DNA of 54,169 nt, from assembly GCA_028686735.1 (NCBI GenBank), contig JAQUBO010000002.1, positions 1 through 54,169 on the forward strand, in the 5' to 3' direction. This stretch comes from Bacteroidales bacterium. GTDB taxonomy: Bacteria; Bacteroidota; Bacteroidia; Bacteroidales; ML635J-15. Shown one piece after another: positions 1-54,169 of the stretch (position 1 is the first letter of the stretch; every line of letters begins with the position of its first letter). The position numbers and the translations under genes are program-made. The notes under the pieces were generated by a model that was not told where the DNA came from, searched no databases, and saw only the letters and a program-made list of their open reading frames with translations.

Positions 1-132
1 TAATCTAGATTCTCTGAATTGATTAATTTGTGCTGAAGAAATTGCAAAAAAACCTTCTTTTGAAATTTTATTCAATAAATCGTATTTCTTGAATAATTGT
101 TCCCAAGCTAAGTCATTTTTTGATTTATTCAT
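1..132 (-). CDS. Partial ORF (first 44 codons, runs off the left window edge); candidate restriction-endonuclease partner of the adjacent Dam-family methyltransferase
   Basis: Hand translation of the minus strand from ATG 132..130 gives MNKSKNDLAWEQLFKKYDLLNKISKEGFFAISSAQINQFRESRL and stays open to position 1. The ATG overlaps the 3' end of the methyltransferase ORF (125..132), suggesting translational coupling. Function is inferred from position only; no catalytic motif is visible in the fragment. Confidence 0.35.
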   Translation of the reverse strand, partial: MNKSKNDLAWEQLFKKYDLLNKISKEGFFAISSAQINQFRESRL

Positions 133-967
133 AGTTTCTTATTAAAAGCTCATCAACTTCTCCACGAGCTGCTCCGTTTGAATTAATCATGCGATTTGCT
201 TGTACAACACTAATATGATAATCTTTGTATTGATCCTTAATAAAAGTTGCTGATGAATTTGACAATAAAAATTTAATACCTTTTGAGTTTAATAAATCAC
301 AAGTTTCTCTAAGTCTCACTTGATCCCACATATCCCATCCTCCTTGAACATATCCAGTGAAATTTGAGTTTTCCGAAATTGGGTGGTAGGGAGGATCTAA
401 ATAAATAAACGATTTCTCGTCAGCCTGTTTTAATAGCTCTGAATAATCACCACTATGCATAACAATATTATTTAAATTTAAATATTTGTTAACTGCTTTT
501 AAAGTAGGTTCATTTACTATATTTGGATTTTTATACCTTCCAAATGGAGCATTAAACTCTCCAGCATTATTAACTCGATATAATCCATTAAAACAAGTTT
601 TATTTAAATAAATTATCCTTGAAGCCCGTTGTATTGATGTGAGCTTTTTAAATTTTTCTGTTCTGTCTATACTGCGAATTTGGTAAAAATATTCAGCCTC
701 GTTTTTATGTCTCTTTAAATCAATGATTAATTCGTCAAGATTATTTTTTATTACCTGATAGACATTTATTAATTCTTCGTTAGAGTCATTAATGACTGCG
801 TTTTTTGGTTGTAGGTGGAATAGAATTGCTCCGCCACCAATAAATGGTTCAAAATAATTATACTCTTTAATGTTTTTTGGTAAGACACCAACAATTGAAG
901 GGATAAGTTGTCTTTTACCCCCAACCCATTTTAAAAATGGAGTTGCTAATTTGTTGATTTTAACCAT
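125..967 (-). CDS. Dam-family (D12 class) site-specific DNA N6-adenine methyltransferase
   Basis: 280 aa. N-terminal FLKWVGGKRQL, AdoMet motif I EPFIGGGAILF and catalytic motif IV DPPY (IYLDPPYHP). The motif order is typical of alpha-class Dam-like enzymes. Confidence 0.9.
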   Translation of the reverse strand: MVKINKLATPFLKWVGGKRQLIPSIVGVLPKNIKEYNYFEPFIGGGAILFHLQPKNAVINDSNEELINVYQVIKNNLDELIIDLKRHKNEAEYFYQIRSIDRTEKFKKLTSIQRASRIIYLNKTCFNGLYRVNNAGEFNAPFGRYKNPNIVNEPTLKAVNKYLNLNNIVMHSGDYSELLKQADEKSFIYLDPPYHPISENSNFTGYVQGGWDMWDQVRLRETCDLLNSKGIKFLLSNSSATFIKDQYKDYHISVVQANRMINSNGAARGEVDELLIRNYE

Positions 968-1136
968 TTAACGATCTATATTTGTGCATAAATTCGATTA
1001 TACAAAGTTAATAAAATTTATTATAATTTGGTTGTGTTGATGCTTAATTTTATTTTTGCAGAATGTTGTTGAGCTTGTGCCTAACTATATATATACTTGT
1101 CGGACAATAATAAAAATGAAAATTAAAGAAAGAAAC

Positions 1137-1769
1137 CTAGAAATTTCGTCCAATAAAATATGTGCAAGTTAAATTAAGAACTGAGTTCTTTGAGGACGTA
1201 TATTCTGAATTATTAATATCAACAAAGCCTAAAGCATAATTAACTTTTAACTGCCATTGCATAAATTCAACCCCTCCACCGAAAACAAGACCTGTATCAA
1301 ATCTTTTTATCGTTCCTAATTCGCTTCCAAATTCAACTGGATGATTTTCTTCAAATTCATACTCATCTACTTCTGAGTGAAACTGACTTTTACCAACAAC
1401 AGCAACACTAGAGTATGGCCCAACATTACCAAAGACACTTATATTAGCAAGAGGAATTTTATATCCTATATAAATAGGGATGTCCATATATCCTAATTTT
1501 AATTTTGATTTACTAAAGGAGTTAACAATTTTAGTTCCTTTCTCGAAAAAACTTACAGACGCACCAACATAGACAAAACTCATAATTTCAAACTCTGCGG
1601 CAAGACCTAGTTGGTAACCCATTTTCAAACTATAATCAGGAGTGGAGAAATCATCTTTTTCAATAAAACTAGTCATACTAAAACCAACTTGTGGCCCCAA
1701 ATGAAATCCCTGTGCATTTAACATTGCAGTAACACTGACAAAAAAACATAATATTATTAACTTTTTCAT
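1137..1769 (-). CDS. Outer-membrane beta-barrel protein (porin-family type)
   Basis: 210 aa. Signal peptide MKKLIILCFFVSVTAMLNAQ, alternating hydrophobic strand pattern, Gly/aromatic-rich, C-terminal Phe (IGRNF). Confidence 0.7.
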   Translation of the reverse strand: MKKLIILCFFVSVTAMLNAQGFHLGPQVGFSMTSFIEKDDFSTPDYSLKMGYQLGLAAEFEIMSFVYVGASVSFFEKGTKIVNSFSKSKLKLGYMDIPIYIGYKIPLANISVFGNVGPYSSVAVVGKSQFHSEVDEYEFEENHPVEFGSELGTIKRFDTGLVFGGGVEFMQWQLKVNYALGFVDINNSEYTSSKNSVLNLTCTYFIGRNF

Positions 1770-1888
1770 TGTTTTTATTTAAATTTGACTTTAATATTTA
1801 TTATACAAAACAAATAAAAATCTTTAAAATAAAACAGCACTTTATATTATTTAATTGAATTATTAATCAATTTCTTACATATTCTAAG

Positions 1889-1896
1889 TAAATTTG
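1889..1896 (+). promoter_or_regulatory. Candidate Bacteroidota -7 promoter box (TAaaTTTG) for the C10 protease gene
   Basis: TAAATTTG matches the TAnnTTTG consensus and lies about 20 nt upstream of the ATG at 1917. Confidence 0.35.
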
Positions 1897-1916
1897 TAAA
1901 AAAATAATACACTATT

Positions 1917-4900
1917 ATGAAAAAAATCACACTTCTATCCTTATTTATTTTAGCATTTTTAAGTTATTTATTTGCAGAACATGTACCAGTATCAAAAGCA
2001 AAGCAAGTTGCAGAAAACTTCTACAATTATGCCTCTGATTATAGATCTAAAGGAAAAGTAATAGAAAATTTTGAAGTTTATAATAATGATATCTTAGTAT
2101 ATTATATTTTTAATTTCTCAACAGGTGGTTATGCAATAATTTCGGCTGACGATGAGGTTACACCAGTTTTAAGCTATGCTTTTAAAGGCAAATTTATTAT
2201 AGATGATGCAAAAATGCCAAAAAATTATGAGTATTTTTTAAATTCATATAAAATACAAATCGCACAAGTTATAAATCTTAATCTTAAAGGAGATGATGTC
2301 TTAAAACAAAAGTGGTCAAACTATTACAACAACGTATTTTCGGCTAGTAAAGAAACACAAGATGTGAGTCCGTTATTGGATATTGAGGAGATTAAGTGGG
2401 ATCAAGGTTGTTACTACAATGCTGATTGTCCTACTGATGCTGGTGGAGATTGTGGGCATGTATATACTGGATGTGTTGCAACCGCAATGGCACAAATTAT
2501 GCGTTTTCATAAATGGCCAGAACATGGAACAGGTTCATACTCATACAACGACACTAATTATGGAACACAATCCGCTAATTTTGGTACATCTTCATACAAC
2601 TGGGATGCAATGCCAGGGTCGGTAAACAGTTCAAACTCCGAAGTTGCAAAAATAATGTATCATTGCGGAGTTTCAGTTGATATGATGTATAGCACTACTG
2701 GTTCGGGGGCTTATGTTTATGGATATGTTAAAGAAGCATTAGTAAATTATTTTAATTATGACTCAGATGCGATGTACGCTTATCGTGAAAACTATAGCGA
2801 TACTAACTGGAAAAATGAAATAATTAGTGATCTTAGTAACGGTTGGCCTGTATTTTATTCAGGAACAGATGCTGAAGGAACTAGTGGACACGCATTTGTT
2901 TGTGATGGTTATCAGGCAGGAGCAGAAAGCTTTCACTTTAATTGGGGCTGGAGCGGATACTACAACAGTTATAATGTAATTGACGAATTAATACCTGGTG
3001 GAACTGGTGCAGGTGGCGGAAACGGAGATTTCTCATATAACCACCAAGCGGTATTTTCTGTGCATCCTACGTATGGATTAACGGCAGTTTTTTCGGCTGC
3101 ACCAACTACAATTTATGAAGGCAATTCGGTTTCATTTGTAGATGGCTCTTTTGGGGATCCAATTTCATGGTCGTATAATTTTGGAGATGGTGGTAATGCT
3201 ACTACGCCAAACCCAATACATTATTATAACACAAGTGGGATATATGATGTAAGCCTTACTGTCGGCGACGGATCTTCAACGAACACTGCAACAAAAACAA
3301 ATTATATTAAGGTTGTTCCAACTGAAGCTGGTTTCTCAATGGACTTTGAATCGTGCACCGATTATTCAAATAACTTTTTCCCATGGTCAGCTATTGACGC
3401 CGATCAAACCAATACTTTTGGAAGCTCAGATTGCGATTTCCCAGGTGAGTCAGGATTAATGTCATTTATGGCATTTAACCCAAGTGATGCAGGTTTTACA
3501 TTAGCATCAGCACACGGAGGACAAAGAGTTGGAATGGCAATTTGTCCTGGCGATAATAGTGCAAGCGATGACTGGTTGATATCTGAAAGACTTCAACTTG
3601 GTACAAACTCATCAATAAGTTTATGGGCACTAAGTCCAAAACCAGGATCTTGGGGTAATAATACATATCAGGTACTAGTTTCAACTACCAATAATAATCC
3701 ATCTTCTTTTACATTAGTTTCAGGTGCAAATCCTATCGAAGCTCCCGATACATGGACACAACACACTTACAACCTTTCTTCTTATGATGGGCAAAATGTA
3801 TATATTGCTATTCATCATGTTGCAAGTGGAAAGTTTATGTTATGGATAGATGATATAGAAATAATAACCACAAGTGGAGCAGTCGCTTTAAATGCTGATT
3901 TTTATGCAAATGCAACATCTCTTACACTTGGACAAACAGTAAATTTTACTGATAATTCAATTGGTAATCCTACAAATTGGAATTGGAATTTTGGGGATGG
4001 TGGAACTTCACAAATGCAAAACCCATCTTATACATACAATAGTGAAGGTATCTATACTGTTGAATTAACTATTTCTGATGGAACAAATAGCGATACTGAA
4101 ACAAAAACAGCTTATATTAATGTTTCCGAAGCATCTCTAGGAAACTGGATAGAACAAGCATCAGGCTTTTCGACTGCTTCGAGAGGTATAAATCACATTT
4201 CGATTGTAAACGAAAATATAGTTTGGGCAACGGCATACGATGGGTCGAGTAACGGAGCAAATATTCAAGAGTTTACAAAAACAACAAACGGCGGAGCAAC
4301 TTGGACAGCAGGAAATCTCAATCTTGGAAATACTGGTCTTGGAATATCTATGATTACAGCAATAGATGCTAATACTGCTTGGCTTGCAGCCTATCCAACT
4401 GGAACAGGGCAAACTGGTGGAATTTGGAAAACCACTAATGGTGGCTCAAATTGGACACGTCAAAATACGGCAACTTATAATAATGCCAGTTCTTTTACTA
4501 ATGTTGTTTATTTTTGGGATGAAAATAATGGGTTTTGTCAAGGCGATCCTATAAATGAAGAATTTGAACTTTACACAACTACAAACGGTGGCACAACATG
4601 GACAGCAGTTTCTGCAGCTAATATTCCAAATCCGCAAACAAGTGAATATGGATATGTGCGTAAATACGAGGTTATTGGAAATCATATTTGGTTTGGAACG
4701 AATAAAGGCAGACTATACCACTCATCTAACAAAGGCATTAGTTTTGAGGTCTTTAATACTCCAGTTAGTGATTTTGCAGGAGCATCTGCAAGTGCAAACT
4801 TTTCGTTTAAAGATGCAAATAATGGTTTAATAGTAAATCAGTCAGGAACTGTTTATAAAACTACTAACGGTGGAGCCTCGTGGACTCAATTAACTACTTC

Positions 4901-5414
4901 AGGAACTGTCTTTACAAATGGATTATGCTGGATCGAAGGAACTGATGTCGTATTCTCGACTGGTGCTGCCACAGATGCATCTGGATCATCATACAGTCAG
5001 GACGGTGGATTATCATGGACTACAATTGACGAAGTACAACATCTATATGTCGATTTTATAAACCCTAACACTGGTTGGTCGGGATGGTTCAATACAGATG
5101 CAACAACTAGCGGAATGTGGAAATGGAACGGCACAATCACTGAGATTAATGAGGGAATTGCAAATAGTGTTGAAACTCTAATGCTCTATCCTAATCCAGT
5201 TTCAGATAATCTGACAATTAAAACTATAAATGAATTATATAAAGCAGACTTAAAAATTGTTAATATATCGGGACAGGTCGTTTTTGAAACCAATATTAAT
5301 GCTTCTGAAGGAGAAATTATTAATATAAACACTACAAACTTACAAAAAGGACTCTATGTTTTAATAATTAACACTGATGACAATTGTTTAACAAAGAAGT
5401 TTATTAAAAACTAG
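1917..5414 (+). CDS. Secreted multidomain C10 (streptopain-family) cysteine protease: pro-region, C10 domain, PKD, choice-of-anchor-J/cleaved-adhesin-like domain, PKD, BNR/Asp-box beta-propeller, T9SS type A sorting domain
   Basis: 1165 aa with a signal peptide. The Cys region is TGCVATAMAQIMRFHKWP and the His region is SGHAFVCDGY. Two PKD signatures are present (FGDGGNATTPNPIHYYNTSGIYDVSLTV and FGDGGTSQMQNPSYTYNSEGIYTVELTI). DDWLISERL...YQVLVS resembles adhesin/anchor-J domains. Repeated TTNGG(A/S/T)(T/N/S)WT Asp-boxes occur. The C-terminus LMLYPNPVSDNLTIKT...GLYVLII is T9SS-CTD-like. Confidence 0.85.
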   Translation: MKKITLLSLFILAFLSYLFAEHVPVSKAKQVAENFYNYASDYRSKGKVIENFEVYNNDILVYYIFNFSTGGYAIISADDEVTPVLSYAFKGKFIIDDAKMPKNYEYFLNSYKIQIAQVINLNLKGDDVLKQKWSNYYNNVFSASKETQDVSPLLDIEEIKWDQGCYYNADCPTDAGGDCGHVYTGCVATAMAQIMRFHKWPEHGTGSYSYNDTNYGTQSANFGTSSYNWDAMPGSVNSSNSEVAKIMYHCGVSVDMMYSTTGSGAYVYGYVKEALVNYFNYDSDAMYAYRENYSDTNWKNEIISDLSNGWPVFYSGTDAEGTSGHAFVCDGYQAGAESFHFNWGWSGYYNSYNVIDELIPGGTGAGGGNGDFSYNHQAVFSVHPTYGLTAVFSAAPTTIYEGNSVSFVDGSFGDPISWSYNFGDGGNATTPNPIHYYNTSGIYDVSLTVGDGSSTNTATKTNYIKVVPTEAGFSMDFESCTDYSNNFFPWSAIDADQTNTFGSSDCDFPGESGLMSFMAFNPSDAGFTLASAHGGQRVGMAICPGDNSASDDWLISERLQLGTNSSISLWALSPKPGSWGNNTYQVLVSTTNNNPSSFTLVSGANPIEAPDTWTQHTYNLSSYDGQNVYIAIHHVASGKFMLWIDDIEIITTSGAVALNADFYANATSLTLGQTVNFTDNSIGNPTNWNWNFGDGGTSQMQNPSYTYNSEGIYTVELTISDGTNSDTETKTAYINVSEASLGNWIEQASGFSTASRGINHISIVNENIVWATAYDGSSNGANIQEFTKTTNGGATWTAGNLNLGNTGLGISMITAIDANTAWLAAYPTGTGQTGGIWKTTNGGSNWTRQNTATYNNASSFTNVVYFWDENNGFCQGDPINEEFELYTTTNGGTTWTAVSAANIPNPQTSEYGYVRKYEVIGNHIWFGTNKGRLYHSSNKGISFEVFNTPVSDFAGASASANFSFKDANNGLIVNQSGTVYKTTNGGASWTQLTTSGTVFTNGLCWIEGTDVVFSTGAATDASGSSYSQDGGLSWTTIDEVQHLYVDFINPNTGWSGWFNTDATTSGMWKWNGTITEINEGIANSVETLMLYPNPVSDNLTIKTINELYKADLKIVNISGQVVFETNINASEGEIININTTNLQKGLYVLIINTDDNCLTKKFIKN

Positions 5415-5545
5415 ACATAAAATTTTGTTTGTAAAATATAATCGTTATTGCACATCTTTAAAAGTCTGGTAAGCCTTTTTCTTATCAAATCTATACGTAA
5501 ATTGCATTTTTTTTGACTAATTAAGTATTTGTATTTAAATATATC

Positions 5546-5553
5546 TTAATTTT
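5546..5553 (+). promoter_or_regulatory. Candidate -7 promoter box (TAatTTTG) for the 5600..9405 two-gene unit
   Basis: TAATTTTG matches TAnnTTTG and lies 47 nt upstream of the ATG at 5600, in the 185-nt gap after the C10 gene. Confidence 0.3.
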
Positions 5554-5599
5554 GTGTTAATAAATATAGCAAAAAAATCTTGCATTAATATATATTATT

Positions 5600-6361
5600 A
5601 TGAAAAGAGTATTGATATTACTATTACTAGTTGTTACGATAGATGGTTTCTCCCAGCAAATAATCAGAGGCTATACAGCCAGTTTTTCTTATGGCTTTTT
5701 ATCGAAAGGAGACGATTTTACCATTCATTACAGTGGTAAAGATTACACTGCAACAGCACGAGAAACCAATGGAAGCTGTCTCGGTTTGGGATTTCCGTTT
5801 GATGTCGGATACAAGAGAAGTCGGTTTGTGTTTACTCCAGGTTTAGAGTTTGTAAGCTCAAATTATGAACTCGACCTCGATAAAGGAATGCTAAATACTT
5901 CAACAAATAGCGATAGTCTTAGATTAAGCTCTTTTATGATAACTCCAAAGCTGGAACTAATATATAAATTCCACTTTTATATTAAATCTGTTCATTTTGC
6001 AATAGGTGGCGGAATTGACTTAAGATTACCTTTATCCAATAACATAATACTTACAACTAAAGATAAAGCGGATTTAATTGAATATGACGCAACATCAAAT
6101 AGCACAACAGACTTTTTAACTTTTAAACCAAAAACTGTTTTCTCAAATCTTGCAAACCTTGGCTTTCATGTAAGTCCTAAAATTACTTTCGACATTTACA
6201 TGGCACGATTTCTTACAACAAGTATTTTTTATACTGCCTCGCCATTAACCACATACACTGATAATCCTGTATTGCGAGGATATGGCGGAATTGGGATAAG
6301 TTATTTAGTCCCCATGGGCAAAAAAGATGATTCGAGAGTTTTACAATATTATAAGCAATAA
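5600..6361 (+). CDS. Exported beta-rich hypothetical protein (possible small outer-membrane barrel); partner of the WD40-caspase
   Basis: 253 aa. Signal peptide MKRVLILLLLVVTIDGFSQ/Q. Amphipathic strand-like segments include FVFTPGLEFVSS, FMITPKLELIYKF, FAIGGGIDLRL, LGFHVSPKITFDIYM and GYGGIGISYLV. It ends in a charged tail, GKKDDSRVLQYYKQ. The stop lies 12 nt before the next ATG. Confidence 0.5.
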   Translation: MKRVLILLLLVVTIDGFSQQIIRGYTASFSYGFLSKGDDFTIHYSGKDYTATARETNGSCLGLGFPFDVGYKRSRFVFTPGLEFVSSNYELDLDKGMLNTSTNSDSLRLSSFMITPKLELIYKFHFYIKSVHFAIGGGIDLRLPLSNNIILTTKDKADLIEYDATSNSTTDFLTFKPKTVFSNLANLGFHVSPKITFDIYMARFLTTSIFYTASPLTTYTDNPVLRGYGGIGISYLVPMGKKDDSRVLQYYKQ

Positions 6362-6372
6362 AATACACAGAC

Positions 6373-9300
6373 ATGAAAAAGATCTTTTTAACGATAATAG
6401 TATTGAATATCAGCCTTGCTGCATTATTCTCACAAGAGATAGTGCCTGTTGTACAAGCTGGTCATTCGGGAGCAATTTTATGTGTTGAATGGGACCCAAC
6501 AAGCAGATATATTGCAAGTATAGATATAAATAATGAACTGGTAATTAACGACATTATTAGCGGTAAAATGTTCTATAGAATAAAAATACCTGGGGATAAA
6601 TTGGTTCTAGCTTTGAATTTTGATAGTGAAAACAGCTTACGACTTGCAACTAAATCGAAGACCTACAGATTTGATATGAAGACATTAAAACTTGAAGATG
6701 GTTCTGGTAAAATGCAACGAAAAATGCTAAGTAATGATTTTAAAATAAACGGTTCTGTATTAAGAAAAGGAAGTAAATCGTTGTTTAATCGAGATGCGTA
6801 TTCGAGTTTTACTTTTGCAGCACACTCGATTGATGGAAAACATATTGTTGCTGGTGACGAACGAGGATGTGTCTATTTTTGTAACAAAAATTTAAGTTTA
6901 AAGAAATTTGACCATACACATTTTTTAAACATTAACGACATTGACTTTTCTGCTGATGGTAAATTTGTTGCAATAGCTTCATCTGACAGATCTATTTCTG
7001 TGTGGAGCCTTCCTTATTTTAGGTTTGAAAAGCGTGTTATACCACGAAGTTTTAACGTCTCGGCAATAGTTTCGCACCCAAACGATAGTCTTGTTGCATT
7101 TGGCGATGAATTGGGCTTTGCATACCTTTTGAAATTCGAGGATGATAAAATTAGTTGTCAGGGGGTAAATGCACATAATGGGGTTATTAACGATATATGT
7201 TTTTCCCCAAATTCTAATATTACAGGCACTGCTGGAAGCGACAATATGGCGGCAATAGTGGATTTTGAAAATAAATGCGTTTTGCAAAAATTTAGATTAC
7301 AACCAAACACATCAAAGGTAAAGCAGACTTTTAATATTCAGAGTATTCAGGAAAAAGCTACAAACGAAGATAAAAGCGAAATCTGGTTTGACGAAAATGT
7401 TTATTCCGTCGCAATAAGTCCTGATGCTAAAACAATTGCATACTCTGGCGGTAAATGGGGTTTGACAAATCCAGTGTTAAAAGTGTCATCAATAAACAAT
7501 CTAAATATTAACAAACCTAAAGAAGAAAGGAAACCCAAAAAAACAAATCTTGGACTTATGTCAAAGAACAATGTACATATTTTTAAACAATTACTTTTTG
7601 CAAACGAAAAAGAATTTTATGGTTGGGGACAAGATAAAAATAAAGCTGTAAGATTTAGTACAACAATTACAGGATATACAGAAAAAAACCAAACTAGTAC
7701 TAGCAGCATTTTTGCAAAAAAACCTCCAGTTAACCTATTAGTGGTTGAAAATATTTATGACAAAACAACAAAATCTGATTATATTATTAAGTCAAATCCA
7801 GCAAATGGCGACATATATACTTGTAAGGGTTACGAAATAGAGAGAAAAACCAAAGACGGCAAAACTATAAAGTTTATAGGACACAGAGGATATATTAACG
7901 ACTTTGAATTAATTATAGGGAAAAACTACTTGATAAGTTCTGGTGAAGATGCCTCAATGATACTTTGGAACTTAGAAACAGGTAATAAATTATTAAGTAT
8001 TTATGTCGTTGATATGGGGAAACTAATTTTTATTACTCCTGATAACTACTATATGGCTACTGGTGATGCGCTTACAGGTCTTGGGTTTAATTTTGATGCT
8101 AAGGTTTTTCCTGCCGAGCAATTTGATATTAAATATAATCGACCAGATTACGTGTTAGAGTCGTTTGGTTATTTTAATCAAGATATGATAGACTTATATC
8201 ATAAAGCATATCGTAAACGTCTGTCAAAACTTGGGTTTTCCGAAGAAATGTTAAACGGAAACATAAACCTCCCCGAATTAAAAATCGAAAATCAAGATAA
8301 TATCCCAATTCAAACGACAAATAAAAATATTTCGGTCGAACTATCAATGATAGATGAAAATTATAATCTTGATAGAATTAATGTTTACGTAAACGATGTC
8401 CCATTGTTTGGTACTAAAGGGATGTCGCTAAAAAATGAGAGCTCTAAATCTATAAATAAAAAAATAGATATCCCTCTTTCTAAAGGTACAAACATAATTT
8501 ATATCTCTTGTTTAAACGAAAAAGGGATTGAATCGCTAAAAGAAGAACTTTCGGTAAATTACGAAGCCTCCGACAAATCAAAACCAGATTTATATCTAAT
8601 TTCCCTCGCAGTAACAGATTACGAACAATCACAGTATAATTTACGCTACACTATTAACGATGGTAAAGGTTTTGTGAAACTTTTTACAGATAATGATAAA
8701 AATTTTAATAAAGTTCATATCCATACTTTTTATAATGAAGATTGTACTCGAGAAAATGTGTTAGCTGTAAAAGACAAACTAATGAAATCGGGAGTTGATG
8801 ATTATGTGTATGTTCATATTGCTGGACACGGCTTACTTGATGATGAGCTCGATTTTTATTTTGCCACATCAAATATTGATTTCGTAAACCCGTCAAACAA
8901 TGGCTTAAAATATGACGAAATAGAAGGACTACTTGACGGAATTCCCGCTCGAAATAAATTACTACTAATGGATGCTTGTCACTCAGGCGAAGTTGATAAA
9001 GATGATGATTTTGCAGTAAACACTGTTAGTGATAGTGATGAAACACGCGGTGTTACAATGTTTAGCACTAAGTCCAGCACCACACCCAAAACAGGTTTAC
9101 GCAACTCGTTCGAACTAATGCGATTGTTATTTGCCGACCTTAAAAAAGGAACAGGAACAGTTGTAATTTCTGCAGCATCAGGAGGTGGTTATGCTTTAGA
9201 AAAAGAAGATATTGAAAACGGAATATTTACATATTGTCTAATCGAAGGGGTTTCTAAAAATAAAGCAGATATTAATAAAGATAATAATATTAGTGTCTCA

Positions 9301-9405
9301 GAACTACGGAGCTATATCTTTGAAGGAGTAAAGCGTTTAAGTGCTGGTAAGCAACAACCAACATCTCGAAGTGCTAATTTAATGAATGATTTTAATGTAA
9401 AGTAA
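6373..9405 (+). CDS. Exported WD40-repeat protein with C-terminal caspase-like (peptidase C14) domain
   Basis: 1010 aa. Signal peptide MKKIFLTIIVLNISLAALFSQ/E. Several WD40-like blades are visible (GHSGAILCVEWDP.., SADGKFVAIASSDRSISVWSL, AHNGVINDICFSP.., GHRGYINDFELI..SSGEDASMILWNLETG). The caspase dyad contexts are YVHIAGHG (His819, codon 8827..8829) and LLLMDACHSGE (Cys869, codon 8977..8979). Confidence 0.85.
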   Translation: MKKIFLTIIVLNISLAALFSQEIVPVVQAGHSGAILCVEWDPTSRYIASIDINNELVINDIISGKMFYRIKIPGDKLVLALNFDSENSLRLATKSKTYRFDMKTLKLEDGSGKMQRKMLSNDFKINGSVLRKGSKSLFNRDAYSSFTFAAHSIDGKHIVAGDERGCVYFCNKNLSLKKFDHTHFLNINDIDFSADGKFVAIASSDRSISVWSLPYFRFEKRVIPRSFNVSAIVSHPNDSLVAFGDELGFAYLLKFEDDKISCQGVNAHNGVINDICFSPNSNITGTAGSDNMAAIVDFENKCVLQKFRLQPNTSKVKQTFNIQSIQEKATNEDKSEIWFDENVYSVAISPDAKTIAYSGGKWGLTNPVLKVSSINNLNINKPKEERKPKKTNLGLMSKNNVHIFKQLLFANEKEFYGWGQDKNKAVRFSTTITGYTEKNQTSTSSIFAKKPPVNLLVVENIYDKTTKSDYIIKSNPANGDIYTCKGYEIERKTKDGKTIKFIGHRGYINDFELIIGKNYLISSGEDASMILWNLETGNKLLSIYVVDMGKLIFITPDNYYMATGDALTGLGFNFDAKVFPAEQFDIKYNRPDYVLESFGYFNQDMIDLYHKAYRKRLSKLGFSEEMLNGNINLPELKIENQDNIPIQTTNKNISVELSMIDENYNLDRINVYVNDVPLFGTKGMSLKNESSKSINKKIDIPLSKGTNIIYISCLNEKGIESLKEELSVNYEASDKSKPDLYLISLAVTDYEQSQYNLRYTINDGKGFVKLFTDNDKNFNKVHIHTFYNEDCTRENVLAVKDKLMKSGVDDYVYVHIAGHGLLDDELDFYFATSNIDFVNPSNNGLKYDEIEGLLDGIPARNKLLLMDACHSGEVDKDDDFAVNTVSDSDETRGVTMFSTKSSTTPKTGLRNSFELMRLLFADLKKGTGTVVISAASGGGYALEKEDIENGIFTYCLIEGVSKNKADINKDNNISVSELRSYIFEGVKRLSAGKQQPTSRSANLMNDFNVK

Positions 9406-9514
9406 AAAATAGTTTATCAGTTTATTGATGCCTTCGAGACTTTAGTTAGCAGTCTTACTCTTTAGGCAGCTTGGTGCTTTTGTTTGATACTTGGAGGGCT
9501 GGTACTGATTAATT

Positions 9515-10126
9515 TTAAATTTTTTCAAACCTATAACCAAGTTTTGAATAATATGTCAGTGTAAACTCAAGTACGCTAAGCATTTTAGGTGCGGAGAATA
9601 AATTGTCGTGAAAGACTAATATTGACCCATTTCGAGTGTTTTTGAGAATTATCTTTTTAATTCTTGATTTACTATATTTTTTATGATAATCATAAGTTAG
9701 CACATCCCATAATACAATTTTGTAATCTTTTTTAATACGCCAACATTGCCAAGGATATATCCGCCCGTACGGTGGTCTAAAAAAGAAAGTTTCAGACACT
9801 GGCGATTTTCGTAAAGCATCTATTAGCCACTTTCTATTTGAGACTTTAAAGGCATCCAAATGCGAAAATGAATGGTTACCTATCGTATGACCAGCTATTT
9901 TGATTTTTTCTAATAAGTCAGGATACATAATGGCATTTGAGCCTTTACAAAAAAAACTTGCTTTTGCGTTGTACTTATCCAAAAGCTTAAGAATGTTTTC
10001 TGTTACCTTAGGATTTGGACCATCATCAAAACTTAAATATAATGTTTTACCTGGGGTTATTATTCTAGTTATTCCCTTACAAAATATTTTAGGATACCTT
10101 ATTGCTATGTTTTCTAATAATCTCAA
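9515..10126 (-). CDS. Polysaccharide deacetylase (NodB homology domain) family protein
   Basis: 203 aa. YLSFDDGPNP (Asp-Asp metal/catalytic motif) and HTIGNHSFSH (His-His motif) are typical of CE4 deacetylases. Confidence 0.85.
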   Translation of the reverse strand: MRLLENIAIRYPKIFCKGITRIITPGKTLYLSFDDGPNPKVTENILKLLDKYNAKASFFCKGSNAIMYPDLLEKIKIAGHTIGNHSFSHLDAFKVSNRKWLIDALRKSPVSETFFFRPPYGRIYPWQCWRIKKDYKIVLWDVLTYDYHKKYSKSRIKKIILKNTRNGSILVFHDNLFSAPKMLSVLEFTLTYYSKLGYRFEKI

Positions 10127-10166
10127 GACCCAATTGTTTTACTATTTAGTGTTTGTAAAGATAATA

Positions 10167-13100
10167 TTAAATGTCAGTATATATTTTTGCAGCCTTTTCA
10201 TACACATCACTAATTTCTTCTAAAAACTCTCGATGTTTATATTGGTTTGCTAATACATACAGTTCTTGAATAGTTTGCATTGCTCGTTGTTTATATATAT
10301 CTAAAGCTGTTTGCTGTTGCTTGCTAAACGATGAGTAAAAAATCAATTCTTGTAGTGAGTTTTGCGAAATTACAGAAGCAAGCTCTCGTGCTTTAGCTTT
10401 TTTATTGACACGATAATATCCATGAACAATTCCTACATTATAATAATCGAATGGTATTAGTTCGTTTGGAATAAGTTTTACACACATATCAAGCACCTCT
10501 TCCGATTTTTTTATTTCTCCCTCGAAATACAAGCCACGTGCAAGACGTGTAAAATGGTTTCGTGAATTTATCAGACTTGTGCGTGTTGCCATATCACTAG
10601 GTCTGTTTTGGGTTTTCAGACTTCCCCACTTAAACTTATTACTTACATTATTATACATTATTTTAGCATTCACATTAACGAGTTTATCCTCGCTAATATC
10701 TGTTTCTAGAGGCATTAATCTATAAGCAAAACCTTCTAAATATAAATATTTATCTAACCCAAGATAATTTCGTGTATTCATTGTAGAACTAAAATAAATC
10801 GGTCTATCCCACAAATGGTTTCGTATAATCTCTAAAACCATTAAATCACTTTTTGTAAAGCTTTCACGTTCTGGAGACCATATCATTTCGTTGATAGGTG
10901 ATGTTTTTTGACTTGGACTTAGCTCAAAAACTTTATCAATAATATTATTATTTACAGGTAGCGAAAGGGTAGTAGCCGGGAAATAATCTATTGGATAAGG
11001 ATAAAGTTTTGTGCCAATTTTTGTTGATTCATCATCAGAAAAAACAAAGTTTAAGACTGGATGTAAAGGTAAAGCGTAACTAGTTTGTTTCTCAAGGAAG
11101 ACTTTAAACTTTCCAATTAAGTCAAGTGCCTGTGTTTGTGTTATACCAAAAGCTTCGCACTGTTCTGCATTATCAAGGCTTTGCACAACAGCATGCAAAT
11201 CTCTAAAATTTTGGTCTGCTCCATGCGGCTGAATATCGCTATAAAAATTTATAAAATTATTATATTTATCAGGATGCTCTTTATCAAAACCATTGGTTTG
11301 CCACATTTTTAATAAAAAATTAAATATGGCTTTATAATCAGCATTAATTTCATTTATATTCTGATAATAAATATCTTCGATAAAAGCATAAGGATTGTTT
11401 CTAACTGGCAACAACTCTCGCTGCCCCGACATATATCCTTTGGAAGATACGCTAATGTTTACTGGCTTTGTGCTGTGTTGTTTTCGTTGAATTTGCTCTA
11501 AATACCAACTTGTATTTAAAAAACTAAGATTTATAATTTTAACATCGGTTCTAATATTTTGTGTTTCTTGTAAATACCACAATGGAAAAGTCTCATTATC
11601 ACCAGCCGTAAAAAGTATTGCATTCTCAGCACACGAATTTAGCATATTATAAGCAAAATAATAAGCAAAATCATCGTGGCAACGATTATGGTCATCAAAA
11701 TTTGTACAGAAAAACTGAAACGGCACAGCCAAAAACGAAAGGCTTAAAACTATATATATTAGATGTTTTTTTGTAAAATGTTTTTTAAGATATTGATAAA
11801 TTGCATAAACACCAATTCCAATCCATATAGCAAAAACATAAAAAGAACCAACATAAGAATAATCTCTTTCGCGTGCCTGATATGGATGCTGGTTTAGATA
11901 AAAAGCAATAGCTATACCAGTAAAAATAAATAATAAAAGACTCACAAGAAAGTATTTTTTATCTTTCTGAAAAAGATATATCAGACCAATAATTCCAAAA
12001 ATAAAAGGTAGAAAATAATACGGATTTCGAGACATATCATTTTTTAAAAATTCTGGCAATTCGTTGGGTGTATTTAGTCTTAATTTATCAATAAAACCAA
12101 TTCCAGATATCCAGTTTCCATAAATAGGTCCTCCATGCGACTGAATATCGTTTTGAGCACCAATAAAATTTCTAAACAAGTATCTAAAATACATGTGATT
12201 AAATTGGTATCTGAACATAAACTTTATATTCGTTGCAAAAGAGGGTACGTCATCCTTTTTATAATTTGTCCACTGTCTATATGCAGCAATATGTTCAGGT
12301 AAATCGCTCCACATTCGTGGTAAAAAAACTTTGTCAGCCGAAATGTAATTTGCCTCGGGTTTGCGACTAATAATTTCGTATTTGCCGCTAACAGTATCGT
12401 AAACAGGTGCCCCCTCAATGTAAGGATTTATTTTATCTTTTTGCGAATTAAATTGTTGTCCATACCATAACGGACGGTCGCCATATTGTTCGCGGTTTAG
12501 ATATGACACAAAATTAAAAATGGTCTCAGGATTATTTTCATCAATTGGTGGGTTTGCAGCCGAACGAATTAAAACCGTTACGTATATCGAAAATCCCATA
12601 ATGAAAAACATCAGACCTGTAATAACAAAATTCAAATTTAGTTTTTTCTTTTTTCCAGAATACCATATCCCCGAAATAAAAACTGTACATGAAAATATTG
12701 CAAAAGCAAATAATCCCGAATTATATCCCAGATATAAGCGATTTACAAAAAACCACTCGAATTTCGATGCAATTACAGGTAAATAAGTTATTACTGCTTG
12801 TGCCAAAACAAGTAATAAAATCGCATAAAGGCTAAATTTTGCAAATTCTTTTTTGTTTTGAGTTCTCCTGTCGAAATAATAAATAAAAACAAAAGCAGGA
12901 ATAACCAAAATGTTTAGCAAATGTACGCCAGTGGATATTCCAAGGAGTAAAACAGTCAACAATGTCCATCTGTTTTTAGCAGATATTTTAGTAAAACTTG
13001 TTGTTTTTAACATTGTCCAAACAGTAAGCGAAGTAAAAAATATAGATAATGAATAAACTTCGGCTTCGGTTGCGATAAACCAAAAGCTTGACGAAAGAGC

Positions 13101-13484
13101 AAGAGCAATTGCTCCTATAAACGCTGCCCCGCTATGTAATAAATCGTTTTTTGCATCTGTTTCGTTATTTTTAAATCGTTTTAATAAAATAATAATGCTC
13201 TTATAAGTAAAAAACACTGCAAACGCACAAGAAAACACCGATAATAGGTTGACAAAAAATGCAATGTTTTCAGAATTAAACGCAAATATTGAAAATATTC
13301 TGGCAAGTATCATATAAAACGGAGCACCTGGCGGGTGTCCTATCTGCAATCCGTGAGCACAGGTAATAATTTCGCCACAGTCCCAAAAATTTACAGTTAA
13401 CGACATGCTAGTCAGATATACAATTAAACTAATCGCAAATGCTAACCAAGCTCCAATATCAATTATGTTTTTCTGTAATTTCAT
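10167..13484 (-). CDS. DUF2723 family polytopic membrane protein (glycosyltransferase-C-fold-like, TMEM260-related)
   Basis: 1105 aa. The N-terminal hallmark is NFWDCGEIITCAHGLQIGHPPGAPFYMILARIF. About a dozen hydrophobic segments are followed by a large soluble C-terminal region. Confidence 0.8.
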   Translation of the reverse strand: MKLQKNIIDIGAWLAFAISLIVYLTSMSLTVNFWDCGEIITCAHGLQIGHPPGAPFYMILARIFSIFAFNSENIAFFVNLLSVFSCAFAVFFTYKSIIILLKRFKNNETDAKNDLLHSGAAFIGAIALALSSSFWFIATEAEVYSLSIFFTSLTVWTMLKTTSFTKISAKNRWTLLTVLLLGISTGVHLLNILVIPAFVFIYYFDRRTQNKKEFAKFSLYAILLLVLAQAVITYLPVIASKFEWFFVNRLYLGYNSGLFAFAIFSCTVFISGIWYSGKKKKLNLNFVITGLMFFIMGFSIYVTVLIRSAANPPIDENNPETIFNFVSYLNREQYGDRPLWYGQQFNSQKDKINPYIEGAPVYDTVSGKYEIISRKPEANYISADKVFLPRMWSDLPEHIAAYRQWTNYKKDDVPSFATNIKFMFRYQFNHMYFRYLFRNFIGAQNDIQSHGGPIYGNWISGIGFIDKLRLNTPNELPEFLKNDMSRNPYYFLPFIFGIIGLIYLFQKDKKYFLVSLLLFIFTGIAIAFYLNQHPYQARERDYSYVGSFYVFAIWIGIGVYAIYQYLKKHFTKKHLIYIVLSLSFLAVPFQFFCTNFDDHNRCHDDFAYYFAYNMLNSCAENAILFTAGDNETFPLWYLQETQNIRTDVKIINLSFLNTSWYLEQIQRKQHSTKPVNISVSSKGYMSGQRELLPVRNNPYAFIEDIYYQNINEINADYKAIFNFLLKMWQTNGFDKEHPDKYNNFINFYSDIQPHGADQNFRDLHAVVQSLDNAEQCEAFGITQTQALDLIGKFKVFLEKQTSYALPLHPVLNFVFSDDESTKIGTKLYPYPIDYFPATTLSLPVNNNIIDKVFELSPSQKTSPINEMIWSPERESFTKSDLMVLEIIRNHLWDRPIYFSSTMNTRNYLGLDKYLYLEGFAYRLMPLETDISEDKLVNVNAKIMYNNVSNKFKWGSLKTQNRPSDMATRTSLINSRNHFTRLARGLYFEGEIKKSEEVLDMCVKLIPNELIPFDYYNVGIVHGYYRVNKKAKARELASVISQNSLQELIFYSSFSKQQQTALDIYKQRAMQTIQELYVLANQYKHREFLEEISDVYEKAAKIYTDI

Positions 13485-13840
13485 TTTATACTTAATTCGG
13501 CTAAATTAATCATATAAATTCAGCTAACGAAGTTTTTTTATGAATTTATAAAATTTTTAAGTGTATAATAAAAATGAAAAACATCTATTTCTGCGTAAAA
13601 TGGAACAATTAGCATAAAATTAGAATACAGATAAAAACCAATATTAACGCACAAAAAAGAGAACAAAAAAACTTATTATTGCAGCAGATTTGTCAAGTTC
13701 TAATGAGGCAGATCCTAAATAATTTGATTATTGATAACGTATTGTTTCGTTTGCGGAGCAAATTGATAATATGTCTTGTTTACGGTTCAAATTTGGTTTG
13801 TATTATTTTAAAAGATGCAAAAATTGTTATAATCATAGTT

Positions 13841-14145
13841 TTACGAACTCCATTCTTTTGGGTTGTCAATTATATACTGTTTTACCTTTAGATAATCGTT
13901 TTCTGTGTTGATAATTATTACATGAATATGATTGGGCATTATCACTCATTCATCCAAAACAATTCGTTTGTGGTATTCTGGTAATTTGATTATCTCGTTT
14001 TTAATGATTTCGCCATATTCAACCACACCGAGGATTTTTTTTCGTCCTGTATGTTGACAGTTATATAATATATACCCGGATCTGAATAATTGTGCTGAAC
14101 TCTACGATTGGAACGATTTAAATGTAAATTCTTATTGGTTTTCAT
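13841..14145 (-). pseudogene. Decayed IS200/RayT-like (Y1 transposase family) gene remnant
   Basis: Hand translation gives MKTNKNLHLNRSNRRVQHNYSDPGIYYITVNIQDEKK, then a frame change at the 8-nt T run (A on the coding strand) at 14035..14042. It continues ILGVVEYGEIIKNEIIKLPEYHKRIVLDE, has an in-frame TGA (13946..13948), then VIMPNHIHVIIINTENDYLKVKQYIIDNPKEWSS. The MPNHIH and NP..W motifs fit the family, but the middle of the protein is missing. Confidence 0.6.
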
Positions 14146-14335
14146 TGTTGTTGTATGTTAATTAAAACTTGGTTCAGTTTTAAAATCTTCGGTTTACAGA
14201 TTTACAATTTCATTATAATCCAGAACTTTTTGATAATTGACTGCAAATTGTTTCTTTAAAGTTAGCAAATTTTGCTTAAAGTCGTATGAGATTTGATAAA
14301 TTTTCAATGTTTATTACTATGCAATTTACACTCGA

Positions 14336-14709
14336 TTAACTGACATAACTTAGTTTAAAATGTGTGCAGTTGCTATATGGTACACGACTCATATTTGAAA
14401 TATTATTACCACAACAATTACAAAATTCAGGTATATGTGTTTCAATAATATCTGGTGTTTCAACCATATTTAAAGTTTTTCCTTTTCTGCCTTTTTGACC
14501 ACCTACTTTTCTATCTGATTTTTCTCGCAAGCTTGTTCTTTTCGGTCTGTTTTCATCTTTTGATGGTGGGATGGAACTATTATTGCTGTTTTTAGGGTTT
14601 TCATATTTTGATAGACGATGCTTTAAGACTACAACTTCTTAGTAAACTCTTCAAACTTTTTTAAGAGAACCATTACTAATGTTTGTAATTCTTTTACATC
14701 TTCTGTCAT
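14336..14709 (-). pseudogene. IS66-family transposase N-terminal remnant (frameshifted and 3'-truncated)
   Basis: The minus strand reads MTEDVKELQTLVMVLLKKFEEFTKKL, then a stop at 14629..14631. A second frame reads EVVVLKHRLSKYENPKNSNNSSIPPSKDENRPKRTSLREKSDRKVGGQKGRKGKTLNMVETPDIIETHIPEFCNCCG. The NSS.PPS...R.KS.RK.GGQ.G..G.TL and C..CG pattern is the IS66 N-terminal signature. Only about 125 of roughly 500 aa remain. Confidence 0.7.
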
Positions 14710-14855
14710 ACAGCAAAAATAGCTCATTACCTAAATATAATTCTAATAGGTTTGGCATTACTCATTAATAGTGGTATGGTGAAAAATAATTTTGCATTTT
14801 TAAAAAACAATAACTATATTTAGTATTGATTAGTAACACCATAATAATATGAAAT

Positions 14856-15851
14856 ATGAAAAGGATTTTATTAACTATTTTTGCAATTATTGCATCATTA
14901 AACGTTTTGTTTACCCAAAATGATACATTAAATGTTATTTTTGAATTTAATTCTCCGACACCAAATCCATGGGGGTTGACCTTTGATGGCACGGACTTTT
15001 GGGTGAGTGATCATATCAGTGGAATGATTTACAAATCTAATCCAACAGGTCAAACAGTTGATTCAATCGAAGTAATATCCTCAATGATTACGGGTATATC
15101 ATTCGTAAATGATACTTTATGGGCTTTAAATTCAAAAATAGTTAAAGATACTATAATGAATACATCAGCTTATCCTGTTTATTTTTTATACAAAATTGAT
15201 AAATCAAATGGACACAAAATTGATTCAATAGAAATAATTGGTTCTGCAACAAATTTACAGTCTGGCGATTTATGGGGATTAGAGTTCCACAATGATAAGT
15301 TTTATATTTCATATAATGGAGGTTATGGACCTTGTTTAATTGAAGTTGAAAGAAATGGCATCTGTTCAGATTTATGTTGTACACATTTAGTCGGTATGAC
15401 AGTTGCTTATGATTCTATTTGGGCAATTAGGTATGGAGGAGATTTGATTACTGTAACCAATGGGTATGATGAAAATTGGAAATATAGAATCGTTTGTAAT
15501 GCAACTGATTTAGCTTATGATGGTGAAAATTTTTGGGTTATTGATACAGCTGATAATAAAATTAAAAAGTTGGAGGGGGTAACAGCATTAATAAGTAATT
15601 TGAATGAAAATAATGATTTTCATATTTTTCCAAATCCAACAAAAGATTATTTTAATTTAACACCTGGTAAAAGCAATATAGATATACAAACGATTGTGAT
15701 TACGGATATTAATGGACGAATTGTAGAAAATATTCGGTGGAATAAAAATGATAGTCAAAGAATAGACATTTCTCATCTTTTAAAAGGTGTATATTTCATT
15801 GCAATAAGTAATGGAAATAAAGTAGTCATCAAGAAAATTGTTAAGAAATAA
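14856..15851 (+). CDS. Secreted hypothetical protein (probable beta-propeller) with T9SS type A C-terminal sorting domain
   Basis: 331 aa. Signal peptide MKRILLTIFAIIASLNVLFTQ. Repeated W/FW-containing strands are present. The C-terminus FHIFPNPTKDYFNL...GVYFIAISNGNKVVIKKIVKK is CTD-like. Confidence 0.7.
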   Translation: MKRILLTIFAIIASLNVLFTQNDTLNVIFEFNSPTPNPWGLTFDGTDFWVSDHISGMIYKSNPTGQTVDSIEVISSMITGISFVNDTLWALNSKIVKDTIMNTSAYPVYFLYKIDKSNGHKIDSIEIIGSATNLQSGDLWGLEFHNDKFYISYNGGYGPCLIEVERNGICSDLCCTHLVGMTVAYDSIWAIRYGGDLITVTNGYDENWKYRIVCNATDLAYDGENFWVIDTADNKIKKLEGVTALISNLNENNDFHIFPNPTKDYFNLTPGKSNIDIQTIVITDINGRIVENIRWNKNDSQRIDISHLLKGVYFIAISNGNKVVIKKIVKK

Positions 15852-16004
15852 TAATTGCCGATCTGCTTTGCCAATTGGCACAGAGCTAAATCCAGGCGAG
15901 CTTGGTTTTCGTTTTACTCGGAAACCAAAATTTGTGGGCAAGAATTTTATTTCACTCTTACACAAAGAGAAAAAATAAATGACACTATCTCTTAAAGCTT
16001 GTAA

Positions 16005-16039
16005 TAAAAAAAGCCTCACTAAAAAGTAAGGCTTTTTTT
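16005..16039. terminator. Bidirectional rho-independent terminator-like hairpin just downstream of tRNA-Val
   Basis: AAGCCT (16011..16016) pairs with AGGCTT (16029..16034). The hairpin is flanked by an A run on the left and a T run (16033..16039) on the right, so it has a U tract on either strand. Confidence 0.5.
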
Positions 16040-16044
16040 GATTG

Positions 16045-16119
16045 TGGGAATTAATGGATTCGAACCATTGACCCCCTGCTTGTAAGGCAGGTGCTCTGAA
16101 CCAACTGAGCTAAACTCCC
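16045..16119 (-). tRNA. tRNA-Val (anticodon TAC)
   Basis: The 75-nt reverse complement is GGGAGTT TA GCTC AGTTGGTTCA GAGC A CCTGC CTTACAA GCAGG GGGTC AATGG TTCGAAT CCATT AATTCCC A. It folds into a full cloverleaf with a 7-bp acceptor stem (one G-T pair), a TTCGAAT T-loop and anticodon TAC. CCA is not encoded. Confidence 0.9.
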
Positions 16120-16153
16120 GATTTCTAAGAACGTTCCCCATTATTTGGGAGTG

Positions 16154-16161
16154 CAAATATA
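16154..16161 (-). promoter_or_regulatory. Candidate -7 promoter box (TAtaTTTG) for tRNA-Val
   Basis: The minus strand reads TATATTTG about 35 nt upstream of the tRNA 5' end (16119). Confidence 0.35.
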
Positions 16162-16371
16162 TATTTGTTTTTTAATCTTACCAAATTATTTTAAAATTAT
16201 TTTAATTTTTATTTATCCTTTCCAGCTTTTATATCTAAAACAATGAATTTGCCAATAAAATATACCGCCTGTTACACGTATTTCTTTGTACTTACTAGTG
16301 TTGGCAACGACATACTCTTTGCAAGTTTTGGCTTTTGTGGTGGCTGGTACGACTTGCCTATGTGTATGGCT

Positions 16372-17475
16372 TTAAGCGGCTGCATCTATTTTTTTCAATA
16401 ACTGTCTATGATATTCTAAATACTTACATCTTTGTTCGTTCAAAATGTGCTTATCTAATGTGTAATTTTTCCAAAATTTGACTACGTCATTTGATAATCG
16501 TTTTGAAAAAATGATTGTTCCCTCGTCTGTAAGTGAAATATATTTTAAGTCAAAAAGTGAATCAATTGTTCTGCTTAGAAGTAAGCCATTATTTGGGTCA
16601 TAAGCTTCTATTTCATTAGATTCAATAAAGGGCTTAATATGACTTGCTATTAATACGGGATAAGTTAATTTTTCTAAAACACAAAGTGGATTACCATATA
16701 ATTCTTCGCATTCTTCTTGAAGTTGATTTTTGTATAATCTGTGTAAATATGGGTCTCTTCTTTTTGTAATAGCTTTTAAATCTTCTCCAAAAATTTGTTC
16801 TGCATCTTCTTTGAAATACAAATCATCTTTAACGAAAACTAAATCATCAAGTTTACCTAAAATATTGTAGAGATATCCAATTTGGTTGTGTTTCCTGTCG
16901 ATAAAACCAATCTTTCTAGCTTCTGCTACATAGTTTTGCAATTCATCAGATTTAATAAATGGTTCGTCGTGTTTTTCAATATCTACGAGCATTAAGGCTA
17001 TTATTTCTTCTTTGGACAATTTGCCTTTCTCAATTAAAGTTTGAATCAAAAAGTTGATTTGCTTTATTGAAGATTCATTATTTACTGCTCTGTTAAAGCT
17101 TGAATTTGAATAAATTATTTTAGATAAAAGTGTTTCTCTTTTTTTGTTGGTTCTTGCATCAATATATTCTTTAGCTTGTGGATGGTATGAAACCAAAAAA
17201 GAATTGATAAACCCCATTTTTACTAGTTGATTTGTTGATTTTCTTATCGAAATTAAATTTATAGGATTAACCTTTTCAACTTCAAGTTGAAGTCTATTAT
17301 ATTTATCTTCGAAATAAGGCTCATCTTTAAAATTATCTATAAATTTAACACATACAGCGAGTGTATCTAAAAACTTTTTTCCATTATAATCGGTAAAAGC
17401 ATTGGTTAATTTCCAATATTCTTCATAATTCTGCTGTGGCATAATTTCCCCTAGTATTATCTTGATAAAGTTCAT
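16372..17475 (-). CDS. HNH-motif restriction endonuclease (C-terminal HNH/beta-beta-alpha-Me nuclease domain)
   Basis: 367 aa. The C-terminal segment is CVLEKLTYPVLIASHIKPFIESNEIEAYDPNNGLLLSRTIDSLFDLKYISL, which matches the C...L.A(S)HIKP....NGLLL....H/D.LFD pattern of HNH_2-type nucleases. It is the last gene of a methyltransferase operon. The true start may be Met12 (ATG 17442..17440). The 5' end overlaps the upstream MTase gene. Confidence 0.75.
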   Translation of the reverse strand: MNFIKIILGEIMPQQNYEEYWKLTNAFTDYNGKKFLDTLAVCVKFIDNFKDEPYFEDKYNRLQLEVEKVNPINLISIRKSTNQLVKMGFINSFLVSYHPQAKEYIDARTNKKRETLLSKIIYSNSSFNRAVNNESSIKQINFLIQTLIEKGKLSKEEIIALMLVDIEKHDEPFIKSDELQNYVAEARKIGFIDRKHNQIGYLYNILGKLDDLVFVKDDLYFKEDAEQIFGEDLKAITKRRDPYLHRLYKNQLQEECEELYGNPLCVLEKLTYPVLIASHIKPFIESNEIEAYDPNNGLLLSRTIDSLFDLKYISLTDEGTIIFSKRLSNDVVKFWKNYTLDKHILNEQRCKYLEYHRQLLKKIDAAA

Positions 17476-18472
17476 TTTTTACTATGAATAAATATTCTTT
17501 ATTCGTTTCTTTCTTTTCCTTTCCTGTTATCTTATAGTTATGCTTACGTTCAATTACCTGAACATTATCTGAATATTTATTAAGCAAATATAACAACTCA
17601 TTTTTTGTTGGAAATGAAGAGTTGTTATAACTCAAAATCCAATATTTAAAGTTTGATAATTTTGAAAATAATTTGTCAAACAATAATCCTATTGTTTTTC
17701 TGTCAATAAAATTATTTTCAAATGGGATTGTTTTTGAAGATTCAATAAAGTCATCAATTAAACCATAAAAACCAAAGTAATTATTCATAGTGCCTGTATA
17801 AGGCGGGTCTAAATAAATGATGTCTGCTTTAATTTTGTCTAACAAATTAAAAACATCATCATTGTAGGCGATGTTGTTCTTTGAATTATTAAAAACGGAA
17901 TTATTATATTCATTTACATTTTGTAAAAAATGGTATTTGAATGACTTATTGTGATAAGCTCTTTTTCGTTTATATTTTTCATAACTATACTCTTCATCTC
18001 TTAGTTGCTTGATCTTGTCCCAATTTATATTGAAGCGTGAATATGGCATTTTGCGAATCATAGTTCTACGCATTAATGCAAAAGCAAGAGATTTTTTAGT
18101 TTCCGAATCTAATTTTTCAATATTTTGTCTGTACAAATCAAGTTCTTTGCATTCTTCGGGAAAGAAAAAAACCTCTGAATAGTTTTTAAACATAAAACCT
18201 TCAAATGGTTCGCCTGAAAAAATTATTTCAATATCTTCTTTGGATAAAATTGTTGAATTGTTTTGTATTAAAGCATTAGCAATATGATAATTTATTTTCA
18301 AGATATCGTTTGTATATACTTCAAGCCCTCTAAATTTTGCTTCATAACTTAAAGAACAACCACCTGAAAATGCATCAAATAAGGTTTTAGCATCACTTGG
18401 GAATTGGTCGCAAATCCATTTTGCGATTTTCTCTTTATTACCTATATAATTAACTTTGGGGTATTTAAACAT
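17423..18472 (-). CDS. D12-class DNA N6-adenine methyltransferase
   Basis: 349 aa. N-terminal NYIGNKEKIAKWI, motif I DAFSGGCSLS and motif IV IIYLDPPYTG. Confidence 0.85.
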   Translation of the reverse strand: MFKYPKVNYIGNKEKIAKWICDQFPSDAKTLFDAFSGGCSLSYEAKFRGLEVYTNDILKINYHIANALIQNNSTILSKEDIEIIFSGEPFEGFMFKNYSEVFFFPEECKELDLYRQNIEKLDSETKKSLAFALMRRTMIRKMPYSRFNINWDKIKQLRDEEYSYEKYKRKRAYHNKSFKYHFLQNVNEYNNSVFNNSKNNIAYNDDVFNLLDKIKADIIYLDPPYTGTMNNYFGFYGLIDDFIESSKTIPFENNFIDRKTIGLLFDKLFSKLSNFKYWILSYNNSSFPTKNELLYLLNKYSDNVQVIERKHNYKITGKEKKETNKEYLFIVKNELYQDNTRGNYATAEL

Positions 18473-19463
18473 TCTCAGACATTTTGATGATTACTTCTGC
18501 AATTGCTTCAGCCATTTTTGGTGGTACAGAATTACCCACTTGTTGTTGTTGTGATATTTTGGAACCTTTAAACACAAAATCATCAGGATACGATTGAAGT
18601 TTTGCTAATTCTCTTACTGTTAAAGCTCTATTTTGCTCATAATGAAATATTTTTCGCATATCACCTGTAACACAAACCGAAGGTTCATCACTTTTATAGC
18701 GAATATATTTTCTTGTGTCTCCTGATTTTGGTCTTAAATCCACTGGTATTTCTTCTCTGCATCCTCCATCTTTTACATATTTCATCTTTTCTAGCATTTG
18801 GTTCGAATGATTCATTGCTATATGGTTCGGAATTGTAGATTCTTCTCCTGATTCAAGTGGAGGAAAACAGTCAAGAACCTCTTTAACAGTCAAATACTTT
18901 CTCACAGTATTTGTTGGAAAGATTATGTTTTGATTTTGATTTGTGCCAATAAATATTACTCTCTTTCTAACTTGTGGTACACCAAAATCTGCTGAATTAA
19001 GAATTTTGCATTCAACTTTATAACCAATTTCTTGAAAATCCTTTATGATTTCATTTCTTGTTTCTCCTTTATTATGATTATAAAGTCTAGCAACATTTTC
19101 CATTACAAAAAACTTTGGTTGAACAAGCTTTACAACTCTTACGAATTCTTTAAATAATTTGTTTCTAGGGTCATCAATAAACTTTCTTCCAATATTTCCA
19201 GCCATACTAAACCCCTGACATGGTGGTCCACCTATTACAACATCAATTTCATCAAATTCTTTAAGATATGAGATTTCAGAATCAGACAAGTTGCAAATAT
19301 CTTTTTCAATCAGTTGGTGTTTTGGGAAATTGTATTTATAAGTCTTGCAAAAACTTGGTTCAATATCTATGGAAAAAACATTTTGAAATCCTTTATTGTC
19401 AAATCCTAATGAAAAACCACCAGAGCCAGAAAATAAGTCAATATATTTTAATTTGTTTTTCAT
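18465..19463 (-). CDS. DNA cytosine-5 methyltransferase
   Basis: 332 aa. Motif I IDLFSGSGGFSLGF, motif IV GGPPCQGFS, motif VI MENV and motif X QQVGNSVPP. Confidence 0.95.
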   Translation of the reverse strand: MKNKLKYIDLFSGSGGFSLGFDNKGFQNVFSIDIEPSFCKTYKYNFPKHQLIEKDICNLSDSEISYLKEFDEIDVVIGGPPCQGFSMAGNIGRKFIDDPRNKLFKEFVRVVKLVQPKFFVMENVARLYNHNKGETRNEIIKDFQEIGYKVECKILNSADFGVPQVRKRVIFIGTNQNQNIIFPTNTVRKYLTVKEVLDCFPPLESGEESTIPNHIAMNHSNQMLEKMKYVKDGGCREEIPVDLRPKSGDTRKYIRYKSDEPSVCVTGDMRKIFHYEQNRALTVRELAKLQSYPDDFVFKGSKISQQQQVGNSVPPKMAEAIAEVIIKMSENV

Positions 19464-19783
19464 AGTTCTAATTCTCCTTGTTTCATGTTCTTATTCTTAA
19501 TGTAATTTGCTGTTTCTTCAGCTACAATGAAAATTTTATCTGAACATTTGTATTTAAATGCTTCATGAGCAAATTTGTCTGCAAAAAACAAGTCTATAAT
19601 CTTTTGGGGTTCAATTTGAAATAGTTCGGACAATTTTTTTAATTTAGATTTACTAAATTTTTGACTTCCGTTCTCAATACGACTTATAGCACTTGTATTG
19701 ATGCCAATTTTTGCACCAAACTCTGTTTGTGTCCATTCTCGTTTTTCCCTTTCTGTTTTTATATCAAGTTGGGTGCTAAATAT
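19460..19783 (-). CDS. XRE-family helix-turn-helix protein (controller-like), lacking any canonical start codon
   Basis: This ORF is not in the supplied ORF track. Hand translation after the TGA at 19784..19786 gives IFSTQLDIKTEREKREWTQTEFGAKIGINTSAISRIENGSQKFSKSKLKKLSELFQIEPQKIIDLFFADKFAHEAFKYKCSDKIFIVAEETANYIKNKNMKQGELEL. The Q.EF..K.G...S.IS..ENG signature is present. Its stop TGA (19460..19462) overlaps the m5C MTase ATG (ATGA). There is no in-frame ATG, GTG or TTG upstream of the HTH. Confidence 0.6.
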   Translation of the reverse strand: MFSTQLDIKTEREKREWTQTEFGAKIGINTSAISRIENGSQKFSKSKLKKLSELFQIEPQKIIDLFFADKFAHEAFKYKCSDKIFIVAEETANYIKNKNMKQGELEL

Positions 19784-19970
19784 TCAGTCGGCTTTTAGTA
19801 TGTGTGGTAGCTATGGCCTTGTGTGATTAAAACCATATAATTTTATTAAAGACAAGAACCAAAACTACTGCATCGGCTAAATTCAAAATAATACAAACAA
19901 CATACTTTGGCTCTAGTTTTTGTAAGAGTTGAGATGTTTTAGGCACAGCGTTTTTTAACTACTAAACTCT

Positions 19971-20606
19971 TTAGTTTAAGTTCTTAAGTGTATCAATTTT
20001 ATCTACAAAAAATGCTTTTACTTGTTCAATATCAAACTCTACCGCATCTAGAACATAAGGTTGTTTACCATATTTAAACATTAGCATATCTCCTTCAACT
20101 TTTTTTCGTTGCAGAATAATATCTTCAGGAGCATTTATAAATTTAATTACTGATTTATCACAAAAAAAATTCTTTATTCCATCCGCGTCCATCACTATAG
20201 CTGCATCAGAAACATACGAAATTTTATCATTAAGTATATCAAGGTATCTTACTGGATACTGATCTTGCATTGCGACAATTTCTAAACTATCTGGCCAAAG
20301 AAATATCACACAATTCTCATTTATAACCATTGTATCACTCTGTTGAACATAAGAAACTACAAGGGGATCTGAGTAATATTCATCAACAGGAATTGAGTCA
20401 CTTATTTCACTTTTATTATCCTCAATATATACTTTATATACATCTGTATCTTGAGAAACAGTATCTTTTTTATCAACAATTGTATCAGTCTGTTGACCAG
20501 TCTTATTATCCGAAACAGAATTTTGAATACAAGCACCCAACATGCTGACTATCAATATCATTAAAAAAACAACTCTCATGGTTAAATTATCTCTAATACG
20601 ATACAA
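19971..20606 (-). CDS. Hypothetical lipoprotein
   Basis: 211 aa. A lipobox-like MRVVFLMILIVSMLGAC suggests that the real start is Met10 (ATG near 20579). No recognisable catalytic motif. Confidence 0.5.
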   Translation of the reverse strand: MYRIRDNLTMRVVFLMILIVSMLGACIQNSVSDNKTGQQTDTIVDKKDTVSQDTDVYKVYIEDNKSEISDSIPVDEYYSDPLVVSYVQQSDTMVINENCVIFLWPDSLEIVAMQDQYPVRYLDILNDKISYVSDAAIVMDADGIKNFFCDKSVIKFINAPEDIILQRKKVEGDMLMFKYGKQPYVLDAVEFDIEQVKAFFVDKIDTLKNLN

Positions 20607-20915
20607 AAGTAATACATTTACTCACACATCAACAAATGATTTTACATATTATTAAAAAAAAACAGTGTTTGATAGCATATACATAAAACTTTTGACCAAA
20701 ACTTTTCTTATAAAGGAATATTTTTTATAAATTTGTTGCTAATTATACAGTAGTTCGATGGACGAATTTAGAATCGTTAATATATTAGCAAATTTTGTCT
20801 TTTTAAACATTAAGAAGCGAGATTCTTTTTATTCGTAAATTTCTATAATCTTACAGAGCATCCCTGCTCAATAATAATCGAATTTATTAAATCACAATAA
20901 AAAAAATTAAATATT

Positions 20916-22292
20916 ATGGAATTACCATTTTCAGAATCGTATAGAATTAAAACAACAGAGGCACTTAAAAGAAGTACTAAAGAAGAAAGAGCTGCTTGGA
21001 TTAAAGAAGCTCAATACAATTTATTTAAATTAAAAAGCGATGCCGTCTTTATAGATATGTTAACCGACAGTGGTACTGGAGCGATGAGTAATCGTCAGTG
21101 GGCAGCGATAATGACTGGAGATGAGTCTTACGCTGGAGCAAGTAGTTTTCACGAGCTAAAAGATACAGTAAAAAGTATAATGGGCTTTGATTATTTTCTC
21201 CCTACGCATCAAGGTAGAGCTGCAGAAAATGTATTGTTTTCTGTTTTAGTAAAGGAAGGCAATATCGTACCAGGAAACTCACACTTTGATACTACAAAAG
21301 GACATATAGAACATCGTAAAGCAAAAGCAGTAGATTGTACAATTGATGAGGCTTTTGACACTACAATTGATCACCCTTTTAAAGGTAATCTTGATTTAGA
21401 AAAATTAGAAAAAGTTTATAAAGACTACCCAAAAGAGCAAATCCCATGCTGTATTGTAACTGTTACCTGCAACTCTTCAGGAGGGCAACCTGTTTCAATT
21501 CAGAACATGAAAGATGTTTATGCTTTAAGTAAAAAATACGATATTCCAGTATTATATGACTCTGCTCGTTTTGCGGAAAACGCATACTTTATCAAACTTC
21601 GCGAAGAGCCATATAAAGATTGGTCAATTAAAGAGATTGTTGCTGAAATGTATCAATATGCTGACTATGCAACAATGAGTGCAAAAAAAGACGGTGTCGT
21701 TAACATTGGAGGCTTTATTGGTTTTAAAGATGAAGAAACCTATCGTCAAGCTTGCACATTTAGTATTTTGTTTGAGGGCTATGTAACTTATGGTGGCATG
21801 TCGGGACGTGATATGGCTGCACTTGCAGTTGGACTAGATGAGAACACTGAATTTGATTATCTCGAAACAAGAATAAAACAGGTTGAGTATTTAGGTAAAA
21901 AACTAATGGAGTACGGAGTCCCTATTCAATATCCTATTGGTGGTCATGCAATTTTTGTTGATGCAAATAAAGTTTTGCCAAATGTACCAAAAGAAGAATT
22001 TAGGGCACAAACTCTTGGTATCGAATTATATCTTGAAGGTGGCGTTAGAGGAGTTGAAATTGGAGCACTTTTAGCCGATAGAGACCCCGTTACACGCGAA
22101 AATAGATATCCAAAATTAGAGCTTTTAAGATTAGCTGTAGCTCGAAGAGTTTACACAGATAATCATATGGACTATATAGCTGCTGCACTTAAAAATGTGT
22201 ATGACCGTAGAAACGAAATAACTTCAGGTTTTAACATTACATGGGAAGCACCTATTATGAGACATTTTACTATTGAATTAGATAAAGCTTAA
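20916..22292 (+). CDS. tnaA: Tryptophanase (tryptophan indole-lyase; beta-eliminating PLP lyase)
   Basis: 458 aa. It is collinear with E. coli TnaA as I recall that sequence: FIDMLTDSGTGAMS, PTHQGRAAE, HFDTTKGH (tyrosine phenol-lyase has TTTRYH here), SARFAENAYFIK (identical to TnaA, whereas TPL has ATRCVENAYFIK), and the PLP-Lys region MSAKKDG. Confidence 0.9.
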   Translation: MELPFSESYRIKTTEALKRSTKEERAAWIKEAQYNLFKLKSDAVFIDMLTDSGTGAMSNRQWAAIMTGDESYAGASSFHELKDTVKSIMGFDYFLPTHQGRAAENVLFSVLVKEGNIVPGNSHFDTTKGHIEHRKAKAVDCTIDEAFDTTIDHPFKGNLDLEKLEKVYKDYPKEQIPCCIVTVTCNSSGGQPVSIQNMKDVYALSKKYDIPVLYDSARFAENAYFIKLREEPYKDWSIKEIVAEMYQYADYATMSAKKDGVVNIGGFIGFKDEETYRQACTFSILFEGYVTYGGMSGRDMAALAVGLDENTEFDYLETRIKQVEYLGKKLMEYGVPIQYPIGGHAIFVDANKVLPNVPKEEFRAQTLGIELYLEGGVRGVEIGALLADRDPVTRENRYPKLELLRLAVARRVYTDNHMDYIAAALKNVYDRRNEITSGFNITWEAPIMRHFTIELDKA

Positions 22293-22345
22293 TCCATATA
22301 ATTAGTGGCGAATAAATTAAGCCTAATAATGAGAAGAATTTAACA

Positions 22346-22377
22346 TAAAAAAAAAGCCTGCTTAGCAGGCTTTTTTA
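22346..22377. terminator. Bidirectional rho-independent terminator between convergent tnaA and sod
   Basis: The sequence is an A run, then AGCCTGC (22355..22361), loop TTA, GCAGGCT (22365..22371), then a T run. It is a perfect 7-8 bp GC-rich stem with U tracts on both strands. Confidence 0.7.
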
Positions 22378-22379
22378 TT

Positions 22380-22949
22380 TTACAATCTTTCTTCGATTTT
22401 CTTCCAGTCAACTAATTCCCAGAAGTTCTCAACATATTTTGGTCTTAGATTTTGATAATCTAAATAGTAAGCATGCTCCCAAACATCGCATGTTAAAAGC
22501 GGCTTGTGTCCTTCTGTTAGTGGAGAACCAGCATTTGAAGTTCCAGTAATTTTTAATTTGCCGTTATCAAGAACCAACCATGCCCAACCCGAGCCAAACA
22601 AAGTAGCAGCTTTTGTATTAAATTCTTCAACAAACTTCTCAAAAGATCCAAACGTTTGATTGATCATATCTGCAAGTTTGCCACTTGGTTTTTGCTGTGG
22701 AGTAGCAGAAAAACCTTCCCAATAAAACGTATGATTCCAAACTTGAGCAGCATTATTGAAAATCCCACCATCAGATGTTTTAATAATGTCTTCGAGAGAT
22801 TTTTTTGCGTAGTCGGTTCCCTCTATTAATCCATTAAGTTTTTTTACATAACCATTATGGTGCTTTGTATAATGGAACTCAACTGTTTGTGCACTAATGT
22901 GCGGCTCTAATGCATTCATTGCATAAGGTAATTTTGGTAATTCAATCAT
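22380..22949 (-). CDS. sodB: Superoxide dismutase, Fe-type signature
   Basis: 189 aa. LPYAMNALEPHIS, FHYTKHH, AAQVWNHTFYW (Fe-type Gln position) and DVWEHAYYLDYQN. Confidence 0.9.
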   Translation of the reverse strand: MIELPKLPYAMNALEPHISAQTVEFHYTKHHNGYVKKLNGLIEGTDYAKKSLEDIIKTSDGGIFNNAAQVWNHTFYWEGFSATPQQKPSGKLADMINQTFGSFEKFVEEFNTKAATLFGSGWAWLVLDNGKLKITGTSNAGSPLTEGHKPLLTCDVWEHAYYLDYQNLRPKYVENFWELVDWKKIEERL

Positions 22950-23109
22950 AAAATTTTATGTTTTAATAGTTAATAAATAATGTTTGTTAGATAAACAAGC
23001 AAAATACAAAAATGTTTAAACTTATCAAAAAATATATGGTAGATTCAACCAGCAAATGCAACTTTTTTATCTACAAAAATATAAAATATGGTTTACGCTC
23101 ATTTTATTA

Positions 23110-23381
23110 TTAACCCGCATTATTCATACGATTAGCTTTGTGTAGCTGGTAGGCGTCGAAACTTGCAGATATATCCTTATATTTATTCACATTTTTTATT
23201 ATATTTATAGGTGTTCAAGAGCTAAAGGTTCAAGGGTTTCGCAACGAAGCAGATGCACAAAGATAATTGTAAGCTTTCTCAAAATTTGACTAATAATAAA
23301 ACCACAAATACCTTGTCAAGCCCCTGACTAACAACTCATTATAAACCAACCAAGAATAATGCGATGAATAATGCGGGTTAA
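23110..23381 (+). mobile_element. MITE-like non-coding element, copy A (272 bp, 18-bp perfect terminal inverted repeats)
   Basis: It starts TTAACCCGCATTATTCAT and ends ATGAATAATGCGGGTTAA. It has no ORF. Its reverse complement aligns end to end with 48006..48276; the first ~76 nt of copy A are identical to the right end of copy B, and overall identity is about 90% by eye. The strand label is arbitrary. Confidence 0.8.
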
Positions 23382-23411
23382 GAGTCTTAATGTTTCGTCA
23401 TACCACACTCG

Positions 23412-24254
23412 CTATACCGTATCCATAAAGCCCTTTTCGACTTTGTTAAAAACTATAATTCCCACAAACAGCAAGATAATCATAAATACAAAACTATATC
23501 CAAGATAAATCCATGAGAAAACGCCTTGTCCTATTGCTCCGTATTTAAATGTTTCAATTATTGCTGTCATAGGATTTAGTGCAATTAACCATTGCTTATT
23601 CTCTGGTATTGAACTTAATGGATAAATTACTGGGGTAACATACATCCAGAGTTGAACTCCGAATTGTAAGAGAAAGTTTAAATCTCGATATTTTGTTGTT
23701 AAGGATGAGAATATTACTCCAAAACCGAGGCTCAAACCTGCTGCCATTATAACTAATAATGGGAGTAATAAAATATATATATTTGGTGTTACTATACCGT
23801 CAGTACTAAAATAATAATAAACATAAATGCCAGTAAATATGATAAATTGAATAAAAAACTTAACCAAATTTGAAATCGTAATCGAAATTGGCACAACTAA
23901 TCTCGGGAAGTAAACCTTACCAAATACATTTTGATTCTCAATAAAAATTTTTGAATTACGGGTAAGACAGTCAGCAAAATAATTCCATAAAATAATTCCT
24001 GAGAAATAAAATAAAGGTTGTGGAATTCCGTCTGTTGATAATCCTGCCAAATTACCAAATACGAACATAAACATAAGAGTTGTAAGTATTGGCTGAATTA
24101 CGAACCATAGAGGTCCCATAATTGTTTGCTTGTAAAAAGTAACAATATCGCGTTTAATATACATGTAAATTAAGTCTCGATATTCCCAAAGTTCTTTGAA
24201 GTTAAGTTCTAAAAGCGAAGATGTTGGTTTTATGTTATGTTCGTAATTTTCCAC
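23412..24254 (-). CDS. ABC-2 type polysaccharide/polyol-phosphate export permease (Wzm/TagG-like)
   Basis: 280 aa. Six hydrophobic segments and an N-terminal ELWEYRDLIYMYIKRDI..YKQT..G..W motif typical of ABC-2 exporters. It lies adjacent to a Wzt/TagH-like ATPase. Confidence 0.85.
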   Translation of the reverse strand: MENYEHNIKPTSSLLELNFKELWEYRDLIYMYIKRDIVTFYKQTIMGPLWFVIQPILTTLMFMFVFGNLAGLSTDGIPQPLFYFSGIILWNYFADCLTRNSKIFIENQNVFGKVYFPRLVVPISITISNLVKFFIQFIIFTGIYVYYYFSTDGIVTPNIYILLLPLLVIMAAGLSLGFGVIFSSLTTKYRDLNFLLQFGVQLWMYVTPVIYPLSSIPENKQWLIALNPMTAIIETFKYGAIGQGVFSWIYLGYSFVFMIILLFVGIIVFNKVEKGFMDTV

Positions 24255-24391
24255 TATTCTTAGTAATTATATTTTTCAATAGTATTTAATTTCACTGAAT
24301 TTCTCTATCATAAACATTATAACTCGAATTATCAGCATCTAATTTGTAATAAGCTGATAGTCTGAAGTTTAACAATAGATTTGCAAGTTTA

Positions 24392-25702
24392 TTATTCATA
24401 TTTTACATCAAAATCAACATAGAACTTCCCTTTATTGGGATATATAATTCTACCTGTGCCGTAATAGTCGCCTTGTTCCACATAAAATGAGCAAATATTT
24501 AATACAGCTTCTGTTAATTGTCCATTAAGAATTAAAAAAACATTTATTGTATAATTACCAGTATTTAATGGTAATTTGGGTACAATGAAAGAGACTTTAT
24601 TTTTGATTTGCACATTTTTTGGAGGTAATAATTTTGTGCTCAGTAAGATTAATCTATTGCCATAAATGTCGTCAATACCGCAACTGAGTTTAAGTTTAGA
24701 TAAGTCATCATTAAAGTGATTTTTAATATTGAAGTCTAAATGTAAATCTCCACCAGTAAATGGACTAAGTTTGGTATTATTATTTGCATAGATATTAATT
24801 TTTTCAATTTGCACTCTTCCACTACCTTTTCGCTCGTCAAAATTTAATTTATTATTATTAATTTCTTTTCCTAAAAGGTAGGTTTCAATTATTTGAGCAA
24901 CATCTCCATGTTTAGAAATCATCCCATTTTTCAATATAATACCTTTATTACAGAGGTTTTTCACAGATGCCATATTATGACTAACAAATAGCACCGTTCT
25001 ACCTAAATTGCTAGATACATCTTGCATTTTGCCAAGAGCTTTTTTTTGAAATTCGGCATCACCAACTGCAAGGACTTCATCCACCACCAGAATATCTGGT
25101 TCTAGATGTGCAGCAATCGAAAAACCAAGGCGTACTGCCATACCAGAAGAGTATCGCTTAACTGGAGTATCAATATATTTTTCTACACCAGCAAAATCAA
25201 TTATTTCGTCAAGCTTTTGAGTAATTTCGGCACGCGGCATTCCCATTATTGCTCCGTTCATGTAAATATTTTCACGCCCTGTCATTTCTGGATGAAAACC
25301 TGTCCCAACTTCTAATAGTGAGGCAATGCGCCCGTTATATTTTATGCTTCCCGTAGTAGGTTTTGTAACTCGCGAGAGTATTTTTAATAAGGTAGATTTT
25401 CCTGCACCATTTTTACCAATAATCCCAATAACATCTCCTTGGTTAACATCAAGATTAATATCTTTTAATGCCCAAACGTATTGAGATTCGAGTTTTTTCG
25501 CTACGCTCATGAGCTCGCCTGCGGCTCGGTTCGAGTTTCGGGTTGAGATTACATTTGTTTTTCCAACTGTCAAATATGGGTCTTCTTTTCCTCTAACACT
25601 GGTTGTCCACCAACGATTTAGATCGTGTTGCAGAGTGCCCGTTCCTACTAATCCGAGACGATATAATTTAGAGAGGTTTTCTATTTTTATTATAGGTTTC
25701 AT
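24392..25702 (-). CDS. Polysaccharide export ABC transporter ATP-binding protein (Wzt/TagH-like) with C-terminal extension
   Basis: 436 aa. Walker A GKNGAGKST, signature YSSGMAVRL, Walker B ILVVDE. A roughly 160-aa beta-rich C-terminal domain follows, as in Wzt glycan-binding modules. Confidence 0.85.
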   Translation of the reverse strand: MKPIIKIENLSKLYRLGLVGTGTLQHDLNRWWTTSVRGKEDPYLTVGKTNVISTRNSNRAAGELMSVAKKLESQYVWALKDINLDVNQGDVIGIIGKNGAGKSTLLKILSRVTKPTTGSIKYNGRIASLLEVGTGFHPEMTGRENIYMNGAIMGMPRAEITQKLDEIIDFAGVEKYIDTPVKRYSSGMAVRLGFSIAAHLEPDILVVDEVLAVGDAEFQKKALGKMQDVSSNLGRTVLFVSHNMASVKNLCNKGIILKNGMISKHGDVAQIIETYLLGKEINNNKLNFDERKGSGRVQIEKINIYANNNTKLSPFTGGDLHLDFNIKNHFNDDLSKLKLSCGIDDIYGNRLILLSTKLLPPKNVQIKNKVSFIVPKLPLNTGNYTINVFLILNGQLTEAVLNICSFYVEQGDYYGTGRIIYPNKGKFYVDFDVKYE

Positions 25703-25708
25703 TTGTTT

Positions 25709-26293
25709 CTACGGAAGTTTTCTTTTTTTTCTGGTCTTGGGTTCAATCAGTTTTTTTTGTTTTGCATAATCGCTCCATGATTTACAATTTGAATCTGATT
25801 TAAGTTTATCACGTTGATAATAGTGACATAATGCTGCTGCTAATCCATCTGTTGCATCTAATTGTTTGGGTATTTTCTCAAGTTTTAACAATTTTAGGAG
25901 CATCCCTGCAACTTGCTCTTTTGATGCTGTACCTGTTCCTGTAATTGCGAGCTTAATTTTACGAGGAGCATATTCGAATATTGGAATAGTTCGTGTAAGC
26001 CCTGCAGATATTGCAGCCCCTTGTGCCCGTCCAAGTTTTAACATTGATTGTACATTTTTTCCTTGAAAAGGAGCCTCTATTGCCATTTCATCAGGATTAA
26101 ACCCGTCAATTAGTTGTAAGGTTCTCTCGTAAATATGTTTTAATTTATTAAAATGACCATCCATTTTACGCATATCAATAATGCCATAACCAATCATCTC
26201 AACTGTCTTACCTTTTTCATGTATAACTCCATACCCCATGATGTTCGTCCCTGGGTCTATGCCTAATATTATTCGGTCTTTTGAACTTGTCAT
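25709..26293 (-). CDS. ruvC: Crossover junction endodeoxyribonuclease RuvC
   Basis: 194 aa. ILGIDPGTNIMGYGVI, EAPF and DATDGLAAALCH are RuvC catalytic-acid contexts. The C-terminal tail is Lys-rich. Confidence 0.9.
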   Translation of the reverse strand: MTSSKDRIILGIDPGTNIMGYGVIHEKGKTVEMIGYGIIDMRKMDGHFNKLKHIYERTLQLIDGFNPDEMAIEAPFQGKNVQSMLKLGRAQGAAISAGLTRTIPIFEYAPRKIKLAITGTGTASKEQVAGMLLKLLKLEKIPKQLDATDGLAAALCHYYQRDKLKSDSNCKSWSDYAKQKKLIEPKTRKKRKLP

Positions 26294-28110
26294 GGTTTTG
26301 CATCTGTTAATTTACGCAAATTTTGACGAGCCTCAACTGTAAATATACTTCCTGGATAATCTGCAATAAGTTTAAAATATGCTTCTTTGGCGAGCTCAGT
26401 ATTTTTAAACTTTTCTTGTATTATCGCATATTTAAATAAAGCATTATCGGCTAGGATATCATAGTAGTAGGTATCTGCAACTTCTTTATAAAGTTTTGAT
26501 GCTTTAGTGTAGTTCCCAGTGGCTTCATAAATTTGGGCTTTTTTATACAATACATCATCTATTAAACTATGCGAAGGATAAAACTGTATTATTGAGTCTA
26601 AACTTTGAAAAGCCAAATTGTATTGTTTTGAAAAGATATAAAAATCTGCACGAGCAAAAATTTGCATAGTAGTTTCAGTAGTATCGAGGTTAAAATTTTC
26701 GCTTATAAACAGGCTTAGTTCCATAGCATCGTTAGCTATCAGTTTTGATGTGCTGGCTTTTAAAACATCAAGTTGTGCTTGTGCCCATTTAAATTGCCCA
26801 GTATAATATGCAAGTTTTGCTTTTCTATAACGTGCTTCGTGCCCGATAGGAGATTCTAGCATTTCTTTTTCGACTTGTGCATAAACTAAAATTGCATCCC
26901 ACGGGTTATTATTAAGAAAGTATATATCACCAAGCATTAATTTGATAATTTGTTCCTGTTCAGGTAAAAATCTTTTCTCGTTTATACATTTCTCAATAAG
27001 GTTAATTGCCTCTTGGTGTTTATCAAGATAAAAGGCTTTTATATTTACTAAGGCATATATAATTTTGTATGATTCTCTGCGCAAAACCATGCTTAATGCT
27101 TCTGTAAGCATTTGTTCCAATTTTACAAGTTCAGTTTTATCTGGGATTAAAACAGAGCTTGTTTTAACATATAGGACATTTAGATATTCTATATATGCAG
27201 AATTGTAAATATAATTCTCTTCCCCTTTATTCATAAGGTAATCAAAAGTTTCTAATGCTAAATCAAACTCTTCGTTTTCGTAAAGCATCATTCCAAAATT
27301 CAAAATATCCTTTTCACTTCCTGTTTTAGTTCGTTTATCAATAGCATAAAGTTGATTTAGGGCAACTCTAAATTTTCCGGCTTGAGTATAGTGCCATATC
27401 AGCAATTGGTTAAAGCTTATATTTTGTGGTTCTTGCTGTATTTTCTCAAAAATTGCAGTTTCAATAATAGTTTCTACGCTACCGTCAATGTCGTTTGCCA
27501 TAACATATTGTAATCTTGATTGCAACGTACTAAGTATATTAGGATTGTTTTTTAGGTGTTCTAAATAGTAGTCCATCATCCGCTGATAATCCCTTTGGAT
27601 ATAAAATAGATTTCCTAATTCCATATTAAAACTTGTCCTAAGATAAGATGCACCAGTTTTATATGTTTGCTCTGCATACGAATATTGTCGATAATTAATA
27701 AACTTAGCTGCTGCACCAAACACATTGTTTTTATTTCGTTTTACAAGTTCGATAACTTTGTTAAAAATAACTTCAGCGTCTTTAAACTTGTTTGAGTTAA
27801 AATACACCATTCCCAAGTCGATTTGGAGATAATAGTCGTTTTTATTTTTACGTATCTCCTTTTTTAAAAACTTTTCGGCAATATCATAATCTTTAAGTAC
27901 AAACAAACAACGCAAATAATAGTCTCTATTGTTTTTATAACCAGTTTCATTATATAGTTTATGATATAATTCGGCCGCCTTGTCGTACTCTTCGTTTTTG
28001 TAGTATTTTAAAGCTAATTGTGCATTGTTGTTTTGAGAAAAACTCGATAGTTGTATTACAAATAACAAATTTAAAAGTAGTATGAAACGATATATTTGCT
28101 TTATTTTCAA
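26290..28110 (-). CDS. Tetratricopeptide-repeat (TPR) protein with signal peptide
   Basis: 606 aa. N-terminal hydrophobic leader and many 34-aa A/Y/L-patterned repeats (for example ALKYYKNEEYDKAAELYHKLY and AQIYEATGNYTKASKLYKEV). It overlaps the ruvC start by 4 nt. Confidence 0.7.
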   Translation of the reverse strand: MKIKQIYRFILLLNLLFVIQLSSFSQNNNAQLALKYYKNEEYDKAAELYHKLYNETGYKNNRDYYLRCLFVLKDYDIAEKFLKKEIRKNKNDYYLQIDLGMVYFNSNKFKDAEVIFNKVIELVKRNKNNVFGAAAKFINYRQYSYAEQTYKTGASYLRTSFNMELGNLFYIQRDYQRMMDYYLEHLKNNPNILSTLQSRLQYVMANDIDGSVETIIETAIFEKIQQEPQNISFNQLLIWHYTQAGKFRVALNQLYAIDKRTKTGSEKDILNFGMMLYENEEFDLALETFDYLMNKGEENYIYNSAYIEYLNVLYVKTSSVLIPDKTELVKLEQMLTEALSMVLRRESYKIIYALVNIKAFYLDKHQEAINLIEKCINEKRFLPEQEQIIKLMLGDIYFLNNNPWDAILVYAQVEKEMLESPIGHEARYRKAKLAYYTGQFKWAQAQLDVLKASTSKLIANDAMELSLFISENFNLDTTETTMQIFARADFYIFSKQYNLAFQSLDSIIQFYPSHSLIDDVLYKKAQIYEATGNYTKASKLYKEVADTYYYDILADNALFKYAIIQEKFKNTELAKEAYFKLIADYPGSIFTVEARQNLRKLTDAKP

Positions 28111-28172
28111 TTTGTTTAATTAAAGTTTTAATAATTGTAAAATAACGAAAAAGAACTCAAATTTTATATAAT

Positions 28173-29447
28173 TTATTTAGATATTATATTAAAGCCAGTA
28201 TAATTACGCAGTATTTCTGGAATAATAATTCCGTCTTCTGTTTGATAATTTTCGATAATTGCAGCCATAATCCGAGGTAATGCAAGAGCACTTCCATTAA
28301 GAGTGTGGGCAAGTTTGGTCTTCTTTTCATTTTCAGGTTTATATCTTAATTTGAGACGATTTGTCTGAAAGTCTTCAAAGTTTGATACAGAACTTACTTC
28401 AAGCCATCTTTCTTGAGCTGCTGAAAACACTTCGAAGTCAAAAGTAAGGGCCGCAGTGAAACTAATATCGCCTCCACAAAGCCTTAGTACTCGGGAGGGT
28501 AATCTTAGTTTTATTAAGATGTTTTCCACATGCGATTTCATTTCTTCAAGTGCTTTGTAAGATTCTTCAGGTCTTCGTATTTGAACAATTTCTACTTTAT
28601 CAAATTGATGTAAACGATTTAGACCACGCACATGAGCTCCCCATGAGCCAGCCTCACGCCTAAAACAAGCTGAATAAGCCATGTTTTTTATTGGAAAATC
28701 CTTATCCGATAATATAATATCTCTGTACAAATTTGTTAAAGGGACCTCAGCTGTAGGAATAAGATATAAATTATCTGCAGTTATGTGGTACATTTGTCCT
28801 TCTTTATCAGGTAATTGTCCTGTTGCAAATCCACTATCTTCGTTTACAAGAAGTGGTGGTAGTATTTCTGTATATCCAGCATTTTCGGCTTCATCAAGGA
28901 AGAAGTTTATTAATGCTCTTTGCAGTTTTGCCCCTTTTCCAATATAAACAGGAAATCCGGCACCAGTAACTTTGTTCCCTAATTCAAAATCAATAATATT
29001 ATAATCTTTAATCAATTCCCAATGTGGCTTACTATTTGTTAGATTAGGGATTACGCCAGCTTCTTTTATTATTTCATTATCGTTTTCTCCTTTACCAAAT
29101 TTAACAGACTCGTGCGGTAAATTAGGCAATAAAACTATTAATGAGTGTAATTCTTTTTCTGTCTTAGTAAACGATAATTCGGCTTCTTTTATTTGTTCTT
29201 TAATTTCTCCTGTTTTTTTTCTTGCCTTTTCGGCTTCGTCTTTTTTTCCTAGAGCAAACAATTTACCTATCTCTTTTGAAATATCATTCATTTGCTTTTG
29301 CAAATTATCTTTTTTTAATTGATATTCTCTTCTTTTATCATCGCAATCAATAATTTCTTCTACTATATTTGTAGCGTCAAAGTTCTTGATTTTCAGACGA
29401 CTGACGACTAGGTCTTTTTGTTCTCTAATTGTTTTTACTGTCAACAT
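28173..29447 (-). CDS. serS: Seryl-tRNA synthetase
   Basis: 424 aa. An N-terminal coiled-coil arm is followed by class II motifs (FRREAGS, GLNRLHQFDKVE, GSALALPR). Confidence 0.95.
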   Translation of the reverse strand: MLTVKTIREQKDLVVSRLKIKNFDATNIVEEIIDCDDKRREYQLKKDNLQKQMNDISKEIGKLFALGKKDEAEKARKKTGEIKEQIKEAELSFTKTEKELHSLIVLLPNLPHESVKFGKGENDNEIIKEAGVIPNLTNSKPHWELIKDYNIIDFELGNKVTGAGFPVYIGKGAKLQRALINFFLDEAENAGYTEILPPLLVNEDSGFATGQLPDKEGQMYHITADNLYLIPTAEVPLTNLYRDIILSDKDFPIKNMAYSACFRREAGSWGAHVRGLNRLHQFDKVEIVQIRRPEESYKALEEMKSHVENILIKLRLPSRVLRLCGGDISFTAALTFDFEVFSAAQERWLEVSSVSNFEDFQTNRLKLRYKPENEKKTKLAHTLNGSALALPRIMAAIIENYQTEDGIIIPEILRNYTGFNIISK

Positions 29448-29808
29448 ACTCTCTAAATTTTTATCATGCGAAGTTATTAAAAATGTGGGAGATATAAAAT
29501 AAGTATTTGATAATAATCTGTTTCTGTATTCATTAGCAATTCTCGTTCTAATAACATGGCTTCTTAAAGTTTATAGGCTTATATTTATTGATTCAACTGA
29601 AATTTTAGTTGCTGCAAAGAGAGATAGTATTCGCAAAACCGAGTTTACTTAGACAGGCCATTAGTATTGAAATGCGTTGCAGTTCAGTTAAAACAGCCTT
29701 TTTTTAAAAAACAGTTTTTGTTTTTATAAACAATAGTTGTAAAATTGTTATTTATCTCAATTGTCTGCGAATATTAAATAAAAAAGAATTGTTCAATTTT
29801 ATTTTTTT

Positions 29809-29816
29809 TATCTTTG
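29809..29816 (+). promoter_or_regulatory. Candidate -7 promoter box (TAtcTTTG) for lptB
   Basis: TATCTTTG matches TAnnTTTG and lies 22 nt upstream of the ATG at 29838. Confidence 0.4.
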
Positions 29817-29837
29817 CACAAACAAGTAATATTATAG

Positions 29838-30563
29838 ATGAAGCTTTATACAGAGCAGTTAGTAAAACAATATGGGAAACGCACGGTTGTAAAGGGTGTT
29901 AGCGTTAAGGTTAAGCAAGGCGAGATAGTTGGTTTGCTTGGTCCTAACGGTGCTGGTAAAACGACCACATTTTACATGATTGTTGGTTTAATAAAGCCAA
30001 ATCAGGGACGTATTTTTCTTAATGACATTGATATAACACGCGAACCTATTTATAAAAGAGCTCGTAGGGGTATTGGTTATCTTGCACAAGAAGAATCTAT
30101 TTTTCAAAAAATGTCGGTACAAGATAATATCAAAGCAATTTTGGAAATGACAAATCTTAGTCGTAAAGACCAACTAAGAAAAACAGCTCAGTTGCTTGAT
30201 GAGTTTGGGCTTTCACGTATTCGTAAAAGTAAAGGATTTCAACTCTCAGGTGGAGAGCGACGCCGTACCGAAATTGCTCGTGCATTGGCAATTGACCCCA
30301 AATTTATTCTACTTGATGAGCCTTTTGCTGGAGTTGACCCAATTGCTGTTGAGGATATTCAAAAAATAGTAATGCATTTAAAAGAAAAAAATATTGGCGT
30401 CTTAATTACAGATCATAATGTTCATGAAACTCTATCAATAACTGATCGAGCTTATCTTTTATTTGAAGGCGATATCTTAAAAAGTGGTTCTGCCGAAGAG
30501 TTAAGTGAAGATGAGCAAGTCCGAAGATTGTACCTTGGCGAAAATTTTGAATTAAGAAGATAA
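29838..30563 (+). CDS. lptB: LPS export ABC transporter ATP-binding protein LptB
   Basis: 241 aa. [28 protein letters not shown] and [11 protein letters not shown], with typical LptB length and C-terminal tail. Confidence 0.9.
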
Positions 30564-30704
30564 ACCTTTTGGATATGTTATGCAACTTTGTTTTTCTACA
30601 ACATCAGATGTAAAAAATTATTATGTTTGCAAATAGTTAGGATTGGGTGCTTTATGTAGATTTTTCAGTGTAATTCCAGTCTGTTTTTTTATAGTATTTT
30701 TAAA

Positions 30705-32351
30705 ATGAAGGATATTTTTAGGCCAAAGTTATTTACCGTTTTAAAAGGTAAGTATTCAAGGCAGCAATTTACAAAAGATGTATTTGCGGGAATAATTGTC
30801 GGTATTGTGGCCTTACCATTGGCAATTGCTTTTGCTGTGGCATCAGGAGTGTCTCCCGAAAAAGGAATAATTACTGCAGTAATAGCAGGTTTTATAATTT
30901 CACTACTTGGTGGGAGTAGAGTCCAAATTGGTGGTCCTACTGGGGCGTTTATTATCATAGTTTATGGTATAGTAGCACAATATGGCACTGGAGGGCTTAT
31001 AATTTCCACATTTTTAGCTGGAATATTATTGGTTATTTTTGGTGTGTTAAAACTAGGTGCTTTATTAAAATTTATTCCGCAACCTTTAATTGTAGGTTTT
31101 ACTAGCGGGATTGCTTTAGTAATTTTTTCGACTCAAATTAAAGATGCACTTGGACTAAATACTGGAGAACTACCAGCCGATTTTATAGCCAAATGGGGGA
31201 CTTATTTTAAAACAATTGGAACTATTAACCCTTGGGCTGTAGGACTTACCTTGTTTACAATTTTTATTTCTTTGTTTTTTAAAAAAATTACAAATAAAAT
31301 ACCTGGCACATTTGTGGCTATTATTGTGATTACTTTAGTTGTGGCTATTTTTAAGCTGCCTGTAACTACAATTGAAACTGCGTTTGGGGACATTCAAGGA
31401 AGTTTTTCATTTGAGTTGCCCGAGTTTGATTTGTCAAATATTAGCGTATATTTTGCACCAGCCTTAACAATTGCGATTCTTGGAGCAATTGAATCTTTAT
31501 TATCGGCGGTTGTTTCTGATGGCATGATTGGGGGTAAACATCGAAGTAATACCGAACTTATAGCTCAAGGAATTGCAAATATTATTACGCCCTTGTTTGG
31601 CGGCATACCTGCTACAGGAGCCATAGCTCGTACTGCGACTAATGTTAAAAATGGTGGGCGAACACCTATTGCTGGAATTGTGCACGCCTTAACACTATTA
31701 TTAATAATGCTTTTTTTAGGGTCTTACGCAAAACTAATACCCATGTCTTGTCTGGCTGGTATCTTAATAATAGTCGCTTATAATATGAGTGAGTGGCGTT
31801 CATTTATAGCTATTTTAAGAGGCTCAGCATTTGATGTAATTATTTTACTTATTACGTTTTTTCTAACCGTATTAGTCGATCTTAGCATTGCAATACAAAT
31901 TGGAGTAGTTCTCTCGGCTCTTCTATTTATGAAGCGAATGGCTGACAACAGCGAGGTTATCCTTGCTGATGCTGATAGCGAAATACTAGATAATTATGGT
32001 GCTGTATCTAAAAATATTGAAATTTATGAAATTAGTGGGCCTTTCTTTTTTGGAGCGGCAAAACATTATGCCGAAATGCTAAAGAGTCATTCTTCATTGA
32101 CTAGTGTAATTATTATCCGAATGAGACATGTCCCTTTTATTGACGCTACAGGGATACATAATTTTGATGCAGTTATACGACAATTGCAATCTGCTAATTT
32201 AAAAATTATATTATCTGGTGTTCAGCCAAGTGTTAGAAAAGAACTTGACAAAGCAAGAATTAGCTTTTTATTAGGAAAAGCCAATATATTTGACAGTTTT
32301 AATGATGCCTTAAAACACGCTGAAAATTTGATAATTACTACTAAAGAATAA
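30705..32351 (+). CDS. SulP-family anion transporter with C-terminal STAS domain
   Basis: 548 aa. The N-terminal motif is DVFAGIIVGIVALPLAIAFAVASGVSP. It has multiple TM segments. The C-terminal roughly 120 aa (IEIYEISGPFFFGAA...IDATG) is STAS-like. Confidence 0.9.
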   Translation: MKDIFRPKLFTVLKGKYSRQQFTKDVFAGIIVGIVALPLAIAFAVASGVSPEKGIITAVIAGFIISLLGGSRVQIGGPTGAFIIIVYGIVAQYGTGGLIISTFLAGILLVIFGVLKLGALLKFIPQPLIVGFTSGIALVIFSTQIKDALGLNTGELPADFIAKWGTYFKTIGTINPWAVGLTLFTIFISLFFKKITNKIPGTFVAIIVITLVVAIFKLPVTTIETAFGDIQGSFSFELPEFDLSNISVYFAPALTIAILGAIESLLSAVVSDGMIGGKHRSNTELIAQGIANIITPLFGGIPATGAIARTATNVKNGGRTPIAGIVHALTLLLIMLFLGSYAKLIPMSCLAGILIIVAYNMSEWRSFIAILRGSAFDVIILLITFFLTVLVDLSIAIQIGVVLSALLFMKRMADNSEVILADADSEILDNYGAVSKNIEIYEISGPFFFGAAKHYAEMLKSHSSLTSVIIIRMRHVPFIDATGIHNFDAVIRQLQSANLKIILSGVQPSVRKELDKARISFLLGKANIFDSFNDALKHAENLIITTKE

Positions 32352-32373
32352 ATCTCACTTTAGTTCAGCTTTT

Positions 32374-33465
32374 TTAGTCTTTAGAGTTCTTTTTCCGTAA
32401 ATCCAAATACACAGGCAAATGGTCGCTATATCCTCCATGATATTTGAAACCTATATATGTTCTATTCGTTCTTTTACCGGGGTATTTATCGTCAGGCTCT
32501 AATAAAAAATCTGCATTATAAATATGAGCATTTTCAAGTTTTGTAAAAATTGAACTGGTAGTATCCATCATTCCACCACTTACAATAATTTGGTCAAGTA
32601 TTCCCCATTGTCCGTTGTATTTGTGTGTTCCTAAACCTTTTTCGTGTTCAAGATAATATGATAAATTATATAGTTTTTTTGGTTTTATATTGTCGTATTC
32701 AATTTTGGCTTTCAGTTTTTCTAATACACTTCTGTCAGTTGGATAATCGTTGAGGTCTCCCATTATAATAATATTTGCATTTGGATTAACTCTAAATATC
32801 GAGTCTGTCTCTTTTTTTACAAGACTAGCAACATGCATTCTTTTCTCTTCTGTTTCCATTTGTCCTCCCCACCTCGAAGGCCAGTGGTTTGCAAATAGGT
32901 GTAATGTGTCGTTTTCATTTGTAATACCTGATACATATAAGATATCACGTGTTGGCCCTGCTGAAACGGATTTTGGCCATTGGACTTCTATTGCTTTTTT
33001 TAATATTGGTGTAAAATAATTACTTCGGTAAAACATCGCTACATCAATTCCTCTTCTATCTGGGGAGTCATAATGAATAATTTTATAATCAGACTTATAT
33101 AAAGGGGTGTAATTAATGAGATCCTCAAGAACTTTTCGATTTTCTATCTCGCTTACCATAACAATTTGAGGCAAATCCCAGCCACCGACACCAACAATTA
33201 CCTTATATATGTTTTTTAGTTTTTGATTATATCTATATTTTGTCCAGTATCTGCCACCATCGGGTAAAAACTCTTCATCTCGTACGTCTGGGTCGTTTTC
33301 GGTATCAAAAAGGTTTTCGACATTATAAAACATTAGTCTATATTCCGAACGTGATGAGATGGTCTTATTATTTTGATCTGATAAATCTTTATTGCTTTTA
33401 CAGGCAAATATTCCTAAAAAAGCAAATATTCCTACTATAGCGATAATTTTCTTAATAACTTTCAT
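32374..33465 (-). CDS. Endonuclease/exonuclease/phosphatase (EEP) family lipoprotein
   Basis: 363 aa. Lipobox GIFAC, N-terminal MFYNVENLFD and C-terminal SDHLPVYLDL, which are the EEP metal and catalytic motifs. Confidence 0.75.
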   Translation of the reverse strand: MKVIKKIIAIVGIFAFLGIFACKSNKDLSDQNNKTISSRSEYRLMFYNVENLFDTENDPDVRDEEFLPDGGRYWTKYRYNQKLKNIYKVIVGVGGWDLPQIVMVSEIENRKVLEDLINYTPLYKSDYKIIHYDSPDRRGIDVAMFYRSNYFTPILKKAIEVQWPKSVSAGPTRDILYVSGITNENDTLHLFANHWPSRWGGQMETEEKRMHVASLVKKETDSIFRVNPNANIIIMGDLNDYPTDRSVLEKLKAKIEYDNIKPKKLYNLSYYLEHEKGLGTHKYNGQWGILDQIIVSGGMMDTTSSIFTKLENAHIYNADFLLEPDDKYPGKRTNRTYIGFKYHGGYSDHLPVYLDLRKKNSKD

Positions 33466-33612
33466 AATAAAGTTTTTTTCAAAAATAATAAAAATAAGGG
33501 AATATATCGGCCTGTAATAAAACTACCTTTATTTCGTTTTTTTACCTGTCTGCCGACAGGCAGGTCAAAGACTGAAAAAAAGGAGTTTTTTTGTAGAAAC
33601 TATATAGCAATT

Positions 33613-35184
33613 CTATTCTTGTCTTTCATAAGCACCAATATCAGGTGCACTATCAGATAGCCTACTATTGCCATCTTGATCTACAGGCACAAGTTGACCA
33701 ATTTCTTGTTTTCCTGTATCTTTAGCTGGAGACAAAGTATCTAAATGATAATCATAAGGTTTTGTAGTTTCAACAAACTCGGGGTTTAGATTCCATATAT
33801 TATCAATAAAAAAATCAGATCCTTGTATATCTTCGTATTCTTTTGACTTTATAAGGCAGTTATCGAATCTAAAGTTTGCTTCAGCATCTTCGGCAAGATC
33901 TAAAGCAATTTCATTGTCTCGTGAACCATAAATAATACAGTTTCCAAAGTATGCATTTGTTAAATCTCTGTATGATACCTGTGTTCCAGCTCCAACATTA
34001 TATGTGTAATAATTGTTTAGTATTAGTTGAGGTGTTTGTCTGTTTCCTATCCAGTAGTTAGCAAGAGTACAGTGAATAAAAGAATATTCTCCTCCTATTA
34101 GGCAAGCTAAATTATACTGCCCGCTATTTGCAAACACACAATTTTCTGCCTCTATATGAGCCCCAAGAGCATATAGTCCAACGATTTTTGAATTCTCGAT
34201 ATTAGTGTTTTTTAAAGTAACAGTTGGAATACCTGGAGTTACACAAGAATCGACTTGTAATCCAATTATACTATTTTTTATTTCTGCATAATTAATTTCG
34301 TTAAACATAGAGCCTGCCAAAAGGTGAATTCCTCCAAAAATACCTGTTGTATTTCCATAATTATCTTGTAAAAAAGCCCCCCATTGCCCAGCAGTTTCGC
34401 TATAATGCTCTTCTAATCTATCTCCTGTAAATGTAACCATATTGTCTAATTGTCCATTTACAATCAAACTGCCTTTTACAAACAAACTTGCACCACGATG
34501 AAAATACACCTTAGAGCCTGCGTTTACTGTTAAACGTACTAATGTATCAACTAAAGCTGAATTGTAAATCAAAACTGGTTTATCTGCATTCCATGTGGTA
34601 TCGTTCGAGATATAATTACCGTTTAATAAGGTAACATCTTGTCCAAAAGAAACTAATTTAACATTTTGGGTATTGCCATTTGACTCAAACATTACAGAGT
34701 CTTCCTCTATCATCTCATCTCGATTGGGATCAATTGTAACTTCAACAAATATAAAGATTGAGTCCCCTGGATAAAGTTCAATATCTTTAATATTATTAGC
34801 AGGAATGCCGTCAATATTTAATCGGTACTTTGAATTAGATCCTTTTGCGACAAATATTCTATCAATTTTTATTGATTTTGAGCTATTTGAGTTTTTAACA
34901 ATAAAGTAATTTGTTGCACTTCCAATATTCGTAAAAATTGTATCAAACTGGACAGTATCTGTTGAGAAAATAAGTTTATCGCTTGGATTTGTTGTAAAAG
35001 CATTTTTATCACATGAATTAATCGTTAGTAAGCTTATAATACATGCAGAAAACACTACAAGGTTTAATGCTTTTGAAAAACTCCCATTATGTGTATCAAA
35101 TACAGTATAAAATTTTTTATTTATTAAAAACAAGTTTTTTGTTTTCTTGCAGACACTACTTATAAATCTATTTATTTTCAACAC
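33613..35184 (-). CDS. Right-handed beta-helix / choice-of-anchor-Q-like lipoprotein
   Basis: 523 aa. Lipobox LLTINSC, repetitive N/G-rich beta-helix-like segments and the C-terminal motif DQDGNSRLSDSAPDIGAYE. Confidence 0.6.
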   Translation of the reverse strand: MLKINRFISSVCKKTKNLFLINKKFYTVFDTHNGSFSKALNLVVFSACIISLLTINSCDKNAFTTNPSDKLIFSTDTVQFDTIFTNIGSATNYFIVKNSNSSKSIKIDRIFVAKGSNSKYRLNIDGIPANNIKDIELYPGDSIFIFVEVTIDPNRDEMIEEDSVMFESNGNTQNVKLVSFGQDVTLLNGNYISNDTTWNADKPVLIYNSALVDTLVRLTVNAGSKVYFHRGASLFVKGSLIVNGQLDNMVTFTGDRLEEHYSETAGQWGAFLQDNYGNTTGIFGGIHLLAGSMFNEINYAEIKNSIIGLQVDSCVTPGIPTVTLKNTNIENSKIVGLYALGAHIEAENCVFANSGQYNLACLIGGEYSFIHCTLANYWIGNRQTPQLILNNYYTYNVGAGTQVSYRDLTNAYFGNCIIYGSRDNEIALDLAEDAEANFRFDNCLIKSKEYEDIQGSDFFIDNIWNLNPEFVETTKPYDYHLDTLSPAKDTGKQEIGQLVPVDQDGNSRLSDSAPDIGAYERQE

Positions 35185-35290
35185 AAAATCTAATTTTATG
35201 ATTAACGATAAAGTACGATACTTATTACATTAAAACATTTATATTTTCACAATCGATAATTTTGATATAAAGATAAAAGATTGTCAGTTG

Positions 35291-38200
35291 CTACCGTATA
35301 AGTGTTACAGTTCCACTTTCTTCACGCGGTTTGCCATTAAAATCAACAAACGCACAGTACCATCTGTACATTCCATTTGGCAATATTGGGTCTCCTTTAA
35401 CTGCACTTCCGTTATGGGTCCCATCCCAAGCCATTCTGGTAGGATTTACCTCGTCAAAGATATCAGTTTCAAAGACTTTAACCCCGAACCTATCGTAAAT
35501 TACAAAGTAAAACTGAGTTTTATCAATTCCATGTCCGGTAACGTAAAACACATCATTTAGGCCGTCTCCATTTGGTGTAAAAGCTTCGGGAGCATAAAAT
35601 GTAAATTCGTCATGAACTCTAATATGCTTGAAAGCCGTATCTCTACATTCATATTGGTTTTTAGCAATCATCATAATTTCATACTCTCCAATATTTTTAT
35701 AAAAATGTATTTGTGGTTCATCAGTCCATAATGTAGAGTTTCCGTCACCAAAATCCCAAAAATACAAATGACCACCTTCTGTATAATTTGTAAACTCAAC
35801 CATTGGATTAAAAACTGACACAATTTCAGGATTTCCAGCAAAGTCGGCTCGTGGTTCGGGGTAAATGTTTATCATGTTTTCGTAAGTTCTTACTCTTTTA
35901 CATCCCCATTCCGACCAAGCGGTTAGCGAGACATCATAAGTTCCAGTTTGGGAATAAGTGTGAGTTGGATGTTTTTGCACAGAAAATCCTCCGTCACCAA
36001 AATCCCACAAATATGTTTGTCCTTGTTCAGGAGTTGTTTCTGTAAAAGTGAATAATCCTGGAGGGCAAGAAGCGGTTTTATCAGCGAAAAATGCCACTTG
36101 TGGTTTTGGGTGTACAGTTACATAAATAGAGTCTTTGTCGGTGGGAGAGCCACAATCGTCTCGGACTTCAAAAACATAATATCCAGTTTCATTAGGATAA
36201 AAAGTGTAGGGCATATTTACAATGCCATGGTCAAGGCGACTAATTGTATATGGACCTCCATTACCACCAGCAATTTCCATTTCAACCATTACAGTTTCGC
36301 CAATACATACATCGGCTGGGCTACTACTAGTGTTTTGAATAGTTATAACAGGATTGACATTAACAGTTATATTTTGGGGCGGACCAAAACAACCTTCAGT
36401 ATCAGTAGTAACTAATTGATAGGTAGTGGTAATATCTGGACTTACGTTAAGCGAATTTCCATACCATGTACTTCCATCACTTCCTGTCCACACAAAATCA
36501 TAAGGGCCATGTCCACCAGTTGCATTTACCGAAGTGCTAAAAGGTTCTCCAATACAAATTGTGCCTCCCCAAGCATTGGTAACATAAATAGCTTCGGGTT
36601 GATCAACAAATGCAGAGGCAACATGAGAACATCCGTTTGCATCTGTAACAGTAACAAAGTGCATACCAGCATAAGTGGCTAAAGAATCTGCAGTACTACC
36701 ATTTGACCATTGATAATTATAAAAATCACCTGATATATCACTAAAAGGTACCCCCCCAACAACATCTACTTCAACAAACCCATCACTGTATCCAAAACAT
36801 GTTGCATTTCCTGAAAAAGTTGTTAAATAAATGGTATCAGGTTCAGTTATTTCAAATTCAATATCTCCAACACAATCATACATATCAGTAATAGTTACAC
36901 CATAATCTCCTACACAAAGGTTTTGCATAAAATCAGTTGTACTTGCCCATGTATATGTAAAAGGAGGTATTCCTCCAGTAATATCAAGTGTAGCAGTCCC
37001 AGTACACTCGCCATGACATAAAACATCTACAGTTGTTACATCAATATTTATGGGTTGGCTTACAGTAACTTTTGAGCTTTGTGGTGTATATGTACAGCCA
37101 TTAGCATCTAATACTGTAACGGTATAAATAGTTGTTTGCGGAGGGCTGAGGGTTCTACTATCTGTATTCATATCTGGTAAGTCACTCCAATCATAATGAT
37201 AAGGTTGTACACCACCTGTAGCAACGACATTTATATCAACCTGCTCTCCAAAACATATCCCTTGGTTTGGGGTTATCGAATAATAGAATTCAGGCGGATT
37301 TTCGATAAATACACTGGCTGTACCAGTACAACCAGCACTATCAGTTACTGTTACTGAATAGTTGCCCGAAAGAAGCTGTGTAATAGTTTCTGTTGGCATA
37401 AAAGTTGACCACATATAATCATAAGGTAATGTCCCCCCTGATGCAACAGCAGTTGCCCAACCGTCAACTTTGTCATGACAAGATATGTCTTCGTAATCAA
37501 TTGTTACATTAACAGCAGGAACTTCCTCAACAGTAAAACAAAAAACATCCTGACAAGCAGTTAAATTATCTGTTGCAGTAAGACAATAGTTACCAGCACC
37601 TGGTATAGTTATCCCTGCTGTAATTTCTCCTGTTGACCATTCGTACATGTAATCTCCTGAACCAATAATTGCATTAAACATTGCGCTACCAGTAGCTCCA
37701 GCACATACAGTAGGTGTGTAAACAACATTAAAATCAAATTCTCCAATATTTATTGTAATATCATCAGTATCAGGACACGTACCATAAGTGGCAGTACAAG
37801 AGTAAGTTCCCGAAGTGTTAACTGAAATACTTTGAGTAGTACTTGAGGCTGGATTATCCCAAAGAAAATCAACATCTGCTGGGTTTGCTCCCATAACATT
37901 AGCGTTTAATGTAATTGGACTTGAACATGGATCACCAATATTTATTAGTGAAATAGCAAAATTACTGTTATCAGTAATCGTGAAATTAATAATAGTATCT
38001 CCACAAGGAGCATCATCGGTTACAGTTACAGAATATGCTCCTGCCGTGAGATTAGTTATATTATTACCTGTTTGAGTTGTACTCCATTCTACTGTAGGAT
38101 TAGTAGAACACGATGAGTTGATTGTTATAGATGCAGAACCAGCTTGACCACAACCAGTGTCAATAGTTGTAAGAGTAACACTTAGCTCATCATCTGGGTC

Positions 38201-39202
38201 TCGGTCTGGGTCAAGAAAAGAAGCTGAAACACCAAAAGTACAGAGAGAATTCCCTCCCGTATCACTAAAACCATCCATTGCTAAAAGATACTGCCCAGGA
38301 GGTAGGTTATTAGAATAAACTACCGTTCCTGTTCCATTTTCACAACCATAGTATGTGCCTGAGTTGTTAGGAGGATCGCTTAATGGACTTCCACCAACTC
38401 CATTACAGCTTGTCCCGTCCCAACTATAAACTGCATATTGGATTTCGATAGTTGCAGGGATGGGAATAGGTCCAGTTCCTTCATTTGCCCAACATTGCCC
38501 ATATTCAATTTCGAGTACTACTGGTTGTGGGTCGGTTGGTAAAACTTCAAAAGAGTAAAACACAACATTATCTGTTGAGTTCCAACCACAGTCTTCTGGT
38601 GCTTGTATTGTGCCAGCTGGTGCAAGTATATTGCATCCTCCAGTACCTAATTCGGGAGGATTTGCACAATCAGCCTCTGGCAAATTGTTGATTACAGATG
38701 CTGCTATAAATATTTCTTGAGCAAGATTATTTTCATCCCAAGCTCGTATAAAAATTGTTTCACCAGGAATTAATCCTGTAACATTTTCCCAACGTATTTC
38801 AGCATTTGCCATAAACCCACCAGTGCCTTCAAAACAATCTAATAATACCAAAGCAGCACAATTACCACGATATATTGCCATTGCAGGAGCTGAGGAGTTT
38901 GGAAATGGCAATATGTTACTTGAGTTAAACATGTGGAAAGACATTTCTGTAACTCCCGCAGGAACAGTATAGCTGTACCACAGATCATTAGTTGTTCCAC
39001 TAAAGTTACCGCATGTTGGTGCTGGTATTGTAGTCGATGGAGTTGCTGTTGCTAAATCAATAGATTCCATCGCCATATCCCCACAGGTGGAGTAATTTTC
39101 AACAGGAATATCTACAGCTGTATTACAATCATCCTGCGAATAAGCTGAATGAACAACTCCGATTAACCCGATTAAAAGAATGCCAAAAATTAACTTTCTC
39201 AT
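35291..39202 (-). CDS. Giant surface protein with SprB-type repeats, two PKD domains and a T9SS type B (gliding-motility-associated) C-terminal domain
   Basis: 1303 aa with a signal peptide. Repeated C.G...G.A......GG..PY.Y.WS units occur (for example ISCHDKVDGWATAVASGGTLPYDYMWS). PKD motifs are WDFGDGGFSVQKHPTHTYSQTGTYDVSL and WDFGDGNSTLW. The C-terminal motif is FTPNGDGLNDVFYV. Confidence 0.8.
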   Translation of the reverse strand: MRKLIFGILLIGLIGVVHSAYSQDDCNTAVDIPVENYSTCGDMAMESIDLATATPSTTIPAPTCGNFSGTTNDLWYSYTVPAGVTEMSFHMFNSSNILPFPNSSAPAMAIYRGNCAALVLLDCFEGTGGFMANAEIRWENVTGLIPGETIFIRAWDENNLAQEIFIAASVINNLPEADCANPPELGTGGCNILAPAGTIQAPEDCGWNSTDNVVFYSFEVLPTDPQPVVLEIEYGQCWANEGTGPIPIPATIEIQYAVYSWDGTSCNGVGGSPLSDPPNNSGTYYGCENGTGTVVYSNNLPPGQYLLAMDGFSDTGGNSLCTFGVSASFLDPDRDPDDELSVTLTTIDTGCGQAGSASITINSSCSTNPTVEWSTTQTGNNITNLTAGAYSVTVTDDAPCGDTIINFTITDNSNFAISLINIGDPCSSPITLNANVMGANPADVDFLWDNPASSTTQSISVNTSGTYSCTATYGTCPDTDDITINIGEFDFNVVYTPTVCAGATGSAMFNAIIGSGDYMYEWSTGEITAGITIPGAGNYCLTATDNLTACQDVFCFTVEEVPAVNVTIDYEDISCHDKVDGWATAVASGGTLPYDYMWSTFMPTETITQLLSGNYSVTVTDSAGCTGTASVFIENPPEFYYSITPNQGICFGEQVDINVVATGGVQPYHYDWSDLPDMNTDSRTLSPPQTTIYTVTVLDANGCTYTPQSSKVTVSQPINIDVTTVDVLCHGECTGTATLDITGGIPPFTYTWASTTDFMQNLCVGDYGVTITDMYDCVGDIEFEITEPDTIYLTTFSGNATCFGYSDGFVEVDVVGGVPFSDISGDFYNYQWSNGSTADSLATYAGMHFVTVTDANGCSHVASAFVDQPEAIYVTNAWGGTICIGEPFSTSVNATGGHGPYDFVWTGSDGSTWYGNSLNVSPDITTTYQLVTTDTEGCFGPPQNITVNVNPVITIQNTSSSPADVCIGETVMVEMEIAGGNGGPYTISRLDHGIVNMPYTFYPNETGYYVFEVRDDCGSPTDKDSIYVTVHPKPQVAFFADKTASCPPGLFTFTETTPEQGQTYLWDFGDGGFSVQKHPTHTYSQTGTYDVSLTAWSEWGCKRVRTYENMINIYPEPRADFAGNPEIVSVFNPMVEFTNYTEGGHLYFWDFGDGNSTLWTDEPQIHFYKNIGEYEIMMIAKNQYECRDTAFKHIRVHDEFTFYAPEAFTPNGDGLNDVFYVTGHGIDKTQFYFVIYDRFGVKVFETDIFDEVNPTRMAWDGTHNGSAVKGDPILPNGMYRWYCAFVDFNGKPREESGTVTLIR

Positions 39203-39461
39203 ATTATTATAGTGTGTTTTGATGCTATTAATGTAGCAAATTTAAAAAAAATACAACTAATTTATGCGAAAAAAACAAAAAAAATACTTTTTAATACATT
39301 TTTCACTCATTTCTATTGCTTTTTCACTAGATAGACTAAAATCTGCTAATTTGGTTGTCTGTTTATAGCGATTTTTTTATTATCTATAATTTATAAGTTA
39401 ATGTAAATTTAAAATATTATTAATTAATGTCCGATAATAATTTTAAGGGTTATTTTATAAA

Positions 39462-39494
39462 CAAAAAAACAGACTGCTTGATTAGGCAGTCTGT
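39462..39494 (-). terminator. Rho-independent terminator of the S46 peptidase gene
   Basis: ACAGACTGC (39469..39477) pairs with GCAGTCTGT (39486..39494). On the minus strand the hairpin is followed by a T run (the A run 39463..39469 on the plus strand). It lies about 20 nt past the stop. Confidence 0.65.
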
Positions 39495-39515
39495 TAATAA
39501 ATAAAATCTTATAAA

Positions 39516-41678
39516 TTAATTTCGGATATCCATTTCTTGAATTAGATTTTTTGCACCAGCATATTTATCAATAATAAACAATGCATATCTAACATCAAGA
39601 TTGATACATCTTTGTAAATTTTCTTCAAAATCTATATCACCTGACATTGCCTCGCTATTTCCGTCAAAAGCAAGTCCGATAAGATGACCTTCCGCATTAA
39701 TAACTGGGGAGCCAGAATTTCCACCTGTGATATCATTATCGGTAATAAAACATGTAGTCAATTCACCTTTTTTATTTGCATAAGGACCAAAATTTTTTGC
39801 ATAATACAATTCTTTAAGTTTTTTAGGTACAACAAATTCAGTGCTATTGGGATCTTCTTTTTCAATTACTCCCTTAAGTGTGGTATAATAATCATAAGCG
39901 ACTCCGTCTCGTGGGTTATATTTACCAACTTTACCATAAGTTAACCGTATAGATGAGTTTGCATCAGGATACATTAAGTTTCCATCATTCATATACATTA
40001 GTCCTCTTGTAAATAGTCTTCGACCTTTGTCCAAGCCTTTAGAACTTGACCAATACAAAGCATTAACTTCGCGATATTTATTTAAAATAGAAATACCTGC
40101 ATTCATTATCATATCCTTTTGTAAGGTTTTAGATTTAGGGTTATTCATAAACTCGTTAAAGGATGTTTCGGTAGCAAATATTGATTTATCAAAAGCTTTA
40201 TCTACAAATTTATCAAAATCTCCTTTATATTTTTTTTCTATTAATTGAAAAACATCGGGATGGTATTGTTTATCCAAATTGTTGTAAGTATATTCGAACA
40301 ACGCAGCAATAATTCTTTTTTCTGTTTCGGGATTATAATCTTTATAAAAGTCTTGTCCAGCCGCTTTAATAGCCTCTATGTTTTTTTGTATTTTGTCTTC
40401 ATCTTTTGAATCTAAAGCACTAATTAAGCCAGAGCTTTGATATGCAAAATATGGTAATTCTGTCCCAGATATAAGTCCTTCGATTAGATACATACGTGCA
40501 ATAGCATAAGGCTGACGAGTTTTATATGCGTTTTCGATTATTCCAAGCGTCTCATTATAGATTTCGGTTTTATTGTTTTTTGCCCATTTACCATATTGTT
40601 TTTCAATATCTTTTTTAACAGCCATAGTGTTTAGCTGTTTTAGAGCTTTGTTTTGCTGTTCTGAATATTTCCAGTAGTTGGAACAACGAGCATATTTTGA
40701 GGCATATTGGATTCTCACCTTTTGGCTAGATTTCATTTCTTCTCGTAAAATTTTAATCTTAACATCTCTAATTTCAAATCTTAGTTTATTGGTTATATTC
40801 ATTGTTTCTTCGAGACCGTAAGATGTTAGGTATCTGTTAGTAGTTCCTGGAAATCCCAAGATCATAGCAAAATCATTATTTTTTATTTCTTTATTACTAA
40901 CGGGTAAAAAATGTTTTGGTTTTAGAGGTACGTTATCCTCCGAATAAGTTGCAGGCGATCCATCAGGTGCAGTATAAACTCTAAACATAGAGAAGTCTGC
41001 TGTATGACGCGGCCACATCCAATTATCAGTATCACCACCAAATTTACCCATAGATGAAGGAGGAGCACCAACTAATCTAACATCTTTATGTATCACATAA
41101 ACAAAGAGAAAAAACTGATTGTTGTCAAACATATCAGTTACGTAGGCATCATATTGATTATCCTTTGTAGCTTCACTAGCAATTTCTTTAGAAAGTTTTG
41201 CAATCATGTTAGATCTATCTTCTTCTGACATATCTGCATTAAGTTCTGATAAAATATTATCTGTAACATCTTCCATTCTTACAAGTATTGATGCTGTAAT
41301 TCCTGGATTTGCTAACTCTTGGTCTTTTGACATTGCCCAAAAACCATCAGCTAAATAATCATGCTCAACGGTTGAGTGACTCTGTATCATTCCAAAACCA
41401 CAGTGATGATTGGTAAAAAACAAACCTTGGTCAGAAACTATCTCACCAGTACAGAAGTGACGAAATGGTGAGCCTTCGTTACCTAGCCCAATAATAGCAT
41501 CTTTGATACTTCCTTGATTTACACTGTAAATGTCTTCGGGCGTAAGTTTAAACCCCATCGCTTTCATTTCATCGTAATTTTTTCCTAGCATTGATAAAAG
41601 CCACATACCCTCATCTGCTCTGAGATTAAAATTAAAAAGTAGCGATAATCCTAATAAAAGTGTTAAAATTTTTTTCAT
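39516..41678 (-). CDS. S46 family dipeptidyl-peptidase, DPP7-type
   Basis: 720 aa. Signal peptide then ADEGMWL, catalytic His context FTNHHCG and catalytic Ser context TGGNSGSPV. The FDGNSE segment has Gly where, as I recall, DPP11 has the Arg that selects acidic P1. This suggests DPP7-like specificity. Confidence 0.85.
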   Translation of the reverse strand: MKKILTLLLGLSLLFNFNLRADEGMWLLSMLGKNYDEMKAMGFKLTPEDIYSVNQGSIKDAIIGLGNEGSPFRHFCTGEIVSDQGLFFTNHHCGFGMIQSHSTVEHDYLADGFWAMSKDQELANPGITASILVRMEDVTDNILSELNADMSEEDRSNMIAKLSKEIASEATKDNQYDAYVTDMFDNNQFFLFVYVIHKDVRLVGAPPSSMGKFGGDTDNWMWPRHTADFSMFRVYTAPDGSPATYSEDNVPLKPKHFLPVSNKEIKNNDFAMILGFPGTTNRYLTSYGLEETMNITNKLRFEIRDVKIKILREEMKSSQKVRIQYASKYARCSNYWKYSEQQNKALKQLNTMAVKKDIEKQYGKWAKNNKTEIYNETLGIIENAYKTRQPYAIARMYLIEGLISGTELPYFAYQSSGLISALDSKDEDKIQKNIEAIKAAGQDFYKDYNPETEKRIIAALFEYTYNNLDKQYHPDVFQLIEKKYKGDFDKFVDKAFDKSIFATETSFNEFMNNPKSKTLQKDMIMNAGISILNKYREVNALYWSSSKGLDKGRRLFTRGLMYMNDGNLMYPDANSSIRLTYGKVGKYNPRDGVAYDYYTTLKGVIEKEDPNSTEFVVPKKLKELYYAKNFGPYANKKGELTTCFITDNDITGGNSGSPVINAEGHLIGLAFDGNSEAMSGDIDFEENLQRCINLDVRYALFIIDKYAGAKNLIQEMDIRN

Positions 41679-41788
41679 TTTGTAAGTATTTATTGATATT
41701 TGCGAAACAAAAATAATTTTATTATTTTGTAAAACATAATTTATTTGTTAATAAGTACTTAAAATTTATTCTTAAACTATTTTAAACT

Positions 41789-42661
41789 ATGAAACTAAAG
41801 GAACTATATATAATTGTGTTGTTATCAATTTCGTTTGTTGTTGTATCAAATTCACAAGTCAGTGTTCCTCTAACAAACAAGGATTTAAACGATATTAGAC
41901 GCGAACGTGATTTTATTAAAACTATGAATATAAATCTCTCACAAACATGGTTATATATGGTAAAAGATAATATTATTTCGTCTAACAAATTACTGGTGTC
42001 AGAAATTGTATATAATACAGATGGATTACCCCAGAAAATATGTTTTTTTGACGAAAATAGAAAACTCAATAGCTTTACAGTTGTAAAATACAATAAACAA
42101 TTACTAGCTTTTGAGGAAATCAGATTTAGTGCCGACTCTACGCTAATTAATGGTATTATGTACGAATATGATAAAAATAACTTATTATCTAAACAAATAA
42201 ATTATAACAATAAGGCAGAAATAATTTCGATAATTATTAATAGTAGGAGTAATGATACTATTTACATTAATGATTACGACTCAAATAATAATTTGAAAGA
42301 CGCAAGCATTATTATACTTGATAATATTAGTGGTACTGACTTAATTAAGAAAACATTAAAATTGGATAAAAACAGTATGCCTGTGGAAAAACAGATTTTT
42401 GAATATGATGAGATGGCGGCACTTCACAAAAAAACAATTTTCGAAAATGGAGTTAGTACTGGATATAAACACTTTGTATATAATGAAGAGGGTGCTTTGG
42501 TAAAATCTTCATTTTATGATGCTGTATCAGAGCTTGTTAGTAGTACCTCATACGAATATGACCAATATGGAAATCTTGATAGAATTATTGAACGTGCTGA
42601 AAAAGACAATAATACTAAAGTGTTTATGATAAACTATCTGTCAAAAGTACCATCAAGATAA
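41789..42661 (+). CDS. Secreted hypothetical protein with YD/MORN-variant-like repeats
   Basis: 290 aa with a signal peptide. Degenerate repeats recur, such as MYEYDKNNLLSKQINY, IFEYDEMAALHKKTIF and SYEYDQYGNLDRIIE. Confidence 0.4.
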   Translation: MKLKELYIIVLLSISFVVVSNSQVSVPLTNKDLNDIRRERDFIKTMNINLSQTWLYMVKDNIISSNKLLVSEIVYNTDGLPQKICFFDENRKLNSFTVVKYNKQLLAFEEIRFSADSTLINGIMYEYDKNNLLSKQINYNNKAEIISIIINSRSNDTIYINDYDSNNNLKDASIIILDNISGTDLIKKTLKLDKNSMPVEKQIFEYDEMAALHKKTIFENGVSTGYKHFVYNEEGALVKSSFYDAVSELVSSTSYEYDQYGNLDRIIERAEKDNNTKVFMINYLSKVPSR

Positions 42662-42855
42662 GTAATGCTAGTTTGTAAAAAAAAAATACTATCCAATACG
42701 GTGTAAATTAAGGACTTGCAAATAGAATGTTTTTTTAATAACAAATAAGGTATAAAATTAAGCTAATTTTAAGGAAATCATTTATGAACGTAATTTATTA
42801 TTAGTATCTTGACCTCAACAAAATTTGTAGTTTAATTTTAATTAAAAACTTAATA

Positions 42856-44142
42856 ATGAGTATTTTACATCGATTTTTATTAGTCTTTTTATTTTCTATT
42901 TGTGTTTTACCACTTTTTTCGTCTGATTTACAGTCAAAACTAGAAGCTTTGCCCGGAGTTGTTTATGTTGAAGAACTAAAAACCACTGATTTTTTTAATG
43001 AAAAATTTTTAATTTTATTTGAGCAATATTTAGACCCGTCTGTTCCCGAAGCTGGTAAGTTTAGACAAAGAGTATTTCTTAGTCATAAATCTTATGATGC
43101 TCCAATGGTTTTTATTACTGAAGGATATAGTGCCGATTATGCAGAGTCGGAAAGATATGTAAATGAATTAAGTAGAATTATAGATGCTAATCAAATATGT
43201 GTTGAACATCGATATTTCTCGCAGTCTGCTCCCGCAGAGATTGATTGGTCGTATCTTACTACTAGTTTAGCAGCTGGAGACCACCATAATATTTTAGTAA
43301 ATCTAAAATCTATTTATCCAAAAAAATGGGTTAGTACAGGCATTAGCAAAGGAGGTCAAACATGTTTGTTGTATCAGATGTATTATCCAAACGATGTTGA
43401 TGCAACAGTTGCCTATGTGGCTCCAGTTGCTACGGCTTTAGAAGACGGACGACATGAACCATTTATAAATAGTATTAGCACAAGAAAAGACCAGAAAAAA
43501 ATAAACAATTTTCAAAAAGAAGTTCTTAAACGAAGGGCAACAATTTTTCCAATGTTTGAGCAATATGTCCAATTAAGTAAACTTAGTTTCAGAGTCCCAA
43601 TCGAAGAGGTTTATGATTATTGTGTTCTGGAATATTCATTTGCTTTTTGGCAATGGATAGGAAATACAGATAAAATACCTTCTAAAAAAGAAGCAGATAG
43701 TAAGATTTTTCAACATCTGATAACTGTTTCTGGACCCGATTATTTTTCAATTGAAGGCTCTGCCAGTACCAAGCCGTTTTTTTATCAGGCTGCAAAAGAA
43801 CTTGGATATTATGGGTATCAAACTAATCATTTAGAAGATTTGTTAAAAATTACTACTTCTAAAAATTATTTTCAAAAGATATTTTTAGGAAAAGATTTAA
43901 AAGTTGATTTCTATTCACAAACTTCAATAGATTTGCAAAGTTTTTTAAAAACAAAAGCAAACAACACAATTCTTATTTATGGCGAATTTGACCCATGGAC
44001 AGCTGCAGCACCAGAGGTAAGCGAAAATAATGGAGTTATTAAAATTGTTAAACCAAGTGGAACGCACGCAACACGCATAATGTCTCTACCAGAAAATGAC
44101 AAAGACATGGTGGTCCAATTACTTACCTCTTGGATGAAATAA
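42856..44142 (+). CDS. Secreted alpha/beta-hydrolase serine peptidase of the S28/S37 (PS-10-like) type
   Basis: 428 aa with a signal peptide. FRQRVFLSH...PMVFITEGY, CVEHRYFSQS.P and the nucleophile elbow GISKGGQT resemble S37/S28 peptidases as I remember those families. Confidence 0.6.
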   Translation: MSILHRFLLVFLFSICVLPLFSSDLQSKLEALPGVVYVEELKTTDFFNEKFLILFEQYLDPSVPEAGKFRQRVFLSHKSYDAPMVFITEGYSADYAESERYVNELSRIIDANQICVEHRYFSQSAPAEIDWSYLTTSLAAGDHHNILVNLKSIYPKKWVSTGISKGGQTCLLYQMYYPNDVDATVAYVAPVATALEDGRHEPFINSISTRKDQKKINNFQKEVLKRRATIFPMFEQYVQLSKLSFRVPIEEVYDYCVLEYSFAFWQWIGNTDKIPSKKEADSKIFQHLITVSGPDYFSIEGSASTKPFFYQAAKELGYYGYQTNHLEDLLKITTSKNYFQKIFLGKDLKVDFYSQTSIDLQSFLKTKANNTILIYGEFDPWTAAAPEVSENNGVIKIVKPSGTHATRIMSLPENDKDMVVQLLTSWMK

Positions 44143-44200
44143 AAATAAAACACTTATTATCTTTCACAATATATCGGTTTGCTATAAGTAACAATAAGGA

Positions 44201-45322
44201 TTAAAGATTATCGTTTATTATTTCCTCAAATATTTGTTTATCTGTATTTCCTTCAGTACTAATAAATAAGATATTAGTGTTTTTATTTATCTCTAGTTCG
44301 CTTTTAATTGTTCTAAATTCTTTTTCGTTCAAAATTGCAAGAAATCCTGCAAAGCCACCAACACCTGATTCTCCAGAGATTATTCGTTTGTCAGAACCTG
44401 TTGGGAAATATAATTCTCGAATAGCCATTTTTGCGTAATCGTCACTTACTTTTATAGAATAATCAGCTCCACTTTTTAGTAAATCCCATGCTGACATCGA
44501 AGGTGTTTCACAGTTTAAACCAGCCATAATCGTATTACTATTACCTACCGAAGTTGATAATTTGTTATTTTTAAAAGAAAAAAGTATCCCATCAGCTTGT
44601 TCGGGTTCGACAATTACAATTTTTGGTCTATTTTCCCCATATTTATTTAGATAATAATATACCCCTGCACCAGCCATACTTCCAACCCCAGCTTGTAAAA
44701 ACACTAAGTCTATTTGTGATTTATTGTTCTTATGAATATTACTTTCTAATTCTTTAAATAGAGTTAAATACCCTGCCATAATTAAAGCTGGGATTTCTGT
44801 ATATCCTTCCCATGCCATATCTTGAACTAGAGTCCAGTCATTCTCTTTGCTCATTTTTTCGGCTTGCAAACATGCTTCATCATAATTGCCATTTACACGA
44901 ATTACTTTAGCCCCTTCGTTTTCAATTGCTTTAATTCTATTTAAGCTTGTATCTTTTGGAACATAAATCACAGATTTTTTGCCAAATTTTGTTGCAGCCC
45001 ATGCTACTGCTCGTCCATGATTTCCATCTGTTGCAGTGCAAAAAATTGCCGTTTTAGGGTTTTTAGTTAGAGATTTATGAATTGCATAAGACGCTCCAAG
45101 ACCTTTAAATGCGTTTAGCCCAAATCTAAACGACTCATCTTTTACGTAAATATTTCCAACATTATGTTTTTTTGATAAATTAGGTAAACTTATTAATGGT
45201 GTGGGGTTATATTCTGACAAAGAAGAGTGAAATTCAATAGCGTTAGAATTTTCCATTATAGAAATTGTCTGATCATTCTTAATTACATTACTCGCTGAGT
45301 TTTTATAAAATTTTTTATCCAT
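44201..45322 (-). CDS. dpaL: Diaminopropionate ammonia-lyase (PLP-dependent)
   Basis: 373 aa. It is collinear with E. coli YgeX as recalled: VKDESFRFGLNAFKGLGASYAI (PLP-Lys), ATDGNHGRAVAWAA, QDMAWEGYTEIP, LQAGVGSMAG, IISGESG and ISTEGNTD. Confidence 0.85.
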   Translation of the reverse strand: MDKKFYKNSASNVIKNDQTISIMENSNAIEFHSSLSEYNPTPLISLPNLSKKHNVGNIYVKDESFRFGLNAFKGLGASYAIHKSLTKNPKTAIFCTATDGNHGRAVAWAATKFGKKSVIYVPKDTSLNRIKAIENEGAKVIRVNGNYDEACLQAEKMSKENDWTLVQDMAWEGYTEIPALIMAGYLTLFKELESNIHKNNKSQIDLVFLQAGVGSMAGAGVYYYLNKYGENRPKIVIVEPEQADGILFSFKNNKLSTSVGNSNTIMAGLNCETPSMSAWDLLKSGADYSIKVSDDYAKMAIRELYFPTGSDKRIISGESGVGGFAGFLAILNEKEFRTIKSELEINKNTNILFISTEGNTDKQIFEEIINDNL

Positions 45323-45634
45323 AATTATTCTATGTTTTCAGTTTTTAATAGTTTTCAACAACTGTATCCTCACAAAAATAACAATAATAAAAACAAAACA
45401 TTGACATTGTAGAGATTTTACAAAACATGTACATTCAATTTCATTGAAAGACGGTTTCTCCTTCAGTTATTTCTTAAGGCGTTTATGCATCATGTAAAGC
45501 TTAGAACGACATAAGATTCTTGTTTATATGCTTAATGTTTTAATATTCGTTTTTCTTTATTGTCCCGTTATTGATTATGTCATTAACTTTCTTCAATATT
45601 GTTATCGTGTTTTTTGCTGATATTATAAAAAAGA

Positions 45635-45722
45635 TGGTTTAACTTTTTTAAGCTGGTAACTTTTCAACTAATAGAGTGGTAACTTTTCAGTTAATAGAAT
45701 GGTATTTTTTCAATTAATATGT
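45635..45722. repeat. Tandem direct repeat: three 23-bp units plus one degenerate 19-bp unit
   Basis: U0 tggtttaacttttttaagc (45635..45653). U1 tggtaacttttcaactaatagag (45654..45676). U2 tggtaacttttcagttaatagaa (45677..45699). U3 tggtattttttcaattaatatgt (45700..45722). U3 overlaps the last three codons and the stop of the ATPase gene. Confidence 0.75.
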
Positions 45723-47618
45723 ACTCCTTACCAGTCGGGAGGAGTTAAGTACTACCAGCACTGAGCTTACGTGATGAAACAGGGCAGCAAGCCAAGGATC
45801 GATAATTCCGATGGTAGCAAGAACAATACCTACGGCATTGAATCCAATAGCCCAGGCATAATTTTCTTTTATGATTCTAAGGAGTTTTTTGCCTTTTTTT
45901 AGGATGGTGATTAGACTTGTTGCGTCATCGCGCATCACTATTATGTCAGAAGATTTGATTGCAAGATCCGCCTTGGTAACTCCGATGGAGATTCCCACGT
46001 CTGCGGCTGCAAGGGATACGGCATCATTAACCCCGTCGCCGACCATGATTGTAAAGCCTTTGTTTTTAAGTTCTTCTAGTCGAGCTTTTTTTTCATCGGG
46101 TGTCATTCCGCAATTGTATCCGTCTGCCTTAATTAGGCTGGCTACTCGTTTTGCTTCGGCCTCATCGTCGTCACCAGTTGCAATTTCAACCCTCTTTATT
46201 CCTAATTTGTGGAGTTCTTCACCAAGATCATTTGCATATTCTCTGAGTTCGTCTTGGATAATAATGGCTCCGGCTATTTTGCCGTCAATGGCGATCCATG
46301 TGGCTCGACCATTAAGCTCTTTCGTTGATGGTAGGGAAACCTTGAGTTGTTCCATGGTTTCAGTGGATCCGAGTTCCACTTTTCGGTTGTTTACTGTGGT
46401 GCGTATGCCAAGACCCGGGAGATATTCGGATACCTGTGCCGATAAGGGCTGAATCTTGTTTTTCGCTGCATAAGAGACGATGGCATTGGCAATCGGGTGA
46501 TTAAAGCCTGCTTCAACAGAGGCGGCAATTTGAATGAGTTCATCTTTTTCGATTTCAAAGGCTAAGACTTCTGCTACCTTAGGTTCTGCAAGAGTTACCG
46601 TGCCAGTCTTGTCAAGCATGACGTTCACAGCCTGACCAGCAATTTCAAGAGGCGTGCCACCCCGCACAAGAATTCCCCGACTGCTAAGACCACCGATGGC
46701 AGCGGCAAATGCCGTTGGAACAGATAGTGCCCAGGCACAGGGACAAGCAACAGCCGTTACCGTAGCCATGCGCATAAGACCTTCTTGAAAGTCGCCCGTG
46801 ATAAATCCAGTTACTAAGAGTACACCCAGAGCATATAAAACCACGCCGAAGATGAAGAATTGTACGATAGTGTCTGCCTTACTATGGATCGTTGGCTTAA
46901 CCTTGAGTGAGGACTCAATTTCTTTCGCCATTACTTGGAGGAATCCCTTGTTCCCTTCCTTTTCTGCCTTGACCTTTAACTGGGAGGAAACAGCTATGGA
47001 ACCTGAAGTTACAGAATCTCCAGTTTGTTTGAATATCGGGAAAGGTTCTCCTGTTATAACGGATTCGTCAATCGATGAGTTCCCTTCAACAATCTTACCA
47101 TCAACTGGGATCATCTCCCCTTTGGGAATTATGACCACATCCCCTGCAACGACCTCGTTAATAGAAAGCTCAACCATGGCTCCGTCTCTTAAAACCCTCA
47201 CAGGCTTTGTGGTTTTACTGGTGAGAGCAGATATCTTACGACTGGTTCGCTGCATGATGGTAAAGGAGATAGCAAGCCCCATGCTTATAAACCCTGCTAC
47301 AAGAGCACCACTCAAGGGTTTGTTTGCCGCAAGGGAAACCACCATGACTGTTACAACAAGGAGGTCTGCTGTGATTTTTCGCATCTTGAAAAGAGCAAGG
47401 TATAATTCCTTGAAATACATTGCAAAGCAGATAAAGTAAAAAATCAAACCCAGATATTTAACAGGAGGAAATTCTATCCATACGTCAAGGGCTAAACAGA
47501 GAACTGCAACCAGAGCAATTGCCGTTCTTATTATGAATTTTTTGGGTGACATAGCTCTTTTGTAATTTGAAACACAAAGGTAATTTAAATTATTAGAATG
47601 CGCACTTTCAAAGCTCAA
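45714..47618 (-). CDS. Heavy-metal-translocating P1B-type ATPase without N-terminal metal-binding domain
   Basis: 634 aa. TM CPC motif (VACPCAW), phosphorylation site DKTGTVT, TGEP, hinge GDGVNDA. No CxxC HMA domain is present at the N-terminus. The likely true start is Met23 (MSPKKF, ATG near 47552). The gene is visibly more GC-rich than its surroundings. Confidence 0.9.
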   Translation of the reverse strand: MSFESAHSNNLNYLCVSNYKRAMSPKKFIIRTAIALVAVLCLALDVWIEFPPVKYLGLIFYFICFAMYFKELYLALFKMRKITADLLVVTVMVVSLAANKPLSGALVAGFISMGLAISFTIMQRTSRKISALTSKTTKPVRVLRDGAMVELSINEVVAGDVVIIPKGEMIPVDGKIVEGNSSIDESVITGEPFPIFKQTGDSVTSGSIAVSSQLKVKAEKEGNKGFLQVMAKEIESSLKVKPTIHSKADTIVQFFIFGVVLYALGVLLVTGFITGDFQEGLMRMATVTAVACPCAWALSVPTAFAAAIGGLSSRGILVRGGTPLEIAGQAVNVMLDKTGTVTLAEPKVAEVLAFEIEKDELIQIAASVEAGFNHPIANAIVSYAAKNKIQPLSAQVSEYLPGLGIRTTVNNRKVELGSTETMEQLKVSLPSTKELNGRATWIAIDGKIAGAIIIQDELREYANDLGEELHKLGIKRVEIATGDDDEAEAKRVASLIKADGYNCGMTPDEKKARLEELKNKGFTIMVGDGVNDAVSLAAADVGISIGVTKADLAIKSSDIIVMRDDATSLITILKKGKKLLRIIKENYAWAIGFNAVGIVLATIGIIDPWLAALFHHVSSVLVVLNSSRLVRSTY

Positions 47619-47760
47619 TAAAATTCCGCATATTTAATGAGAATAGCATGTTTTTTTCGGTATTTGTGTTTTTGTGATAATTAAATTCGTATATGTCAAA
47701 AATTCAAAATAACTATTGTTGTTTGATTCATTGCATTTTACAATATAGTTTTCCCGTTAC

Positions 47761-47809
47761 TGTTCACAATTTGGTTTTCGAGTTACTTGAAAGCCAATAT
47801 TTGTGAACA
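47761..47809. promoter_or_regulatory. Imperfect inverted repeat upstream of the P-type ATPase gene (possible operator or stem-loop)
   Basis: TGTTCACAATTTGG (47761..47774) and CCAATATTTGTGAACA (47794..47809) are near-perfect reverse complements separated by about 19 nt. They lie about 145-210 nt upstream of the candidate ATPase starts. Confidence 0.3.
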
Positions 47810-48005
47810 AAACTAGATTTATAATTAAATAATTGATTTTTGACCATTGTGGAATTATTTAGGTACTAAAATGGATATACATTTAAAAGTAAATACCGAC
47901 AAGTGAGATTAAGGTGTTAGCATGTTGCATTAAATGGTTGTAAAGGAGTCGCAAAGCGATTTATTTATAATATATTTCTTGTTGTTGAAATACTGTATTA
48001 TCAAT

Positions 48006-48276
48006 TTAACCCGCATTATTCATCGCATCATTCATGGTTTGCTTATAATAAGCTGTTAATCAGTAGATTGGCAAGGTATTTATGGTTTTATTATTAGCCA
48101 ATTTTTGAGAAAGCTTACAATTATCTTTGTGCATCTGCTTCGTTGCGAAACTCTTGAACCTTTAGCTCACGAACACCTATAAATAAAAAAAAAATGTGAG
48201 TAAATATAAGGATATATCTGCAAGTTTCGACGCCTACCAGCTACACAAAGCTAATCGTATGAATAATGCGGGTTAA
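48006..48276 (-). mobile_element. MITE-like non-coding element, copy B (271 bp), inverted relative to copy A
   Basis: It has the same 18-bp termini, TTAACCCGCATTATTCAT ... ATGAATAATGCGGGTTAA. Its right-hand ~76 nt are identical to the reverse complement of the left end of copy A. The interior is about 90% identical by eye, and the most divergent stretch is near 48025..48070. Confidence 0.8.
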
Positions 48277-48384
48277 TTATGCAAGGAATATTATGTCCCT
48301 ACCGGATATTTAACACTCTGTTATCTGTAAAATTAAATACTAAGTATGTAGTTGTAAATATACTTGTTTGGCTGGGTTAGTAGC

Positions 48385-49119
48385 TCACTTCTTCAGGCTT
48401 GCCTTGCTAAAAATATATTCTGGTATTTCAGGATTGAAATTTATTTCTAAAACAACAAAATCTGTTCCTTCGCCATCTTTTAGCATATCTTTATAATTCA
48501 TTTTTGTAGGGTACCATCTGTCGTCAATTTTTTTGATGTCTGACAATACGACTTTTTTTAGTAATTGACCACTTTTTGCATACAACTCTTCTTTAAGTGG
48601 CACATACCTTTCTGTGTCAATCCACATTTTACGGCTATTGTAAGTAGCATCATCAACTTTTGCTTTCAAAAAAATCACAGTCGTTTCTCGTTTATCAATT
48701 ACTTCTTCTCCTACAATTTCAGCATTGTACATGTCTAAAAGTTTTCGATTTTCCATCATATCCTCATAGGAAAGGTCTGAACCCATGAGTGATTGTTTTA
48801 GCATGTGTCCTGAAAGTTGAATTGTACGATCGGTAGATGGCGAATATATCCATAAGTAATCGTCTAATTTAAGCATTTTTGTGCCCTTTTCGCGTTCGGG
48901 TGCAAGGTATTCAGAAAACGATTTATTATTACCTTCTGAATAACCGATTGATGTAACAGTACGGCTTTTTCTTCGTCCATGAATAATCATATCAGATTTT
49001 GTGATATTTGTTTCTGAATTCATGTTTGCATCCACCTTATTAATAATGGTAACTGCATCTTGCGCTTGTATTTGTGTTATACTTAACACGGACAATATTA
49101 TTACAAATAAATTTTTCAT
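48385..49119 (-). CDS. LolA-like outer-membrane lipoprotein-sorting-type protein
   Basis: 244 aa with a signal peptide. The LMGSDLSYEDM motif and overall pattern are typical of the LolA_like family that accompanies FtsX/MacB-type ABC systems. Confidence 0.75.
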   Translation of the reverse strand: MKNLFVIILSVLSITQIQAQDAVTIINKVDANMNSETNITKSDMIIHGRRKSRTVTSIGYSEGNNKSFSEYLAPEREKGTKMLKLDDYLWIYSPSTDRTIQLSGHMLKQSLMGSDLSYEDMMENRKLLDMYNAEIVGEEVIDKRETTVIFLKAKVDDATYNSRKMWIDTERYVPLKEELYAKSGQLLKKVVLSDIKKIDDRWYPTKMNYKDMLKDGEGTDFVVLEINFNPEIPEYIFSKASLKK

Positions 49120-49145
49120 TGTTTATTATGTTTTAAATTTAATAA

Positions 49146-50420
49146 TTAGACTTCTAATTCCTTAAAAAGTGTTGCTGTTTCTCGCTTATATATTCCAATT
49201 CCGGCGAGCATATTACCAATAACCATAGCAATAACCCCAGGAATAAACCCAATGTATAATAACTGAGGAGTGAATTTAGACCTTAACACAGATGGCATCA
49301 TCATGCTTGCATCTTTCAGCATTCCGCTAATGTCAATACCATGGGTTTGCATTAATAATGTAACTGCAATTCCTATTATTGTCCCCACGATAGATCCAAT
49401 AATTCCTATAAGCACTGCTTCGTAAATCATCGTTTTGTAAATGTGTCCTTTTGTTTCACCAAGTGCTAATCTAATGCCAAACTCCTGATATCTGCGTAAA
49501 CCACCAATAAGCCCAGTGTTCCAAAGCACAATGGACATAATTAGTATAAAAACAAATACAAACATGCCAGTTATGGAATCTACTAAAGCGAGGTATGTTC
49601 CCATTGTATTTTGCTCTGCTAATGATTTCATTATTGGAGCAAATTCGTCGGTATCATCTGCATATTCTGCATTGAATGAGTTAGCCGTTTCACGTGCATG
49701 GTCTTGTAAAAATATTTCGTCTTTATAAAAGCCTAATACTTCACCAGTGCCATTTTCCATGTCAAGAATTTGTTGCGCATCGGTAAAATCGATTATTATT
49801 GTTCCTTTATCCATTGCAGTTGAGCCAAAGCGAACTGTTCCACTTACTTTAAATACTGCGAAAGCCATGCTTCCGTTCATGGTATTGCCCATGAAGGTTA
49901 ATTCATCGCCAATTTTGGCTCCTAATTTATCGGCAAATTCGTAACCTAAAAGAACTTCACCACTTTTTTCAGGAATTTTTCCACTTAATAAAGAGTTGGC
50001 AAGATTCATTCGCTCAGCTTCTCCACTATTTTCAGAAAATAGTTCTATTGCCATGCCCATTGCAGGTCCTTGTCCTTTTGAGTCGCCATTTTCGTCGGGA
50101 GCATCAATAATACCCCCAAAATTAATGCGGTTTACCCATTTATAATCAGGATAATTTGCATTCAGCTTTTCATGTAATTCGTCAATACCTAACAACGCAA
50201 GGTCATTTGGTGACTGGTCAATATTTTCAGCATAAGCTTGTGACATTACTTTAACGTGACCGGTTTGAAAGCGTGCGGTTTGTTCAATCATATCGCCCAG
50301 CATACCATTGATATACCCACTAAGAGCAATGGTGAGAAACACACCGAGTGCAACTACGATTACGGGAAGGAGACTTCTGTTTTTGTCTCTTAATATTGCT
50401 TTAAATATAAATTTTATCAT
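49146..50420 (-). CDS. FtsX/MacB-type ABC transporter permease
   Basis: 424 aa. An N-terminal TM segment is followed by a large periplasmic domain and three C-terminal TMs, with the FtsX motif RRYQEFGIRLALGETKGHI. Confidence 0.8.
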   Translation of the reverse strand: MIKFIFKAILRDKNRSLLPVIVVALGVFLTIALSGYINGMLGDMIEQTARFQTGHVKVMSQAYAENIDQSPNDLALLGIDELHEKLNANYPDYKWVNRINFGGIIDAPDENGDSKGQGPAMGMAIELFSENSGEAERMNLANSLLSGKIPEKSGEVLLGYEFADKLGAKIGDELTFMGNTMNGSMAFAVFKVSGTVRFGSTAMDKGTIIIDFTDAQQILDMENGTGEVLGFYKDEIFLQDHARETANSFNAEYADDTDEFAPIMKSLAEQNTMGTYLALVDSITGMFVFVFILIMSIVLWNTGLIGGLRRYQEFGIRLALGETKGHIYKTMIYEAVLIGIIGSIVGTIIGIAVTLLMQTHGIDISGMLKDASMMMPSVLRSKFTPQLLYIGFIPGVIAMVIGNMLAGIGIYKRETATLFKELEV

Positions 50421-51574
50421 GATATTTTTCCTTTTAATGCGTTAACAAGATTCATTTTTGAAATTTTTCGAGCTGGAAGAAAACTTACCAGGGTTGCGGA
50501 AAAAACTAATATCAATAGTGTTCCCAAATAAAGTGCTATACCAAAAGATGGATAAATAATGTTAGCCATTCGTGCTCCAATATCATCGCCAAGATTACCC
50601 AAATTAATTCCATGGTTTGCTGTATAATAAAATAGTGGAGTGCCTAATATCACACCAATAACACCTGCAAAAATACTGTACATAGCCCCTTCAACCGTAA
50701 ATATTTTAAGTACTTGATATTTTGTCATGCCTAATGCGATATAGGTTCCAATCTCTCTCTGTCTTCTGAAAATTGATAGCACTTGTGTATCGAAAATAGC
50801 TAATAATCCAAGAGCTAAAAGCACTAAGTAAATAACCATTGAACCAATACGTTCTGCCTGAACTGCTGAATTAAAATCCTTAAGCAGTACATCTAAACTT
50901 TTAAATTCCCATCCAGCTATTTGTTTTTGTTGATATTGCTCGTTTGCAATGAATAATGTTGCTTCATTTTCTAATTCCGTAAGCTCCCAAAGCTTATCAA
51001 TAGACATCCAAATTTGTCCAATATCAATGCTTGAGACATCACTATCAAAAATTCCGGAAACTGTAATTTTGGATGCATCGTAGGTGCCATTTTTATCACG
51101 CCAACGAAGTAAGATATTATCATCGACATTTAGCTTTGAAGCTTCTGCCATACGTTTACCGATTAAAACAGGTATATCAGCATCGCTTTTTTCCAGTATT
51201 TTAATTGGTAAATTAATGACATCTTGATTTAAGGGAACGCCCTTTATAATAGTAGGGTTCATTCTGCCATTTGGATAAATTGTTGCTTGCTGAATTAAAA
51301 CAGGAGTTAAGTTTTTACTGTCAGATTCTGATAATTTACCATGGGCATCTGTAATTGTAAAAGCGTCATAAGGCTCATAGTCAGCATGATGTAATTGACC
51401 TTGTCCGAACTCCCAATTTTCAGCATCTAAACGACCTTGTTTTTGCCAACCATTTATAAATCCATTATAAAACACAATGACGATGAAACAAAAAGCAAGT
51501 ACACTTACATTGAGCCAAGTTCTTGTGCCAGCTCGTATTAAGTTTTTGAATGCTAAGTTAAATGCTATTCTCAT
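50417..51574 (-). CDS. FtsX-type ABC transporter permease (tandem paralogue 2)
   Basis: 385 aa. FRRQREIGTYIALGMTKYQV and C-terminal FLPARKISKMNLVNALKGK. It has 4-nt overlaps with both neighbouring genes. Confidence 0.8.
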   Translation of the reverse strand: MRIAFNLAFKNLIRAGTRTWLNVSVLAFCFIVIVFYNGFINGWQKQGRLDAENWEFGQGQLHHADYEPYDAFTITDAHGKLSESDSKNLTPVLIQQATIYPNGRMNPTIIKGVPLNQDVINLPIKILEKSDADIPVLIGKRMAEASKLNVDDNILLRWRDKNGTYDASKITVSGIFDSDVSSIDIGQIWMSIDKLWELTELENEATLFIANEQYQQKQIAGWEFKSLDVLLKDFNSAVQAERIGSMVIYLVLLALGLLAIFDTQVLSIFRRQREIGTYIALGMTKYQVLKIFTVEGAMYSIFAGVIGVILGTPLFYYTANHGINLGNLGDDIGARMANIIYPSFGIALYLGTLLILVFSATLVSFLPARKISKMNLVNALKGKIS

Positions 51575-52728
51575 TGTACCTTTCCTTTTAATGCTTCAAC
51601 CGGATTCATGCGGGCAATTTTTCGAGCTGGTAAAAAGCTGACAATAGTTGCCGATAATATAACAACAAGTATGGTTCCGAATATTAGACCGATACCATAA
51701 ACCGGGTACATTCTTTCGGACATGATAATACCCATTTCTCCACCATCTGCCCCAAATGAGATCCCTATTTTAGAAAGATACCACATTAAAGGAATGCCAT
51801 ATATAGCTCCTAAAACAGTTGCAAATATACTATACATTCCACCTTCGGCAGTAAACATTCGTACTACTTGCCAACGGGTCATGCCCAATGCAATGTAAGT
51901 TCCAATTTCTTTTTGTCTTCTGAAAATAGAAAGTACCTGAGTGTCAAATATTGCAAGTAAGCCTAGGGTCATTAATATTATATAAAAAATACTACCTCCA
52001 ACTTTTTTTGCATTAATTAATTTGGTTTGTTCTCGCATCAGGTATTCCTGATCTTCGAAATTCCACCCCGAAGTTTTTGTGTGTTCATACTGTTCATTTG
52101 CCACGAAATAAGTTGTTCTCTCTTGTAATAAAGTTAGTTCACGCAGTTTATCAATTGACATCCAAATTTGTCCACCATCAACAAAAGGAACAGTGGTTTC
52201 AAAAATACCTGCAACTTTTACCATTGCAGCATCATAAGTTCCATTCTTATCCCGCCATCGCAATAAAAACTCATCGCCTATTTTAACTTTTGCCGACTCA
52301 GACATTCGTTTACCAATAATTACCGGAATTTCTGCTTTGCTATCCTTTAGTAGCTGTGTTGGCAATCGCAAAACGTCCTGATTTGAATCAATGCCTTTTA
52401 TACGAATAGACATCATTCTGCCGTTAGGATATATGTTTCCTTGTTGAATAAGAATAGGAGTTAAATTTTCTTGTTTCGATTCAGCCAATACTCCATGTCC
52501 ATCTTGAATTGAGAATGCATCATATTGATCATAATCTTCATTGATTAAATGACCATAACCATATTCCCAATTTATGCCATCTACTTTGGCTTGTTGATTC
52601 CAACCGTCAATTAAGCCGTTGTAGAAAATAATTACGACAAAGGCAAATGACAATACACCTGCATTAAGCCAAGTTCTTAACCCGGCGCCCATGAGGTTTT
52701 TATAAGCTAAATGAAATGCAAGTTTCAT
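51571..52728 (-). CDS. FtsX-type ABC transporter permease (tandem paralogue 1)
   Basis: 385 aa. FRRQKEIGTYIALGMTRWQV and C-terminal FLPARKIARMNPVEALKGK. It has the same length as the next gene and aligns with it without gaps. Confidence 0.8.
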   Translation of the reverse strand: MKLAFHLAYKNLMGAGLRTWLNAGVLSFAFVVIIFYNGLIDGWNQQAKVDGINWEYGYGHLINEDYDQYDAFSIQDGHGVLAESKQENLTPILIQQGNIYPNGRMMSIRIKGIDSNQDVLRLPTQLLKDSKAEIPVIIGKRMSESAKVKIGDEFLLRWRDKNGTYDAAMVKVAGIFETTVPFVDGGQIWMSIDKLRELTLLQERTTYFVANEQYEHTKTSGWNFEDQEYLMREQTKLINAKKVGGSIFYIILMTLGLLAIFDTQVLSIFRRQKEIGTYIALGMTRWQVVRMFTAEGGMYSIFATVLGAIYGIPLMWYLSKIGISFGADGGEMGIIMSERMYPVYGIGLIFGTILVVILSATIVSFLPARKIARMNPVEALKGKVQ

Positions 52729-52730
52729 AA

Positions 52731-53435
52731 TTATATGGATTTTGCTGTTACTATTTCATCTTTTGCAACTTTTCCGTCTTCTAAATGAATTAAGCGATTT
52801 AAGTATCCCATTACTTTCTCATCGTGTGTGGAAAATAAGAAGGTTGTTTTAAGTTCTTCGTTTAATTTTTTCATTGTTTTAAGAATCGCATGTGCATTTT
52901 TTGCATCAAGGTTGGCAGTGGGTTCATCGGCAAGCACCAATTTAGGGCGTTTTACCATAGCACGAGCAATTGCAACGCGCTGACCTTCGCCACCAGATAA
53001 TTTAGAAGGTTTTTTATTTGCCATTTTTTCTAAACCTACCCACTCCAATGCTTCCATAACCCTTTTTTTTCTTTCAGCAGCAGGACGATTTTGCAAAACC
53101 AGCGCAAATTCAACATTTTCAAATACAGTATATACAGGCAATAAATTGTAAACCTGAAATATAAATCCAATGTATTTGTTTCTTACTTGAGCTGCTTCTT
53201 TATGTGAAAGACTTGAAATTTTATTACCTAAAACGGTAGCAGTTCCTTCAGTTGGAGAATCAAGCGTGCCAAGAATGTTTAGTAACGTAGTTTTACCTGA
53301 TCCGCTTGGTCCAATAACTCCTGAAAACTCGCCAGTTTCAAAACTAAGATTAATATCATCTAAGGCGGTAAATTCTCCATCTCCGACCGGGAAACGTTTT
53401 ACTAATTTTTCTGTTGTAATAATTTTTTCTGACAT
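52731..53435 (-). CDS. ABC transporter ATP-binding protein (LolD/MacB-type)
   Basis: 234 aa. Walker A GPSGSGKTT, Q-loop IGFIFQ, signature LSGGEGQRV and Walker B LVLADEPT. Confidence 0.9.
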   Translation of the reverse strand: MSEKIITTEKLVKRFPVGDGEFTALDDINLSFETGEFSGVIGPSGSGKTTLLNILGTLDSPTEGTATVLGNKISSLSHKEAAQVRNKYIGFIFQVYNLLPVYTVFENVEFALVLQNRPAAERKKRVMEALEWVGLEKMANKKPSKLSGGEGQRVAIARAMVKRPKLVLADEPTANLDAKNAHAILKTMKKLNEELKTTFLFSTHDEKVMGYLNRLIHLEDGKVAKDEIVTAKSI

Positions 53436-53447
53436 AATTTCAATTTT

Positions 53448-54169
53448 TTAATGATTATAAACAAGCATTAATCTGACTCCTGGCCCTGAGAAAGAATTTT
53501 CATATTGAACACTTCCAATGCCTGATTGGTTATTGGGATTATAATAAGCCATTACATAACCCACCAGTTTTTTAAATTGATGTTCGTAATTGATAAAGAA
53601 AGATAGATCTTCGGATTCCCATGAATAATATACCATAGCACTTATATTATCGAAAAAACCCAAAGGGTAGGCAATTGATGCAGCACTTACGTTTGAGTTA
53701 TTCTCAAAATTAAATGCTTTTTCATCTAAACTTGCTATCAAATGTTCTAAAGTTACACTTAAACCACTACCAATTCCAAAAGTGTAATCTGTACCAAAGG
53801 TTAAATACATTTGGTTGGTAAGCATGCTTACATTTTTTGTTTTATTAATGTAAGCTGCCTCAAACCATAAGCCTACTTTAACATCCCATTTCCCATCAAT
53901 GGCAAAGCGATTTTCTGGAATATTATCATAATTAGGGAATTCTTGGATGGTTTTTGAATTGGCATTTCTGTGATGGTAAGTTGCTGCTATTTCTCCTCTT
54001 GGAACAGGATATTGTATTCTTCCGCCAAATTCGGGTATGGATTTGTTATTTTTTAAGACTTCAAAACCTCTTTGATTTTCGTTTCCATAAAGCATCCATG
54101 CCCATATATTGGAATTGTTTAAAAAATAATATCTTCCTAAAGCAGCATAAACACCAGTTGTGAATTTCA
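53448..54169 (-). CDS. Beta-strand-rich (barrel-like) hypothetical protein, 5' end beyond the window
   Basis: The listed ORF (53448..54095) stays open upstream in frame to the window edge (..KFTTGVYAALGRYYFLNNSNIWAW-MLYGNE..), so the gene is partial. It has an alternating aromatic/aliphatic strand pattern and Gly/Tyr-rich turns. It is the first visible gene of the ABC operon. Confidence 0.5.
   Translation of the reverse strand, partial: KFTTGVYAALGRYYFLNNSNIWAWMLYGNENQRGFEVLKNNKSIPEFGGRIQYPVPRGEIAATYHHRNANSKTIQEFPNYDNIPENRFAIDGKWDVKVGLWFEAAYINKTKNVSMLTNQMYLTFGTDYTFGIGSGLSVTLEHLIASLDEKAFNFENNSNVSAASIAYPLGFFDNISAMVYYSWESEDLSFFINYEHQFKKLVGYVMAYYNPNNQSGIGSVQYENSFSGPGVRLMLVYNH

Follow-up and report, generated by a model that had tools for sequence, protein, structure and literature searches.

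Metacaspases and orthocaspases (MEROPS C14, subfamily B), among them Microcystis MaOC1, AtMC4, TbMCA2 and Yca1, have a caspase-hemoglobinase fold (Pfam PF00656), and WD40 fusions are frequent among them, with such repeats found in 10.9% of prokaryotic metacaspases (PMC3501461). A small gene precedes that of a repeat-fused caspase-family protease in gasdermin-protease operons and in caspase/WD40/TPR conflict systems. Elsewhere, the T9SS attachment complex of Porphyromonas has one dedicated outer-membrane barrel for a clan CD cysteine peptidase (PorV for PorU) and another for a double beta-propeller protein (PorQ for PorZ), each holding its protein at the envelope. The locus considered here, part of a 54,169-nt stretch of Bacteroidales DNA (the window), is a strictly conserved pair of genes for a predicted barrel of an undescribed family (the partner) and a caspase-like protease that has two WD40 propellers and is predicted to be secreted. 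With this pair, a caspase-type enzyme would work in the cell envelope and not in the cytoplasm, and we found no published description of such a pairing.

Conservation, transcription and context of the gene pair

The two open reading frames (253 and 1010 aa; Table 1) are confirmed at the positions first given for them and run in the same direction, 11 nt (6362..6372) apart. In 26 of 27 GTDB species loci and every metagenome locus, the protease gene comes directly downstream of the partner with the same orientation, at gaps mostly of -1 to 12 nt. A reciprocal test from a 54%-identical protease recovered a barrel gene 5 nt upstream, and a sister clade with a 32%-identical protease is paired in all three informative loci, where the barrel matches the partner profile weakly and in its N-terminal half only. 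Partner and protease are adjacent in every informative locus, sister clade included, which answers the question of neighbour conservation raised in a preliminary description of this DNA. The pair is carried by Bacteroidales, and all its carriers are uncultured. Purifying selection acts on both genes: dN/dS is 0.05-0.34 in the partner and 0.03-0.19 in the protease.

Table 1. Features of the locus, in window coordinates
Feature	Position	Strand	Evidence or remark
210-aa OMP_b-brl_2 outer-membrane barrel gene	1137..1769	-	PF13568, E 7.4e-16; frequent, non-obligatory neighbour
C10 peptidase gene	1917..5414		between OMP_b-brl_2 gene and pair
Bacteroidetes -7 promoter box, TAATTTTG	5547..5554	+	matches TAnnTTTG; 45 nt upstream of partner ATG
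Partner gene, 253-aa exported protein	5600..6361	+	undescribed family; predicted small outer-membrane beta-barrel
Partner signal peptide, residues 1-18, MKRVLILLLLVVTIDGFS	5600..5653	+	predicted SPI cleavage before Gln19
Partner tail past last strand, residues 240-253, GKKDDSRVLQYYKQ	6317..6358	+	LQYYKQ motif at 6341..6358
Protease gene, 1010-aa exported protein	6373..9405	+	tandem WD40 propellers and metacaspase-like C14 domain
Protease signal peptide, residues 1-20, MKKIFLTIIVLNISLAALFS	6373..6432	+	predicted cleavage before Gln21
Tandem WD40 beta-propellers, residues about 26-579	6448..8109	+	DSSP of model (roughly 48 strands, about 12 blades); Pfam
Helical linker (residues 581-619) and beta-sandwich (residues about 635-730)	8113..8562	+	model secondary structure, pLDDT
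C14 (metacaspase/orthocaspase-like) catalytic domain	8590..9402	+	Pfam PF00656
Asp763	8659..8661	+	key C14 residue
His819	8827..8829	+	key C14 residue, in HIAGHGLLD
Asp867	8971..8973	+	key C14 residue
Cys869	8977..8979	+	key C14 residue, in LMDACHSGE
Disordered loop directly past catalytic Cys, residues 870-915	8980..9117	+	p20/p10 linker position; pLDDT <50

Sequence evidence strongly supports co-transcription of the pair from a primary-sigma-type promoter. The TAatTTTG box of the preliminary description is present, one base downstream of the position first given for it (5546..5553). Of 29 distinct orthologous loci, 22 have such a box 15-80 nt ahead of the partner ATG and four more have it at 81-82 nt, which exceeds chance (background frequency 1.09 per kb per strand). 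A sigma-70 scan showed no enrichment, and the gap between partner and protease contains no -7 box. A tightly coupled pair behind a conserved promoter box is consistent with the earlier proposal that the two genes form their own transcription unit.

The pair occurs once per genome, and its surroundings are syntenic and of housekeeping character across species 60-65% identical, with glycogen and nucleotide-sugar genes, tRNA synthetases and pantothenate genes on the flanks. An orthologue of the OMP_b-brl_2 gene is immediately upstream and divergent at many loci (L001-L007, L016, L017, L019-L022 and L026-L028) and absent from others (L023-L025 and L029-L036); as a candidate relative of the partner it was rejected (hhalign probability 2.8%).

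These contexts bear on whether the pair could be an anti-phage or inter-bacterial conflict module, in which the WD40 array would detect an invader component in the envelope and set off destructive proteolysis ending in abortive infection or suicide, on the model put forward for cytoplasmic caspase/WD40/TPR systems. The nearest NCBIfam model to the protease is indeed 'caspase, EACC1-associated type', PADLOC returns a weak generic caspase match alone, distant relatives at L009 and L010 sit within C14/CHAT paralogue arrays adjoining RHS genes, and a DNA methyltransferase gene is found near the pair in the window. However, the NCBIfam score (66.7 bits) is far under the cutoff of 140, the examined loci have no mobile-element or defence-island neighbours, and a comparison with PHROGs gave no links. 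Vertical inheritance, strong conservation (above all of the catalytic domain, with low dN/dS) and single-copy housekeeping contexts make a suicide or defence role less likely, and we consider this reading improbable. The likeness to gasdermin-protease operons and cytoplasmic conflict systems that had been suggested earlier is not supported, given the predicted barrel fold of the partner, the weak PADLOC match and the housekeeping-like syntenic neighbourhoods.

The partner: predicted fold, export and C-terminal tail

The partner belongs to a tiny family (22 matches among 1.84e9 representative proteins) with no match in Pfam, NCBIfam, PADLOC or PHROGs, and a profile search of the PDB returned nothing. 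Its AlphaFold2 model (pLDDT 82.9, pTM 0.77) is confident and all-beta, and every significant Foldseek match in the PDB is an outer-membrane barrel (E 3.6e-6 to 6e-4, probability 1.0), the best being the OmpA N-domain, OmpW, OmpX/Ail, OmpT/Pla and Legionella Dot/Icm-associated porins; against known barrels the TM-scores are modest (<=0.49 normalised to the query, 0.57 to OmpA). The strands show a significant, lipid-facing hydrophobic alternation (2.52 versus 1.53 +/- 0.35 in shuffles), and the last strand carries a GxxYx[V/I/M] pattern with Y235 invariant. Together with the model, these features predict a small outer-membrane beta-barrel. R73, R75 and the turn GYKRSR are also invariant. The preliminary description had proposed comparing the protein with gasdermin N-domains: no gasdermin match emerged, only outer-membrane barrels, and a gasdermin identity was rejected. 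Nor is the partner a generic barrel with unrelated neighbours, the other concern raised there.

Both products are predicted to be exported, as first supposed, by Sec and signal peptidase I. All 31 unique partners with a confident start have a positive n-region, a hydrophobic core, A or S at -1 and Q at +1, and none has a lipobox. In the protease, which also lacks a lipobox, an A/S-Q junction occurs in 30 of 31 orthologues compared (T-Q in L038) and is followed by a conserved [DEN](I/V)(I/V)P(V/I)(V/I)Q(A/S/T)GH. The Gln at +1 fits the Bacteroidetes Q-rule (PMC5837995). Neither a type A nor a type B T9SS C-terminal domain was detected in the protease with Pfam or NCBIfam, since the C14 domain extends to residue 1007 of 1010. 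With neither a lipid anchor nor a T9SS sorting domain, the protease should therefore remain periplasmic, an assignment made from the lack of any known signal for surface export.

Alternatively, the barrel could be an export or display device carrying the protease to the cell surface or holding it there, like PorV/PorQ with PorU/PorZ or SprF-type barrels with their neighbouring T9SS cargo, so that the enzyme would act extracellularly on nutrients or other cells. Small barrels in the Bacteroidota are often encoded beside the surface proteins they serve (T9SS PorP/SprF-type pairs), PorU is likewise a clan CD peptidase and PorZ a double propeller, and T9SS cargo genes lie near the pair in the window and in related loci. 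Yet the missing sorting signals argue against display, a scan of 28 members of the partner family at E <= 5 yields no signature of PorP/SprF, PorT or PorV, and a barrel of about 235 residues is too small to pass a folded 110-kDa double-propeller protein. Surface display thus seems doubtful, and we give it little weight.

The most conserved segment of the partner, which otherwise diverges to 25% identity, is the C-terminal tail already reported in the preliminary description. LQYYKQ is the most conserved six-residue window of the family (0.85 versus a mean of 0.55), with L248, Q249, Y251 and K252 invariant in 31 unique partners, and the LQxYK motif recurs in distant members. The sister clade lacks LQxYK and has ...IYIHK-like C-termini; the exact motif is therefore not shared by all. 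The tail is disordered in the monomer model (pLDDT about 48-50) and therefore probably accessible. Among its basic residues, K241 and R246 are each present in at least 90% of sequences and K252 is invariant; in the L027/L028 clade the basic residue just before LQxYK is not conserved (…S[SR]DFLQYYK).

A strictly conserved terminal motif on a protein otherwise free to vary could also be a recognition signal: the C14 domain might act as a transpeptidase that removes it and joins the barrel covalently to another envelope component, such as peptidoglycan, a lipid or a glycan. Clan CD offers precedents for transpeptidation in PorU and GPI transamidase, but to our knowledge no C14 family member is a transpeptidase, the sister-clade C-terminus differs, and the idea is purely inferential; we regard it as highly improbable.

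The protease: architecture and predicted activity

Pfam identifies WD40 repeats (E 2.9e-17) alongside other beta-propeller families and a Peptidase_C14 domain at residues 747-1007 (50.1 bits versus a cutoff of 21.4), and orthologues form about 48 clusters at 53-87% identity. In the AlphaFold2 model (pLDDT 78.1), the propellers find their best Foldseek matches among double propellers: PWP2/Utp21, Aip1, 2ymu, Apaf-1 and the BT4673 periplasmic sensor domain. The blades of the preliminary description are therein borne out, but not the extent of about 700 aa given to them, as the modelled blades give way to a linker and sandwich segment. Orthologues are 54-86% identical in that segment, which also occurs in the distant, barrel-less relatives at L009 and L010.

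A profile search of the PDB with the C14 domain recovered AtMC4 (E 1.1e-5), TbMCA2, Yca1 and GSU0716, while a single-sequence search for solved metacaspases recovered nothing. The catalytic dyad was correctly placed from the outset, and 36 sequences retain H819, C869, D763 and D867 without exception; across the LQxYK clade the domain is 68-92% identical. D763 and D867 align with Asp95 and Asp211 of TbMCA2, which are S1 pocket residues (PMC4357240). These two conserved aspartates predict cleavage after Arg or Lys, and orthocaspases cut behind basic residues (PMC6426788). With the dyad and both acidic S1 positions retained, the protease is most likely an active endopeptidase cutting after Arg or Lys. 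R892 (9046..9048) and G893 are invariant amid an otherwise variable stretch of the loop past Cys869, which makes Arg892-Gly893 a candidate autoprocessing site. No acid-rich Ca2+-binding loop of the kind typical of eukaryotic metacaspases can be made out after His819, and this protease may therefore be regulated differently.

The predicted specificity raises the possibility that the barrel is the substrate or effector: upon a signal detected by the WD40 sensor, the protease would cut the periplasmic tail or a turn, for example after K241, R246 or K252 or in GYKRSR, opening or closing a pore or releasing a peptide. This would be an envelope version of protease-activated pore logic, in keeping with the gasdermin analogy of the preliminary description. 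The conserved basic tail residues, invariant R73/R75, disordered tail and strict pairing are consistent with this reading, whereas the ordinary outer-membrane barrel fold, with no gasdermin-like match, the loss of the basic residue ahead of LQxYK in the L027/L028 clade, the housekeeping-like contexts, the low dN/dS in both genes and the unspecific PADLOC result are not. On balance we consider it rather unlikely.

Proposed mechanism and comparison with known systems

Our data give an even chance to a dedicated two-component envelope protease module, in which the tail of the barrel would serve to tether or regulate an Arg/Lys-specific protease in the periplasm. The periplasmic ...LQxYK-COOH peptide would dock on the paired WD40 propellers or on the beta-sandwich next to them, tethering the protease under the outer membrane, positioning it and possibly gating it; WD40 propellers bind short terminal peptides in other systems. 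Activation would probably follow a cut at Arg892-Gly893 in the disordered loop, and the most likely job of the enzyme may be limited proteolysis in the envelope, serving the processing, turnover or quality control of the proteins there.

No equivalent characterised system was found, in agreement with the preliminary description, and the closest ones each share part of the design. With metacaspases the protease has in common the caspase-hemoglobinase fold, the His-Gly and D-x-C-H-S-G motifs, both acidic S1 positions and the disordered linker past the catalytic Cys. Sequence similarity to solved members is marginal at best, however, and the protease is distinguished by its order of domains (signal peptide, double propeller, linker, sandwich, C-terminal C14), its predicted export, its obligate outer-membrane barrel partner and the apparent lack of the eukaryotic Ca2+ loop. 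Known small barrels are the closest folds to the partner but show no sequence kinship with it (Pfam, NCBIfam, PDB profile search), and they end at the beta-signal, whereas the partner continues into a conserved 14-residue extension ending in LQxYK. Gasdermin-protease operons and conflict systems resemble the pair in gene order; here, both products are predicted to be exported, the small protein is a predicted barrel and the context is no defence island.

The PorU-PorV and PorZ-PorQ pairs of Porphyromonas, which is also a member of the Bacteroidota, are alike in logic only. PorU is of the C25/gingipain family rather than C14, PorU and PorZ have T9SS C-terminal domains and a cell-surface location, and the PorV and PorQ barrels are 14-stranded and FadL-like. 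In the present pair no T9SS C-terminal domain or barrel-family signature is detected, and propellers and peptidase are separate proteins there and one chain here. The sensor of BT4673 (PDB 3ott/3va6), a Bacteroides hybrid two-component protein, also places an Ig-like sandwich after two tandem propellers, in a periplasmic setting within the Bacteroidota. It aligns with the protease over about 810 columns (Foldseek E about 3e-17) with global TM-scores of 0.17-0.24, so the likeness is limited to architecture: BT4673 is a glycan sensor joined through a membrane helix to a kinase and regulator, whereas here a WD40-type propeller pair is carried on a protease.

The gene pair and its conservation

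The two reading frames recognized in the preliminary description, which encode the partner and the protease, were both recovered by ORF listing where it had placed them, with an 11-nt gap between them (see the table). Judging from sequence comparison, both are real coding genes on which purifying selection is acting; across ten orthologue pairs, dN/dS spans 0.05-0.34 in the partner gene and 0.03-0.19 in the protease gene. The promoter box reported upstream of the partner is present, one base to the right of the position first given. TAnnTTTG is the Bacteroidetes -7 element. Of 29 distinct upstream regions from orthologous loci, 22 have such a box at a distance of 15-80 nt and four more at 81-82 nt; at the background density of 1.09 per kb per strand, an interval this long would be expected to contain about 0.07. 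Since no box occurs within the 11-nt gap, co-transcription is the simplest reading, in keeping with the earlier suggestion that the pair is its own transcription unit. Scans of 5300..9700 for sigma-70 promoters and intrinsic terminators gave no enrichment over shuffled sequences, and no terminator hairpin was found 3' of the protease gene.

Features in and around the gene pair (window positions) and parts of the protease (residue numbers)
Feature	Position	Strand	Description	Source
D12-class N6-adenine DNA methyltransferase gene	125..967	-	left end of the window; not conserved in related loci	
OMP_b-brl_2 barrel gene	1137..1769	-	about 210 aa; weak match to the TDE1717 family	
C10 cysteine peptidase gene	1917..5414	+	streptopain-type; 1165 aa	
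TAnnTTTG box	5547..5554		45 nt before the partner ATG; sole occurrence within 5300..6400	
Partner gene	5600..6361	+	253 aa	ORF listing
Protease gene	6373..9405	+	1010 aa	ORF listing
N-terminal helix	residues 2-19		signal peptide	AlphaFold2 model
WD40 propellers	residues 26-579		about 48 strands, about 12 blades	AlphaFold2 model
Linker	residues 581-619		three helices	AlphaFold2 model
Beta-sandwich	residues ~635-730			AlphaFold2 model
Alpha/beta domain	residues 740-1010			AlphaFold2 model
His819 codon	8827..8829		in HIAGHGLLD	
Cys869 codon	8977..8979		in LMDACHSGE	
Polysaccharide deacetylase gene	9515..10126	-	203 aa; convergent with the protease gene	
TMEM260-like protein O-mannosyltransferase gene	10167..13484	-	1105 aa; downstream of the pair; not conserved in related loci	

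Adjacency of the two genes is a consistent trait of this family. The protease gene lies immediately downstream in all four divergent partner homologues on long contigs, whose outer flanks differ. A scan of one genome per GTDB species yielded 27 loci, all from uncultured Bacteroidales, Marinilabiliales or Bacteroidia of sediments, digesters and rumen, and in 26 of them tblastn and ORF extraction placed the protease directly downstream on the same strand; adjacency, whose absence from related genomes the preliminary description would have counted against its proposal, is thus clearly kept. Gaps between the two genes are -1 to 12 nt in most species loci and at most 137 nt. Pairing persists in a rumen clade in which the partner has diverged to about 25% identity, with identities of 68-70% for the C14 domain, 48-50% for the propellers and 54-57% for the linker and sandwich. 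In the reciprocal test, the query was P0075 (54% identity), the full-length protease that had diverged furthest among those on long contigs; 5 nt upstream of its gene lies a 259-aa member of the partner family (hhalign probability 99.95%; C-terminus ILQQYKK).

The one exception is a rumen MAG locus (L037) with no protease gene before the contig end. Its partner gene (~6900..7658) loses similarity to that of a close relative (L030) after about residue 214; the contig departs from L030 about 100 nt into the compared tail segment and ends 650 nt later. Because this departure falls near the contig end, we treat the locus as uninformative rather than as a counter-example; it was probably caused by a rearrangement or by a chimeric end of the contig. 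In a separate MAG (L016, Marinilabiliales BM703), a single G-to-T change at position 9861 converts GGA to TGA at the invariant Gly363 and cuts the protease to 362 aa. The protease is intact in the near-identical L005 and L006, and the stop could be either an assembly error or a strain-level pseudogene.

A sister clade carries a comparable pair. Its barrels match the partner profile in their N-terminal half only and are followed by a collinear signal-peptide/WD40/C14 protein, with 32% full-length identity in L038 (E 1e-161; PF00656, 57.7 bits); L040 and L041 have the same arrangement. When the sister barrel was used as query, no cluster other than its own was retrieved. WD40-caspases at greater distance (22-39% identity; P0084 from Cyclobacteriaceae, P0080 and P0082) have no barrel upstream, so the pairing is limited to this clade and its sister. 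Distant protease relatives (L009 4099..11703 and L010 2079..13407), 33-42% identical in the linker/sandwich/C14 module and with no barrel partner, sit within arrays of several C14/CHAT paralogues, and the L010 array adjoins an RHS/DUF6531 gene. Their context looks more conflict-system-like than that of the window.

Several neighboring genes vary among loci. In about half of the species loci (L001-L007, L016-L022, L026-L028), the OMP_b-brl_2 gene directly precedes the partner and is transcribed divergently from it; in the rumen clade it is absent. Its product has no sequence kinship to the partner, and a paralogous origin of the two was rejected (hhalign probability 2.8%). In the window, the C10 peptidase gene lies between the OMP_b-brl_2 gene and the pair and looks like an insertion, as those two are direct divergent neighbors in most related genomes; it encodes an Inhibitor_I69 propeptide, two PKD domains, a choice-of-anchor J domain, an F510_1955-like region and a T9SS type A sorting domain. 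In a single Bacteroidia species of the sister clade (L038 530..9752; L042-L045), the pair closes a seven-gene same-strand string that begins with an SPFH/Band-7 plus GYF_2 protein, a hypothetical protein, a TPR protein, a second hypothetical protein and a TPR-adenylate/guanylate cyclase. The cyclase stop overlaps the longest-ORF barrel start in L038; with the annotated starts of L042-L045, the two genes are about 14 nt apart. The string, from one species only, hints at a link to nucleotide signaling. Downstream of the sister-clade pair, at a distance of about 5 kb, is a Polysacc_deac_1 gene similar in size to the window's deacetylase gene (18640..19257 in L042/L043).

Predicted export and the probable barrel partner

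Signal-peptide features are uniform among the unique sequences compared: all 31 partners whose start could be called with confidence (that of L041 is mis-called) and all 31 proteases. Each has a predicted three-part (n/h/c-region) signal peptide, with a positively charged start and a hydrophobic core (10-residue Kyte-Doolittle mean >= 2.5), followed by Ala or Ser at -1 and Gln at +1; the sole exception is the L038 protease, with Thr at -1. Residues before the junction vary freely, whereas those after it are conserved, as QQ(I/V)(I/V)RGY in partners and Q[DEN](I/V)(I/V)PV(V/I)Q.GH in proteases. This pattern follows the "Q-rule" described for substrates of signal peptidase I in Bacteroidetes (PMC5837995, PMC10653852). 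The early prediction that both products are exported is supported by these conserved putative signal peptides.

Neither protein contains a lipobox, and Pfam and NCBIfam scans that detected the sorting domain of the adjacent C10 peptidase found neither a T9SS type A (Por_Secre_tail/TIGR04183) nor a type B (CHU_C-like) domain in either. Without such sequences the protease should stay in the periplasm, as far as sorting signals predict. The lack of these signals speaks against an improbable rival reading, in which the barrel is a surface-display device for the protease. T9SS cargo and a PorP/SprF-type pair were also considered and rejected, given the lack of a C-terminal sorting domain and of a barrel-family signature.

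The partner is probably an integral outer-membrane beta-barrel, a predicted class for which it has the signal peptide, the fold match and the strand alternation. Its AlphaFold2 model is all-beta (pLDDT 82.9, pTM 0.77), and all 18 PDB matches at E <= 1e-3 in Foldseek are outer-membrane beta-barrels, including a Legionella Dot/Icm-associated porin, the OmpA N-domain, OmpW, Ail/OmpX, OmpT/Pla and autotransporter barrels; probability is 1.0 for OmpA, OmpW, Ail and porins. Hydrophobic/polar alternation in the predicted strands is 2.52 versus 1.53 +/- 0.35 in shuffled strands (reached by 0.45% of shuffles), and hydrophobic runs span at most three residues. The preliminary description had compared the pair to gasdermin-protease operons. 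That comparison fails at the partner: no gasdermin is among the top 50 Foldseek matches listed for its model, PADLOC has no match to it, and on the fold search, which matched outer-membrane barrels instead, a gasdermin or pore-former partner was rejected.

By sequence, the partner belongs to no established family. It has no match in Pfam, NCBIfam, PADLOC or PHROGs, and its profile retrieves nothing from PDB sequences. When 28 aligned members were compared with Pfam at E <= 5, there was no family match, including to OMP_b-brl/OMP_b-brl_2, PorP/SprF, PorT and PorV/FadL-like profiles; one member reached OMP_b-brl at E 0.08. Against 1.84 billion representative proteins, the partner profile gave 22 matches at E <= 1e-3, about 14 of them clear full-length members. 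A family this tiny is not a generic barrel, one of the outcomes that the preliminary description had named as refuting its proposal.

The partner is most conserved at its extreme C-terminus. LQYYKQ is the most conserved six-residue window of the family (weighted conservation 0.85 versus a mean of 0.55), L248, Q249, Y251 and K252 are invariant among 31 unique sequences, and partners down to 25% identity end in LQQYKK, LQLYKQK or LQIYKKQ. The last strand before this tail has a beta-signal-like GxxYx[V/I/M] pattern, and the tail itself is disordered in the monomer model. Barrels with an even number of strands usually have both ends on the periplasmic side, and the same would hold for the two ends of this one, the tail included. 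Being disordered, invariant and periplasm-facing, on an otherwise fast-evolving protein with one constant neighbor, the LQxYK tail is probably a handle that contacts the protease. Binding of short terminal peptides by WD40 propellers is well established in other systems, as with COPI propellers and C-terminal dilysine motifs. In less likely rival readings, the barrel is a substrate or a gated pore, or the enzyme is a transpeptidase acting on the tail.

Protease architecture and predicted specificity

The protease has about 48 clusters of orthologues of ~1010 aa (53-87% identity), all from uncultured Bacteroidales. Pfam matches WD40 repeats and many beta-propeller families in its N-terminal half and Peptidase_C14 (PF00656) at residues 747-1007 (50.1 bits versus a gathering cutoff of 21.4). 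The roughly 700 aa of WD40 blades first described is too many: in the full-length AlphaFold2 model (pLDDT 78.1, pTM 0.68) the blades end at about residue 579, the remainder being the helical linker and the beta-sandwich (see the table). In Foldseek, the N-terminal part matches the tandem double propellers PWP2/Utp21, Aip1, 2ymu and Apaf-1, and also the periplasmic two-propeller-plus-Ig sensor domain of BT4673 from Bacteroides.

Both catalytic residues and their codons had been correctly assigned. None of the 36 full-length orthologues aligned, and none of the distant paralogues, departs from H819 (HIAGHG) or C869 (DACHSG), and the entire HIAGHGLLD and LMDACHSGE blocks are invariant in the 36-orthologue alignment. 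A PDB search with the single sequence of the C14 half returned nothing meaningful; a profile of the domain reached the metacaspases Arabidopsis MC4 (E 1.1e-5), T. brucei MCA2, yeast Yca1 and bacterial GSU0716. In the profile alignment, D763 and D867, both invariant in the 36 orthologues, stand opposite Asp95 and Asp211 of TbMCA2, which are proposed S1 pocket residues (PMC4357240), and orthocaspases are described in one account as cleaving after positively charged residues (PMC6426788). The enzyme is therefore of the metacaspase/orthocaspase kind and, from its aligned S1 aspartates, is predicted to cut after Arg or Lys at P1. Directly after the catalytic Cys, the model has a disordered loop (residues 870-915) containing an invariant R892-G893, a candidate site for autoprocessing or activation.

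Proposed function and relation to known systems

On computational evidence, we favor a reading in which the pair is an outer-membrane-tethered periplasmic protease for limited envelope proteolysis. The barrel would tether the protease on the periplasmic side of the outer membrane, the double propeller and sandwich would serve as a docking and recognition platform, and the enzyme would perform limited, Arg/Lys-specific cleavage of envelope proteins. The genomic context argues for this reading: the pair is single-copy and strongly conserved, and it sits among housekeeping-type genes whose synteny is kept across species, such as glycogen-debranching, glycosyltransferase, GH57 and epimerase genes in L005 and L007, tRNA synthetases and a Mur ligase in L042, and pantothenate genes in L046. 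To our knowledge, bacterial caspase-family proteases have been studied almost entirely as cytoplasmic death or defense effectors. A rival and improbable proposal is a module for defense or suicide; nothing resembling a defense island or mobile element surrounds the pair at the loci examined.

Known defense systems were also screened and rejected. PADLOC yielded a weak generic caspase match and a spurious HEAT-ARM match, and PHROGs nothing useful. The protease scored 66.7 bits against a cutoff of 140 for the conflict-system caspase NF047832 ("caspase, EACC1-associated type").

A further, rather improbable reading is a caspase-type switch lying wholly in the periplasm. The double propeller would read an envelope signal, whether a ligand, a misassembled outer-membrane protein or a component of an invader, and would then release the metacaspase-like domain, which would cleave or transfer the barrel at its tail, changing outer-membrane permeability or attachment.

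Putative signal peptides on some prokaryotic metacaspases were noted in a 2012 survey, and WD40-metacaspase fusions are common (PMC3501461). Our literature search found no relevant paper on a bacterial metacaspase that is exported or periplasmic and has a barrel as its partner, and no exported caspase-family protease tied to a defined partner or site of action, in agreement with the initial impression that no characterized system matches. Three things appear undescribed: that the protease is obligately paired with its own outer-membrane barrel, which is of a new family; the conserved motif in the tail; and this domain order. This narrow, strictly co-inherited pair offers a concrete, testable case of an exported caspase-type protease: the LQxYK peptide probably serves as an interaction handle, Arg/Lys specificity is predicted, and R892 is a candidate site of activation. 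If the tethered-protease reading is true, the pair would represent a new class of regulated proteolysis in the Bacteroidota envelope and give a function to an unannotated barrel family. If instead, as in the rarer reading, the protease acts on the barrel, protease-controlled membrane-protein switching would extend to the periplasm, and the periplasmic switch would bring to the envelope a counterpart of the protease-plus-pore logic so far known only from the cytoplasm.
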